Source: a virus (Duplodnaviria; Caudoviricetes). From it: 34,794 bases of DNA. The notes below the pieces were generated by a model. That model was not told where the DNA came from. It made no database searches and saw nothing but the letters and a program-made list of their open reading frames with translations. The stretch's first letter is position 1, and the number at the start of each line of letters is the position of its first letter. Location: positions 1 through 34,794 of the IMG/VR virus record IMGVR_UViG_3300011339_000093, one strand, 5' to 3'. Shown one piece after another: positions 1-34,794 of the stretch. Both the position numbers and the translations under genes were made by a program.

Positions 1-502
1 ATGCACCGGCTTCAACTTTTTTATCTGCCCTTTGGCGCATATTTGATAAGGCACCAGGACTGTCCACAGTTAAGCCGACAGGCCCAGTTGATCTTGGCCC
101 ACCAATGTACTGACCTGATGGGTCTTGTTTTAAATGAGCGCCCTTTTGGGCCAGCTTCATTGCTTCGTTGTAATCTGTGACGTTGTCGAATACTGTAGCG
201 ACAGAACCTTTTTTGACATTTCTTGCAGATGCTTTAGATACATTTTGAGTCATGCCAATTGGCGCAATTGCCATTGGCCCAGCCATCATCATTTCAGTTA
301 GTTCTGACAAAGCCTTTTTGTCTGTGACTTTGGCTATATTTTTGGGATCGCCAAATGCCTTGTCATAAAGGTCTTGAAACTTTTTGTCTTTCTCTTCAAT
401 GTTCAAAAGACCTTGCTGGATTGCCCTGCCCGTACCCTGCAATTGCTGAGTGCGTCTAGGGTCTTGCATCCAGCCCAAAACATCATCAAGTAAGCCTGCC
501 AT
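1..502 (-). CDS. Hypothetical protein, 3' end beyond window; follows the ejection-protein cluster, possibly virion-packaged
   Basis: Not in ORF track. Read manually: ATG at 502 with upstream AAGGA; open to the window edge: MAGLLDDVLGWMQDPRRTQQLQGTGRAIQQGLLNIEEKDKKFQDLYDKAFGDPK... Confidence 0.75.
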   Translation of the reverse strand, partial: MAGLLDDVLGWMQDPRRTQQLQGTGRAIQQGLLNIEEKDKKFQDLYDKAFGDPKNIAKVTDKKALSELTEMMMAGPMAIAPIGMTQNVSKASARNVKKGSVATVFDNVTDYNEAMKLAQKGAHLKQDPSGQYIGGPRSTGPVGLTVDSPGALSNMRQRADKKVEAGA

Positions 503-511
503 GTTTGTTCC

Positions 512-2407
512 TTAACGATTGGCCATGCCAGTTAAATCTACGCGATACGGCTCTTGAGACGCGCCAATGGCAGCGCCAAATCCAAGCTCCTCGGCCTTTT
601 TGCGCAATGACTTGGCCAGTGGCTCGACCTTCATCACATTTGCTTTGCCCATCATCATGGCTGCCAACTTAGGGTCAAGCATAGCCTCAACCAGCAATTG
701 CTGAATCTGCTGGTCTGGCAATTTATACAGAAAGTCTAGCGGCCTTGTCATGGTGCGCAGTGTGGTGTTGTCAGCCATGGACTCGCTAAACACTCGGCCA
801 ATCAGATTGCCCATGCTCATGTTCTGGAATGTGTTGGAGCCTGGCGCCCTTACACCTGGTGCAGTTGCAGCTTGGCCACGATTGATCTCGCTGATGATGT
901 TGTCTAAACGGGTCTGAGCAGCTGGCGACAATTGAGCGCCAATCTCATCAGCCTTGGCAGCCACTTGCCTGCGTAATGCTGACGCTGCCAAGACTGGCTC
1001 TTGCGTAATGACATTTGGCTGGCCAGTTGTGACTTTGGCCTCAATGCCTTGCATGATTTTCATCTGGTCAATGGCGCTCGATGATTTTTCAAACTGGCGC
1101 ATATAGTCTTTAAAGCCTGGGGCTGCTGCCTCGATGACATCATCCACAGACCGGATCACTTCATTGAGCTGGCCCTTGGCCAAGCGCAAACTTGGCAGCT
1201 CTTGGTTATATTTTCCTTGGGCCGCACCAGCCAAGTCCTTGCGTACCTCGTACAGCTCTTCTGGCGTTTTGGCGCGCTTGATGCGGTCTGCTGCAAACTT
1301 CATTGCGCTTTCAACATCCTGACGCACACCCACTGGACTGGCCATCACATTGTCAATGGCCTTGTTGACCACCAAGTTAATGCCGCGCTGGAATGTCTCA
1401 GGATCAACAGTCACGCCAGCAAATGCCTCTTCACGCATTGGCGCTGTGATCCTAGCGCGCTTGGCTTCAGCGTAAGGAATAGAACCTGGTGTAAATTCAT
1501 CACCAGCACGGCCACCAAGTCTTCTAAATGATTCAAGCAAAGCCTGTTGATTTGCAGACAGTACGTTGCCAAATGCACCAGACTGGTCCAGTCCACGAAT
1601 TGCAGTCTCAGCCGCAGCCAGACCAGGATCACGCGCACCAGCTGCTGTCGTGACACGCACACCTGGGACAAGAGGCTGGGCCTGCTGCAAATTACGCGCT
1701 GCTTGCTCTGGGTTTGTGGCCAGTCGGTTTAAGACATTGCCAACAATAACCTCACGGCCTGTTTGCGTAAATGGCTTAACCATTGCACCAGGCGCTTCTA
1801 AGATTCTTTGTGTAGGTGAGAGCTTTGGACCACCAGGGGCGACCATGCCGGCCAGCATCGCACCGCCAACTTGGAGCGCTGGGGGCGCACCACCTTCGCG
1901 CAGCATTCCACCGGCAGTGGATGCTGTCAGTGCAGCCGCTGTCTGGGCCTTGGGACTTTGCGCAAAGAATTGGGCCAAGTCACGGGCCATGCCAGGCAGC
2001 CTTGGCGCCACTTCACCGGCAGCACGGGCAATCCCGCTTGTGCCATAGCCGGCAGTGGCCACATCTTGGATGACGCGCTCTTGGGGCGTTCTGGCCTCTG
2101 GAAACCCAATGCCTGTCAATGTCTTTTCAACCGCCTGGCTTTGTGTTGGGATATTTGTCCCAGCAGCCAAGTTAAAGAAGTTAACCATGGGATCAACGAC
2201 CATGGGCAGCAGGCCACCCGCAGTCAATGTCGCTTGAGCCATGGGGCGAACAGCCATTCCTACTTGTCGGCCCAGTGTGTCTGGTGGCATTGCTGGTGCA
2301 GCAGCTGGAGGCGGCATTGTTCTAAGCACCTCGGCAATCTCTTCTTTGGTCATGTCATCAGGAAAGCCAACACGCCCAACACCAATAACATTTACATATT
2401 GCGTCAT
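512..2407 (-). CDS. Putative DNA ejection / internal virion protein (P22 gp16-like position)
   Basis: 631 aa, Ala/Gly/Gln-rich and helical; last of three ejection-like genes downstream of the gp10-like hub. N-terminal FPDDMTKEEIAEVL motif typical of podovirus ejection proteins. Function mostly from synteny. Confidence 0.6.
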   Translation of the reverse strand: MTQYVNVIGVGRVGFPDDMTKEEIAEVLRTMPPPAAAPAMPPDTLGRQVGMAVRPMAQATLTAGGLLPMVVDPMVNFFNLAAGTNIPTQSQAVEKTLTGIGFPEARTPQERVIQDVATAGYGTSGIARAAGEVAPRLPGMARDLAQFFAQSPKAQTAAALTASTAGGMLREGGAPPALQVGGAMLAGMVAPGGPKLSPTQRILEAPGAMVKPFTQTGREVIVGNVLNRLATNPEQAARNLQQAQPLVPGVRVTTAAGARDPGLAAAETAIRGLDQSGAFGNVLSANQQALLESFRRLGGRAGDEFTPGSIPYAEAKRARITAPMREEAFAGVTVDPETFQRGINLVVNKAIDNVMASPVGVRQDVESAMKFAADRIKRAKTPEELYEVRKDLAGAAQGKYNQELPSLRLAKGQLNEVIRSVDDVIEAAAPGFKDYMRQFEKSSSAIDQMKIMQGIEAKVTTGQPNVITQEPVLAASALRRQVAAKADEIGAQLSPAAQTRLDNIISEINRGQAATAPGVRAPGSNTFQNMSMGNLIGRVFSESMADNTTLRTMTRPLDFLYKLPDQQIQQLLVEAMLDPKLAAMMMGKANVMKVEPLAKSLRKKAEELGFGAAIGASQEPYRVDLTGMANR

Positions 2408-2416
2408 AGCTTCACC

Positions 2417-3856
2417 TTACTGATTAACGTATGTTTTCTTAACTGGGTCCCATACTAGCTCACCCGTAGTTCCAGCAGTTGATGCCGCTGGCAATTTACG
2501 TTTGTAAGTTGACGAAAGGTTTCCTTCAGCGCGTGCAGCCATGTCTTCAAGCACTTTGATTTGCTCCATCATTGCAGCGCGTGAAGTAAACATTCCAGAA
2601 AACGATGCCGGGTTTGTCAGTTGCTCACTGATGATGCCCATATCTGGACCAGTCAATGCGCCAAGCTCGTACAAGTCTTTAACACCCATCAGCAGAGACT
2701 GGTATTTGCCGCGTAGTCTTGCAGTATCTGAGCCTGTTGGCAATGGAATCTTTGCACCAAATGGCAATGGCACTTCTGATGGGAAAACAACCTTGTCAGA
2801 TTCAATCTCTGTTTTGTATGCGGAGATATTGCCCTTCAAGTTGTTGAGCTTTCTACTAGCTTCTGAGAACGCAGCAGGCGCTTCTTTGCCTGGCATCAGT
2901 TGCTGGCCAGCAGCAGCCATGACTGGCATTGCAGCACCGCCTGGTGCTTTGGGAACGTAAACAAAACCTTCTGGTCCTTCTTTGATGTCGTAAGCACTAC
3001 GGGCAAATTCCTGTTGACGCAAGCCAAGACCACCTTGGGCCACGGCCAGATTTCCTCTGGCAATACCAAGGTTGGCAATCTCTGCTGGAGTCATTGTCTG
3101 GGCAAATGTTTCGCCACCTTTGAGCTTTGACTTGTCAATGGCCACAGTTTGACCGCCTTGGTTTTGCAAAACAACATCACGCTTTGGACCATAGCCTTGC
3201 ATGGTCTTAACGCTGCCGTCTTTGTATTGCTGGACCAAAATTGGGTTGCCTTTGGTGTCGGTCACTTCAATGGGCTGCCCAACTATTTCTGGTCTTGGGT
3301 TAAGTTTCTCAGACATTTCTTGGAATCGCTTGGCATCTTCGGACCTACCTTGAGACGCATAAATATCTGCAATCTGCTGATACTGGCCAGCCTTGAGTTC
3401 GTTGGCGCTTGGCGGCTGAATGCTTGCAGCCAGTTCGGCACGGGCGACTTTTGGACCAAATGGGCCAGCCTCAGAAACAGGCGCTCTTAAAGCCTGCTGC
3501 TCTGGAGTCAGTACAGTTGGTGGCTTGGTCAAAACACCAGCGACTTGAGTTTGTAAGTCTCTAGCGCGTTGGCCTTCTTTCAGCTTCTCACCCAAAAGCA
3601 TTTGCTGGAATGCGTTTGTTGTGCCTTTCTCATAAGCACCTTGGCCGGCCTCAAGGGCAGAGCCAAGCGCCTGGCCAAGACCAATACGCTGTGGGCTTCG
3701 GCCACTGGCTTTGAGCAAGGCAGCAGCTGCCGCCATGGTGGACTGAAAACCCAACTGCTCACGCTGCTTGGCTGTCAGTAGTTTTTCAAGCTCACTATCA
3801 TTACCACCACCACCAAACAAATTGCCCAGTAGTCCATCAAAATTAAATTCAGCCAT
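2417..3856 (-). CDS. Putative DNA ejection protein (P22 gp20-like position)
   Basis: 479 aa; N-terminal Gly/Ala-rich amphipathic segment (IGLGQALGSALEAGQGAY); AAGGA RBS; synteny. Confidence 0.55.
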   Translation of the reverse strand: MAEFNFDGLLGNLFGGGGNDSELEKLLTAKQREQLGFQSTMAAAAALLKASGRSPQRIGLGQALGSALEAGQGAYEKGTTNAFQQMLLGEKLKEGQRARDLQTQVAGVLTKPPTVLTPEQQALRAPVSEAGPFGPKVARAELAASIQPPSANELKAGQYQQIADIYASQGRSEDAKRFQEMSEKLNPRPEIVGQPIEVTDTKGNPILVQQYKDGSVKTMQGYGPKRDVVLQNQGGQTVAIDKSKLKGGETFAQTMTPAEIANLGIARGNLAVAQGGLGLRQQEFARSAYDIKEGPEGFVYVPKAPGGAAMPVMAAAGQQLMPGKEAPAAFSEASRKLNNLKGNISAYKTEIESDKVVFPSEVPLPFGAKIPLPTGSDTARLRGKYQSLLMGVKDLYELGALTGPDMGIISEQLTNPASFSGMFTSRAAMMEQIKVLEDMAARAEGNLSSTYKRKLPAASTAGTTGELVWDPVKKTYVNQ

Positions 3857-3865
3857 TTTGCTTCC

Positions 3866-4801
3866 TTAACTAAACGCGCCAAGAATACCGCCAGCAATAG
3901 CACCATAAGGTCCAGCTATTTTTGACCCAGCCAATGCACCACCAAGAGCGCCAGAGACTGGGTTTTGACTGTATGGAGTCTGAGTGACCATGCCCAAATT
4001 GGCCGGCTGCGCACCCAAACTTGTTTGCACCACACCAAGGCGCTGCAAACCAATGTTGCGAATCGCATCCATTTGTTGCTGGTCCAATGCTTGACGCGCA
4101 CCACCAGCACCCATGACAGCTTGAGCGCCACCAAGACGCAATGCTTGTTGTTGGGCAGCAAGACTTCCAAGAGTACCAGCTGCCCCAGTACGCAATTGCG
4201 CACCTTGCAAGCCTGCTTGCTGATTGGCAATGTCGGCTGCTGACATCCGATTGATGTCAGCCTGCTGCATGGCCATTGCCTGGTTGAATGCTTGTTCGTT
4301 CAGCTGAGTGCCAAGAGTGCCTGCCTGCTTGGCAAAGCCAAGATTGGTCAAGCTCTCGGCCACACCTTGGCGTGATCCACCAAAAGCCTTGGCAGCGTTG
4401 GCACGCTCACCCATCTGCTGGATAGCAGTCTGGCGTGAAGACTCAAGGTCAGCCAATGCGTTCTTGCGCACCATCTCTGAATAGGGATTCATGTAACTGC
4501 CAATTGAGCCTGGGCCAGTCAATCCCAAATTGGTCTGCTGCGCTGTGATGCCTTGGGGCTGATAGACACCACCATAAGCGGCCATCTGCGCGGCCAAGTC
4601 AGTGCCACTGATGCCTGGGCCAGCAAGGCCCGTGTTGACCAGAGCCTCCTCGCCTGCCTGGTACATGGGGTTGTACCCTGCAAACTGCTGGACCGGCAAT
4701 GCACCAGCAACCCCTTGGGCCTGCTGAAAGTTGGCCAAGAATGCTTCCTTGATCTGAGGATCAATGGAGCTTGTTGATGTAGTTGTTCCACCTTTTGACA
4801 T
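3866..4801 (-). CDS. Putative DNA transfer/pilot protein (P22 gp7-like)
   Basis: 311 aa, Gln/Ala/Gly-rich; MSKGGTTTSTSS start, AFGGSRQGVAE motif, hydrophobic Gly-rich C-terminus. Confidence 0.6.
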   Translation of the reverse strand: MSKGGTTTSTSSIDPQIKEAFLANFQQAQGVAGALPVQQFAGYNPMYQAGEEALVNTGLAGPGISGTDLAAQMAAYGGVYQPQGITAQQTNLGLTGPGSIGSYMNPYSEMVRKNALADLESSRQTAIQQMGERANAAKAFGGSRQGVAESLTNLGFAKQAGTLGTQLNEQAFNQAMAMQQADINRMSAADIANQQAGLQGAQLRTGAAGTLGSLAAQQQALRLGGAQAVMGAGGARQALDQQQMDAIRNIGLQRLGVVQTSLGAQPANLGMVTQTPYSQNPVSGALGGALAGSKIAGPYGAIAGGILGAFS

Positions 4802-4810
4802 ATCGCCACC

Positions 4811-6280
4811 TTATCCGAGTAAAGATTTCATTTTCTTGGCAGGCACTTTGCCTTCGTTGATCATGTCCAGAAGTCCACGGCCATACTTATTGACTGAAGA
4901 CTTCCTGATCACATATTCGCCACGATCTAAATATCCAGCACCATCATCTGGTCCAGGGGGGTTCATACCAAACAGGCCATCGACTATGCCGCCTTTGTTG
5001 TAAATACCACTGACACTTTCACCCGTTTCACCAGAGACACTGACAGATTCACCAGTGACAGCAGCAGCGGCATTCGCGGCATTAGCAGCCGCAGTTGCAG
5101 CAGCTGTGGCAGCCGCAGCATCACCAGCCGCATCACTACCACCAGCCACTTCCACTGGCTTGTTAGCAGCGGCATCAGCATCAGCTTTGGCCTTGGCCGC
5201 ATTGGCTGCAAGAATCTGGTCATAAAGACCAGGGTTATAGCCACCCATTGGAGTACCAGCGACAAAAGTCGCATAAGGATTGCCAACTGGTCGCATCTGG
5301 TCCATGACCTGAGAGTATGGGGAATTCGCTATTTCATATCTTGACTGCACACCAGCCACTGGCACACCCGTGGCACGCGCCACATCGGTTGGGCTGATGC
5401 CGTATTTGTCCATTTCTTTTCTGAGTTGGACATCACTTAAACTTCTGTTTTTGTCAACAAAGTCAAAAATGTTTTTGTCAATCTGCGCTTGAGTCATTCC
5501 ATTATTCAAGCCCCAAGTCAATGCAGCAGATTGTCCTGTCGGTGATTGTTGTTGTTGACCACCCATCACATTGGGGTTGTACTGCATCCCAATTGGAATG
5601 GATGTGTAATTTCTAAAGTTTTGCTCAAAGCCTTGAGTGGCATTGGCAAATGGCAATGTGCCAGCAATACTGGTCGCACCAGTTGGCATGGGGGTAGTAA
5701 GCAAGCCTGGAGGTTGAGTAGTCACGGGTGGTTTTGTAACTATCGGAGGTTTTGTAACGATTGGTGGCTGAGTAATTATTGGGGGCTGAGTAATTATTGG
5801 GGGCTGAACCACACCAGTCTTTGCTGCGTTATATCTGGCCAAAACACCCGCATAGTCAACACCGGTGGCACGGGCCACATCATTGGCATTAAATCCAAGA
5901 CGATCCATTTCGGCAGCCAACTGGACATCATTCAGTCCACGATTGTTGGCAACAAAGTCAAAAATGTTTTTGTCAATCTGGGCTTGGGTCATGTTGTTGT
6001 TTAACCCGTATGTCATCCCCACAGACTGCGCGACATCAGTTGGTGCGACATAAGCGCCAGTGCCAGTGGCCGCATTGAATCTTGACTGGACACCCGCCAA
6101 TGGCACACCAGTAGCATTTGCCACATCTTCTGGACTCACGCCAAGTCGTGTCATTTCAGCTTTTAACTGGACATCATTCAAGCCACGATTATTCGCAACA
6201 TAATCAAAAATGTTTTTGTAATACTGCTCTTGGGTCATCCCGTTGTTGAGCGCGTAATTAAGAGCTGCTGAAGTTGCCAT
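4811..6280 (-). CDS. Virion-associated protein with three ~68-aa HTH-like repeats, Pro/Thr linker and C-terminal GG..GEYV..IN motif
   Basis: 489 aa; internal repeats visible in translation; located between the gp14-like and gp7-like genes. Confidence 0.6.
   Translation of the reverse strand: MATSAALNYALNNGMTQEQYYKNIFDYVANNRGLNDVQLKAEMTRLGVSPEDVANATGVPLAGVQSRFNAATGTGAYVAPTDVAQSVGMTYGLNNNMTQAQIDKNIFDFVANNRGLNDVQLAAEMDRLGFNANDVARATGVDYAGVLARYNAAKTGVVQPPIITQPPIITQPPIVTKPPIVTKPPVTTQPPGLLTTPMPTGATSIAGTLPFANATQGFEQNFRNYTSIPIGMQYNPNVMGGQQQQSPTGQSAALTWGLNNGMTQAQIDKNIFDFVDKNRSLSDVQLRKEMDKYGISPTDVARATGVPVAGVQSRYEIANSPYSQVMDQMRPVGNPYATFVAGTPMGGYNPGLYDQILAANAAKAKADADAAANKPVEVAGGSDAAGDAAAATAAATAAANAANAAAAVTGESVSVSGETGESVSGIYNKGGIVDGLFGMNPPGPDDGAGYLDRGEYVIRKSSVNKYGRGLLDMINEGKVPAKKMKSLLG
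5708..5806 (-). repeat. 18-bp coding tandem repeat (QPPIIT/KPPIVT, about 5 copies)
   Basis: ggctgagtaattattggg is repeated; protein reads QPPIITQPPIITQPPIVTKPPIVTKPPVTTQPP. Confidence 0.85.
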
Positions 6281-6289
6281 ATGTATCCC

Positions 6290-6658
6290 CTAAAGTTCCT
6301 TTGCCATTACAGTCCATTGTGGACTGTAACCTTCGTCTTTCAAAAATGTCTTTGACCAGCCTCTACGGCCTGCCAAGGTCACTCTGGTGCAACCAATTGA
6401 CTTGCCCCAGGATTCGATCAATGGTCGCATCCGTGAGAGTTCATCTAGGTCGCCACCAGCCAGAAAATAGTGCAAATTCTTTAGCTGCGGGTAGACAATG
6501 ATCTCTGTCAACACCACCGAGTCCTTGGCCGGCCACAGCTGCAATCTGTGATCCTGGACCATCTCAGCGACATCGTCAAAATTATGTGTGCCTCCAGAGT
6601 ATTCTAAGGCAGCCTCCACATGGTGGCGCAGCCTGTCCAATTGTTCTTGGTCGCTCAT
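6290..6658 (-). CDS. GNAT-fold-like virion assembly protein (P22 gp14-like position)
   Basis: 122 aa; LHYFLAGG...GCTRVTLAGRRGW pattern; ATGA overlap with upstream hub gene. Confidence 0.55.
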   Translation of the reverse strand: MSDQEQLDRLRHHVEAALEYSGGTHNFDDVAEMVQDHRLQLWPAKDSVVLTEIIVYPQLKNLHYFLAGGDLDELSRMRPLIESWGKSIGCTRVTLAGRRGWSKTFLKDEGYSPQWTVMAKEL

Positions 6659-8133
6659 CGCTTTCCACTTGGGACTGCATCGAGCCTAAAGATGCCCACC
6701 CGCCAGTCAGCCAATACCGCACCAGTCACCTTCATGTTGACTTGACGCGCTGCAAAGCGCACATCAGTAGGGTTGGCTGCCGTGTATGGTCCAAATGTGG
6801 ATTGTGTTCCTGTGGGGTAATTGCGTGTTTTGAATGAAACCACCGCCTCACCCAAAGTCTGCTCGTCTGGCACAACTTGCCGCACAGACATGATGTTGTC
6901 GCCATTGCCCAATTGCACTGGACCAGACTCAGCGTAGACGCTGGCGCTGTCATAAGCAAAGCCGACCTCATGCTCATAGATGTACCCGTCTGTGGACACG
7001 GCCATGGGGTTGGTAAACACTCCGGCATCAGTGCCAGCAGTACGGGCCAATGTGCCTATGTTCCAGTGGTTTTCTCTGTAGTTGAAAGTGACATAGCTGT
7101 CATTCTCATTGCTTCCACTGCTTGGGTAGTGCCACCAGATTTCACCAAATTTACTGTTATGGACAGAGTAGACCTTGGATGCCTGGTTAAAGTTGATATT
7201 GCCAAAGACATAGTCAGACACATCGCTTGGCAGTGGCTTGACGTATCCGTCATAAATCCAAAAGCCAGATTTGCTCATCCAAATGGCAGCAGTGTCAATG
7301 GCCGCCACTGCTTGGGCTGAAATGAGACCGCAGCCGCTTCCGGCCTTCTCAAAGCCATAGACAAATGGAGCGCCAACATACTGGGCCGTATGGACATCGA
7401 CATCTGTAAACAATAGATTGATGCCCTTGACCCTCTTGCCAGCGATCAATGTGCCAGGCGTTGCCAGTTCATAGTCACCCGCTTGGTTTGTTGTTGCCGG
7501 TGTCCAGACTGTATTGTCCTCTTGGTCAGACCACTGCACCTTGCGCGGGTTGCCACCAGCACCAAGGGCAAACATGATGCGCTCGGCAGTCACCAATACC
7601 GCCTTATTGCCCGTAGGCGCGTTGGTAATCACCGCAGCCAATGTGGGTGTCGTGAAACCCAATTGCCACTCGTAGAGCTTTCCATCGGCATTGGAACAGG
7701 CAATTAAATACTCACCCCAAGTGTCCATGGACCATGTGGTGGCCGGTGTGATTGATCCCAAATCAGGTCTGGCCACACCATAACCAAATGAGCCATAGTC
7801 ACTGTATCCATAGCCGGTCTTGACAATGGCATCAGCGCTGCCAGTTGTAAAGCTGGTTGGCGTAATGTCTTTGAGTGTTCCAGCCTCATTCATGGCGTAG
7901 AGCTTGGACTGTGTGCCTGCTGCAATCCAGCGCAAAGCGCTGTTATCGCGCCAGGTGATGAAGCCTCTGCACAGACCCGTCATCTGGCCAGTCGCACGTT
8001 TTCTCCAGCCACCCATGGGGCGCAAAGTGTTCTCGTACCAGCGCACAAGGTTTGCGTCATACCATCGGCCTGCCGCTTGGTATTCTGTGCCGTTTCTGTA
8101 GATGCCTGGTGGTAATTTGAGTGGTATGTGCAT
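6655..8133 (-). CDS. Tail hub / packaged DNA stabilisation protein (P22 gp10-like)
   Basis: 492 aa, beta-rich (propeller-like); VQWSDQED and GCGLIS motifs; podoviral synteny. Confidence 0.7.
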   Translation of the reverse strand: MHIPLKLPPGIYRNGTEYQAAGRWYDANLVRWYENTLRPMGGWRKRATGQMTGLCRGFITWRDNSALRWIAAGTQSKLYAMNEAGTLKDITPTSFTTGSADAIVKTGYGYSDYGSFGYGVARPDLGSITPATTWSMDTWGEYLIACSNADGKLYEWQLGFTTPTLAAVITNAPTGNKAVLVTAERIMFALGAGGNPRKVQWSDQEDNTVWTPATTNQAGDYELATPGTLIAGKRVKGINLLFTDVDVHTAQYVGAPFVYGFEKAGSGCGLISAQAVAAIDTAAIWMSKSGFWIYDGYVKPLPSDVSDYVFGNINFNQASKVYSVHNSKFGEIWWHYPSSGSNENDSYVTFNYRENHWNIGTLARTAGTDAGVFTNPMAVSTDGYIYEHEVGFAYDSASVYAESGPVQLGNGDNIMSVRQVVPDEQTLGEAVVSFKTRNYPTGTQSTFGPYTAANPTDVRFAARQVNMKVTGAVLADWRVGIFRLDAVPSGKR

Positions 8134-8141
8134 GATGGCAA

Positions 8142-8798
8142 TTATGTTGGTTTGTTTGAGACAAAGCTCATTGTGACAATGGCTGATGGGACTGCTGGCC
8201 GTGTTGGGCTTGTTCCAGCAGCGTATTGCTCAATTTGAACACCAACATCTGTCACGCGCCACATTATCTCAACATAGTCATTGGCATTCAAGCTCACAAA
8301 GAAATTCAAGGCTGCAATGGTGTGGTATGGATCGCCAACACCTTTTCTAGGTGCAAAGCCAAATCTGCTGTTTGAGTTGTCAATGTTTGTGCCATTCTTT
8401 CTAAACCAAACATCCACATCCTGAGATGAGTTGGTGGTGTTTGTGAATTGAATGGAAAACTGCAAGTTCCAAATGCCAGATTCAGAGACAGTGATCCGAG
8501 AACCACTGGCAATCGTCACGCCATTGGAAAAGTCTGTCGTGTTGAATGTGATGGCATAGGCAGCCGTGGTGCTTGCAGCCGTCTGGTCTGTCGAGTCTTG
8601 AAAAGCCCCATAGGGGTTATTCATAAACTTACCGCCCCTTGGTCCAAACAGTGAGCCAAGGATAGTGGTCAGCTTTCTAAAGTACCCATTCAAAGAGCCA
8701 TAGTTCTCATTAAAGTGCCTGCGCTCATACCCTTCTGGGGGGAAGCCCAGACTGGGTATCGATGGGGTCTCTAATTGCTGCTTTGTGGTCATGGCCAA
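8142..8798 (-). CDS. Tail needle/knob-like protein with C1q/TNF-like jelly-roll C-terminus
   Basis: 218 aa; ITVSESGIWNLQFSIQF and VSLNANDYVEI resemble C1q-like domains. Confidence 0.5.
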   Translation of the reverse strand: MAMTTKQQLETPSIPSLGFPPEGYERRHFNENYGSLNGYFRKLTTILGSLFGPRGGKFMNNPYGAFQDSTDQTAASTTAAYAITFNTTDFSNGVTIASGSRITVSESGIWNLQFSIQFTNTTNSSQDVDVWFRKNGTNIDNSNSRFGFAPRKGVGDPYHTIAALNFFVSLNANDYVEIMWRVTDVGVQIEQYAAGTSPTRPAVPSAIVTMSFVSNKPT

Positions 8799-9392
8799 TT
8801 ATGTCAGGACAGACAGCGCATGGTTGATGTGTTTGATCCGGTCATCGAGGCCAATAAAGCCGCCATTGATCTTTTTGGTCATGGTCCGATAGTCTTGGGA
8901 ATCTGCATACTGGTTGAGCTTGTGGGTGTCCCAAAACCAGCCGGCAGTCAGCGCTGCATACTGGGGCGTGGCCACCAGCTCGGGCTGCATGATCAGGTCC
9001 ACGCCAAGCGCCTTGCCTGCATGGTGGTAGTTGGCTGATCCTGTTAGCTGGATGCACCCACGGCCTCGAAAACGATACCCATCACCACTGGCCTCATCCC
9101 TGTTGCCCATGCGTGAGCTGTAGACAGTGTTGGCAATCAGTTTGGGGTTTCTGGCACACATCTGGGCCTTGGCCGCATCAAAACGCTTGGGCCAGAGCTT
9201 TTGCAGTGCCTCTGCCCTGTAATTCAAGTTCTCTTCCAAGATTCTGAAGTTGCCGCACTCATGGCCGCACTGGCCAATAAAGGCAGCCTGACGCAGAGGC
9301 GTTGAAATATCAAAGCGCTGGAAAGTCTCGTTGAGCGCATTGACCCACTCTGGGCCAATGTGCAGCTGGGCCAGTTGTGCTTCATTGACCAT
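8799..9392 (-). CDS. Endolysin, glycoside hydrolase family 19
   Basis: AAFIGQCGHEC, FRGRGCIQLTGSANY and TKKINGG motifs. Start moved to ATG 9392 (GAGGAG upstream). Confidence 0.9.
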   Translation of the reverse strand: MVNEAQLAQLHIGPEWVNALNETFQRFDISTPLRQAAFIGQCGHECGNFRILEENLNYRAEALQKLWPKRFDAAKAQMCARNPKLIANTVYSSRMGNRDEASGDGYRFRGRGCIQLTGSANYHHAGKALGVDLIMQPELVATPQYAALTAGWFWDTHKLNQYADSQDYRTMTKKINGGFIGLDDRIKHINHALSVLT

Positions 9393-9858
9393 TGACAAGT
9401 CTCCTCACTTCTTCGTAGGCGCTGGCGCAGGCGTTGAGCTTGGTGATGGCTTTGTCTCCTTCGGCTGCGATGTCGATAAGAGCTGCAATAACTTCTCGCT
9501 CAGATTCGGTTTGAGGGGGATCGCTGGGTTGTGGATTTCCAGTGGCAGGGGTGGCACTTGCATTGGCTTGTGGACAACTTGGGGCTGGGAGGCGCAGCCG
9601 GCCAGTGCGAGCAAGCTCATGCATAGCAGACTGTTTCTTGACAATATCATCTTGGGCCTTTCTGAGTTTCGTTTCCTGATCTTGCAGCTTCTCGCCAAGT
9701 TCTTTCTCTTTGGCTCTGGCTTCATCATTCTTTTGGGCAATGGCAATCTTCATGTCATTGTCTCGCTCCAGCCACCCATAGTGGTGGCCCACTCGGTATG
9801 AGCCGAATAGCGAGACCAAGACACCAACAATGAGCCAGGGTAAGGGTATTGGCAGCAT
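9382..9858 (-). CDS. Rz: Rz-like inner-membrane spanin
   Basis: N-terminal TM helix, then coiled coil, then GRLRLP..CP; adjacent to endolysin; contains an embedded lipoprotein ORF. Confidence 0.8.
   Translation of the reverse strand: MLPIPLPWLIVGVLVSLFGSYRVGHHYGWLERDNDMKIAIAQKNDEARAKEKELGEKLQDQETKLRKAQDDIVKKQSAMHELARTGRLRLPAPSCPQANASATPATGNPQPSDPPQTESEREVIAALIDIAAEGDKAITKLNACASAYEEVRRLVNGQ
9405..9650 (-). CDS. Rz1: Rz1-like outer-membrane spanin lipoprotein embedded out of frame in Rz
   Basis: From ATG 9650: MILSRNSLLCMSLLALAGC-ASQPQ; LAGC lipobox, Pro-rich mature part; AAAGG upstream. Confidence 0.8.
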   Translation of the reverse strand: MILSRNSLLCMSLLALAGCASQPQVVHKPMQVPPLPLEIHNPAIPLKPNLSEKLLQLLSTSQPKETKPSPSSTPAPAPTKK

Positions 9859-10388
9859 TATTCTGACTCCTGTCTGGCAGCTGCCAGTTGAATGCGCTCA
9901 TGGTCATCCTCAAGATGGTCCGGTGGCGTGTCTGGTGGTGGACCAGGTGTCCAGCTCTCATCAAGCTCTGGATTGGTCCAAGTTGGCATAGCGCCAAATG
10001 GCTGGCTTGGGATGCCGTTGGTCTTTGCGTTAAAGCCGTGATTGTTGCTGTAGCCGTATTGCTGGCCATAGCCTTGCATGGGCTGGCACATTGGCTGGCC
10101 CATGGACTGCTGGCCACCAAAAGCCTTGGCAGCAGACCCCACAGCCTTCTTGCCCATCACCGCACCAATGCCGCCAACAATGAGCAAGACAATGTCGTTC
10201 AGCATCTTGGTATATGCCTGGTCAATCGGGGCCATGGACTTGATGGGCTGAGTCACAAAGGTCACAGAGTACAAAAGCGCCACCACAATGAAGCAAAGAA
10301 TGCAAGTGACCGCAATGACCACAAAGCCCCAGACTCTGACCTCGATCTCGTCAGGGGTTAGATTTTGCTTCTGGCTGCTGAGTTGCAT
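9858..10388 (-). CDS. Two-TM membrane protein, holin-like, with Gln/Pro-rich tail
   Basis: Two hydrophobic segments (VWGFVVIAV...LLY; IVLLIVGGIGAVMG); in lysis cassette. Confidence 0.5.
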   Translation of the reverse strand: MQLSSQKQNLTPDEIEVRVWGFVVIAVTCILCFIVVALLYSVTFVTQPIKSMAPIDQAYTKMLNDIVLLIVGGIGAVMGKKAVGSAAKAFGGQQSMGQPMCQPMQGYGQQYGYSNNHGFNAKTNGIPSQPFGAMPTWTNPELDESWTPGPPPDTPPDHLEDDHERIQLAAARQESE

Positions 10389-10557
10389 TGACTTGTTTCT
10401 CCAAGATGGGTGCGACCAGGTACTCTGGACACTGCTGGGTGAATAGACACTTTGGCTTTTGGCACTCTGGTGCGTGGAAATGGTCAGGATTCTGGCACTT
10501 GTACCGATAGCGGTCTTCGCAGCCAGTCAGCAGTAACAGAAGCAATAAATATCTCAT
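10351..10557 (-). CDS. Small Cys-rich lipoprotein
   Basis: MRYLLLLLLLTGC lipobox plus four further Cys. Confidence 0.7.
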   Translation of the reverse strand: MRYLLLLLLLTGCEDRYRYKCQNPDHFHAPECQKPKCLFTQQCPEYLVAPILEKQVNATQQPEAKSNP

Positions 10558-10709
10558 TTGCCTAATCCTACTCTGCCTAACAGTAAATTGACAATTTTGT
10601 CAGATAAATCATCTGGCAAAAACTTTAGAAAACCAAGAAACCACAGCGCCACAAGACCATAAATTACGATCTTGAGCGCCAAGTCAAAGGTCTTCTGATA
10701 CTCATTCAC
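10554..10709 (-). CDS. Small single-TM protein (51 aa)
   Basis: Manual read: MNEYQKTFDLALKIVIYGLVALWFLGFLKFLPDDLSDKIVNLLLGRVGLGK; GTGA and ATGA overlaps with both neighbours. Confidence 0.7.
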   Translation of the reverse strand: MNEYQKTFDLALKIVIYGLVALWFLGFLKFLPDDLSDKIVNLLLGRVGLGK

Positions 10710-11209
10710 CGACCACACCTTCTAGTGGTTGCACAAAAGTCCATCAACTCGTTGATGCCGATGGCCACCAGGAACAAGACAAAAGCGCAGCCGCCAATGA
10801 TCATGGCCAGCTCGTTCATCTCTTGCTCTTTCTTTTTTGCCGCCTTCTCTGCCTTTTCTAAAGACCTCAGTTCTCTTGCGTCATCGATGTCCATCTGGGC
10901 TTGACGCTCTTTGATCTTGTTCCAGACATCAATCTTTCCAGACTGCATGAAGAGCATTTTTAGCTCTTCCTCAAATGCTCTGGCTTGCTCCAGCGCCATC
11001 TCAATCTGGAGAGCCTGGCCCATGTTTGAGCTTTTTTTGTTTTTCTTGGCATCGAGCAGGGCTTTGGTACATTGGCTCTTGGCATCGAACATCTTGCCCA
11101 GCATTGGGGCTAATGAACCCAGATCATTGGCCACCTTGCTGGCCTTCTTGACCATGCTGATGGCGCTTTGCAGACCTTCTAATGCACTCAGTGGATCAAT
11201 GGGAATCAT
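10706..11209 (-). CDS. Coiled-coil protein with C-terminal TM helix
   Basis: 167 aa; MIIGGCAFVLFLVAIGI TM segment; translationally coupled. Confidence 0.65.
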   Translation of the reverse strand: MIPIDPLSALEGLQSAISMVKKASKVANDLGSLAPMLGKMFDAKSQCTKALLDAKKNKKSSNMGQALQIEMALEQARAFEEELKMLFMQSGKIDVWNKIKERQAQMDIDDARELRSLEKAEKAAKKKEQEMNELAMIIGGCAFVLFLVAIGINELMDFCATTRRCGR

Positions 11210-11694
11210 ACGACCTCTGGCAAGTTGTAATACTGCTTTTCGCCTGCTTTTCTAGCTGCTATTGCATCTTCTAAGTTTTTATAAAAACCAAGCCATTTAT
11301 TTTTCTTGTTTACTTTGACATATACAGTCCAGCATTTATGGCTCTTAATCCATGACACGCCTATGTGGCCACTTTTATTGTGGCTTGGCAATGAAATGTT
11401 TTGACAATTATCAGTTCTGTTTACAGCACGAAGATTGCAAAGTCTATTGTCATTCCTAATCCTATTTTTATGGTCAATGTCTTGCTCTGGAAAACTTCCA
11501 TAAACATAAAGCCACGCAAGTCGATGCGTTAAATAAGACTTTCCATGTATTTTGGCAGTGTAATAACCATGACCATTAGGCGCTTTTGCTTCTTGCCAAG
11601 GCTTAACATTGCGACCATTACCATTTCTCCAAAGTAGTATTCCACTTTGGGCATCATAGTAAAACAACCTTTTGACTGTTTCTTGATCGATCAT
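11206..11694 (-). CDS. HNH homing endonuclease with AP2 domain
   Basis: HRLAWLYVYG..IDHKNRIRNDNRLCNLR (HNH_3 type); C-terminal SGHIGVSW..WLGFYKNLEDAIAAR (AP2-like); AT-rich; start at MIDQ (ATGA overlap). Confidence 0.9.
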   Translation of the reverse strand: MIDQETVKRLFYYDAQSGILLWRNGNGRNVKPWQEAKAPNGHGYYTAKIHGKSYLTHRLAWLYVYGSFPEQDIDHKNRIRNDNRLCNLRAVNRTDNCQNISLPSHNKSGHIGVSWIKSHKCWTVYVKVNKKNKWLGFYKNLEDAIAARKAGEKQYYNLPEVV

Positions 11695-11813
11695 TTCCGT
11701 TCTACCTTTTCCCACTTGATGCAGACAACCCTTCGATTGTAGACATCACCGGTCCATGTCCACTTGACGCATCTGTACTCAATGGCCGCTAATAGGACCA
11801 GAGCATAAATCAT
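11691..11813 (-). CDS. Small exported/membrane peptide (40 aa, two Cys)
   Basis: MIYALVLLAAIEYRCVKWTWTGDVYNRRVVCIKWEKVERK; ATGA overlaps at both ends. Confidence 0.6.
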   Translation of the reverse strand: MIYALVLLAAIEYRCVKWTWTGDVYNRRVVCIKWEKVERK

Positions 11814-11902
11814 GGCCAAAACAAAATGATGACAAAAAAAGACCATGCAATGGTCAGAACAAGCAAGGCCGCAGCAATGATTGCCACGGCCCAGTCCCTC
11901 AT
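11810..11902 (-). CDS. 30-aa single-TM peptide
   Basis: Manual read: MRDWAVAIIAAALLVLTIAWSFFVIILFWP; ATGA overlaps at both ends. Confidence 0.6.
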   Translation of the reverse strand: MRDWAVAIIAAALLVLTIAWSFFVIILFWP

Positions 11903-12102
11903 AGCCCGAATATCTTCTTGATGAATTCGGCAGCCACACCTGGTCCAAACAACACGCAAAGAATCACCCCATACAAAAGGTATTCAATCTTTGTCATGCG
12001 CTTGTCCCCATCGCGCAGTGACCGATCAATGTTGTTGTATCTCTCTAAACAGATCGCTTCATGCACTGAAAGCCTTTTGTCAATGTCGGCATCCATGGTC
12101 AT
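11899..12102 (-). CDS. Holin/XhlA-like membrane protein
   Basis: HEAICLERY coiled coil followed by a C-terminal TM helix. Confidence 0.55.
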   Translation of the reverse strand: MTMDADIDKRLSVHEAICLERYNNIDRSLRDGDKRMTKIEYLLYGVILCVLFGPGVAAEFIKKIFGL

Positions 12103-12248
12103 TGCACAGTTGATTCGTCTTTTGGCACTTGCGCTTCAGCCTGGTCCTTGATCTTCAAAATCAAAGGCCACACACCAGACTTGGCGGGCATTTCACCCAA
12201 AACATTCAAAATGAATTGGACTTCGTTTGGGTCTAGTTCTAATTTCAT
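12099..12248 (-). CDS. Small hypothetical protein (49 aa), fibre-associated position
   Basis: Manual read: MKLELDPNEVQFILNVLGEMPAKSGVWPLILKIKDQAEAQVPKDESTVQ; ATGA overlap downstream. Confidence 0.65.
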   Translation of the reverse strand: MKLELDPNEVQFILNVLGEMPAKSGVWPLILKIKDQAEAQVPKDESTVQ

Positions 12249-12252
12249 GTTT

Positions 12253-12543
12253 TTACCAAGGTGTACCAGAAGCAGTTACTGGTGCTTTCTGCAAAGCAAT
12301 CTGAGCCGCCAGAGCATCTTCTGTGGCTTGTTTGTCAACACCATTAGCCCATACCCATCCAAGCACTGTGGCTTGTGTCAGGTCTGCATAAGGCGTGTTG
12401 ACTGTGCCATCTGACCATGAGCAAGTTGAGTAAATGGATGCTGAGTAATCACCATCTACTGCATTGCACTGCCAGTGGGCGGTAGTTACAAAGCCATTAG
12501 CTGTGTTGCGGTCTAGTTGTGAGATTGTCCAAGTTACTGACAT
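12253..12543 (-). CDS. Putative tail fibre assembly/accessory protein
   Basis: 96 aa; PYADLTQATVLGWV...GTPW pattern; directly after the fibre gene; AAGGA RBS. Confidence 0.55.
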   Translation of the reverse strand: MSVTWTISQLDRNTANGFVTTAHWQCNAVDGDYSASIYSTCSWSDGTVNTPYADLTQATVLGWVWANGVDKQATEDALAAQIALQKAPVTASGTPW

Positions 12544-12555
12544 GATATTTTCCTT

Positions 12556-14223
12556 TTAAAGATTAGCGGCATCAAGTCGTGCCTTGAGTGATTCAATAAT
12601 TGCTTGTTGTTCTTGGATTGCTTTAAATGCAAGTGAAACCATTTGCCCATAAGCCAAAGCGTCTGGGCTTCCATCTTCTGCGTACTGAACAAACTCTGTC
12701 AGTCCTGCTTCATGGACTTCTTCGGCAATTAAACCGCCAAATACTGTATCACCATCATTTTTACCTTTATAGGTGACAGAACGCAAGGCCATCACTTGAG
12801 CAATACCATGTGTTGCGTCTTGAACATCAGTTTTGTATTTCAATGATGATGTTGACCTACGCAATTCACCATTAGAACCAACCCAAAGATTTGCGGCAGA
12901 AGCAGTTGTTAGGTTGTATGGAGAATTTACCCCGCCACCTGTTTGCATATAGCCGTCATTACGGGCAAAAAATAACACAGTATCAGCCGAATCATGTACT
13001 CTAATTGCATAGTTTGAGGATGATGTATCTGCGCCTTTTGAGAACAATCTTGAACTTGTTGATGACGTTGCGCCAACACATAAATCTCCAGCCGCTGTCA
13101 ATGTGAGTGCTTGGGTAAAGGTGATAGCGTTTCCTGCTGTGCCTGATGCGGCTGTGTACCAGAAATGCTGACCAGTTGCTTGCGTGTATCTTGATGCAAA
13201 ATCAGTATATGGATAGCGATATACAGCGGAAGAATCAAGATAAAAATTAGCCCCGATACTCATATTTGGGCCATTTGTCCGACCCTCAAGTATTGCACCT
13301 TGTCCTATTTGTAATGCTCGAACTGTGCTGAATTGAGCACTCGGTGTAACACCAAGACCTAGATTGCCTGCGCTGTCTAGTTGGAAATTACCTTGCGCAC
13401 CTGAGTACAAATACAATGTGTCTGTTGTGTGCTGATAATCAATGCCACCACGATATGACTGATTGCCTGTCTTTCCATCAGCAAACCAAATTGAGCCATT
13501 TCTATTTGATGCACTAGCGATGGTTATGCCATTGTTATAATCGGTGCTTGTATCTATGACTAATTTGTTTGCCAAATATCCTGTAGGCGAACTCGTCCCA
13601 ATACCCAGACCTGTCGAGGTGACACGGGTAATCTCAGAAAACCCTATTTCAGTAGTTATGTTTGAGTTAGCGTTGATGCGAAGCGCACCACCACCACAAC
13701 TCATCAATGTGCTACCTTGATTGGTGTACATATTAAATCGCTGAATTCCACCTTGTACAAAATCAAGATTTGCGTAATCGCTTGCTGTGTTATTTGCAGT
13801 AGCAACTCGTAATGATGCAGATGTTCCAGAAGAATAAGCATCTACTGTGGCTGTAGGAGAACGACCAACACCTAATTGACTACCATCAAAAGTAAGCGCA
13901 GAGCCACTTGTCAGAACCTTTGAGCCGTTTAGGTAAGTAACTCCGTTTGCTGTGCCTCCAGAGAGGGTTAGATTGCCGGATAAGGTTGCAGCTGCTGCGG
14001 CAACAGTTCCTGTCAGTGTCGGAGAGGCAGACAACACATTGCTGCCAGTTCCAGTGCTTGTGCCAACACCCGTGCCACCCTTCGTCACTTTTAGCAATGG
14101 GCCTGCATCAAACAATGCGTCAATGGTGTCCAGATCGGTGTTGATCTTTGTTCCCCAGGTGTCAGTGGATGCACCGACTTCGGGTTTTGTAAGTAGTAGG
14201 TTGGTCGTTGTGGAGTCAGCCAT
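12556..14223 (-). CDS. Tail fibre with C-terminal intramolecular chaperone (peptidase S74) domain
   Basis: [24 protein letters not shown] anchor; GIGTSSP-type repeats; [32 protein letters not shown] terminus. Confidence 0.85.
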
Positions 14224-14231
14224 ATTTCACC

Positions 14232-14993
14232 TCATGCGGCAATTTGCCAGGATTCGCTATTATCCGCAATTGGAGACCAAGATTCACTGGTGTCATCAAT
14301 TGCGGCCCATGTTTCTGATGTGTCTGTGATCGGTGTCCAGGTCTCTGCATTGTCAGAGATTGCATCCCAAGTTTCTGCCGTATCAGACTCTGCCACCCAT
14401 TTTAGATTGCCGGCAATCGTCATAGATGACTGGCAAGTGAAATCAATTGCACTGGTTTGTGTTCGCGTGCTATTGACTGTCATGCCAGACTCGGCTGCCA
14501 TCAGCACCGATCCGCGCAGCACCACAGTGGTGGCCACAGTCATCACGGCAAAGTCTTCAATCAGGATTTGAATGAGTGGGACTCTGACAGCTGCCACCGA
14601 CATGGTGCTGGTATCGACTGAGGCAAATGCACCAATAGCCACCCTGGTGGCCGCAAAGCTGGCGCTAGAGCTTGCCGTGAGTGTCGATGCACCTATGGCA
14701 TACCGCACCGCATTGGCGGCCATGGTGCTGGCGCTGGTGGCCGTGGCCGATGCGACTGCGACTCTTTGCGCAGCAGCTGTCGCACTGCTAGATGCTGAAA
14801 CCGAAAATGATGCTGTCTTGACGACATTGGCCGCGACTGTCTCTGTACTGGTGCTAGAAACAGAAAACGCACCTATGCAGATGCGTCTTGCGTTGAATGC
14901 AGCCGTGCTGGTGGCCGCGAAAGTAACCGCCCCAAGGCTTACGCCATAGGAATACTTTCCTTGTCCATACGGGCCAAGACCATAGGCTGCCAT
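14232..14993 (-). CDS. Ala/Ser/Thr-rich structural protein with C-terminal Trp-acidic repeats
   Basis: 253 aa; YGxGxYG start; 10-aa W-periodic repeats at the C-terminus. Confidence 0.6.
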   Translation of the reverse strand: MAAYGLGPYGQGKYSYGVSLGAVTFAATSTAAFNARRICIGAFSVSSTSTETVAANVVKTASFSVSASSSATAAAQRVAVASATATSASTMAANAVRYAIGASTLTASSSASFAATRVAIGAFASVDTSTMSVAAVRVPLIQILIEDFAVMTVATTVVLRGSVLMAAESGMTVNSTRTQTSAIDFTCQSSMTIAGNLKWVAESDTAETWDAISDNAETWTPITDTSETWAAIDDTSESWSPIADNSESWQIAA

Positions 14994-14994
14994 G

Positions 14995-15393
14995 TCATGT
15001 CAATGTGACATCAAGGTCGCCAGCTGGGATGCGCAGCACATCGCCATCATTGATGGTGCGTGCAGTTGTTAGCGCTGCCCAGGCTAATAGATTGCCGCCA
15101 GTAGATGCATCAAAGATGCCTGCCCAGCCAATTGATCCCCAGTTACCGCCAGAAGCAGCTGCAAACTCGATGGCCGCTGCATTGGTTGCGTTTGTGGGGA
15201 TTGTGCCGGAGACAGTGATCGTGCCAGTCACCACTCGCGCATAGGCGCTGCCAGACACTTCAGTGCCGCCACCCGTGTCACTGGGTGCAGCCGTGAAGAG
15301 GCCAACATACCAAGCCGTGGGGCGTGTGGCAGAGCCTGTGGTCAGCAGCCAAGTTAAAACTAGGTTTTCGGTGTAATCGGTAAATGATGACAT
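14995..15393 (-). CDS. Conserved tail/fibre-associated structural protein
   Basis: 132 aa; YVGLFTAAPSDTGGGTEVSG..YAR and GIFDASTGGNLL motifs common in phage structural modules. Confidence 0.65.
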   Translation of the reverse strand: MSSFTDYTENLVLTWLLTTGSATRPTAWYVGLFTAAPSDTGGGTEVSGSAYARVVTGTITVSGTIPTNATNAAAIEFAAASGGNWGSIGWAGIFDASTGGNLLAWAALTTARTINDGDVLRIPAGDLDVTLT

Positions 15394-15403
15394 GGTCTAG
15401 TCC

Positions 15404-16027
15404 TTATCCAAAAGTCTTTGCACGGGTGAGCAATGCACCACCAGAAGATGCACTGCGATCATCGGCAGTTTGTGAATCGTTCAAGGCTCGCTCATAGAGT
15501 GTTGCCCATGTCTGGATTCTCGCATCATCTTGCAAGTATGGTGCAGCCTGCAAGAGCGCTCCATACAGATAAATGTCGGGGTTTGATGTCAAAAGCCAGT
15601 TGGTCGTGTTGCTAGTTGATAACTTTGACAACTTTGCGTAATAGGTCAGCTCTGTCGTGTAGTTACTGTCTGGCAATGGGACTAGTCGAAACTGGCCACC
15701 AACAATGCCAAAGAATTTAGGCTTGCCACTGCCAGTGTATTTTGCGGCCTCATTGTCCAAGGCATCAATGCTCAAGAATGACAATGGTGTCTCAGGGTTT
15801 GTGCTTGTGAGCTTGAGGGATTTAGTCTCTAAAAAGTCAGCAGGCACTGCACCATATTGCGCATCAAAAGACGCATTGGCCCTGACAATCATCTGCCTGG
15901 TGCGCAGTGTACGTTCCACTTGCGCTTCGGCCAGCGAGATAAAGTCAGGAATGACAGAAGTCAGGTCCGACCGGTTAAGCCAGTCACCAATGGATGTCTT
16001 CAGTTCTGCGTATGTAGTCAGTGCCAT
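15404..16027 (-). CDS. Head-tail adaptor (P22 gp4-like)
   Basis: Start at MALTTYAELK (16027); FISLAEA and PDIYLYGALLQAAPYL motifs. Confidence 0.7.
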   Translation of the reverse strand: MALTTYAELKTSIGDWLNRSDLTSVIPDFISLAEAQVERTLRTRQMIVRANASFDAQYGAVPADFLETKSLKLTSTNPETPLSFLSIDALDNEAAKYTGSGKPKFFGIVGGQFRLVPLPDSNYTTELTYYAKLSKLSTSNTTNWLLTSNPDIYLYGALLQAAPYLQDDARIQTWATLYERALNDSQTADDRSASSGGALLTRAKTFG

Positions 16028-16677
16028 TATTGGGCCTCTTTTTCCATTTCCTCTTTCACAATCCAAGTGTGTTCATGGCGAAACTCAAACGTGCCAATGT
16101 GGCCAATTTCCTTTGAGACATCATGGTCGATGTAGACTTTGTAGCCAAGCTCTTGCGCTTTCTTACAAAAGAACACATCCTCTCCCATGTAGCCTCTGGT
16201 GGTCTGCCACGGCATATCAAACCATGGCTCACTCATGCCCTCAAACACCTCGCGCTTGATCAGCATTATGCCCGTTCCAATGCTTCCCACCTCTTCGATT
16301 CCAGTGGATTCTGGCATGGTGTAGACCGCCTGGCGCTTGCCTTCAGCGTCATAGTTCTGGGCCGTTGGGCCAGTTGGCATTCTGCGTCTGGCACAGTTGG
16401 CGGCCACAATCTCTTTGTCGTGCTTCAAGAGCCGCTGGACCATGTCCTGTGGAAAGGTCATATCGCTGTCAATGAAGAGAATGTGTGTGCAGCCCTCTTT
16501 CATGGCATCCAAGCAAAGGTCAGCCCTTTGGTTTTGGATGATCGTGCCTTGCATCAATTTCAGACTAATTGCATCTGTCGTGTTGAGTGTGTGATAAGCC
16601 ACCATGTTCACCATGCAGTAGGTGTAGTTGGTGTGGACCTGATCACGGGCCGGTGTGCAAACAGCAATGTAGTTCAT
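16027..16677 (-). CDS. Glycosyltransferase family 2-like protein
   Basis: THILFIDSDM (DxD), GTGIMLIKREVF, GEDVFFC, GHIG: GT-A fold motifs. Confidence 0.85.
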   Translation of the reverse strand: MNYIAVCTPARDQVHTNYTYCMVNMVAYHTLNTTDAISLKLMQGTIIQNQRADLCLDAMKEGCTHILFIDSDMTFPQDMVQRLLKHDKEIVAANCARRRMPTGPTAQNYDAEGKRQAVYTMPESTGIEEVGSIGTGIMLIKREVFEGMSEPWFDMPWQTTRGYMGEDVFFCKKAQELGYKVYIDHDVSKEIGHIGTFEFRHEHTWIVKEEMEKEAQ

Positions 16678-16991
16678 ACTTTCCCAGGGCGAGTTCTAAA
16701 AAATTGATTGTCGGAGTCGTTGAGCCAGCGTTTCATATATTCTTGGTCATCGATCTTGCCCTCGGCCTTCATCTTGTAATAAAGGGATTCGGGGATGGAT
16801 GCCACCAAGTGCCACTCACCGGTCCAGTTGGCTTTCTCGTCTGTAGCGTTATAGATGGCTTTGTTGGCCTCAATCACCGCTGTCACATCTTGCTGGGTCT
16901 CAATGGTCACATCGCCAGTCTCTGGGTTTTCATGCCAGATTCGTTTGATGCCTTGATCTTTGTTTTCGCTAAATAGTCTTTTGTGAATCAT
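16674..16991 (-). CDS. Conserved phage protein downstream of the capsid gene
   Basis: 105 aa; QDV..I..N, VASIP and WLND..N..FRT pattern. Confidence 0.65.
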   Translation of the reverse strand: MIHKRLFSENKDQGIKRIWHENPETGDVTIETQQDVTAVIEANKAIYNATDEKANWTGEWHLVASIPESLYYKMKAEGKIDDQEYMKRWLNDSDNQFFRTRPGKV

Positions 16992-16994
16992 GTT

Positions 16995-17024
16995 AAAAAA
17001 AGGGCCAAGTTTCCCTGGCCCTTT
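16995..17024 (-). terminator. Rho-independent terminator after the major capsid gene
   Basis: Minus strand AAAGGGCCAGGGAAACTTGGCCCTTTTTTT: GC stem plus 7 U. Confidence 0.85.
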
Positions 17025-17038
17025 CCGTTTACCTTCGA

Positions 17039-18001
17039 TTAAGAAGTGATCAAGTCAGCGGCCAAACCATGGGCCAACTCAGAAGTCACCTTGTGACCCC
17101 ACTCAACGATCAGCATACGCTTTTCAGCATCGCCAGTCTTGGCCAATTCAACTTGCTGATAAGGGCGCAGCATAGTCATTTTGGCGTAGTCAGGATCAAT
17201 GACCCATGCATCGCGCTCACGCTGGAAGCGGTTGGCGATAACTTGGACATTGCCAAAGTCAGACACATAGATGTCAACAGCGCCAACCAAAGTGGCAGGC
17301 TTTGCACCACCATCAATGTTGAAGCGGCTGGAAGCGATACCAGAGAAACCTGACACGCGCTGCTTGTTAACAGGGCCGCACATCAAAATCTTAGGTGTAC
17401 CACCTTGTGACCACACTTTTTGAATCACATTCTTGAGAATGGTTTCAGTGAATGTGCGCACGTTGCCATCTGTACGGGCACTGTTTGGCAGTGTTGTGTA
17501 AGATGGATCAGTACCATTGGTCTGCTTGTCTGTGTTCGTTTTGATATACGCACCCAAAGAAGCAGTCACACGGGCAGTGGTGGAATCACCAGCGACAGCA
17601 ATGCCACCATTCAACATCACGAATTCTTGGTCGCGACGTAATTCAGCGCCACGCTTGGCAATTTGGTAGGCCAATTCTGAGCGCCTGCCTGCCTTGTTGA
17701 CCACTTCTTCAGTGGCTGACAAGATGATTGTCTTGCGTGAAATCTGGCAATAGTTTTGCATACGCACAGTAGCAGTCACCGCATCAAAAGATGCGACATC
17801 ATCGCCCTCAAGCTGGGCATTTGCAGCCGCACTTGCAAGAGTATCAGTCTGATACTCAAACAAAGCATTGGACACGTTCTCACGGCCAATGTTTGAAGCA
17901 TATGGAGTTTCCTCTGGTGCTATATTTGTGATGATATTGCTCAAATCTTCCCGAATACCCTTGGCTGAATAGCTCAAGAATGTGTTACTTACGATAGCCA
18001 T
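17039..18001 (-). CDS. Major capsid protein (SU10/DUF5309-like)
   Basis: GIREDLSNII..PEETP, NYCQISRK, ELAYQIAK..ELRRDQE; GAGGA RBS; follows scaffold; terminator downstream. Confidence 0.9.
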   Translation of the reverse strand: MAIVSNTFLSYSAKGIREDLSNIITNIAPEETPYASNIGRENVSNALFEYQTDTLASAAANAQLEGDDVASFDAVTATVRMQNYCQISRKTIILSATEEVVNKAGRRSELAYQIAKRGAELRRDQEFVMLNGGIAVAGDSTTARVTASLGAYIKTNTDKQTNGTDPSYTTLPNSARTDGNVRTFTETILKNVIQKVWSQGGTPKILMCGPVNKQRVSGFSGIASSRFNIDGGAKPATLVGAVDIYVSDFGNVQVIANRFQRERDAWVIDPDYAKMTMLRPYQQVELAKTGDAEKRMLIVEWGHKVTSELAHGLAADLITS

Positions 18002-18008
18002 AATTTCC

Positions 18009-18989
18009 TCATTTCAATAAATGTTCAATTGCAGAAGCCGCATCATCGATGCGACCAGTTTTTGCAAGACGCTGCTTTGCTCGCACACTCTCAGTTGTTG
18101 TCGAAACCCGACCAGCTGCACCAGGCTTGGCTGTTCGTGGGCCATTGTTCACCACAGGCTTAATGCCTTGGCGTTTACTTACCATCTGGTCAAACAGTGC
18201 CGCTTTACGCAGCAACAGGACCAGTCGGTGGTCGTAAACGCTCTTCAAGTCTTCATCAGAAAAGCCTGCTGCCTTTGCAGACTCAATCACCAGCGCCTTT
18301 TCGGCCTTTGCCTTCTTGGGGTCTTTCCAATCTGGCAAGGCTGCCAATAGAGCTTCTTGCTGGCTGGCAAGTTGGGCTTCCATGGCACGCTGCTGTTCAT
18401 GTTGGGAAACTTGATAAAGCCGCTGCTGTTCAGACTGAATAGCACCTAATTTCTCTTGTCGCTCCCGCATGACTTCCTTTTGCCTCACCCATTCGATCGG
18501 GTCTTCGTGATAAAGACGTTCCAGATCGACTTGAGGCTCTGAAGACTGAAGTTGGGCTTGCAATGCTCCCAACAATTGAGCGTATTGCTCACGCTCGGCC
18601 CGTACTGCCTGCGTTTCTTGCTCGACTTGCTTTCGCACTTCGGCAATCTGCTGCGTTTTACGGGTGTAGTCCTGAGTTCTGGAGTAGCCCTTCTGGAGTT
18701 CGTCTAGCGTGACAGAAACTTCCTTGCCGTCTACTTTGACAGTGAAAGTCTGTGGCTGTTCTTGCTCTTCTTGCTCTTCCTCTTCTTCGGACTGTTCCTC
18801 TGAAGAATCTTCATCTGGCGCGTCTTCCACACCAGAGTCATCATCCTCAGAAGCCGCTGCCTCTAAATCCTCTTCGGACTCTTCGGCTGGCTGCGTCTCG
18901 TCAAGTTCTGCTTGTCCCTTTTCGGGGGCTAACATTGCCGAGATAGCATTGGTCGCATCGACCATGTTCATTGCTTGTATTTCTGCCAT
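18009..18989 (-). CDS. Capsid scaffolding protein
   Basis: Acidic N-terminus; VKVDGKEVSVTLDELQKGYSRTQDYTRKTQ motif; coiled coil; upstream of MCP. Confidence 0.85.
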   Translation of the reverse strand: MAEIQAMNMVDATNAISAMLAPEKGQAELDETQPAEESEEDLEAAASEDDDSGVEDAPDEDSSEEQSEEEEEQEEQEQPQTFTVKVDGKEVSVTLDELQKGYSRTQDYTRKTQQIAEVRKQVEQETQAVRAEREQYAQLLGALQAQLQSSEPQVDLERLYHEDPIEWVRQKEVMRERQEKLGAIQSEQQRLYQVSQHEQQRAMEAQLASQQEALLAALPDWKDPKKAKAEKALVIESAKAAGFSDEDLKSVYDHRLVLLLRKAALFDQMVSKRQGIKPVVNNGPRTAKPGAAGRVSTTTESVRAKQRLAKTGRIDDAASAIEHLLK

Positions 18990-18998
18990 AGTATTTTC

Positions 18999-19262
18999 TT
19001 AAATTAGATTTTTCTGTGATTTGACGATAGCGTTTTGGGCAATCTTGCCGTTGTCCATGATCTTGATCAACTCTTGCCTCAGACCATCAATAGCCTGCAA
19101 CATACACCACGCTGTCTCTCGCTTCACAGACTCTTCGGGTTTCGAGGATCGAAATGCCCAAAGTTGGTCGTTTTCCAATTTTGCAATTGCAGTGTTGAGG
19201 GTTTCATCCTCAAGCAGCTGCTTGGCCTTTCGGCCTTTATTTACCTGGTCTTCATTTGTCAC
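18999..19262 (-). CDS. Small conserved head-module protein
   Basis: 87 aa helical protein between portal and scaffold. Confidence 0.65.
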   Translation of the reverse strand: MTNEDQVNKGRKAKQLLEDETLNTAIAKLENDQLWAFRSSKPEESVKRETAWCMLQAIDGLRQELIKIMDNGKIAQNAIVKSQKNLI

Positions 19263-21476
19263 TTACTGTGCCATTCCTTGAAAGGTTGATGGGGGCATCA
19301 TCTCAGGCGCTGGTGGCTGCTGCTGCTGCACAAACTGTGCGGCTTGCTGCTGGGCCAAGAGTGCCTGCTGACGCATTGCTTCACGATCAATACTTTGGGC
19401 CGCATCAATTTCGGCTGTACTGATCTGTGATTTGTACTTTAACTCAATTTCATACTTTTTGAGATACATATCCTGAGCCATCTTGTCGCGGTTTAAATCA
19501 TCATCCATGATCATTTGCTGGCGCTTTAGTTCCAGCTCTGCCGCTTTCTTTTGGATGTCGGCCTTGATCGACTCGGCCTGCACCTGGGCCAGCACCTCTT
19601 CGGGGCTTGGCTTTTGTTGTGGCGCTGGTGGCACATAGTCGGCAGGGATATTCTGGAAAAAGCTGGTTGCGTCTTTAAAGCCAGATAGCTCTACGATTTT
19701 TCGCAGGGTATTACTAAACTGCTGGGGCGTGACCAATGGGTTTGTTGGGCCAAGCTGCTGCAAGATTTGCTCTTGCTTGGCCATGATCATCATCAGCGCT
19801 TGGAGCTTCTCATTGGTGTCGCCATTGCCCAAGGCAATATTGATGTTGGCATCCATGCTGGTGTCCCAGAATCTTGGATCAATTTGCACCCACTCATTGC
19901 GCATTCGCACCATACGGGCTTTGTCCTGGTGCGTTGTGGCCAAGAACAAAATGCCCTTGAATAGTTTTTTCATGCCTTCGGCCAGAATTCTGGCAGTCAA
20001 TTCAATCCGGCCTTGGCTGGCGCTGATCGTTGCGTTGACAGCTGCTTTGGTGCTTGACTGCAATGCATCAGCGTTCAGACCCATGGCCGCCTTGCTCATG
20101 CCGGTGCGGTCTTCCTTGATCTGGTCCATGTATTCCATCATCGGGAATGCGGCCTGACCCACAAATGGAGTCGTTAATGGCTGGACCATGCCAGGCGCAC
20201 GCATACGAATGATTGCGCCTGTCTCGTTGTTCAAAACATCATCAATGTTGACTTGGCCTTCGACCACTGCCGTGCGCGGATGGATCGACTGGGCCAGACT
20301 GTCCAATGTGTTTCTGAGTATTTCCGACTTGATCTCTTGCAAGTCGCGGGTGATGTCAAAAATCGACATGGCCTCAAGTGGGCTTGTGTGCGGCTCTGGA
20401 TCGCAGGGGAAGTCAGCAAATGGAATGTAGCTGGCCGGTAGATTGCGCACCACCTTATAGCCGCCACCCATGCAGCAGACTTTTCTCAGTTCTGCAATGC
20501 CATCACCATCAAAGTCCACACGGGAATAAGCCTCGATGTAAAGCACTCTGCGCATCATCGGGTTGGCAGCGTCATTTGTGCCAAACGTGGTGGACAGTGG
20601 CTGACGCGCCAAATACTCGTCATTGCTATCTAAGTCAGTTGAAGACATATTCTCTTCAATCTCATCCTGGTCATAACCCATGGCCAACAAATCAGCCATG
20701 GTGGCCATTTGCCTGTGGGCAATGATGGTCGCGTCATCAAACGATCTGGCGCGTCTGTCCAGTAGCAATTCTTCGGGTGGCACGGCCATGATCCTGATCC
20801 GGCCATCCTTTGTGATCCGCTTGATCTGCACATCATGGATCATGGGTGCAGGCATCACCATTGGCTGGCCAGTTGTTGGATCGACAGTCGTCAGTTGCGC
20901 TTCATCAATGGCAGGGTCTGGATAAGACGTAATGATCTTGACCTCGCCACCAGGCTCTTGCATCAGCATCTCTAGCGTCTGGTCGTCTAGGCCGGTGTAC
21001 TCTTCAATCCGGACCTTCTCTTCATCTTCCCACCAGAATTTGGCAATGCCGCATTTCCTGACCAGTGCATCCTTAAAAATCGCATAGCTCGTCAAAAACC
21101 CGTTGTTGTCGTTTTGGAATACATAGTTTGCGTAGTCGGTCGCCTGCTGCGCCATCTTCACATCTTCTGGGCCACGGGGTGCAAACTCGACCACATTCTC
21201 AGAATTAAAGAAAACCCGCATCAGGCTTGGCAGCATGGCCGAGACAGTGTCCCGCACCTCCATGGCCACCACCTTGCTGTTGCCTTCGACCTCATTGCCG
21301 AATAAATCACCGCGATAGTATTCAGTCCCCTTGGCGCGTGTGGGGGACAGATCACTGTCCACATAGCTGATGGCATCGGTCAGGTCTTGCGTGACGATGC
21401 TTTGCAGCTCTGCATCATCCATTGGCTCGGTGGCTGCAATGTCGGTGGATAAATTTTCGGTGATGTTTTCAATCAT
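19263..21476 (-). CDS. Portal protein (P22 gp1-like)
   Basis: 737 aa; ATDYANYVF, FKDALVRKCG, EDRTG; long Gln-rich C-terminal barrel; synteny. Confidence 0.9.
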   Translation of the reverse strand: MIENITENLSTDIAATEPMDDAELQSIVTQDLTDAISYVDSDLSPTRAKGTEYYRGDLFGNEVEGNSKVVAMEVRDTVSAMLPSLMRVFFNSENVVEFAPRGPEDVKMAQQATDYANYVFQNDNNGFLTSYAIFKDALVRKCGIAKFWWEDEEKVRIEEYTGLDDQTLEMLMQEPGGEVKIITSYPDPAIDEAQLTTVDPTTGQPMVMPAPMIHDVQIKRITKDGRIRIMAVPPEELLLDRRARSFDDATIIAHRQMATMADLLAMGYDQDEIEENMSSTDLDSNDEYLARQPLSTTFGTNDAANPMMRRVLYIEAYSRVDFDGDGIAELRKVCCMGGGYKVVRNLPASYIPFADFPCDPEPHTSPLEAMSIFDITRDLQEIKSEILRNTLDSLAQSIHPRTAVVEGQVNIDDVLNNETGAIIRMRAPGMVQPLTTPFVGQAAFPMMEYMDQIKEDRTGMSKAAMGLNADALQSSTKAAVNATISASQGRIELTARILAEGMKKLFKGILFLATTHQDKARMVRMRNEWVQIDPRFWDTSMDANINIALGNGDTNEKLQALMMIMAKQEQILQQLGPTNPLVTPQQFSNTLRKIVELSGFKDATSFFQNIPADYVPPAPQQKPSPEEVLAQVQAESIKADIQKKAAELELKRQQMIMDDDLNRDKMAQDMYLKKYEIELKYKSQISTAEIDAAQSIDREAMRQQALLAQQQAAQFVQQQQPPAPEMMPPSTFQGMAQ

Positions 21477-22006
21477 GGCTTGACCTTTGTTAGAACCACA
21501 TACATGGAGTCCACAGCCCTTGGCGTGCGGATAATTTCGTCTTGTGGCAATTCTAGTGCTTCTCCCACCTTTGAGAGCCTCATTTCCAGCGTTGTCAACT
21601 CAAACCGATCTGGCCACCCCAAGTACCAGTGCCAATCGGTGTAATAGCGCCAAGAATTCTCATTGAATGCCCTGACATGGGTCGGGTCTTGCCAAGCGCC
21701 AAGACTCAGGTCATACGGCACATGAATCCGCATCTCACCGCCCACCTTCAGCAGCTCCTTGCAGTTGGTCATGGCATCGACTAGATTTGGGATGTGTTCC
21801 AGCACATCATTGGCCACAATAACCTCAAACATACCTGGCACGATCTCAAGTTGGCCAAATCGCGTCTTTAGCGTGTCTCCCCACTTGACCTTGCTGATAT
21901 CGACCAGCCAGTCAGGATTCTTGCTGGCTTGAATATCTGCATTGAGATACTCAGGATTCCAGTCTTTGCCAGAACCTAGATTAAGAATCAAACCAGGCAC
22001 TCGCAT
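21473..22006 (-). CDS. SAM-dependent methyltransferase (class I)
   Basis: LNLGSG motif I, ANDVLEHI, LKVGG, DPTH. Start placed at MRVPG (22006). Confidence 0.85.
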   Translation of the reverse strand: MRVPGLILNLGSGKDWNPEYLNADIQASKNPDWLVDISKVKWGDTLKTRFGQLEIVPGMFEVIVANDVLEHIPNLVDAMTNCKELLKVGGEMRIHVPYDLSLGAWQDPTHVRAFNENSWRYYTDWHWYLGWPDRFELTTLEMRLSKVGEALELPQDEIIRTPRAVDSMYVVLTKVKP

Positions 22007-22676
22007 ATTCTGGCCGATTCTCTTTGAGCCATGGCAGCGCATCCTCATGGAGCTTCTGCGCGTCAAAGCCAATGGTGTTTGAGCCAATGTGGTGGACATA
22101 GCTTGCACTCACATAGTGGCCATAGCCTTTTCTCACCAAGTCCATACAATGCACATCGTCACTGTACCAATTCAGAGGGGGAAACTTTGCCTCTTCAAAT
22201 GCATCACTTGATATCCATGCAAAGATTGGGCTAACCTCTTGGACCAGTTTGATGTGGGCCTCAGACGGGAATTTGTAAAAATTCAGCTTCTCCGGCTGCT
22301 CAGTAATCCGCACATTCTGACAAGGTCTGGCCGCATCGCACCTGGCGGCCACCCACCCAGCTTTGTAGCTGTTCATGGTCCTGACAATGGCCACATCTTC
22401 CATCAGCACCTTCACACTGGTAGGTGTCAGCACTATATCGTCATTGGCCACAATGCACGATGACCAGTCTTTGAGGGCTGCCTCAATGATCTCGTTGTAG
22501 TCCTCGCCAAAGTTCCTTGGCTGGCCATAAATCTTGAAGTCGGCTTGGTAATTGTCAATCACCGACTGTGGGCCTCTGAGATAGACCGGACACTCTGGCG
22601 CGTATTGCTTGATCGATTCAAGCAGCACCGACAGACCATGGCCCTTGACAGTGGCAATGACAATTGGACAGATCAT
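21981..22676 (-). CDS. Glycosyltransferase family 2-like protein
   Basis: Start MICPIVIAT (22676, ATGA overlap); IVANDDIVL, WYSDDVHC, YVHHIGS motifs. Confidence 0.8.
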   Translation of the reverse strand: MICPIVIATVKGHGLSVLLESIKQYAPECPVYLRGPQSVIDNYQADFKIYGQPRNFGEDYNEIIEAALKDWSSCIVANDDIVLTPTSVKVLMEDVAIVRTMNSYKAGWVAARCDAARPCQNVRITEQPEKLNFYKFPSEAHIKLVQEVSPIFAWISSDAFEEAKFPPLNWYSDDVHCMDLVRKGYGHYVSASYVHHIGSNTIGFDAQKLHEDALPWLKENRPEYASAWFDS

Positions 22677-22969
22677 TTCTTCGCCTTGTTTCTCGCAGAT
22701 ATTGCAGCCGCCTTGGCTTTCGCATCGGCCTTGGAGCTTGCGCCCCATGCCTTCAGACTCAGCAGCAGCCGTGTTGGCTCACCGCCCTTCATCTCAGGCC
22801 CAGGCATATTGCCCATTCGCGCCAAGAATGATGCGCGTCTTGGGTTGTCGCCTGCCTTGACTGGCGCTTTAAGGTCCATGCCTTGCGCCTTCGCGCTGGC
22901 ACGGCCCTTGGCATTTAAGCCGCCAGATGGGCTTTTGCCCTCTTTACGCTGCCAAGCTGGTGTCTTCAT
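22673..22969 (-). CDS. Small basic conserved phage protein (DUF6321-like)
   Basis: KSPSGGLNAKGRAS...RRASFLARM...SLKAW motif. Confidence 0.7.
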   Translation of the reverse strand: MKTPAWQRKEGKSPSGGLNAKGRASAKAQGMDLKAPVKAGDNPRRASFLARMGNMPGPEMKGGEPTRLLLSLKAWGASSKADAKAKAAAISARNKAKK

Positions 22970-23118
22970 TTCTTTTTTACTGGCTTGGCGGTTTTAGCCG
23001 CAGCTTTAAAGTCAGCAGCGCTTGGCGCACCCTTTGCCCCAGGCTTGCGCATCTTCTCTTTGCTGCCAGCAGCAATTCTTTCGCGTTTTGCATGAATGTT
23101 TGCATATAGACCTTTCAA
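22966..23118 (-). CDS. Small Lys-rich protein (50 aa)
   Basis: TTG start overlapping the upstream TGA: MKGLYANIHAKRERIAAGSKEKMRKPGAKGAPSAADFKAAAKTAKPVKKK. Confidence 0.7.
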   Translation of the reverse strand: MKGLYANIHAKRERIAAGSKEKMRKPGAKGAPSAADFKAAAKTAKPVKKK

Positions 23119-23588
23119 TCTTCTTCTCCTTCGCTTTCCATATCTTCGCCCTCTTGCTCGCCCGTGTTCGGGCCACCAACCACCCAGGCATCGCACGTTC
23201 TGCTGGCTGCACACTTGAAGTCGAAAATCTCGCAATAGCCAAGGTCGGCCAGCTTGATCGTTCCCCATGGGTCTGCTTCCATGCCAATACCCTCTGCAAT
23301 GCACTGCTTGATGTTGTCAGACACATTGAATGCCGCGCAGTTGCCGCATAGAGACTGCTTTGCGTCTTCGGTTGAGACATCCCACTGGTCAGCCTTCTTG
23401 CGCCAAAAAGCCTCATTGGGCAGATTGGGATTCTCAGGACCATAGGCCGCGCTGGTGATTGCCTTGGCTCGGTTTTTTAGGTTGAGGGTAATGTCTTGCG
23501 TGGGCATGGGGCAGTTCTCGCCTGCGCTCATGTCCTCGCCAGGCTCTTTGTCCATGACCTGGCTCATGGTGCGTTTTAAAGTAGCCAT
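23115..23588 (-). CDS. Cys-motif protein (CGNC...C...C-DAW; HiPIP-like metal-binding pattern)
   Basis: CGNCAAF...GYCEIFDFKCAASRTCDAW; acidic tail. Confidence 0.65.
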   Translation of the reverse strand: MATLKRTMSQVMDKEPGEDMSAGENCPMPTQDITLNLKNRAKAITSAAYGPENPNLPNEAFWRKKADQWDVSTEDAKQSLCGNCAAFNVSDNIKQCIAEGIGMEADPWGTIKLADLGYCEIFDFKCAASRTCDAWVVGGPNTGEQEGEDMESEGEED

Positions 23589-23767
23589 TATTTTTTCGCT
23601 TTCTTTTGTTTAACGCCAGCCGAGCTTAAAGCAATGGCCAGTCCCTGCGCTTTACTTTTAACGATTGGACCACCCTTGCCAGAATGTAGTTTTCCGGCTT
23701 GAAATTCTTTGTAAACCTTAGAGATTTTTTTCTCTGTCTTGGTTTTTTGCATGGCCATCCCTTTCAT
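23588..23767 (-). CDS. Small basic protein (DUF6496-like)
   Basis: Manual read: MKGMAMQKTKTEKKISKVYKEFQAGKLHSGKGGPIVKSKAQGLAIALSSAGVKQKKAKK; start could be 23767, 23758 or 23752. Confidence 0.7.
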   Translation of the reverse strand: MKGMAMQKTKTEKKISKVYKEFQAGKLHSGKGGPIVKSKAQGLAIALSSAGVKQKKAKK

Positions 23768-23785
23768 GGTTAGTGGATTTCGTAA

Positions 23786-25192
23786 TTATGCAACCCGCGA
23801 CAAGTTTCTGCGCAATGGCTGACTCCACTTGCTACTTGATGCACTGCCGTACATTCCCGCCACCGCATCACTGGCAAATGTCAGGACAAAGGCATCGGCC
23901 TTGTCAGGGCTTGGCAGGCCGCGCCTCTTGATCTCGTCTTTACCCTCAATGGCGATCTTGCCGTTTGAAGTGAATGAGTACCGCACTGTGGCCAGCTCGG
24001 CAATCAGCACATCATCCTTTGGCATCTTGCAGTCCCGTGCTTCGAGCCAAGCCCTTGCCCTGTACCAAAGCTCTGCCTTCAAGTTCCTGTAAGTTCCGCC
24101 CATGGCTGGGGACTCGGACACGTTGATGCCTCTGGCCGGCAGGCCCAGTTCTCTCAACCGGTCCACCACCCCAGCGCCTAAACCGATACTATCCACCAGT
24201 ATCTCTTTGGGCTGCTGGCTCGGTGGCAGCGCCTGGTACTCGGCCACCACCGCGCCAGTCAATTGCATCAGGTCCAAATTCTTCCAAGTCCGTATCGCTT
24301 CAGTCACCGCATTGCCTTGGCGCTTACATAGGGCTGACCGGTCACTGCCAAACCTTGCCACATCCAAGCCCCAGATCATGGGCGCATACTCACTTGGCGC
24401 CACATCCCGATTCAATGCACTTTCCAATAGGTCCATGGCAATGACAGTGTCATCATCCCCTTTGGGAAACTCACCCACCACCCTGATGCGGTAGACGTTG
24501 CTGTCTTCCCCATAGCGCATGGCCATCTCATCAATGTACTCTTTGGAGACCCTTGGACTGTCCATGCAAGAGACTTGAAACGTGGTCCACTCATCTGCCA
24601 GGCGCGTATGGGTATCGTAGAAAAATCCGCTACTTCTCACCGGATTGCCCAGCAATAGCGTCACCGCATTGTGGCCAGACATCGATCCAGCCGCTGCCTC
24701 GAACACCTGCTCTGGCACACCAGAAGCCTCATCAGCCACCAGCATCACGTTCTCTGAGTGAATCCCCTGCAAAGCCTCTGGCTGCTCTGCCCTAGATGTC
24801 CTTGCCGAGATAAACATCTCAGTGGGTGCGGCATTGAATTCAATCCTCTCTTGCTTGACAGTCAAGAGCTGCTGCAAGGGCAATGGCATTGAGTTGATCC
24901 ACCTCTTTAGCTCTGCAAACATCGCGTCATAAAGCTGGCTGCTCGTTGGTGCAGTCACCACCACCTTGACAGGACTCCTGGTCATAAAGTACCAGAGCAT
25001 GGCCCAGCTGCTTGCCGTACTCTTTCCCACCCCGTGGCCACTCCTGACACTTATCTTCCTATCACCCCGTGCAATAGCCTTCAAAAACTCAATCTGCCAC
25101 ACATCAGGATCAACCCCCAACACCTCTTGAACAAACAAGACAGGATCAGGCTGATACCGGTCCACCCACTGACTGAAGACATTTTCTTTCAT
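23786..25192 (-). CDS. terL: Terminase large subunit
   Basis: Walker A SGHGVGKS, Walker B LVADEASG, LLGNP coupling motif, nuclease GLDVARFGSD and SPDKADA. Confidence 0.95.
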   Translation of the reverse strand: MKENVFSQWVDRYQPDPVLFVQEVLGVDPDVWQIEFLKAIARGDRKISVRSGHGVGKSTASSWAMLWYFMTRSPVKVVVTAPTSSQLYDAMFAELKRWINSMPLPLQQLLTVKQERIEFNAAPTEMFISARTSRAEQPEALQGIHSENVMLVADEASGVPEQVFEAAAGSMSGHNAVTLLLGNPVRSSGFFYDTHTRLADEWTTFQVSCMDSPRVSKEYIDEMAMRYGEDSNVYRIRVVGEFPKGDDDTVIAMDLLESALNRDVAPSEYAPMIWGLDVARFGSDRSALCKRQGNAVTEAIRTWKNLDLMQLTGAVVAEYQALPPSQQPKEILVDSIGLGAGVVDRLRELGLPARGINVSESPAMGGTYRNLKAELWYRARAWLEARDCKMPKDDVLIAELATVRYSFTSNGKIAIEGKDEIKRRGLPSPDKADAFVLTFASDAVAGMYGSASSSKWSQPLRRNLSRVA

Positions 25193-25392
25193 GGGTGAAT
25201 AGTCTCATAGATGGCCCATGCACCAGGACTCATCACAAACTTATACGCATCCAGCTCATCAGTCCTGACCAGTATCAGCAAATGCAGCGTCATCGCATAA
25301 TCATATTGACCATCTTGAACCGCCTGCATCATCTTCACCCTCAAGTCCACCAGCACCACCTCAAGGTGCAGCGCTGTCAATAAATCAGTCAT
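25189..25392 (-). CDS. Hypothetical protein
   Basis: MTDLLTALHL... with ATGA overlaps on both sides. Confidence 0.6.
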   Translation of the reverse strand: MTDLLTALHLEVVLVDLRVKMMQAVQDGQYDYAMTLHLLILVRTDELDAYKFVMSPGAWAIYETIHP

Positions 25393-25586
25393 TTCATCCT
25401 CGCTTGCTTTAAGTTCCTGCCCGTCTCCCGATCGGTCCAGCATGATGCACATATCCACCTAGATTGATTCATCTGCACCCCACCCTCTGGCGGCTTCATC
25501 TCTTCACACTTATTGCACAGCTTGAGCTTGTGGCCATGCACGTTGCCATTGAGCCTGATGTGGTTATTTACAAAATTACTCTTCAT
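25389..25586 (-). CDS. Small zinc-finger protein
   Basis: MKSNFVNN...CNKC...CASC; ATGA overlaps. Confidence 0.65.
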   Translation of the reverse strand: MKSNFVNNHIRLNGNVHGHKLKLCNKCEEMKPPEGGVQMNQSRWICASCWTDRETGRNLKQARMK

Positions 25587-25795
25587 GTTCTCGCTGGACA
25601 AGTTCTGCCCTGATTGCAATTTCCATGGCATGGTGGACATTTCTTATCAATGAAATCATGTTCATTCACCCATGTCCTCAGTACCAGCCCACAGGCCGGA
25701 CCAGGTGGCTGCTCTTTTGGTTTGTCTAAATACCTATAAACTGCCCAAGCAATAATAAGTACATTCACGGCAATGATTAAATAGACAATAATCAC
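25583..25795 (-). CDS. Small TM protein with Cys-rich tail
   Basis: N-terminal TM helix; CPPCHGNCNQGRTCP. Confidence 0.65.
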   Translation of the reverse strand: MIIVYLIIAVNVLIIAWAVYRYLDKPKEQPPGPACGLVLRTWVNEHDFIDKKCPPCHGNCNQGRTCPART

Positions 25796-25953
25796 TGTAT
25801 TCTCTTAATTTCATTATTTGGGTGGATTAACCACTTATCACCCAAATACCTTAATGCTTTAATATATTGTTTCTGATTATGCCTATTAGTGCTTCTAGGC
25901 ACATAATCAACATTAAATAACTGCCTGACTTTAGTTAATAAGGTGATATTCAT
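25792..25953 (-). CDS. Hypothetical protein (53 aa)
   Basis: Manual read: MNITLLTKVRQLFNVDYVPRSTNRHNQKQYIKALRYLGDKWLIHPNNEIKRIQ; overlaps at both ends. Confidence 0.65.
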   Translation of the reverse strand: MNITLLTKVRQLFNVDYVPRSTNRHNQKQYIKALRYLGDKWLIHPNNEIKRIQ

Positions 25954-26114
25954 ATTATCCCCACAATCTTGTTAACCTCAACCCATGTGTGCCACACAAT
26001 CGTACTGTCTGGCTTGCCCAAGGCGCAGAAGACTTTATTGTCCTTGGTCTCATCAGTGTCTAAGACGATCCACTCCTGGTCATCAATTGTGACTGTCGCT
26101 TGCTTCGTTTGCAT
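25950..26114 (-). CDS. Hypothetical protein (54 aa)
   Basis: Manual read: MQTKQATVTIDDQEWIVLDTDETKDNKVFCALGKPDSTIVWHTWVEVNKIVGII; first gene after the predicted promoter. Confidence 0.6.
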   Translation of the reverse strand: MQTKQATVTIDDQEWIVLDTDETKDNKVFCALGKPDSTIVWHTWVEVNKIVGII

Positions 26115-26145
26115 AGGGTTTTAGTGTTGAGTTGGTGGAGATTGA

Positions 26146-26175
26146 ATTGTGATCGGTTTTTGCGCTTTATGTCAA
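26146..26175 (-). promoter_or_regulatory. Sigma70-like promoter for the small-ORF/terL/structural operon
   Basis: TTGACA (26175-26170), 18 nt, CACAAT (26151-26146). Confidence 0.55.
26160..26175. promoter_or_regulatory. Operator-like motif copy 1 (TTGCGCTTTATGTCAA)
   Basis: Near-identical copies at 27290, 32413 and 33244. Confidence 0.6.
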
Positions 26176-26296
26176 CTACCTCAAAATTTTTTTAGAAAAA
26201 TTTTTTTTGTAGGTGTTTAGTGCCGCCACAGTCGCCCCCGCCAATCCGGCCAAGGGGGGGGTCTCGGCCACCGACCGCCAGCCGGCCACCGCTGGG

Positions 26297-26397
26297 TTAT
26301 CCACGGATTTTGGCCAACCTTATCCACAGATTCCTGTGCATAACTAGGCTTGTAATACTTTGATGCACTTAATTCTGTGGATATCTACTTATCCACT
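26297..26397. promoter_or_regulatory. DnaA-box cluster I (five boxes)
   Basis: TTATCCACG 26297, TTATCCACA 26320, TGTGCATAA 26335, TGTGGATAT 26376, TTATCCACT 26389; consensus TTWTNCACA. Confidence 0.7.
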
Positions 26398-26422
26398 TAA
26401 CATAATGGTCATTGTATTAAGT
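26395..26422 (-). other. dif: dif-like XerC/XerD recombination site
   Basis: Minus strand ACTTAATACAA-TGACCA-TTATGTTAAGT; 11-6-11 geometry; right arm matches the E. coli XerD arm TTATGTTAAAT at 10/11. Confidence 0.7.
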
Positions 26423-26429
26423 GACTGAA

Positions 26430-26951
26430 TCATTTGGTATTCATATCTGTCAAAGTGTCTACCGATACGATGCTGCGCTTGCGCAGGGCATCGAGCGCCA
26501 TGCTTCCAAGGTCGATGTTGACCAGGGGCTGCTGCTTGTCTCCGTACTCATCTGGCGCTTGCTTAGAGGCCAGCCAGCGCCTTGTGTCCACTCTCAGCTT
26601 GGCCACTTGCGCGTCTTGAGGCGTGGCAGCGTCTGCAATTTCAATGGTTTCCTCTGCTAAACTTCGGCCACCACGCGCCCGCGCACGCGCAAGGGCGGAA
26701 GCCCTCGCCTCGCCTCCTCTGTCGATCCAGTCATAAAAGCCTGTATGACTCACACCCAACGACCGAGCCAAGCTGAGAATGGTTTCTCCTTGTGAGAGTC
26801 TGTCTAGCATGGCAATTTCGCCACCGGCAGCGTGAATCTTCTTGTTGACATCGGTGGCCTCTTTGCGTGCAAGAGCTGCTTGTTCTTTGAGTCCCATCTG
26901 TCTGGCGGCAATGTTGTCTGCCAGCTCACTCATGGTTTGTGCTTTGGCCAT
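26430..26951 (-). CDS. terS: Terminase small subunit (Sf6 gp1-like)
   Basis: HTH (LARSLGVSHTGFYDW), ARAR..LAEETIEIAD, AKLRVDTRRWLASK..P..YGDK. Confidence 0.85.
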   Translation of the reverse strand: MAKAQTMSELADNIAARQMGLKEQAALARKEATDVNKKIHAAGGEIAMLDRLSQGETILSLARSLGVSHTGFYDWIDRGGEARASALARARARGGRSLAEETIEIADAATPQDAQVAKLRVDTRRWLASKQAPDEYGDKQQPLVNIDLGSMALDALRKRSIVSVDTLTDMNTK

Positions 26952-27312
26952 TCAAGTATTCCTCAATTGTTTTGATTGCATCGGCTGCTGATCTGGCGAC
27001 CACTGACCGATATCCTTTTGCGTTTAACTGCAAACCTACTACGCTTTGCTTGGCTGAGACCACACCGGCCTTGGTCTTCATCTCCACAAATAACGCATGA
27101 AACCCGTTTTTAGGCTCTAAGACGCATAAATCCGGCATCCCTGCTAAAACCCCTTCAGAATGCAATCTGACGCGCTCTAAAGGGCTTCTATCGCCTCCGT
27201 TGGGTATTGCTGCAATGATGATGTCTGGATAAAACGCTCTGAAGTGCTGGACCACTTTGACTTGGTCAATGTGTTCAATGCTTTTTCTTTTGCGCTTTAA
27301 GTCAACCACCAT
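26926..27312 (-). CDS. VRR-NUC domain nuclease (resolvase-like)
   Basis: EHIDQ, AIPNGG, GVLAGMPDL, FVEMKTKAG..S..Q; start at ATG 27312. Confidence 0.85.
   Translation of the reverse strand: MVVDLKRKRKSIEHIDQVKVVQHFRAFYPDIIIAAIPNGGDRSPLERVRLHSEGVLAGMPDLCVLEPKNGFHALFVEMKTKAGVVSAKQSVVGLQLNAKGYRSVVARSAADAIKTIEEYLNGQSTNHE
27290..27305. promoter_or_regulatory. Operator-like motif copy 2 (TTGCGCTTTAAGTCAA)
   Basis: 15/16 identical to copy 1; lies in the first codons of the VRR-NUC gene. Confidence 0.5.
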
Positions 27313-27641
27313 GCTTCGGATTCTACTGCCGAGGCTTTGGTCTGGAACAAATGGCATCGGTGTTTGATGTCGGTCGGGAATGCAGCCAGTCCCGTTTGGC
27401 TGCACTGGTGTTCGGTCCATGTGATGGTTGCCCATCCATTCCTAATCTTTGCCTGGTCAAACATCCACTGAAGTGGTTTTGCGTTGACCTTTCTGTGCCT
27501 TTCCATCTGCTCGGCTGGCATGGACTGTCGCTGCTCCACTTCTACCGCCTTACTGCACTGATGGCAGAAAACGCGCTCATCTTCCACGAATTTCTCTAAT
27601 TGTGGATAACCTGTGGATAACTGCTCAACTTGTTGGACCAT
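27297..27641 (-). CDS. Hypothetical Cys/His protein
   Basis: GGAGAG RBS; CHQC...C...HRC; 5' end overlaps two DnaA boxes. Confidence 0.65.
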   Translation of the reverse strand: MVQQVEQLSTGYPQLEKFVEDERVFCHQCSKAVEVEQRQSMPAEQMERHRKVNAKPLQWMFDQAKIRNGWATITWTEHQCSQTGLAAFPTDIKHRCHLFQTKASAVESEAWWLT

Positions 27642-27849
27642 CGTTTCTCTCCAAAAACAGTAAAAAGTAAACCGGTATGGACAAAGGAAATCTACCGCTT
27701 TACCGCTTTACTTTTCACCATCCCAAAACTGACCAGATTGGCCTGTGGATAAGTGGGTCTAAAGACCCCCACTTATACCAACAGACCTGCCTTTATCTAA
27801 ACCGGTATACCGGTTTACTACCGGTTTACTACCGGTTTACCGGTTTACT
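27601..27849. other. Putative replication origin: three perfect DnaA boxes, a hairpin and ACCGGT repeats
   Basis: TGTGGATAA at 27601, 27612 and 27744; imperfect inverted repeat at about 27749-27776; repeats at 27801-27849; immediately downstream of the primase-helicase. Confidence 0.6.
27801..27849. repeat. Iteron-like tandem repeats of ACCGGT(TTACT), five copies
   Basis: ACCGGTAT ACCGGTTTACT ACCGGTTTACT ACCGGTTT ACCGGTTTACT. Confidence 0.85.
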
Positions 27850-30004
27850 TTATTTGAACCCATCCAGAGCTTGACTGGTCCAATGCAAAGCGCTGGAAAA
27901 TGGCGCTGCTGACAGCCCGTCTTGCATAGCTTTGGTCAGATGCTGGCACGGCCTGATAGATATCAGCCCACTCCAGCTGATGCATTGTTGCCATCTCCTT
28001 TGGCACTGATGGCCGCCCTGACCCTCTGCGCATGATGACCGCGCCTTTGGCGTTGATGATGGACTGGACAAAGTTGCAGGCCGCATCACACGCATCTTGT
28101 ATTTGTTGCTGTCTTTTATCGTTCTGCCGGTCGTTGGCTGCCTGCCTTCGGTCTTCTTCCGAGGACATGGCTGGAACGACAAGCAGCACCATCTGCTCTT
28201 GGATATCCCCATCTTCATCAAGGACAGTGTCAGCAAAGACATCTGATTGAAACTTGATTTCTCTGAAGTTGGGCTGGTAGCGGGTTTTGACCAGGCGCAT
28301 ATAACGGGTCTTGGTCTCGTCTTCAAACAGAACACCGGTCAATGTGGCATCACCGGTGAATGCGCTTGCTCCACGGGCTGTGGCATCTGAGTCTGACTTG
28401 CTGATGGTCTTGTTGGTGTGTGTGATGATGCAGACTGGCGTGTCCAGTTGGATGTAGATGGTCTGCTTTAAGGCTGCAATATATGCACCAACTTCGGAGT
28501 TGTCATTCTCATTGTCAATATCCATTGTGGCATTGGCGGTGTCTAGAACCAATAATGGTCTTACATTATCAATCGTGTGATTTATTACATTATGCGCAAG
28601 CATGAGTAAATCCTTCACATTAGATCGCTTGGCATCGATTATCACAAACCAATCTGATAATGATTGAGCATTTATGCCGTAATGTCTTGAGTATCCAGTT
28701 AATGTCCTTTCAACCTGGTCCGAGTCTTCAGTGACAATAATTGTTTTGCGTTTTTTGGTGGCAGTGAGTTCACAGTCCTTGGCCTGCAAGCCTGCCATGA
28801 CCATGCACAGACTGATGACCGCAGTGGTCTTGCCAATGCCAGGCTGACCGGCCAGCACCATGAAACTGTGCGCCCAGAAACCTTTGACCATGTAACGGAT
28901 GGGTTTGATCTGGCCAATGGTCAATGTGCGCTCTGGCCAGCCTTTGGCCTGTTCTGCCTCTTCCACGGCCACTGGTGCATCCCCTTTGGCCTGACTGATC
29001 ACTGCTGCAAAGTCTTCAACGGCTGACTTGCGCTCAGTCTGTTTGGTGGGCGCTTCCCACCCGCAATCTTTGGCGTACTTAAATAGAGTGCCAAGACCCA
29101 CTCCCTTGCCCTGGTGAAAACTCTTCCAGTGGACTTCAATGTCTTTTGTACCGGCAAACTTCTGGCCAGCCATGGACCATGTCATCCATGGGCCAAGTCC
29201 TTGCTCCCCAAACTCTGTATGCAGCGCTTGGCCCAGCTCAATCCACTGCTCATAGTCGCAATCTGGGGAAATGTGGTGCAAAGCCTTGATGGCGCGATCA
29301 AGGTCGCTGTCATCCAGTCTTGAGCCTAATTGGGTGAAGTCAAATGATTGTGAGGGTGATGCTGATGGCTTTGGCTCTTGGAGCTGGTGCTGCTCGATGA
29401 TGCCCCAGTCTTGGAGCAAGGCATAAAGGTCCACGGCCTCTTGGAATTCACCGACCACGGCATTGCCAGAAAGTAGCACCGACTTTCCAGCACTGTTTGG
29501 CAGGCCAAATACTTCAAGCTCTTGGCCGCCACCCAGTTTGTACTTGGGCAAGACTTGGTCAGCTTCTTTGGGTGGTGAGACCCATAAGAAGACATGACGG
29601 CCACGGCCTGAGACAGAGACCTCGGTCAGCATCTTGTTTTGTTTGACGTACTTGGCCATGCGCTGGATGGCCACATTGGTGGGTCCTGATGCGTGCTTCA
29701 TATCGACATCAAGACAAACCAGATAGTTTCCTGATGCGGAAATGATGGGGCGCTGCTGCACTAGGCCAATGTACTGGCCATGAGGGCATGACTCCATGGC
29801 CCAGATGTCTTCAGCGTTGTATAGGTCTGTCGGGTCAGTATCCCGTGCAACACCTTGGCCAGATCGCTTGTAGGGGATTTTCTTACTGCCCTGTAGGGCA
29901 AAGGTGCAGAAGACTGCATCAGGCGCGACAGTGCCTATTTTGCAGGCGACAGACTGCGACTGACTGAATGTATCTGGCAGGGGTGTTTCAGTTATAGTGG
30001 GCAC
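27845..30004 (-). CDS. Primase-polymerase / PriCT-2 / RepA-like AAA helicase fusion
   Basis: CLDVD and SVSGRGRH (AEP), DYEQWIELGQAL..W.SF (PriCT-2), GQPGIGKT, LVLDT, HTNK, RGAS. Likely start GTG 30004 with AAAGGA 6 nt upstream. Confidence 0.85.
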   Translation of the reverse strand: MPTITETPLPDTFSQSQSVACKIGTVAPDAVFCTFALQGSKKIPYKRSGQGVARDTDPTDLYNAEDIWAMESCPHGQYIGLVQQRPIISASGNYLVCLDVDMKHASGPTNVAIQRMAKYVKQNKMLTEVSVSGRGRHVFLWVSPPKEADQVLPKYKLGGGQELEVFGLPNSAGKSVLLSGNAVVGEFQEAVDLYALLQDWGIIEQHQLQEPKPSASPSQSFDFTQLGSRLDDSDLDRAIKALHHISPDCDYEQWIELGQALHTEFGEQGLGPWMTWSMAGQKFAGTKDIEVHWKSFHQGKGVGLGTLFKYAKDCGWEAPTKQTERKSAVEDFAAVISQAKGDAPVAVEEAEQAKGWPERTLTIGQIKPIRYMVKGFWAHSFMVLAGQPGIGKTTAVISLCMVMAGLQAKDCELTATKKRKTIIVTEDSDQVERTLTGYSRHYGINAQSLSDWFVIIDAKRSNVKDLLMLAHNVINHTIDNVRPLLVLDTANATMDIDNENDNSEVGAYIAALKQTIYIQLDTPVCIITHTNKTISKSDSDATARGASAFTGDATLTGVLFEDETKTRYMRLVKTRYQPNFREIKFQSDVFADTVLDEDGDIQEQMVLLVVPAMSSEEDRRQAANDRQNDKRQQQIQDACDAACNFVQSIINAKGAVIMRRGSGRPSVPKEMATMHQLEWADIYQAVPASDQSYARRAVSSAIFQRFALDQSSSGWVQIK

Positions 30005-30098
30005 TGAAATTCCTTTAGTTAGGGGTTTCATTTGGATAGTTGCCATGAGATTGACTTTTGACCTGGTAGTGTTTACGCACTATCAGGTCTTTTCTTTT
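30005..30098 (+). ncRNA. Putative antisense (counter-transcribed) RNA against the primase translation start
   Basis: -10 TATAGT at 29993; hairpin 30005-30030 and terminator 30060-30098, both with G-U pairs that form only on the + strand. Confidence 0.55.
30060..30098 (+). terminator. Rho-independent terminator oriented opposite to the surrounding genes
   Basis: GACCTGGTAGTG-TTTACG-CACTATCAGGTC-TTTTCTTTT. Confidence 0.75.
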
Positions 30099-30113
30099 GG
30101 CAGGGATTGAATT

Positions 30114-31121
30114 CTATTCCTTGGCTTTCACAAGACTTGGTGCAGCGACCTTCTCACCGACAAGGTCTTCGCTCACTTCGACACCAAGTTTCAAGACAGC
30201 ACTGGGGCTTTTGAGTTCCCACACCTTCAAGTTGTCTTTGAATGCTTCCATGACCAGCGCCTCATCTTTCCAAAATTTGGTCTTGCGGCCTGCCCGCATG
30301 GCCCAGCCAGTGATGGCTTTGCCTTCAATGATCTGAGCCTTGGCAGCGGCCTGCACGGCATCGGCCCATGCGGCCACCAGAGCAGCGTTGTCTAGCATCT
30401 CAGGGGTGACAGTCGTATCAGGCTTGAAATCGTTTCTGGCAGCGATCTGGACCTTCTCACGCATACTGGGGCAGATGGTCTTGGCCTTGCAATACCGGCA
30501 GGCATCTGGACTTGGGTTTGTTGGGGCATCTGAAGTCAGCGCCAACTCGGCAGCTTCTTTCAAGCGCCTTCCATGCAGCTCAAGTCGATTGCCAGACACT
30601 GTCCACTGACTGTGGCCAACTCGGGGCTGGTAGATGTGCATGGTGCAAATGATGCGCTCTGGCGCTTTGAGCTGGCGCATCGCACCAAGGGCATAGGTCA
30701 GCAGCTGCTTGTTGTCTTCGGCCTCTACGGCCACCCTGCCGGTCTTCAGATCAATGACATGAAGATGATCACCATCGACCAGGACTGCATCAGCAGTGCC
30801 ACCCAGTGCTGGGTGCAGGGACTTGAGACCTTCGTCTAGGTTGACTTCGATGAGCTTCTTGCGCGGATTCTGGACCAGAGTGTTGACAAAATCTGCATAG
30901 CCTTGGGCCATTGCAATGTGGTCAGGATCAGTTCCGGCTGGTATCTCACCATTGCGCAGAATGATCTCAGACAGTTCATGGATCGCTGTGCCAATGGCAG
31001 CGGCTTCACCGGCTGCCTCGTAAGGCATGAGGGATTCAAGCCGGTATGAGCCTGGGCAAGACATGAAGCGATCTGTTCTGGATGCTGAGAGTCGGGCGTG
31101 TTTTCGGGTTTCATGTTGCAT
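30114..31121 (-). CDS. PD-(D/E)XK Cas4-like exonuclease (DUF2800-like)
   Basis: HARLSAS..CPGS, GTAIH, GGTADA, IDLKTG, QLLTYALG, CRYC...CP. Confidence 0.85.
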   Translation of the reverse strand: MQHETRKHARLSASRTDRFMSCPGSYRLESLMPYEAAGEAAAIGTAIHELSEIILRNGEIPAGTDPDHIAMAQGYADFVNTLVQNPRKKLIEVNLDEGLKSLHPALGGTADAVLVDGDHLHVIDLKTGRVAVEAEDNKQLLTYALGAMRQLKAPERIICTMHIYQPRVGHSQWTVSGNRLELHGRRLKEAAELALTSDAPTNPSPDACRYCKAKTICPSMREKVQIAARNDFKPDTTVTPEMLDNAALVAAWADAVQAAAKAQIIEGKAITGWAMRAGRKTKFWKDEALVMEAFKDNLKVWELKSPSAVLKLGVEVSEDLVGEKVAAPSLVKAKE

Positions 31122-31134
31122 GGTTTCTCCTGGG

Positions 31135-32361
31135 TTAAATGATTTGGTTGACGATATTCAGTTTCTTCAAGACCTTAGCCAAGACTGTATGGTCCAAGCT
31201 GGCCTTGATGGTCAATATGTAAATGACGGGGGGAATGCCTGATTTGTTGATATTTTCAACACGGCTTGAGGCTTGCTCTAAGGCGCTTGTAGACCAAGTG
31301 CATTCGACAAAGACAATGGTGTCGGCAGCCGATAAGTCCACACCTTCAGACATACTTTGGATATTCCCGATGATGCACTTGGTCTGGCCAGACTGAAAGT
31401 CGGCAATGGCCTTGTCGCGCTTGGCCCTTGATGTATCACCCACCACGATCACGGGCTTGTGGACAAATAGCAGCTTCTCCAGCTCGGCCACCACATCCTT
31501 GTGGTGCGCAAAGACCACCACTGGCTCGTTGGATTGCAAGAGGTCATCGATGAATTCACTGGCGGCCTTGACCTTGCGCATACCGGCCTCGCGCATGATC
31601 TCGGCCAGACCCTCAAAGGCGAGCAAGGCATTGGGGTTTGCCACCAAGGCATCGGCATCAAAACTTTGCTCGCGTTTGTCGTTGGGTAGGTCAAACGTGA
31701 TCAGGCTGACTTGTGGCTCTTTGTAGTCTTTGAAAATGTCTTCTTTTTTGCGTCTCAGGACATGGGGCAGCATGAGCGCCTTGAGTTCAACCAGGTTAGA
31801 AGCCCCACTTGTGTCCAAGCCCCATGGCGCGTTCCACATCTTGGCGTAGCGCACTGCAAAGTCAAACCAGCCACCTCTGTAGATGCCAAGGCCGTGCAGT
31901 ATTGGCCACAGTTCAATGGGCCGATTTGGAATTGGCGTGCCACTGAGCGCATAGACACACTCAATCTTCTTCATGGCCAGCATGGCGGCCTTGGTCCTTT
32001 GGGCTTTTGGATTCTTAATCCTGTGGCACTCGTCTAGCACTAGCGTGTTATATCTGTCCACATTCGTTTGTGCATATTGCAAAACGTCATAGTTAATGAT
32101 GGTCACATCAACTGAATTTACCTCTGACGCGCCCTTCTTTCCATTGACCACATGGACTGAGACGTTGGGCGCGAGCTTACTGAAAGCCGCCTCCCAGACT
32201 GTCTTGGCAATGGCGGGACAAACTATCAAGGCCGGTAGGTTTTCAAGTGCAGCAGCTGCTGTGGGTAGCGTCTTACCAACACGGGGCTGGTCGGCCAGTA
32301 TGGCCCTGCGCCTGGACAGCAAGAAGAGCTTGGCCTCTTGCTGATGGGGGAATAGTTGCAT
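31135..32361 (-). CDS. SNF2-family helicase
   Basis: LADQPRVGKT, LDECH, LSGTPIPN, EGVDL, QASSR. Confidence 0.9.
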   Translation of the reverse strand: MQLFPHQQEAKLFLLSRRRAILADQPRVGKTLPTAAAALENLPALIVCPAIAKTVWEAAFSKLAPNVSVHVVNGKKGASEVNSVDVTIINYDVLQYAQTNVDRYNTLVLDECHRIKNPKAQRTKAAMLAMKKIECVYALSGTPIPNRPIELWPILHGLGIYRGGWFDFAVRYAKMWNAPWGLDTSGASNLVELKALMLPHVLRRKKEDIFKDYKEPQVSLITFDLPNDKREQSFDADALVANPNALLAFEGLAEIMREAGMRKVKAASEFIDDLLQSNEPVVVFAHHKDVVAELEKLLFVHKPVIVVGDTSRAKRDKAIADFQSGQTKCIIGNIQSMSEGVDLSAADTIVFVECTWSTSALEQASSRVENINKSGIPPVIYILTIKASLDHTVLAKVLKKLNIVNQII

Positions 32362-32398
32362 TTCGCTGTTTCCGTTTCTGTCGTTTTAACTTGCAGGC

Positions 32399-32428
32399 AT
32401 CTTAACTGAGATTTGTGCTAAAGTGCAA
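32399..32428. promoter_or_regulatory. Overlapping divergent promoters (helicase/SSB) containing operator-like copy 3
   Basis: Minus strand TTGCAC-18-TAAGAT; plus strand extended -10 TGcTAAAGT; motif TTGTGCTAAAGTGCAA at 32413-32428. Confidence 0.5.
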
Positions 32429-32480
32429 TTTCTGTTTAATCGCAGAAACGTAAAAACCTCAAACCTTAAAAGGATCAAAA

Positions 32481-33050
32481 ATGTCTACTCGCGTTGTAAC
32501 CGGTAAAGTTCGCTTCTCTTATTTCTCAGCACTGACTGCTCGCAAGAATGAGATGAACGGCAAAGAAGAGTTCTCAACTCAGGTGCTTGTCCCAAAGACA
32601 GACACCGAGACTGTGAACCAATTGAAAGCGGCAGCCAAGGCCGCATTGACCGCCAAGTTTGGGGACAAGATTCCCAAAACTGTTCGCAATCCCTTGCGTG
32701 ATGGCGACACTGAAATGAAATCCGATGGCTCACCTCTTGGCCCAGAGTACGCTGGCCATTATTTCTTTAACACCAAAAGCACCAACAAGCCTGGTGCAGT
32801 GGATGCCCATGGCCACGACATCATTGGCAGTGCTGACATAGTCTCTGGTGATTTTGGCCGTGTCAGTCTGAATGCCTATGCCTATGACCAGGCAGGGAAT
32901 AAGGGTGTGTCGTATGGTTTGAACAACATCATGCTCTTGGCCAAGGGTGACTCGCTTGGTGGTGCAAAACCATCAGCGGCCAGTGACTTTGGCGTGGTGG
33001 CAGGCAGTAGCCCTGCGCCAGCTGCTGCTTCAGTCGCAGTGGACTGGTAA
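32481..33050 (+). CDS. ssb: Single-stranded DNA-binding protein (DUF2815, T7 gp2.5-like)
   Basis: VRFSY, PLRDGD, GNKGVSYGLNNI, C-terminal DW; AAGGA RBS. Confidence 0.85.
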   Translation: MSTRVVTGKVRFSYFSALTARKNEMNGKEEFSTQVLVPKTDTETVNQLKAAAKAALTAKFGDKIPKTVRNPLRDGDTEMKSDGSPLGPEYAGHYFFNTKSTNKPGAVDAHGHDIIGSADIVSGDFGRVSLNAYAYDQAGNKGVSYGLNNIMLLAKGDSLGGAKPSAASDFGVVAGSSPAPAAASVAVDW

Positions 33051-33230
33051 TTGGTCGATCAGTTTTTCAAGCGCCAAGTGCAATTGATTGACTGATGTCC
33101 AGAGTGGCTCAACAGTCCCAGACAGCCACCGGCTCACCTGGGACTGCTGAATGCCAGCCTCATTGCACACGGCAGCCATGGTGATCTTGTGGGCCTTGGC
33201 ATTTGCCTTGATATCGTGAATTGATTGCAT
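33030..33230 (-). CDS. Small XRE/Cro-like HTH regulator
   Basis: MAAVCNEAGIQQSQVSRWLSGTVEP. Confidence 0.85.
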   Translation of the reverse strand: MQSIHDIKANAKAHKITMAAVCNEAGIQQSQVSRWLSGTVEPLWTSVNQLHLALEKLIDQLPVHCD

Positions 33231-33236
33231 CAGCGC

Positions 33237-33310
33237 ATTCTAATTGCGCTTTATGTATAAAAACAACACATAAAAATAATTGTTTGCACATATTTCTTTT
33301 AGGGCATAAT
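33237..33310. promoter_or_regulatory. Divergent control region with operator-like copy 4 (TTGCGCTTTATGTATA, 33244-33259)
   Basis: Leftward -10 TAGAAT (33242-33237); rightward TTTGCA-16-CATAAT (33283-33310); AT-rich. Confidence 0.55.
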
Positions 33311-33363
33311 TCGTTACACCAGCACAAATTTAACTGGGTAACGAAATAAACGAAAGAAACAAA

Positions 33364-33564
33364 ATGTCACGTCAAATGCATTTAAACAAAGGCGGTATTG
33401 GTTTTGCATCAAAAACCGCTTGTGGCCGCAATATGTTGCGCACTCCTATGAGTACCAATTGGGAAAACTTCAAGATGGAACCGCCTGCTTATCGCTGCAT
33501 CAAATGTGTTTCAAGCAAACAATTTGAATTCAACACAAAAATGGATTCCCGCAAAACTGCATAA
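33364..33564 (+). CDS. Small early protein with H..C..CxxC pattern
   Basis: 66 aa; MH...TACGR...CIKC; first gene after the rightward promoter. Confidence 0.65.
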   Translation: MSRQMHLNKGGIGFASKTACGRNMLRTPMSTNWENFKMEPPAYRCIKCVSSKQFEFNTKMDSRKTA

Positions 33565-33570
33565 ACCCAC

Positions 33571-33584
33571 GGGGCTTCGGCCCC
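33571..33584 (+). other. cUUCGg tetraloop hairpin without U-tract
   Basis: GGGGC-TTCG-GCCCC in an intergenic gap. Confidence 0.7.
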
Positions 33585-33601
33585 ATTAACGAAAGAAACC
33601 G

Positions 33602-33697
33602 ATGAAACCGCAAACCGAAACCCTCTTGGATTATTTGACCGCCATTGCCATTGGCGTTGGCATGGCTGCACTCTTGGTGGCATGGTGGTCAGCATGA
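33602..33697 (+). CDS. 31-aa single-TM peptide
   Basis: Manual read: MKPQTETLLDYLTAIAIGVGMAALLVAWWSA; ATGA overlap with the next gene. Confidence 0.65.
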   Translation: MKPQTETLLDYLTAIAIGVGMAALLVAWWSA

Positions 33698-34455
33698 AGA
33701 CTGTAGACAAACCACCACTTTGCACGCTGGATGAAATTGCAGACTTCATTGGAGTTGGCCGCACAACCTTGCAACACCATTCGACTTGGGACAAGCAAAA
33801 CTTCCCAAAGCCAAAGCTAATAACCGGCAAAACAAAGTATTACGATGAAGCTAAAGTTATTGCTTGGTATACAAAAAGGCAAGAAAAGCATCGCAAGCAA
33901 GTTTTGGCCGAGCGAAAAAGCCGAATGCCAATTAACAATGCTGAAGACTTAATTGCTTTTCGTATTTTTGAAACCAGAACAAATCTAAAACTTACCCGTA
34001 AAAAACTGGGTGAGATGATTGGTGTGACTGAATATGCAATTGCTCATTGGGAAACATTTTCAGACATAAAGACAAGAACCCAGCCCAAACTTGAGAATTT
34101 CATAAAGCTGGCTGAAGTTACTGGTGCTGATTTAAATTATTTGATGGCCAAAGATAAACCGGAATTGCTGACCATGACTTATTCACAACTACCTGTCTGC
34201 CCCAAGGGCCTCTATGAGTTTGCCTGCTCAGTAGAAGACGTTGATCTGGTCTGCTTCCTAGAATACAGCCCAGAAGAGAAAGGCTACAGAGACTCTTATG
34301 GCGCGCCCTATGAGCCTGATATTGAAGAGTGCATGACCCTCAATAACGCATACATCGCTGGCACTGATGTGGACATTGCCCACATGATTTTGCAGTCCAT
34401 GGTGGACCACATTGAAGTGTCTGCGCTGGAGAAGTTTAAGGATAACGCACCATGA
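33694..34455 (+). CDS. AlpA/Xis-like HTH + XRE HTH + acidic domain fusion protein
   Basis: LDEIADFIGVGRTTL...FPKP (AlpA-like); LTRKKLGEMIGVTEYAIAHWE...LAEVTGADLNYL (XRE); acidic C-terminal ~90 aa. Confidence 0.7.
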   Translation: MKTVDKPPLCTLDEIADFIGVGRTTLQHHSTWDKQNFPKPKLITGKTKYYDEAKVIAWYTKRQEKHRKQVLAERKSRMPINNAEDLIAFRIFETRTNLKLTRKKLGEMIGVTEYAIAHWETFSDIKTRTQPKLENFIKLAEVTGADLNYLMAKDKPELLTMTYSQLPVCPKGLYEFACSVEDVDLVCFLEYSPEEKGYRDSYGAPYEPDIEECMTLNNAYIAGTDVDIAHMILQSMVDHIEVSALEKFKDNAP

Positions 34456-34794
34456 AGTTCGGCTCTGTTTGCTCTGGCATTGAGGCGGCCTCTGTGGCGT
34501 GGCATCCACTTGGATGGACAGCTGCATGGCTTTCTGAGATTGAGCCGTTTCCATGTGCCGTTTTGAAGCACCATTACCCTGATGTCCCCAACCACGGGGA
34601 CATGACACTATTGCCAGAGAAGATTCTGTCTGGCCAAGTTGAAGCCCCAGACTTGTTCTGCGGTGGTACACCCTGCCAAGCCTTCTCTGTGGCTGGTCTT
34701 CGTAATTCTCTGGATGATGCCAGAGGCAATCTTTCACTCACATTTGTAGGTATCGCCAATGCAATTGACCATGTTCGATCTGTTCGAGGAGATG
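34452..34794 (+). CDS. DNA cytosine-5 methyltransferase (truncated by window end)
   Basis: Not in ORF track. MKFGSVCSGIEA (motif I variant), SEIE, GDMT, GGTPCQAFSVAG (catalytic PC), D.RGNL. Confidence 0.9.
   Translation, partial: MKFGSVCSGIEAASVAWHPLGWTAAWLSEIEPFPCAVLKHHYPDVPNHGDMTLLPEKILSGQVEAPDLFCGGTPCQAFSVAGLRNSLDDARGNLSLTFVGIANAIDHVRSVRGD

Follow-up and report, generated by a model that had tools for sequence, protein, structure and literature searches.

A dif-like Xer site with DnaA-consensus boxes in the likely terminal repeat of a tailed phage

A 28-bp site resembling the chromosomal dif of Comamonadaceae, accompanied by DnaA-consensus boxes, follows the small terminase gene of a tailed phage represented by a single contig, IMGVR_UViG_3300011339_000093 (34,794 nt, both ends open; the whole stretch is called the window below). 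The site and its boxes likely lie inside the terminal repeat of the genome, a position that we infer from the phiM5-type terminase and from contig depth, and a small serine recombinase gene occupies the same place in sister phages. It is somewhat probable, judging from the sequence, that two terminal copies of the site let XerC and XerD, recombinases of the host, close the genome into a circle or reduce it to monomers, in the manner of Cre/loxP in P1. The original prediction for this DNA had overlooked both the position of the site at the probable genome end and the recombinase of the sister phages. The phage is a common one in freshwater. The features are as follows, in window coordinates.

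23786..25192, minus strand: terL, terminase large subunit, 52% identical to phiM5 TerL
25792..25953, minus strand: 53-aa early gene, function unassigned, associated with the dif allele within the close group
26146..26175, minus strand: sigma-70-type promoter (TTGACA-18-CACAAT) directed towards small genes and terL
26185..26262, minus strand: C-tract, G+C hairpin and A-tracts, an end motif common to phiM5; terminal repeat edge predicted near 26219
26215..26448, no strand: double-depth stretch, a 234-nt contig (run X1, depth 77.9 versus 34.8 and 42.8 in the flanks)
26297..26384, minus strand: DnaA-consensus boxes flanking dif on its XerD side, at 26376 (+10), 26335 (+51), 26320 (inverted, +66) and 26297 (inverted, +89)
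26395..26422, minus strand: dif-like Xer site, XerC arm 26422-26412, centre TGACCA, XerD arm 26405-26395
26430..26951, minus strand: terS, terminase small subunit, Sf6-like (PF20901, phrog_1482)
26926..27435, minus strand: VRR-NUC nuclease, Holliday-junction-resolvase-like (PF08774, phrog_5702)
27297..27641, minus strand: small zinc-ribbon-like gene, weak PF14369 match below cut-off
27601..27849, minus strand: predicted replication origin, five and three iterons flanking a palindrome with DnaA box 27744, then two boxes
27845..30004, minus strand: primase-helicase (rep), PriCT-2 and AAA_25 helicase domain, likely start GTG 30004 behind AAAGGA
29993..29998, plus strand: -10 hexamer of a putative antisense promoter, inside rep codons 3-4
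30004..30098, plus strand: putative counter-transcribed RNA with a stem-loop covering the ribosome site (30005-30030) and a terminator (30060-30098)

The head is of the SU10 type according to profile matches (PF17236 and PF23899), which replaces the P22-like virion proposed earlier. An integrase, ParA/B and a DNA polymerase were, as had been stated, absent from the 29 + 16 window proteins scanned. Closed relatives gave the same picture, with neither an integrase of the tyrosine type nor a serine recombinase, a ParA or a polymerase of family A (PF00589 in 0 of 30 records, PF00239 in 0 of 5 closed records, ParA in 0 of 5 closed relatives). The real start of the VRR-NUC nuclease is probably downstream of the listed one. 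The 53-aa gene, present in 80/80 dif rows versus 0/37 recombinase rows (TerL at least 85%), was rejected as a general Xer activator, not having been found in 5 distant dif genomes; it had no Atlas match. An HTH ORF (33682-34455), which has a much shorter version in relatives, was rejected as an XafT-like activator, the match being weak (E 8e-4, far below the cut-off).

The dif-like site and its DnaA-consensus boxes

The predicted dif-like site was found as the 28-mer ACTTAATACAA TGACCA TTATGTTAAGT on the minus strand, which is the top-scoring site of the whole window and lies beyond chance, a site of equal quality occurring in none of 200 dinucleotide shuffles. It is conserved after terS in 78 of the 80 closest loci, the other 2 having the recombinase gene or its start in that place. 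The layout is 11-6-11, and the XerD and XerC arms agree with the Comamonadaceae chromosomal dif at 11/11 and 10/11 positions. Among the genome matches, 91 of 106 have the centre TGTATA and the arms ACTT(T/G/A)ATAC(G/A)A and TTATGTTAAGT; a Rhodoferax dif site is tabulated in PMC2731167. In sequence, the phage site is a genuine mimic of the Comamonadaceae dif, the site of the likely host.

The centre is TGACCA here versus TGTATA in the host, and the host centre was found in none of 120 viral matches and none of 78 close loci. Centre types are few and common to many lineages, and over 163 cassettes the centre is constrained (G at position 13 in 147, C at 16 in 152, A at 17 in 154). Most phage centres differ from that of the host on both sides; TGTCCA, present in 10 of the 163 cassettes, keeps the three XerC-side bases of the host. 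The cassette stays between terS and the C-tract, in either orientation. An XerD-arm look-alike at 26167-26177 was rejected as an Xer site, since it is without an XerC arm and coincides with the -35 box.

The site was not found in phiM5, MW202711 or MW202496, and a second terminase group showed no convincing site in five additional records; dif therefore appears dispensable for some such phages. It was also absent from the stretches read of DU_RP_II, RpY1, AF and DSL-LC05, the cultured phages of that group. A search of a plasmid collection gave no meaningful match to the cassette. The polarity of KOPS showed 0–3 sites per genome and no bias, so that XerD activation is not explained by KOPS.

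The eight DnaA boxes in two clusters that had been predicted were recovered with at most one mismatch from TTATCCACA (26297, 26320, 26335, 26376 and 26389; 27601, 27612 and 27744), four of them being perfect matches. The densest 1.5-kb stretch holds 9 boxes, above the shuffle expectation (mean 2.0, maximum 4). Box 26389 overlaps the XerD arm, and boxes 27601 and 27612 are within a coding frame, at the 5' end of the zinc-ribbon-like gene. The +10, +51 and +66 boxes recur in 77/77 close relatives; over clusters of cassettes, the +10 box was kept in 17 and the +51 box in 12 of 33, the fifth base being free. The +10 box was found at none of 94 chromosomal dif sites, and gamma/alpha-type dif sites next to terminases are mostly without boxes.

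The accessory sites of plasmid cer and psi lie on the other side of the core from the boxes described here. The phage cassette resembles cer and psi in the host XerCD core, the non-chromosomal centre and the host-protein sites at fixed spacing (excerpts of PMC5357621 and PMC9226527), the fixed-distance accessory sequence being formed by DnaA-type boxes in close loci and in many distant clusters. By contrast with these plasmid sites, as given in the same excerpts, it has DnaA-consensus boxes instead of ArgR/ArcA/PepA sites, extends ~100 bp on the XerD side, and belongs to a tailed phage, beside terS. Accessory-site control at cer and psi needs supercoiled DNA (excerpts of PMC5357621). In the iss region of phage T5, too, DnaA boxes stand in order within a terminal repeat, but their spacing is different and the repeat measures 10 kb; the paper on that region proposes control of injection and nowhere contains 'Xer' (bioRxiv 10.1101/866236).

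The probable terminal repeat and the recombinase allele

The nearest cultured terminase relative is phiM5 (MF074189), whose TerL, portal and capsid are 52%, 45% and 50% identical to those of the window. It has an annotated 357-bp terminal repeat just ahead of terL, which ends 42 nt past the start of the C-tract; the window likewise combines a related TerL with the end motif before terL, as in the short direct terminal repeat of phiM5. The 2 phages have the C-tract and hairpin before terL and the genes for SSB, an exonuclease and an SNF2 helicase in common, whereas phiM5 differs in encoding an integrase and DNA polymerase A and in having neither dif nor a box cluster in its repeat. Among relatives (TerL at least 85%), the end motif follows dif by 150–203 nt in 70 of 71 rows. 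The ORF of phiM5 at the place of terS has no detectable similarity to the Sf6-like TerS, so packaging may still be of the headful kind.

The double-depth stretch was the highest bin in 4/4 runs of one study, depth being contig depth, and sequence common to co-occurring strains could also cause such a doubling. Region depth in run X5 was far above doubling. Exact identity to 26215–26448 extends over no more than ~70 nt in any of 78 relatives that span it, and the contig ends of relatives showed no clustering at the predicted repeat edge. This stretch is, from these sequence data, probably the core of a direct terminal repeat. The promoter at 26146..26175 is probably the first inside the left genome end, and the recombinase lineage has a TTGACA..CATAAT promoter in the equivalent place, ahead of the recombinase gene.

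A dif-like site was present in none of the 55 loci that have the small serine recombinase gene in the place of the cassette; 54 of these have no DnaA box upstream, and none of 5 whole recombinase genomes matched the dif pattern. Not one of 137 distinct TerL rows has both dif and the recombinase, and recombinase rows occupy three places of the TerL tree, an exclusivity built on few evolutionary events. The early genes at this junction are exchanged as one block. In the recombinase lineage, two palindromes accompany the gene behind terS. The catalytic motif of the recombinase is intact, and its alignment-based structural model (the single-sequence fold was unusable, pLDDT 44) resembles resolvases as well as Bxb1, the latter in its catalytic part and its first DNA-binding part (TM 0.69). 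Large serine integrases have a C-terminal half with a zinc ribbon and a coiled coil. The phage protein ends at ~220 aa (215–229 aa among the best full-length matches) and aligns to about the first 230 of the 486 residues of Bxb1; its assignment as a large serine integrase was rejected because the C-terminal half is missing in the best full-length matches. Its PHROG category is 'integrase'. The location of dif in a likely terminal repeat and the presence of a recombinase in sister phages suggest that host enzymes are likely used for circle closure and not for integration.

The iteron origin and the putative antisense RNA

The original prediction had joined the dif-like site, the boxes, the iterons and the antisense unit into a single module; all four are real, exceed chance and are conserved, but they fall into two modules, the iteron origin with its antisense unit on the one hand and dif with its boxes on the other. 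The five predicted ACCGGT repeats directly after the primase-helicase gene were confirmed (27801, 27809, 27820, 27831 and 27839; the maximum in shuffles was 2 per 60 bp), and a second array of three related repeats (27671–27707), overlooked earlier, was added. The iteron unit on the minus strand reads GTAAA(C/G)CGGTA. In 112 distinct rep ends, 10 classes were distinguished, each with its own repeat word, that is to say, the iterons co-vary with the C-terminus of Rep. In a check for the C-terminal winged helix of SaPI-type Reps, this C-terminus had no sequence match in the PDB, and its Atlas look-alikes are unnamed.

Iteron origins behind primase-helicases are known from SaPIs, in which, as here, two groups of short iterons lie directly downstream of a primase-helicase with a specificity-setting C-terminal domain (excerpts of PMC9371898). 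According to the same excerpts, the differences are (i) a palindrome with a DnaA box at the centre here versus an AT-rich stretch in the SaPI origin and (ii) a helicase of the AAA_25/RepA-like type here.

The antisense promoter, hairpin and terminator over the rep ribosome site had also been predicted. The hairpin with its T-tail (30060-30098, plus strand) and the -10 hexamer (TAnnnT in 76 of 77 rows, in five variants) were retained, and the terminator shows covariation, with double changes in 7 of 13 pairs; the promoter was seen only in part, a -35 box being neither matched in a consensus scan of the window nor conserved among relatives. The predicted unit of promoter and terminator spans the ribosome site of rep and probably encodes an antisense RNA. 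No Rfam family was found in 25500-33700, and other Rep classes have the Rfam int-alpA RNA upstream of rep instead. The origin and the probable antisense RNA are of known kinds, and together they look like the host-dependent regulated replicon originally proposed.

Proposed circularisation of the genome and competing explanations

Cre/loxP of P1 has its site near the packaging end, so that it is duplicated in virion DNA, and it both circularises the genome and resolves dimers. Here, dif and its boxes, placed after terS and likely in a short direct repeat, would give one copy at each end of the virion DNA. Host XerC and XerD would join the end copies, converting injected DNA into a monomeric circle, and would resolve multimers during replication; owing to the altered centre, phage copies would recombine with each other and not with the chromosome. 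The boxes likely bring in DnaA to take the place of FtsK, as a partner with an architectural or an activating role. Replication of the circle would start at the iteron origin and use the primase-helicase of the phage together with the host polymerase, and the antisense RNA would likely limit the supply of initiator. The scheme departs from Cre/loxP in its enzyme, which would be host XerC/XerD (in sister phages, the short serine recombinase), in the absence of a partition system, and in its repeats, which are probably short and fixed instead of arising from headful redundancy.

The earlier suggestion that the phage integrates at host dif is very unlikely; in this reading, the site would be an attP and the recombinase of sister phages an integrase. 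Like the IMEXs CTX, VGJ, TLC and GGI, this phage has a dif mimic and no integrase of its own, and its arms are perfect (XerD) or near-perfect (XerC); mutual exclusion would be expected of dif and an integrase as well, phiM5 and MW202496 have integrases and no dif, and PHROG files the recombinase under 'integrase'. These IMEXs, however, retain homology with the host centre, either over its whole length or on one side at the least, and are found integrated (excerpts of PMC5357621), whereas the centre here is never that of the host and mostly differs from it on both sides, including the side of first exchange. The TGTCCA centre does keep the three XerC-side bases needed in VGJ-type integration (excerpts of PMC5357621). 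Two junction patterns, covering 28/80 and 73/80 close relatives, had no hit in 241 million metagenome records, and 401 family genomes contained no junction, including the XerC-first type (phage centre with host XerC arm) searched in these genomes only. No integrated copy at dif was present in the samples searched, which are incomplete; five distant capsid-bearing genome stretches had no dif. The missing C-terminal half of the recombinase also argues against an integrase.

Nor is it probable that the genome end uses the cassette as a field for docking or as a decoy, serving end protection, a membrane tether, injection pacing or titration without strand exchange. The eight ordered boxes in the left terminal repeat of T5-like phages, proposed to act in injection (excerpts of bioRxiv 866236), and the failure to find KOPS or a known activator would agree with it, but the exact 11-6-11 geometry, the constrained centre and an alternative allele with an intact catalytic motif favour strand exchange. 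A recombination hotspot, by which co-infecting phages would exchange modules of early genes and replication, is highly improbable: the blockwise change of early genes at the junction and the few centre types across many lineages are in its favour, but an advantage of this kind is hardly enough to preserve the site in 78/80 relatives, and a linkage-decay test across dif was uninformative, being confounded by terS indels.

An unlikely though more serious candidate is a phage that persists, as in the main idea of the original prediction, as a copy-controlled circular episome and uses the site mainly for dimer resolution and stable inheritance. The window combines virion genes with what appears to be an autonomous replicon (Rep and origin); the iteron origin with DnaA boxes, the antisense unit over the rep ribosome site, the int-alpA RNA in other Rep classes, the closed relatives without integrase, and the alternation of dif with a resolvase-like gene, which is typical of plasmids, all agree with this. 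Iterons and DnaA boxes, originally read as plasmid hallmarks, do not mark a plasmid state, since SaPIs have iteron origins (excerpts of PMC9371898) and T5 has DnaA boxes (excerpts of bioRxiv 866236). Against an episome are the absence of ParA noted above, the lack of partition or addiction genes among 79 non-core ORFs (at least 90 aa) of 10 relatives, and the packaging end as an unmotivated place for a dimer-resolution site. Rep had no full-length match in 72,556 plasmids. The capsid had no match in 127 Limnohabitans-genus genomes and only 34–47% matches in 6 of 401 family genomes, and Rep only 32–38% helicase-domain matches in 9 of 271 genomes; host genomes are mostly incomplete MAGs, so that absence of the phage from them weighs little. 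An episomal state is compatible with circularisation by XerCD, as an additional lifestyle.

Tentatively, and as a whole rather doubtfully, widespread tailed phages may circularise via host XerCD acting on terminal-repeat copies of dif, with DnaA on phased boxes as an FtsK-independent Xer accessory factor, the truncated serine recombinase as a self-sufficient allele, and a circle able to be maintained as an episome under antisense control, with neither an integrase nor partition genes. The conversion of linear injected DNA to a replicating form is poorly known in short-repeat phages without a polymerase, and a host site of 28 bp that is exchanged, one for one, for a recombinase gene offers a small and direct test system. 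If DnaA is the accessory factor, the machines of chromosome initiation and termination would be linked in one phage cassette. Dif-like sites in phages should not be taken as attachment sites by default, and abundant freshwater phages may have xerCD as one of their host factors.

Genome setting and module layout

The window, a viral contig of 34,794 bases, encodes an SU10-type capsid and portal, and protein profile searches identified genes for TerL, an Sf6-like TerS, a VRR-NUC nuclease, a primase-helicase, a DUF2800 exonuclease, an SNF2 helicase, and an Enc34-type SSB. Both ends of the contig are open; because the genomes of five closed relatives span 34.5–37.3 kb, only a small portion of the genome should be missing. 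The reported lack of an integrase, ParA, or polymerase was borne out in relatives: (i) PF00589 was found in none of 30 related records (25 of them at least 90% complete); (ii) DNA polymerase A, a ParA-type ATPase, and a resolvase were not found in the five closed relatives; and (iii) none of these was detected when 79 non-core ORFs (at least 90 aa) from ten relatives were scanned against Pfam. The four elements of the original prediction are present, all exceeding 200 shuffles of the window, but they form two separate modules, a dif cassette and a replicon, instead of one:

26297–26384, DnaA-consensus boxes of the dif cassette, after terS
26395–26422, minus strand, 28-bp dif-like Xer site, centre TGACCA
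27601–27849, iteron/DnaA-box origin
27845–30004, minus strand, primase-helicase gene rep
30004–30098, plus strand, putative antisense RNA

The dif cassette and its replacement by a serine recombinase

Of the 80 closest loci, 78 have a dif-like site 3′ of terS; its centre comes in eight types, none of them TGTATA. When species genomes were scanned with the phage dif arms and any centre allowed, 106 matches resulted, 91 of them with the centre TGTATA; the 80 titles listed were mainly Rhodoferax, Polaromonas, Limnohabitans, and Burkholderiales, and a TGTATA-centre site is tabulated for Rhodoferax ferrireducens in PMC2731167. Since the phage arms match comamonad-type chromosomal dif sites, the host is likely a comamonad. 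In a viral-contig scan (about 490 stretches estimated), TGTATA occurred in none of the 120 loci listed, many of which adjoin terS, in either orientation, in lineages with TerL identities of 27–96%.

In all 77 close loci, DnaA boxes stand on the XerD side of the site, at +10 and +51 and, in inverted orientation, at +66. Across 33 clusters, which together hold 163 distinct cassettes, the box at +10 recurs in 17 and that at +51 in 12, and none of 94 chromosomal dif sites has a +10 box. The fifth base of the boxes is variable, like that of the DnaA consensus quoted in bioRxiv 866236. In the lineage with the centre CGGGCA, the layout differs and comprises one or two boxes. A further scan, for other dif types, listed 120 loci, 80 of them with full flanks; in 26 of these 80 (a raw count) a terminase gene lay within 3 kb, and the box layout is absent from these 26.

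Gamma/alpha-type dif sites (loci L463–L542) adjoin terS in other phage lineages, some 5′ of it, usually with a C or G tract within 200 bases. In phage C72C1 (OQ984150; L460:19397–19424), which has no integrase annotation and for which a literature search returned no paper, a dif-like site with the centre CGTCCA and no accompanying boxes lies between terS and the C-tract. A GTTTACAT repeat run and a dif-like palindrome lie ~1 kb 5′ of terL in MW202483 (L586:10500–10600). Bacterial contigs with host-type arms and non-chromosomal centres (L155, L191, and L207; also L152, L189, L225, and L246), three of which have a PriCT-2 primase-like gene within 3 kb, may be satellites or islands carrying their own dif. 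A 3.9-kb contig in a Burkholderiaceae MAG bin (L172), with terS, dif, and one box, is probably a phage fragment rather than a chromosomal dif.

In the complete relative MW202879, a serine recombinase gene lies 3′ of terS, and dif is absent. A scan with this recombinase retrieved 54 loci; among the resulting 55, none has a dif-like site, 49 have terS directly upstream (the other six begin too near the gene), and 54 have no DnaA box within 330 bases before the gene. The dif pattern is also absent from five whole genomes of this lineage. Among 137 distinct TerL rows, dif accompanies 104 and the recombinase 31; two rows have neither, and none has both. A FastTree with midpoint rooting, built from 39 reduced TerL rows, puts the recombinase rows in three places, one of them nested among dif rows. 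This exclusivity represents few evolutionary events, not 55.

The catalytic motif of the recombinase is intact, and a model from a 56-row alignment has a confident fold (pLDDT 86.5) that matches whole resolvases and the first ~230 residues of Bxb1 integrase, whereas the remainder of Bxb1 and other large integrases is missing. Given the exclusivity at one position and the intact catalytic part, the dif site and the recombinase look like two alleles serving one function. In this sister lineage, no gene stands between the recombinase gene and the first promoter inside the predicted genome end, a position that fits the requirement of an entry function. Two palindromes occupy the cassette position there; conserved 3′ of terS, about 190–250 bases 5′ of the recombinase gene (L406–L458), they are candidate recombinase targets. 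Two small early genes (25792–25953 and 25950–26114 in the window) occur in 80/80 and 71/80 close dif loci and in 0/37 recombinase loci, and the recombinase lineage has a separate early-gene block of its own.

The replicon module and lifestyle

Downstream of the primase-helicase gene, five and three short repeats flank a palindrome with one DnaA box, and two boxes lie beyond, a layout that agrees with the description of the SaPI Rep and ori in PMC9371898. When 112 distinct rep ends were sorted by C-terminal helix into 10 classes, the repeat word was specific to each class (GTAAACCGGTA or GTAAAGCGGTA in that of the window, CTAATGCGGAA in the next). DnaA boxes occur in the origins of five classes (105 rows), where almost every row has two or three; outside these classes a single row has two boxes, and four classes (6 rows) have none.

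The rep gene likely starts at the GTG at 30004, preceded by AAAGGA. The putative antisense unit over this start was upheld in part. Opposite rep codons 3–4, 76 of 77 rows have a −10-like TAnnnT, which takes five forms (free codon choice predicts 1/3, and the rows are related; six loci without the GTG/AAAGGA signal were excluded), but no conserved −35 was found among the 77 rows. The predicted RNA has a two-stem fold (z −4.8) and no Rfam family match. Among 36 distinct rows, both-side changes in 7 of 13 pairs (0/500 shuffles; slid controls much lower) support the terminator stem, but the first stem is nearly invariant and hence uninformative. In three of five loci scanned, the three belonging to other Rep classes, an int-alpA RNA (RF02996) lies upstream of rep in place of the antisense hairpin:

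L011:6878–6942, int-alpA RNA
L039:6829–6893, int-alpA RNA
L046:6860–6924, int-alpA RNA

The origins of these three relatives are without DnaA boxes.

Integration at the host dif, as originally proposed, was not supported: the host centre is missing from the viral loci listed, and no close prophage, plasmid, or host–phage junction was found in the genomes, plasmids, and metagenomes searched, in which hosts are mostly incomplete and the metagenome patterns, limited to junctions that carry the host centre, covered 28/80 and 73/80 close relatives. No partition gene was found in the window or in the relatives scanned. Persistence as an episome is possible, because antisense control of rep would be most useful in a persistent state. 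The presence of DnaA boxes in a terminal repeat is not a sign of an episome, as phage T5 shows (bioRxiv 866236).

Probable terminal position and proposed mechanism

Among cultured phages, phiM5 has the nearest TerL, and its record places a 357-bp direct terminal repeat immediately 5′ of terL; passages of PMC10783043 are silent on the ends of phiM5. This repeat ends 42 bases beyond the point where a C-tract with a G+C hairpin begins. The same motif occurs at 26261 in the window, in 70 of 71 close rows, and in the recombinase lineage, and the phiM5 distance thus predicts a terminal-repeat edge near 26219. In run X1, an exact 234-base contig covers 26215–26448 at a depth of 77.9 versus 34.8 and 42.8 on its flanks, and the bin 26220–26879 is the deepest at 100% identity in all four runs, which are contigs from one study and may include the source of the window. 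Co-occurring strains could contribute to the extra depth; exact sharing in this region is at most about 70 bases in each of 78 relatives. Contigs from relatives show no clustering of their ends at the predicted edge. As the Sf6-like TerS is unlike the phiM5 ORF at the same place, a pac start near the site is possible, and the dif site would then still lie within the redundancy of the first headfuls. We consider a terminal position of the dif site probable.

Direct-repeat dif copies at both ends of the linear DNA would recombine into a monomeric circle, as end copies of loxP do in phage P1. Integration of the VGJ type requires homology on the XerC side, and that of the TLC type requires it across the centre (PMC5357621), so a centre unlike that of the host would confine recombination to phage copies. 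XerD normally requires FtsK (PMC9226527), and no KOPS bias was found in the genomes examined, which points to one of two routes: XerC would perform the first exchange, with replication or the VRR-NUC nuclease completing it, or the Xer reaction would be assisted by DnaA at the phased boxes.

A double-HTH gene (33682–34455), longer than its counterpart in relatives and of low coverage in four runs, matches the Xer activator family VC1465 weakly, far below the HMM cut-off. A 23-base minus-strand repeat (91%) containing a −35-like hexamer (26158–26180 and 27288–27310) possibly marks two co-regulated promoters.

In the literature covered, mostly outside subscription journals, we found no description of Xer sites in tailed-phage terminal repeats or of DnaA boxes as Xer accessory sites. 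Without claiming membership in the IMEX or the phage-plasmids, we propose that the dif cassette likely acts like Cre/loxP with plasmid-style accessory sites.

Follow-up and report, generated by a model that had tools for sequence, protein, structure and literature searches.

A putative host-type dif core for the recombinases XerC and XerD lies directly beside the terminase small subunit gene (terS) of the tailed phage analysed here, and it forms the core of a larger dif-DnaA cassette that is absent from chromosomal copies of dif. The 28-mer that makes up this core is real and under selection. In sister phages the cassette is missing and a serine resolvase gene is found instead; the two are mutually exclusive, which suggests a functional swap. 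We lean, with moderate confidence, towards a role in which host XerCD recombines two copies of the site on one phage molecule, closing the incoming genome or resolving dimers, with DnaA as an accessory factor.

The window, as we call the whole stretch of 34,794 nucleotides, is a 97% complete IMG/VR virus record, and near-identical DNA is present in four riverine metagenomes, all from one study, from which the record may derive. It has a podovirus-like gene set (terS, terL, portal, scaffold, capsid and lysis genes) and also encodes a primase-helicase, an exonuclease, a helicase, an SSB and two divergently arranged HTH regulators. An earlier note on this DNA had proposed a dif-like site in the intergenic space next to terS, and both the site and its location were borne out: the 28-mer at 26395-26422 reads ACTTAATACAA TGACCA TTATGTTAAGT on the minus strand and lies between genes, 7 nt past the terS stop. 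The terminase genes and the parts of the core are:

23786-25192, minus strand: terL, the terminase large subunit gene, 52% to the TerL of Sinorhizobium phage phiM5
26395-26405, minus strand: XerD-type arm, identical to the arm of Rhodoferax and Limnohabitans-type dif
26406-26411, minus strand: central region TGACCA, 6 bp, chromosomal counterpart TGTATA, with a CCA end as in psi
26412-26422, minus strand: XerC-type arm, matching the dif of Rhodoferax and of the Limnohabitans type at 9/11
26430-26951, minus strand: terS, with its stop 7 nt before the XerC arm

With at most 3 mismatches allowed, the Comamonadaceae arm pattern fits nowhere else in the window, and none of 100 shuffles gave a match. 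It has the make-up of an XerCD core site, namely two 11-bp arms, a spacer within the 6-8-bp range and an XerD arm that shows stronger conservation than its XerC counterpart. The XerD arm also agrees at 10/11 positions with the E. coli arm as the earlier note wrote it.

The guess that the arms point to a Comamonadaceae host gained support when the 28-mer was compared with betaproteobacterial dif sites. The dif of Rhodoferax ferrireducens is given as ACTTGATACGA TGTATA TTATGTTAAGT (PMC2731167, PMC3025954), and the window matches its XerD arm at 11/11 and its XerC arm at 9/11 positions (20/22 in total), whereas the dif arms given for Polynucleobacter and Methylobacillus in the same sources are clearly unlike those of the window. 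A metagenome scan with a free spacer yielded 49 sites with TGTATA, mostly with the arm ACTT(C/T)ATACGA, among the 120 of about 590 matches listed. Six contigs with TGTATA had bacterial flanking genes (mltG, holB, tatD, tadA, guaA), and the HolB of one of them clusters at 90% with Limnohabitans radicicola; this Limnohabitans-type dif has 20/22 arm bases equal to those of the window. Because of the arm match, the host of the phage is likely a member of the Limnohabitans/Rhodoferax clade. The Limnohabitans-type chromosomal dif itself occupies a conserved neighbourhood (L272, L329, L285, L318), within a few kb of holB-tatD or mltG and of a penicillin-acylase-like or ldcA gene.

Among related phages, a protein-based scan of the 80 best out of 178 terS relatives placed the site directly after terS in 78, with an exact XerD arm in 74 of the 78 sites and one mismatch in the other 4. 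Of 47 near-complete records, 41 hold a single copy each; no match was found in the remaining six, of which five are resolvase phages and the sixth has a site that has diverged. The site occurs at 69/71 loci of the window's TerL group that have 3 kb upstream, at 31/36 loci of a TerL group that is 77% identical (22 of them inverted), at 36/63 loci of a group that is 31% identical and at 7/7 loci of a group without a blastp match to the others; these counts take in loci recruited by the pattern and therefore run high. About 320 IMG/VR stretches contain the strict cassette pattern. At the threshold of our scoring matrix, which 1 of 28 bacterial control loci reached, a few true divergent sites were missed (L415, L455, L456). 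The fetched flanks of 27 of the 63 loci in the 31% group held neither a scored site nor a match to the resolvase query or the two integrase queries, so that the function is not universal. In phages of this group that lack dif (L499, L504, L517, L518, L519), the G-tract is preceded by as many as 16 tandem TTGTCCACA-type repeats, which look like iterons or an expanded DnaA array.

Compared with GenBank phages and PLSDB plasmids, the cassette DNA showed chance-level similarity alone, and a dif-like site was absent from the surroundings of related terminase genes in GenBank, where seven regions were covered, three of them only 2.2-2.5 kb long. The same geometry with the XerD arms of other hosts gave 7 viral matches; 2 are real (L541 and L546, TerL group 4) and the remaining 5 apparently arose by chance. 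In one set of loci (L412-L449, L082, L083, L105) the cassette is inverted relative to terL, and some of the DnaA boxes lie at or inside the 3' end of a terS-like CDS. In satellite-like elements (L322:6001-6028, L331:6001-6028, L327, L290, L348, L364), a dif-like site whose spacer is CGGGCG precedes a small conserved ORF, and a DnaA-like box comes immediately ahead of the XerC arm. L322 encodes an integrase and a primase, and L331 an integrase; the site in these integrase-encoding elements belongs to the second class described below.

When relatives were aligned, the arms were kept and the spacer drifted, as anticipated. We compared 285 unique sites, among them 207 main-class and 28 second-class phage sites and 43 chromosomal-type sites. 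The spacer had been described as variable and non-chromosomal, as in plasmid Xer sites. Its non-chromosomal character held up: TGTATA occurs in 0/154 unique viral sites, all 154 thus differing from chromosomal dif, and the spacer ends in CCA in 163/235 phage-type sites. Its variability was true in part, as positions 2 and 6 are constrained and equal the host's in 218/235 and 217/235 phage-type sites. Positions 4 and 5 equal the host's in merely 3/235 and 6/235, and position 1 is unlike the host's in 125/235. The first three spacer bases are those of the host in 44/235 phage-type sites and the last three in none; the window has 2 of the first 3 in common with the host.

The inner end of the XerC arm differs as well. 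Position 10 is G in 43/43 chromosomal-type sites and A in 181/207 main-class phage sites, so that the arm ends in ACAA in the window and in ACGA in chromosomal copies. The psi site, read from pSC101, is GGTGCGCGCAA GATCCA TTATGTTAAAC, with an XerC arm ending in CAA and a spacer ending in CCA, and the XerC arm of cer ends in TACAA. In the spacer and the inner XerC arm, both of which are altered relative to host dif, the phage core resembles plasmid psi and cer. One E. coli-type KOPS, GGGNAGGG, is present in the whole window, and no polarity toward the site was seen with this motif, which is that of E. coli and may not be that of Comamonadaceae.

DnaA boxes were sought with the pattern TT(A/T)TNCACA at no more than 1 mismatch, following the consensus quoted in 10.1101/866236. 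The window contains 20 matches, a number that 0/100 shuffles reach, and they form two clusters at 26297-26397 and 27601-27752:

26297-26305, plus strand: DnaA-type box D, at +89
26320-26328, plus strand: perfect DnaA box C, at +66 and in inverted orientation, with 6 bp between it and box B
26335-26343, minus strand: DnaA-type box B, at +51, 41 bp past box A
26376-26384, minus strand: DnaA-type box A, separated from the XerD arm by exactly 10 bp
26389-26397, plus strand: DnaA-like box with 1 mismatch, which overlaps the XerD arm and varies between relatives
27601-27850, minus strand: second DnaA cluster, where the primase-helicase gene ends, with three perfect boxes and short TAAACCGG-type iteron-like repeats

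Box A at +10 is the core's most constant partner, found at 195/207 main-class sites, with box B at +51 in 175/207 and box C at +66 in 182/207, in a set that was partly selected by boxes; a further box is often present at +89/90 among relatives. Boxes within 120 bp lie on the XerD side in 203/207 main-class sites and on the XerC side in 14. The inter-box spacers, including that between A and B, are fixed in length and drift in sequence, and the box variants mostly track the degenerate position of the DnaA consensus. Against its near-constancy in the main class, the +10 box is found in 0/28 second-class and 0/43 chromosomal-type sites, which means that spacer class and box layout covary. The same split was seen in the unselected metagenome scan, in which spacer and boxes were free: among the 120 of about 590 matches listed, the +10 box accompanied 0/49 TGTATA sites, and a box at +10 or +51 accompanied 41/71 non-TGTATA sites. 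The earlier note had the site overlap the last DnaA box. An overlapping box is indeed present at 26389-26397, but it is not the conserved one, being found in 41/78 relatives.

The phage DnaA-type DNA-binding domain PF08299 was found in 0/47 records, and inspection by eye revealed neither a conserved IHF site between boxes A and B nor conserved DnaA-trios. Boxes are few or missing in some phages that have the site (L104; L320, L452-L455), and two sites with the phage-type spacer TGTCCA (L352, L353) have none nearby. The second cassette class (L389-L411, L293, L300, L334) has a CGGGC(A/G) or CGGACG spacer and two DnaA boxes of the same direction that flank the core at about -19 and +20. Such boxes, inverted and at about +20 and -19, occur in 21/28 sites with the CGGGC(A/G)-type spacer, and the +10 box in none.

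The relation between the cassette and the serine resolvase was followed in the interval between terS and terL, where two further features of the window are needed:

26146-26208, minus strand: sigma-70-like promoter and A/T tract; the first gene behind this promoter is the serine resolvase in sisters of the resolvase type
26220-26265, minus strand: C-tract/G-tract motif, homologous to the end of the phiM5 terminal repeat

In L036, L078 and MW202879 the whole cassette is missing, and the promoter is followed first by the gene of a small serine resolvase, or by the beginning of that gene. A resolvase of 222 aa is encoded at L036:2283-2951 and in L548-L597, as the first gene after the early promoter. 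Our resolvase scan covered 51 loci, 44 of them with terS in view. In the 450 bp upstream, a site or box was found at 0/51 resolvase loci, and none of the 44 with terS has both the cassette and the resolvase. Conversely, the resolvase is encoded at 0/69 site-bearing loci of the window's TerL group and in 0/35 long records. A quick TerL tree, built on 47 of 152 thinned rows, places the main resolvase clade within the dif phages (SH-aLRT 98/96) and MW202879 in a second, separate resolvase lineage, which together indicate about two independent switches between dif and resolvase. The resolvase phages may have other hosts.

A different palindrome occupies the interval in 31/45 resolvase loci and in 0/77 dif loci; it is of the GGGTTAACCC type and lies about 55 bp before the C-tract in resolvase phages. 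It could tentatively be taken for the res site of a resolvase-res system at the genome end, a label kept tentative because a similar palindrome also adjoins dif in another TerL group. The second DnaA cluster (at least 3 boxes) is present at 54/65 dif-type and 27/33 resolvase-type loci. As it is kept in both kinds of phage, it lies outside the cassette, and it is a candidate replication origin or DnaA-controlled late promoter. The loss of the first box array together with dif, with the second cluster retained, indicates that the first array belongs with dif and not with an origin.

The position of the cassette relative to the genome ends can be predicted from phiM5, which has an annotated direct terminal repeat of 357 bp just before terL. 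The last 45 bp or so of this repeat contain the C-tract/G-tract motif, aligned to window positions 26234-26265, and the end of the repeat lies 42 nt beyond the motif's first C. By this homology, the right edge of the repeat in the window is predicted at about 26220-26225, and dif would lie about 170-200 bp inside the predicted terminal repeat, which must then be longer than about 205 bp to include the site. The distance from C-tract to dif has a median of 161 bp, with the tract on the terL side, at 92/93 loci of the window's group, and the 77% and 31% TerL groups have the same order of tract and dif. phiM5 itself has an integrase and lacks both dif and the box array. The 154 contig ends examined do not accumulate near the site. 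Read depth from four runs, all of one study, with contig depth pooled with relatives and no joints listed, was 77.9 for the unitig 26215-26448 against 34.8 for adjacent DNA in run X1 and 45.4 for the unitig 26388-26595 against about 35 in run X2. The C-tract/G-tract motif and the A/T tract (window 26146-26265, L140:300-390) are common to the phiM5 repeat end and Phage C72C1 (L603), and the C-tract/G-tract motif may be a general genome-end marker in this podovirus group.

A mechanism that would join these features begins after entry, with one cassette expected in each terminal repeat. The two copies would be brought together or activated by DnaA sitting one turn away from XerD, and XerCD exchange between the repeats would yield a circle with one copy; later, the same site could serve in dimer resolution. 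Recombination with the host chromosome would be prevented by the altered spacer, and DnaA on the XerD side would take the place of FtsK or PepA/ArgR. We infer from the sequence that XerCD and DnaA bind the cassette, that the reaction is intramolecular and that the spacer diverged to avoid recombination with the chromosome. Closing of the incoming genome is a plausible role that we propose tentatively, and dimer resolution of replicating circles is possible, if rather doubtful; the two could both hold.

A more specific reading is that host DnaA, one helical turn from XerD, pairs the repeats of a linear podovirus genome and so enables FtsK-independent XerCD circularisation, possibly linked to the state of DnaA, with sister lineages using an immediate-early serine resolvase instead. 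We put this forward as a tentative proposal, in all its particulars somewhat doubtful. The broader preferred reading, XerCD recombination of two copies on one phage molecule, builds on the conservation after terS and the single copy per near-complete record, on the resolvase swap, the plasmid-type core and the coupling of core and boxes, and on the predicted end position together with the lack of an integrase, resolvase, ParA or phage DnaA domain; a tyrosine integrase or resolvase was found in 0/35 long records in a search with positive controls. Several points count against it. The terminal-repeat placement is derived from one distant cultured relative, which itself has an integrase and no cassette, and contig ends do not accumulate near the site. 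The resolvase swap comprises about two independent events, in phages that may have other hosts; 27 of the 63 loci of the 31% group showed neither a scored site nor a match to the recombinase queries in their fetched flanks; and boxes are few or missing in some phages with the site. Accessory-dependent Xer recombination at psi and cer needs supercoiled DNA (10.64898/2026.02.23.706985), which argues against a genome-closing step on a linear incoming genome; either pairing differs here or the site acts only after circularisation. Finally, known accessory sequences lie on the XerC side, which argues against the DnaA array as an accessory on the XerD side.

The linearity of incoming DNA, a poor substrate for psi-type recombination, speaks for a binding pad without strand exchange, at which XerCD and DnaA would shield the end from nucleases, tether it to the membrane, control entry or titrate DnaA during replication. 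The site's position at the predicted genome end fits such a pad, T5-like phages are reported to have about 8 phased DnaA boxes in the terminal repeat, and control of DNA entry has already been proposed for the T5 injection-stop region (both 10.1101/866236). We nevertheless regard it as unlikely, since it leaves unexplained both the replacement of the cassette by a recombinase gene and the fixed length and constrained, psi-like sequence of the spacer. A TerS or repressor site at the palindrome had been named as what would overturn the Xer assignment; in such a reading a phage protein binds there, the likeness to dif is fortuitous and the boxes are primase-helicase iterons. The site does adjoin terS at the packaging end, and phages without dif in another TerL group have iteron-like tandem TTGTCCACA repeats, but we give this reading almost no credence: the same asymmetric core with its host-identical XerD arm accompanies unrelated terminases (TerLs 31% identical or unmatched by blastp) in both orientations, the window has distinct iteron-like repeats of its own, and the box variants mostly follow the degeneracy of the DnaA consensus.

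Temperate life styles without an integrase offer two other explanations, for each of which the absence of an integrase, here from the window and 35 long relatives, and the resemblance of the divergent HTH pair to a CI/Cro switch can be cited. In one, the site is an attachment site for XerCD integration at host dif, VGJ-phi-type, XerC-first and resolved by replication. In VGJ-phi, too, the part of the attP spacer next to XerD is unlike that of dif (PMC5357621), and the first three spacer bases are host-like in the 44/235 sites given above. Integration is nonetheless distinctly unlikely. An XerD arm with a box gave 28 matches in 185,579 species genomes, none with a proteobacterium title or an XerC arm; a host spacer with a box gave 0 matches in metagenomes; and terS or terL was found at 0/57 chromosomal-spacer loci, the metagenome part of which was drawn from the 120 of about 590 matches listed. 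Likewise, no attL/attR junctions at dif were found in species genomes, in metagenomes (120 of about 590 matches listed) or in viral contigs, a search that could miss rare lysogens. Moreover, position 1 of the spacer is non-host in 125/235 sites, satellite-like elements with an integrase of their own (L322, L331) also bear such a site, and the swap partner is a small resolvase-type enzyme. In the other, the phage is a plasmid prophage with the DnaA array as a host-driven origin and dif as an independent, FtsK-activated site for dimer resolution. Four to five DnaA-type boxes beside AT-rich DNA suit this idea, and FtsK-dependent 28-bp sites exist (10.1101/2024.04.05.588136). However, an origin is not expected to disappear when a resolvase takes the place of dif, the second box cluster with its iteron-like repeats stays in both phage types, and two independent functions need no fixed 10-bp spacing. 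ParA was found in 0/46 records, a single E. coli-type KOPS is present in the window, and no plasmid has a close TerL, all being below 60%. This makes a plasmid prophage very improbable.

Among known systems, the phage cassette is most readily set beside psi (pSC101) and cer (ColE1), with which it shares a dif-like core, a non-chromosomal spacer, an XerC arm ending in CAA, flanking boxes for a host transcription factor at fixed distance and the lack of a recombinase of its own. Unlike psi and cer, it is found in tailed phages rather than plasmids and in a predicted terminal repeat, and its array of about 100 bp lies next to the XerD arm and consists of DnaA-type boxes, in place of an ArgR/ArcA site with PepA. 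The side of the accessory sequences reportedly sets which recombinase cuts first, a result ascribed to Bregu et al. 2002. At psi/cer-type sites these sequences replace FtsK and lie on the XerC side (10.1101/2024.04.05.588136, PMC5357621, PMC9226527). The cassette would thus work like an accessory-dependent Xer resolution site, yet with its accessory array on the side opposite to that at cer and psi.

Comamonadaceae chromosomal dif has the same 11-6-11 geometry, XerD arm (11/11) and most of the XerC arm (9/11), but the phage sites never have TGTATA, mostly have A at XerC position 10 and add the DnaA array. The attP sites of the IMEX phages CTX-phi, VGJ-phi and TLC-phi and of Vibrio tailless phages are also dif-like sites of phages without an integrase; those phages are filamentous or tailless and integrate at dif, whereas here no junction was found and the spacer is little host-like. 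P1 Cre/loxP cyclises the phage genome through terminal redundancy. It also keeps that genome monomeric by site-specific recombination (PMC5357621), as would be the case here. Unlike P1, which encodes its recombinase, the window and the 35 long records lack a tyrosine recombinase, and host XerCD would act, or a serine resolvase in the sisters. The T5 injection-stop region shares phased DnaA boxes in a phage terminal repeat, but T5 has a repeat on the 10-kb scale and two-step injection, and no Xer site is mentioned in the account of this region (10.1101/866236); here a repeat of a few hundred bp is predicted. Full-text searches of an open-access library brought up Xer use by filamentous and tailless phages, plasmid prophages with recombinases of their own (PMC8026635) and the DnaA boxes of the T5 repeat, and no listing among them describes a dif-DnaA cassette in tailed phages.

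How phages without a recombinase and with short terminal repeats close and monomerise their DNA is poorly known, and this common phage group offers a 130-bp element that is open to testing on plasmids. The exchange of dif for a resolvase provides a natural comparison. The arms may serve as a host marker for uncultured phages, here pointing to the Limnohabitans/Rhodoferax clade and away from Polynucleobacter. If the preferred reading of DnaA-assisted XerCD recombination is true, DnaA acting from the XerD side would be a new mode of XerCD control beside FtsK, PepA/ArgR/ArcA and XafT, and the uses of Xer would come to include one in tailed phages that is not integration.
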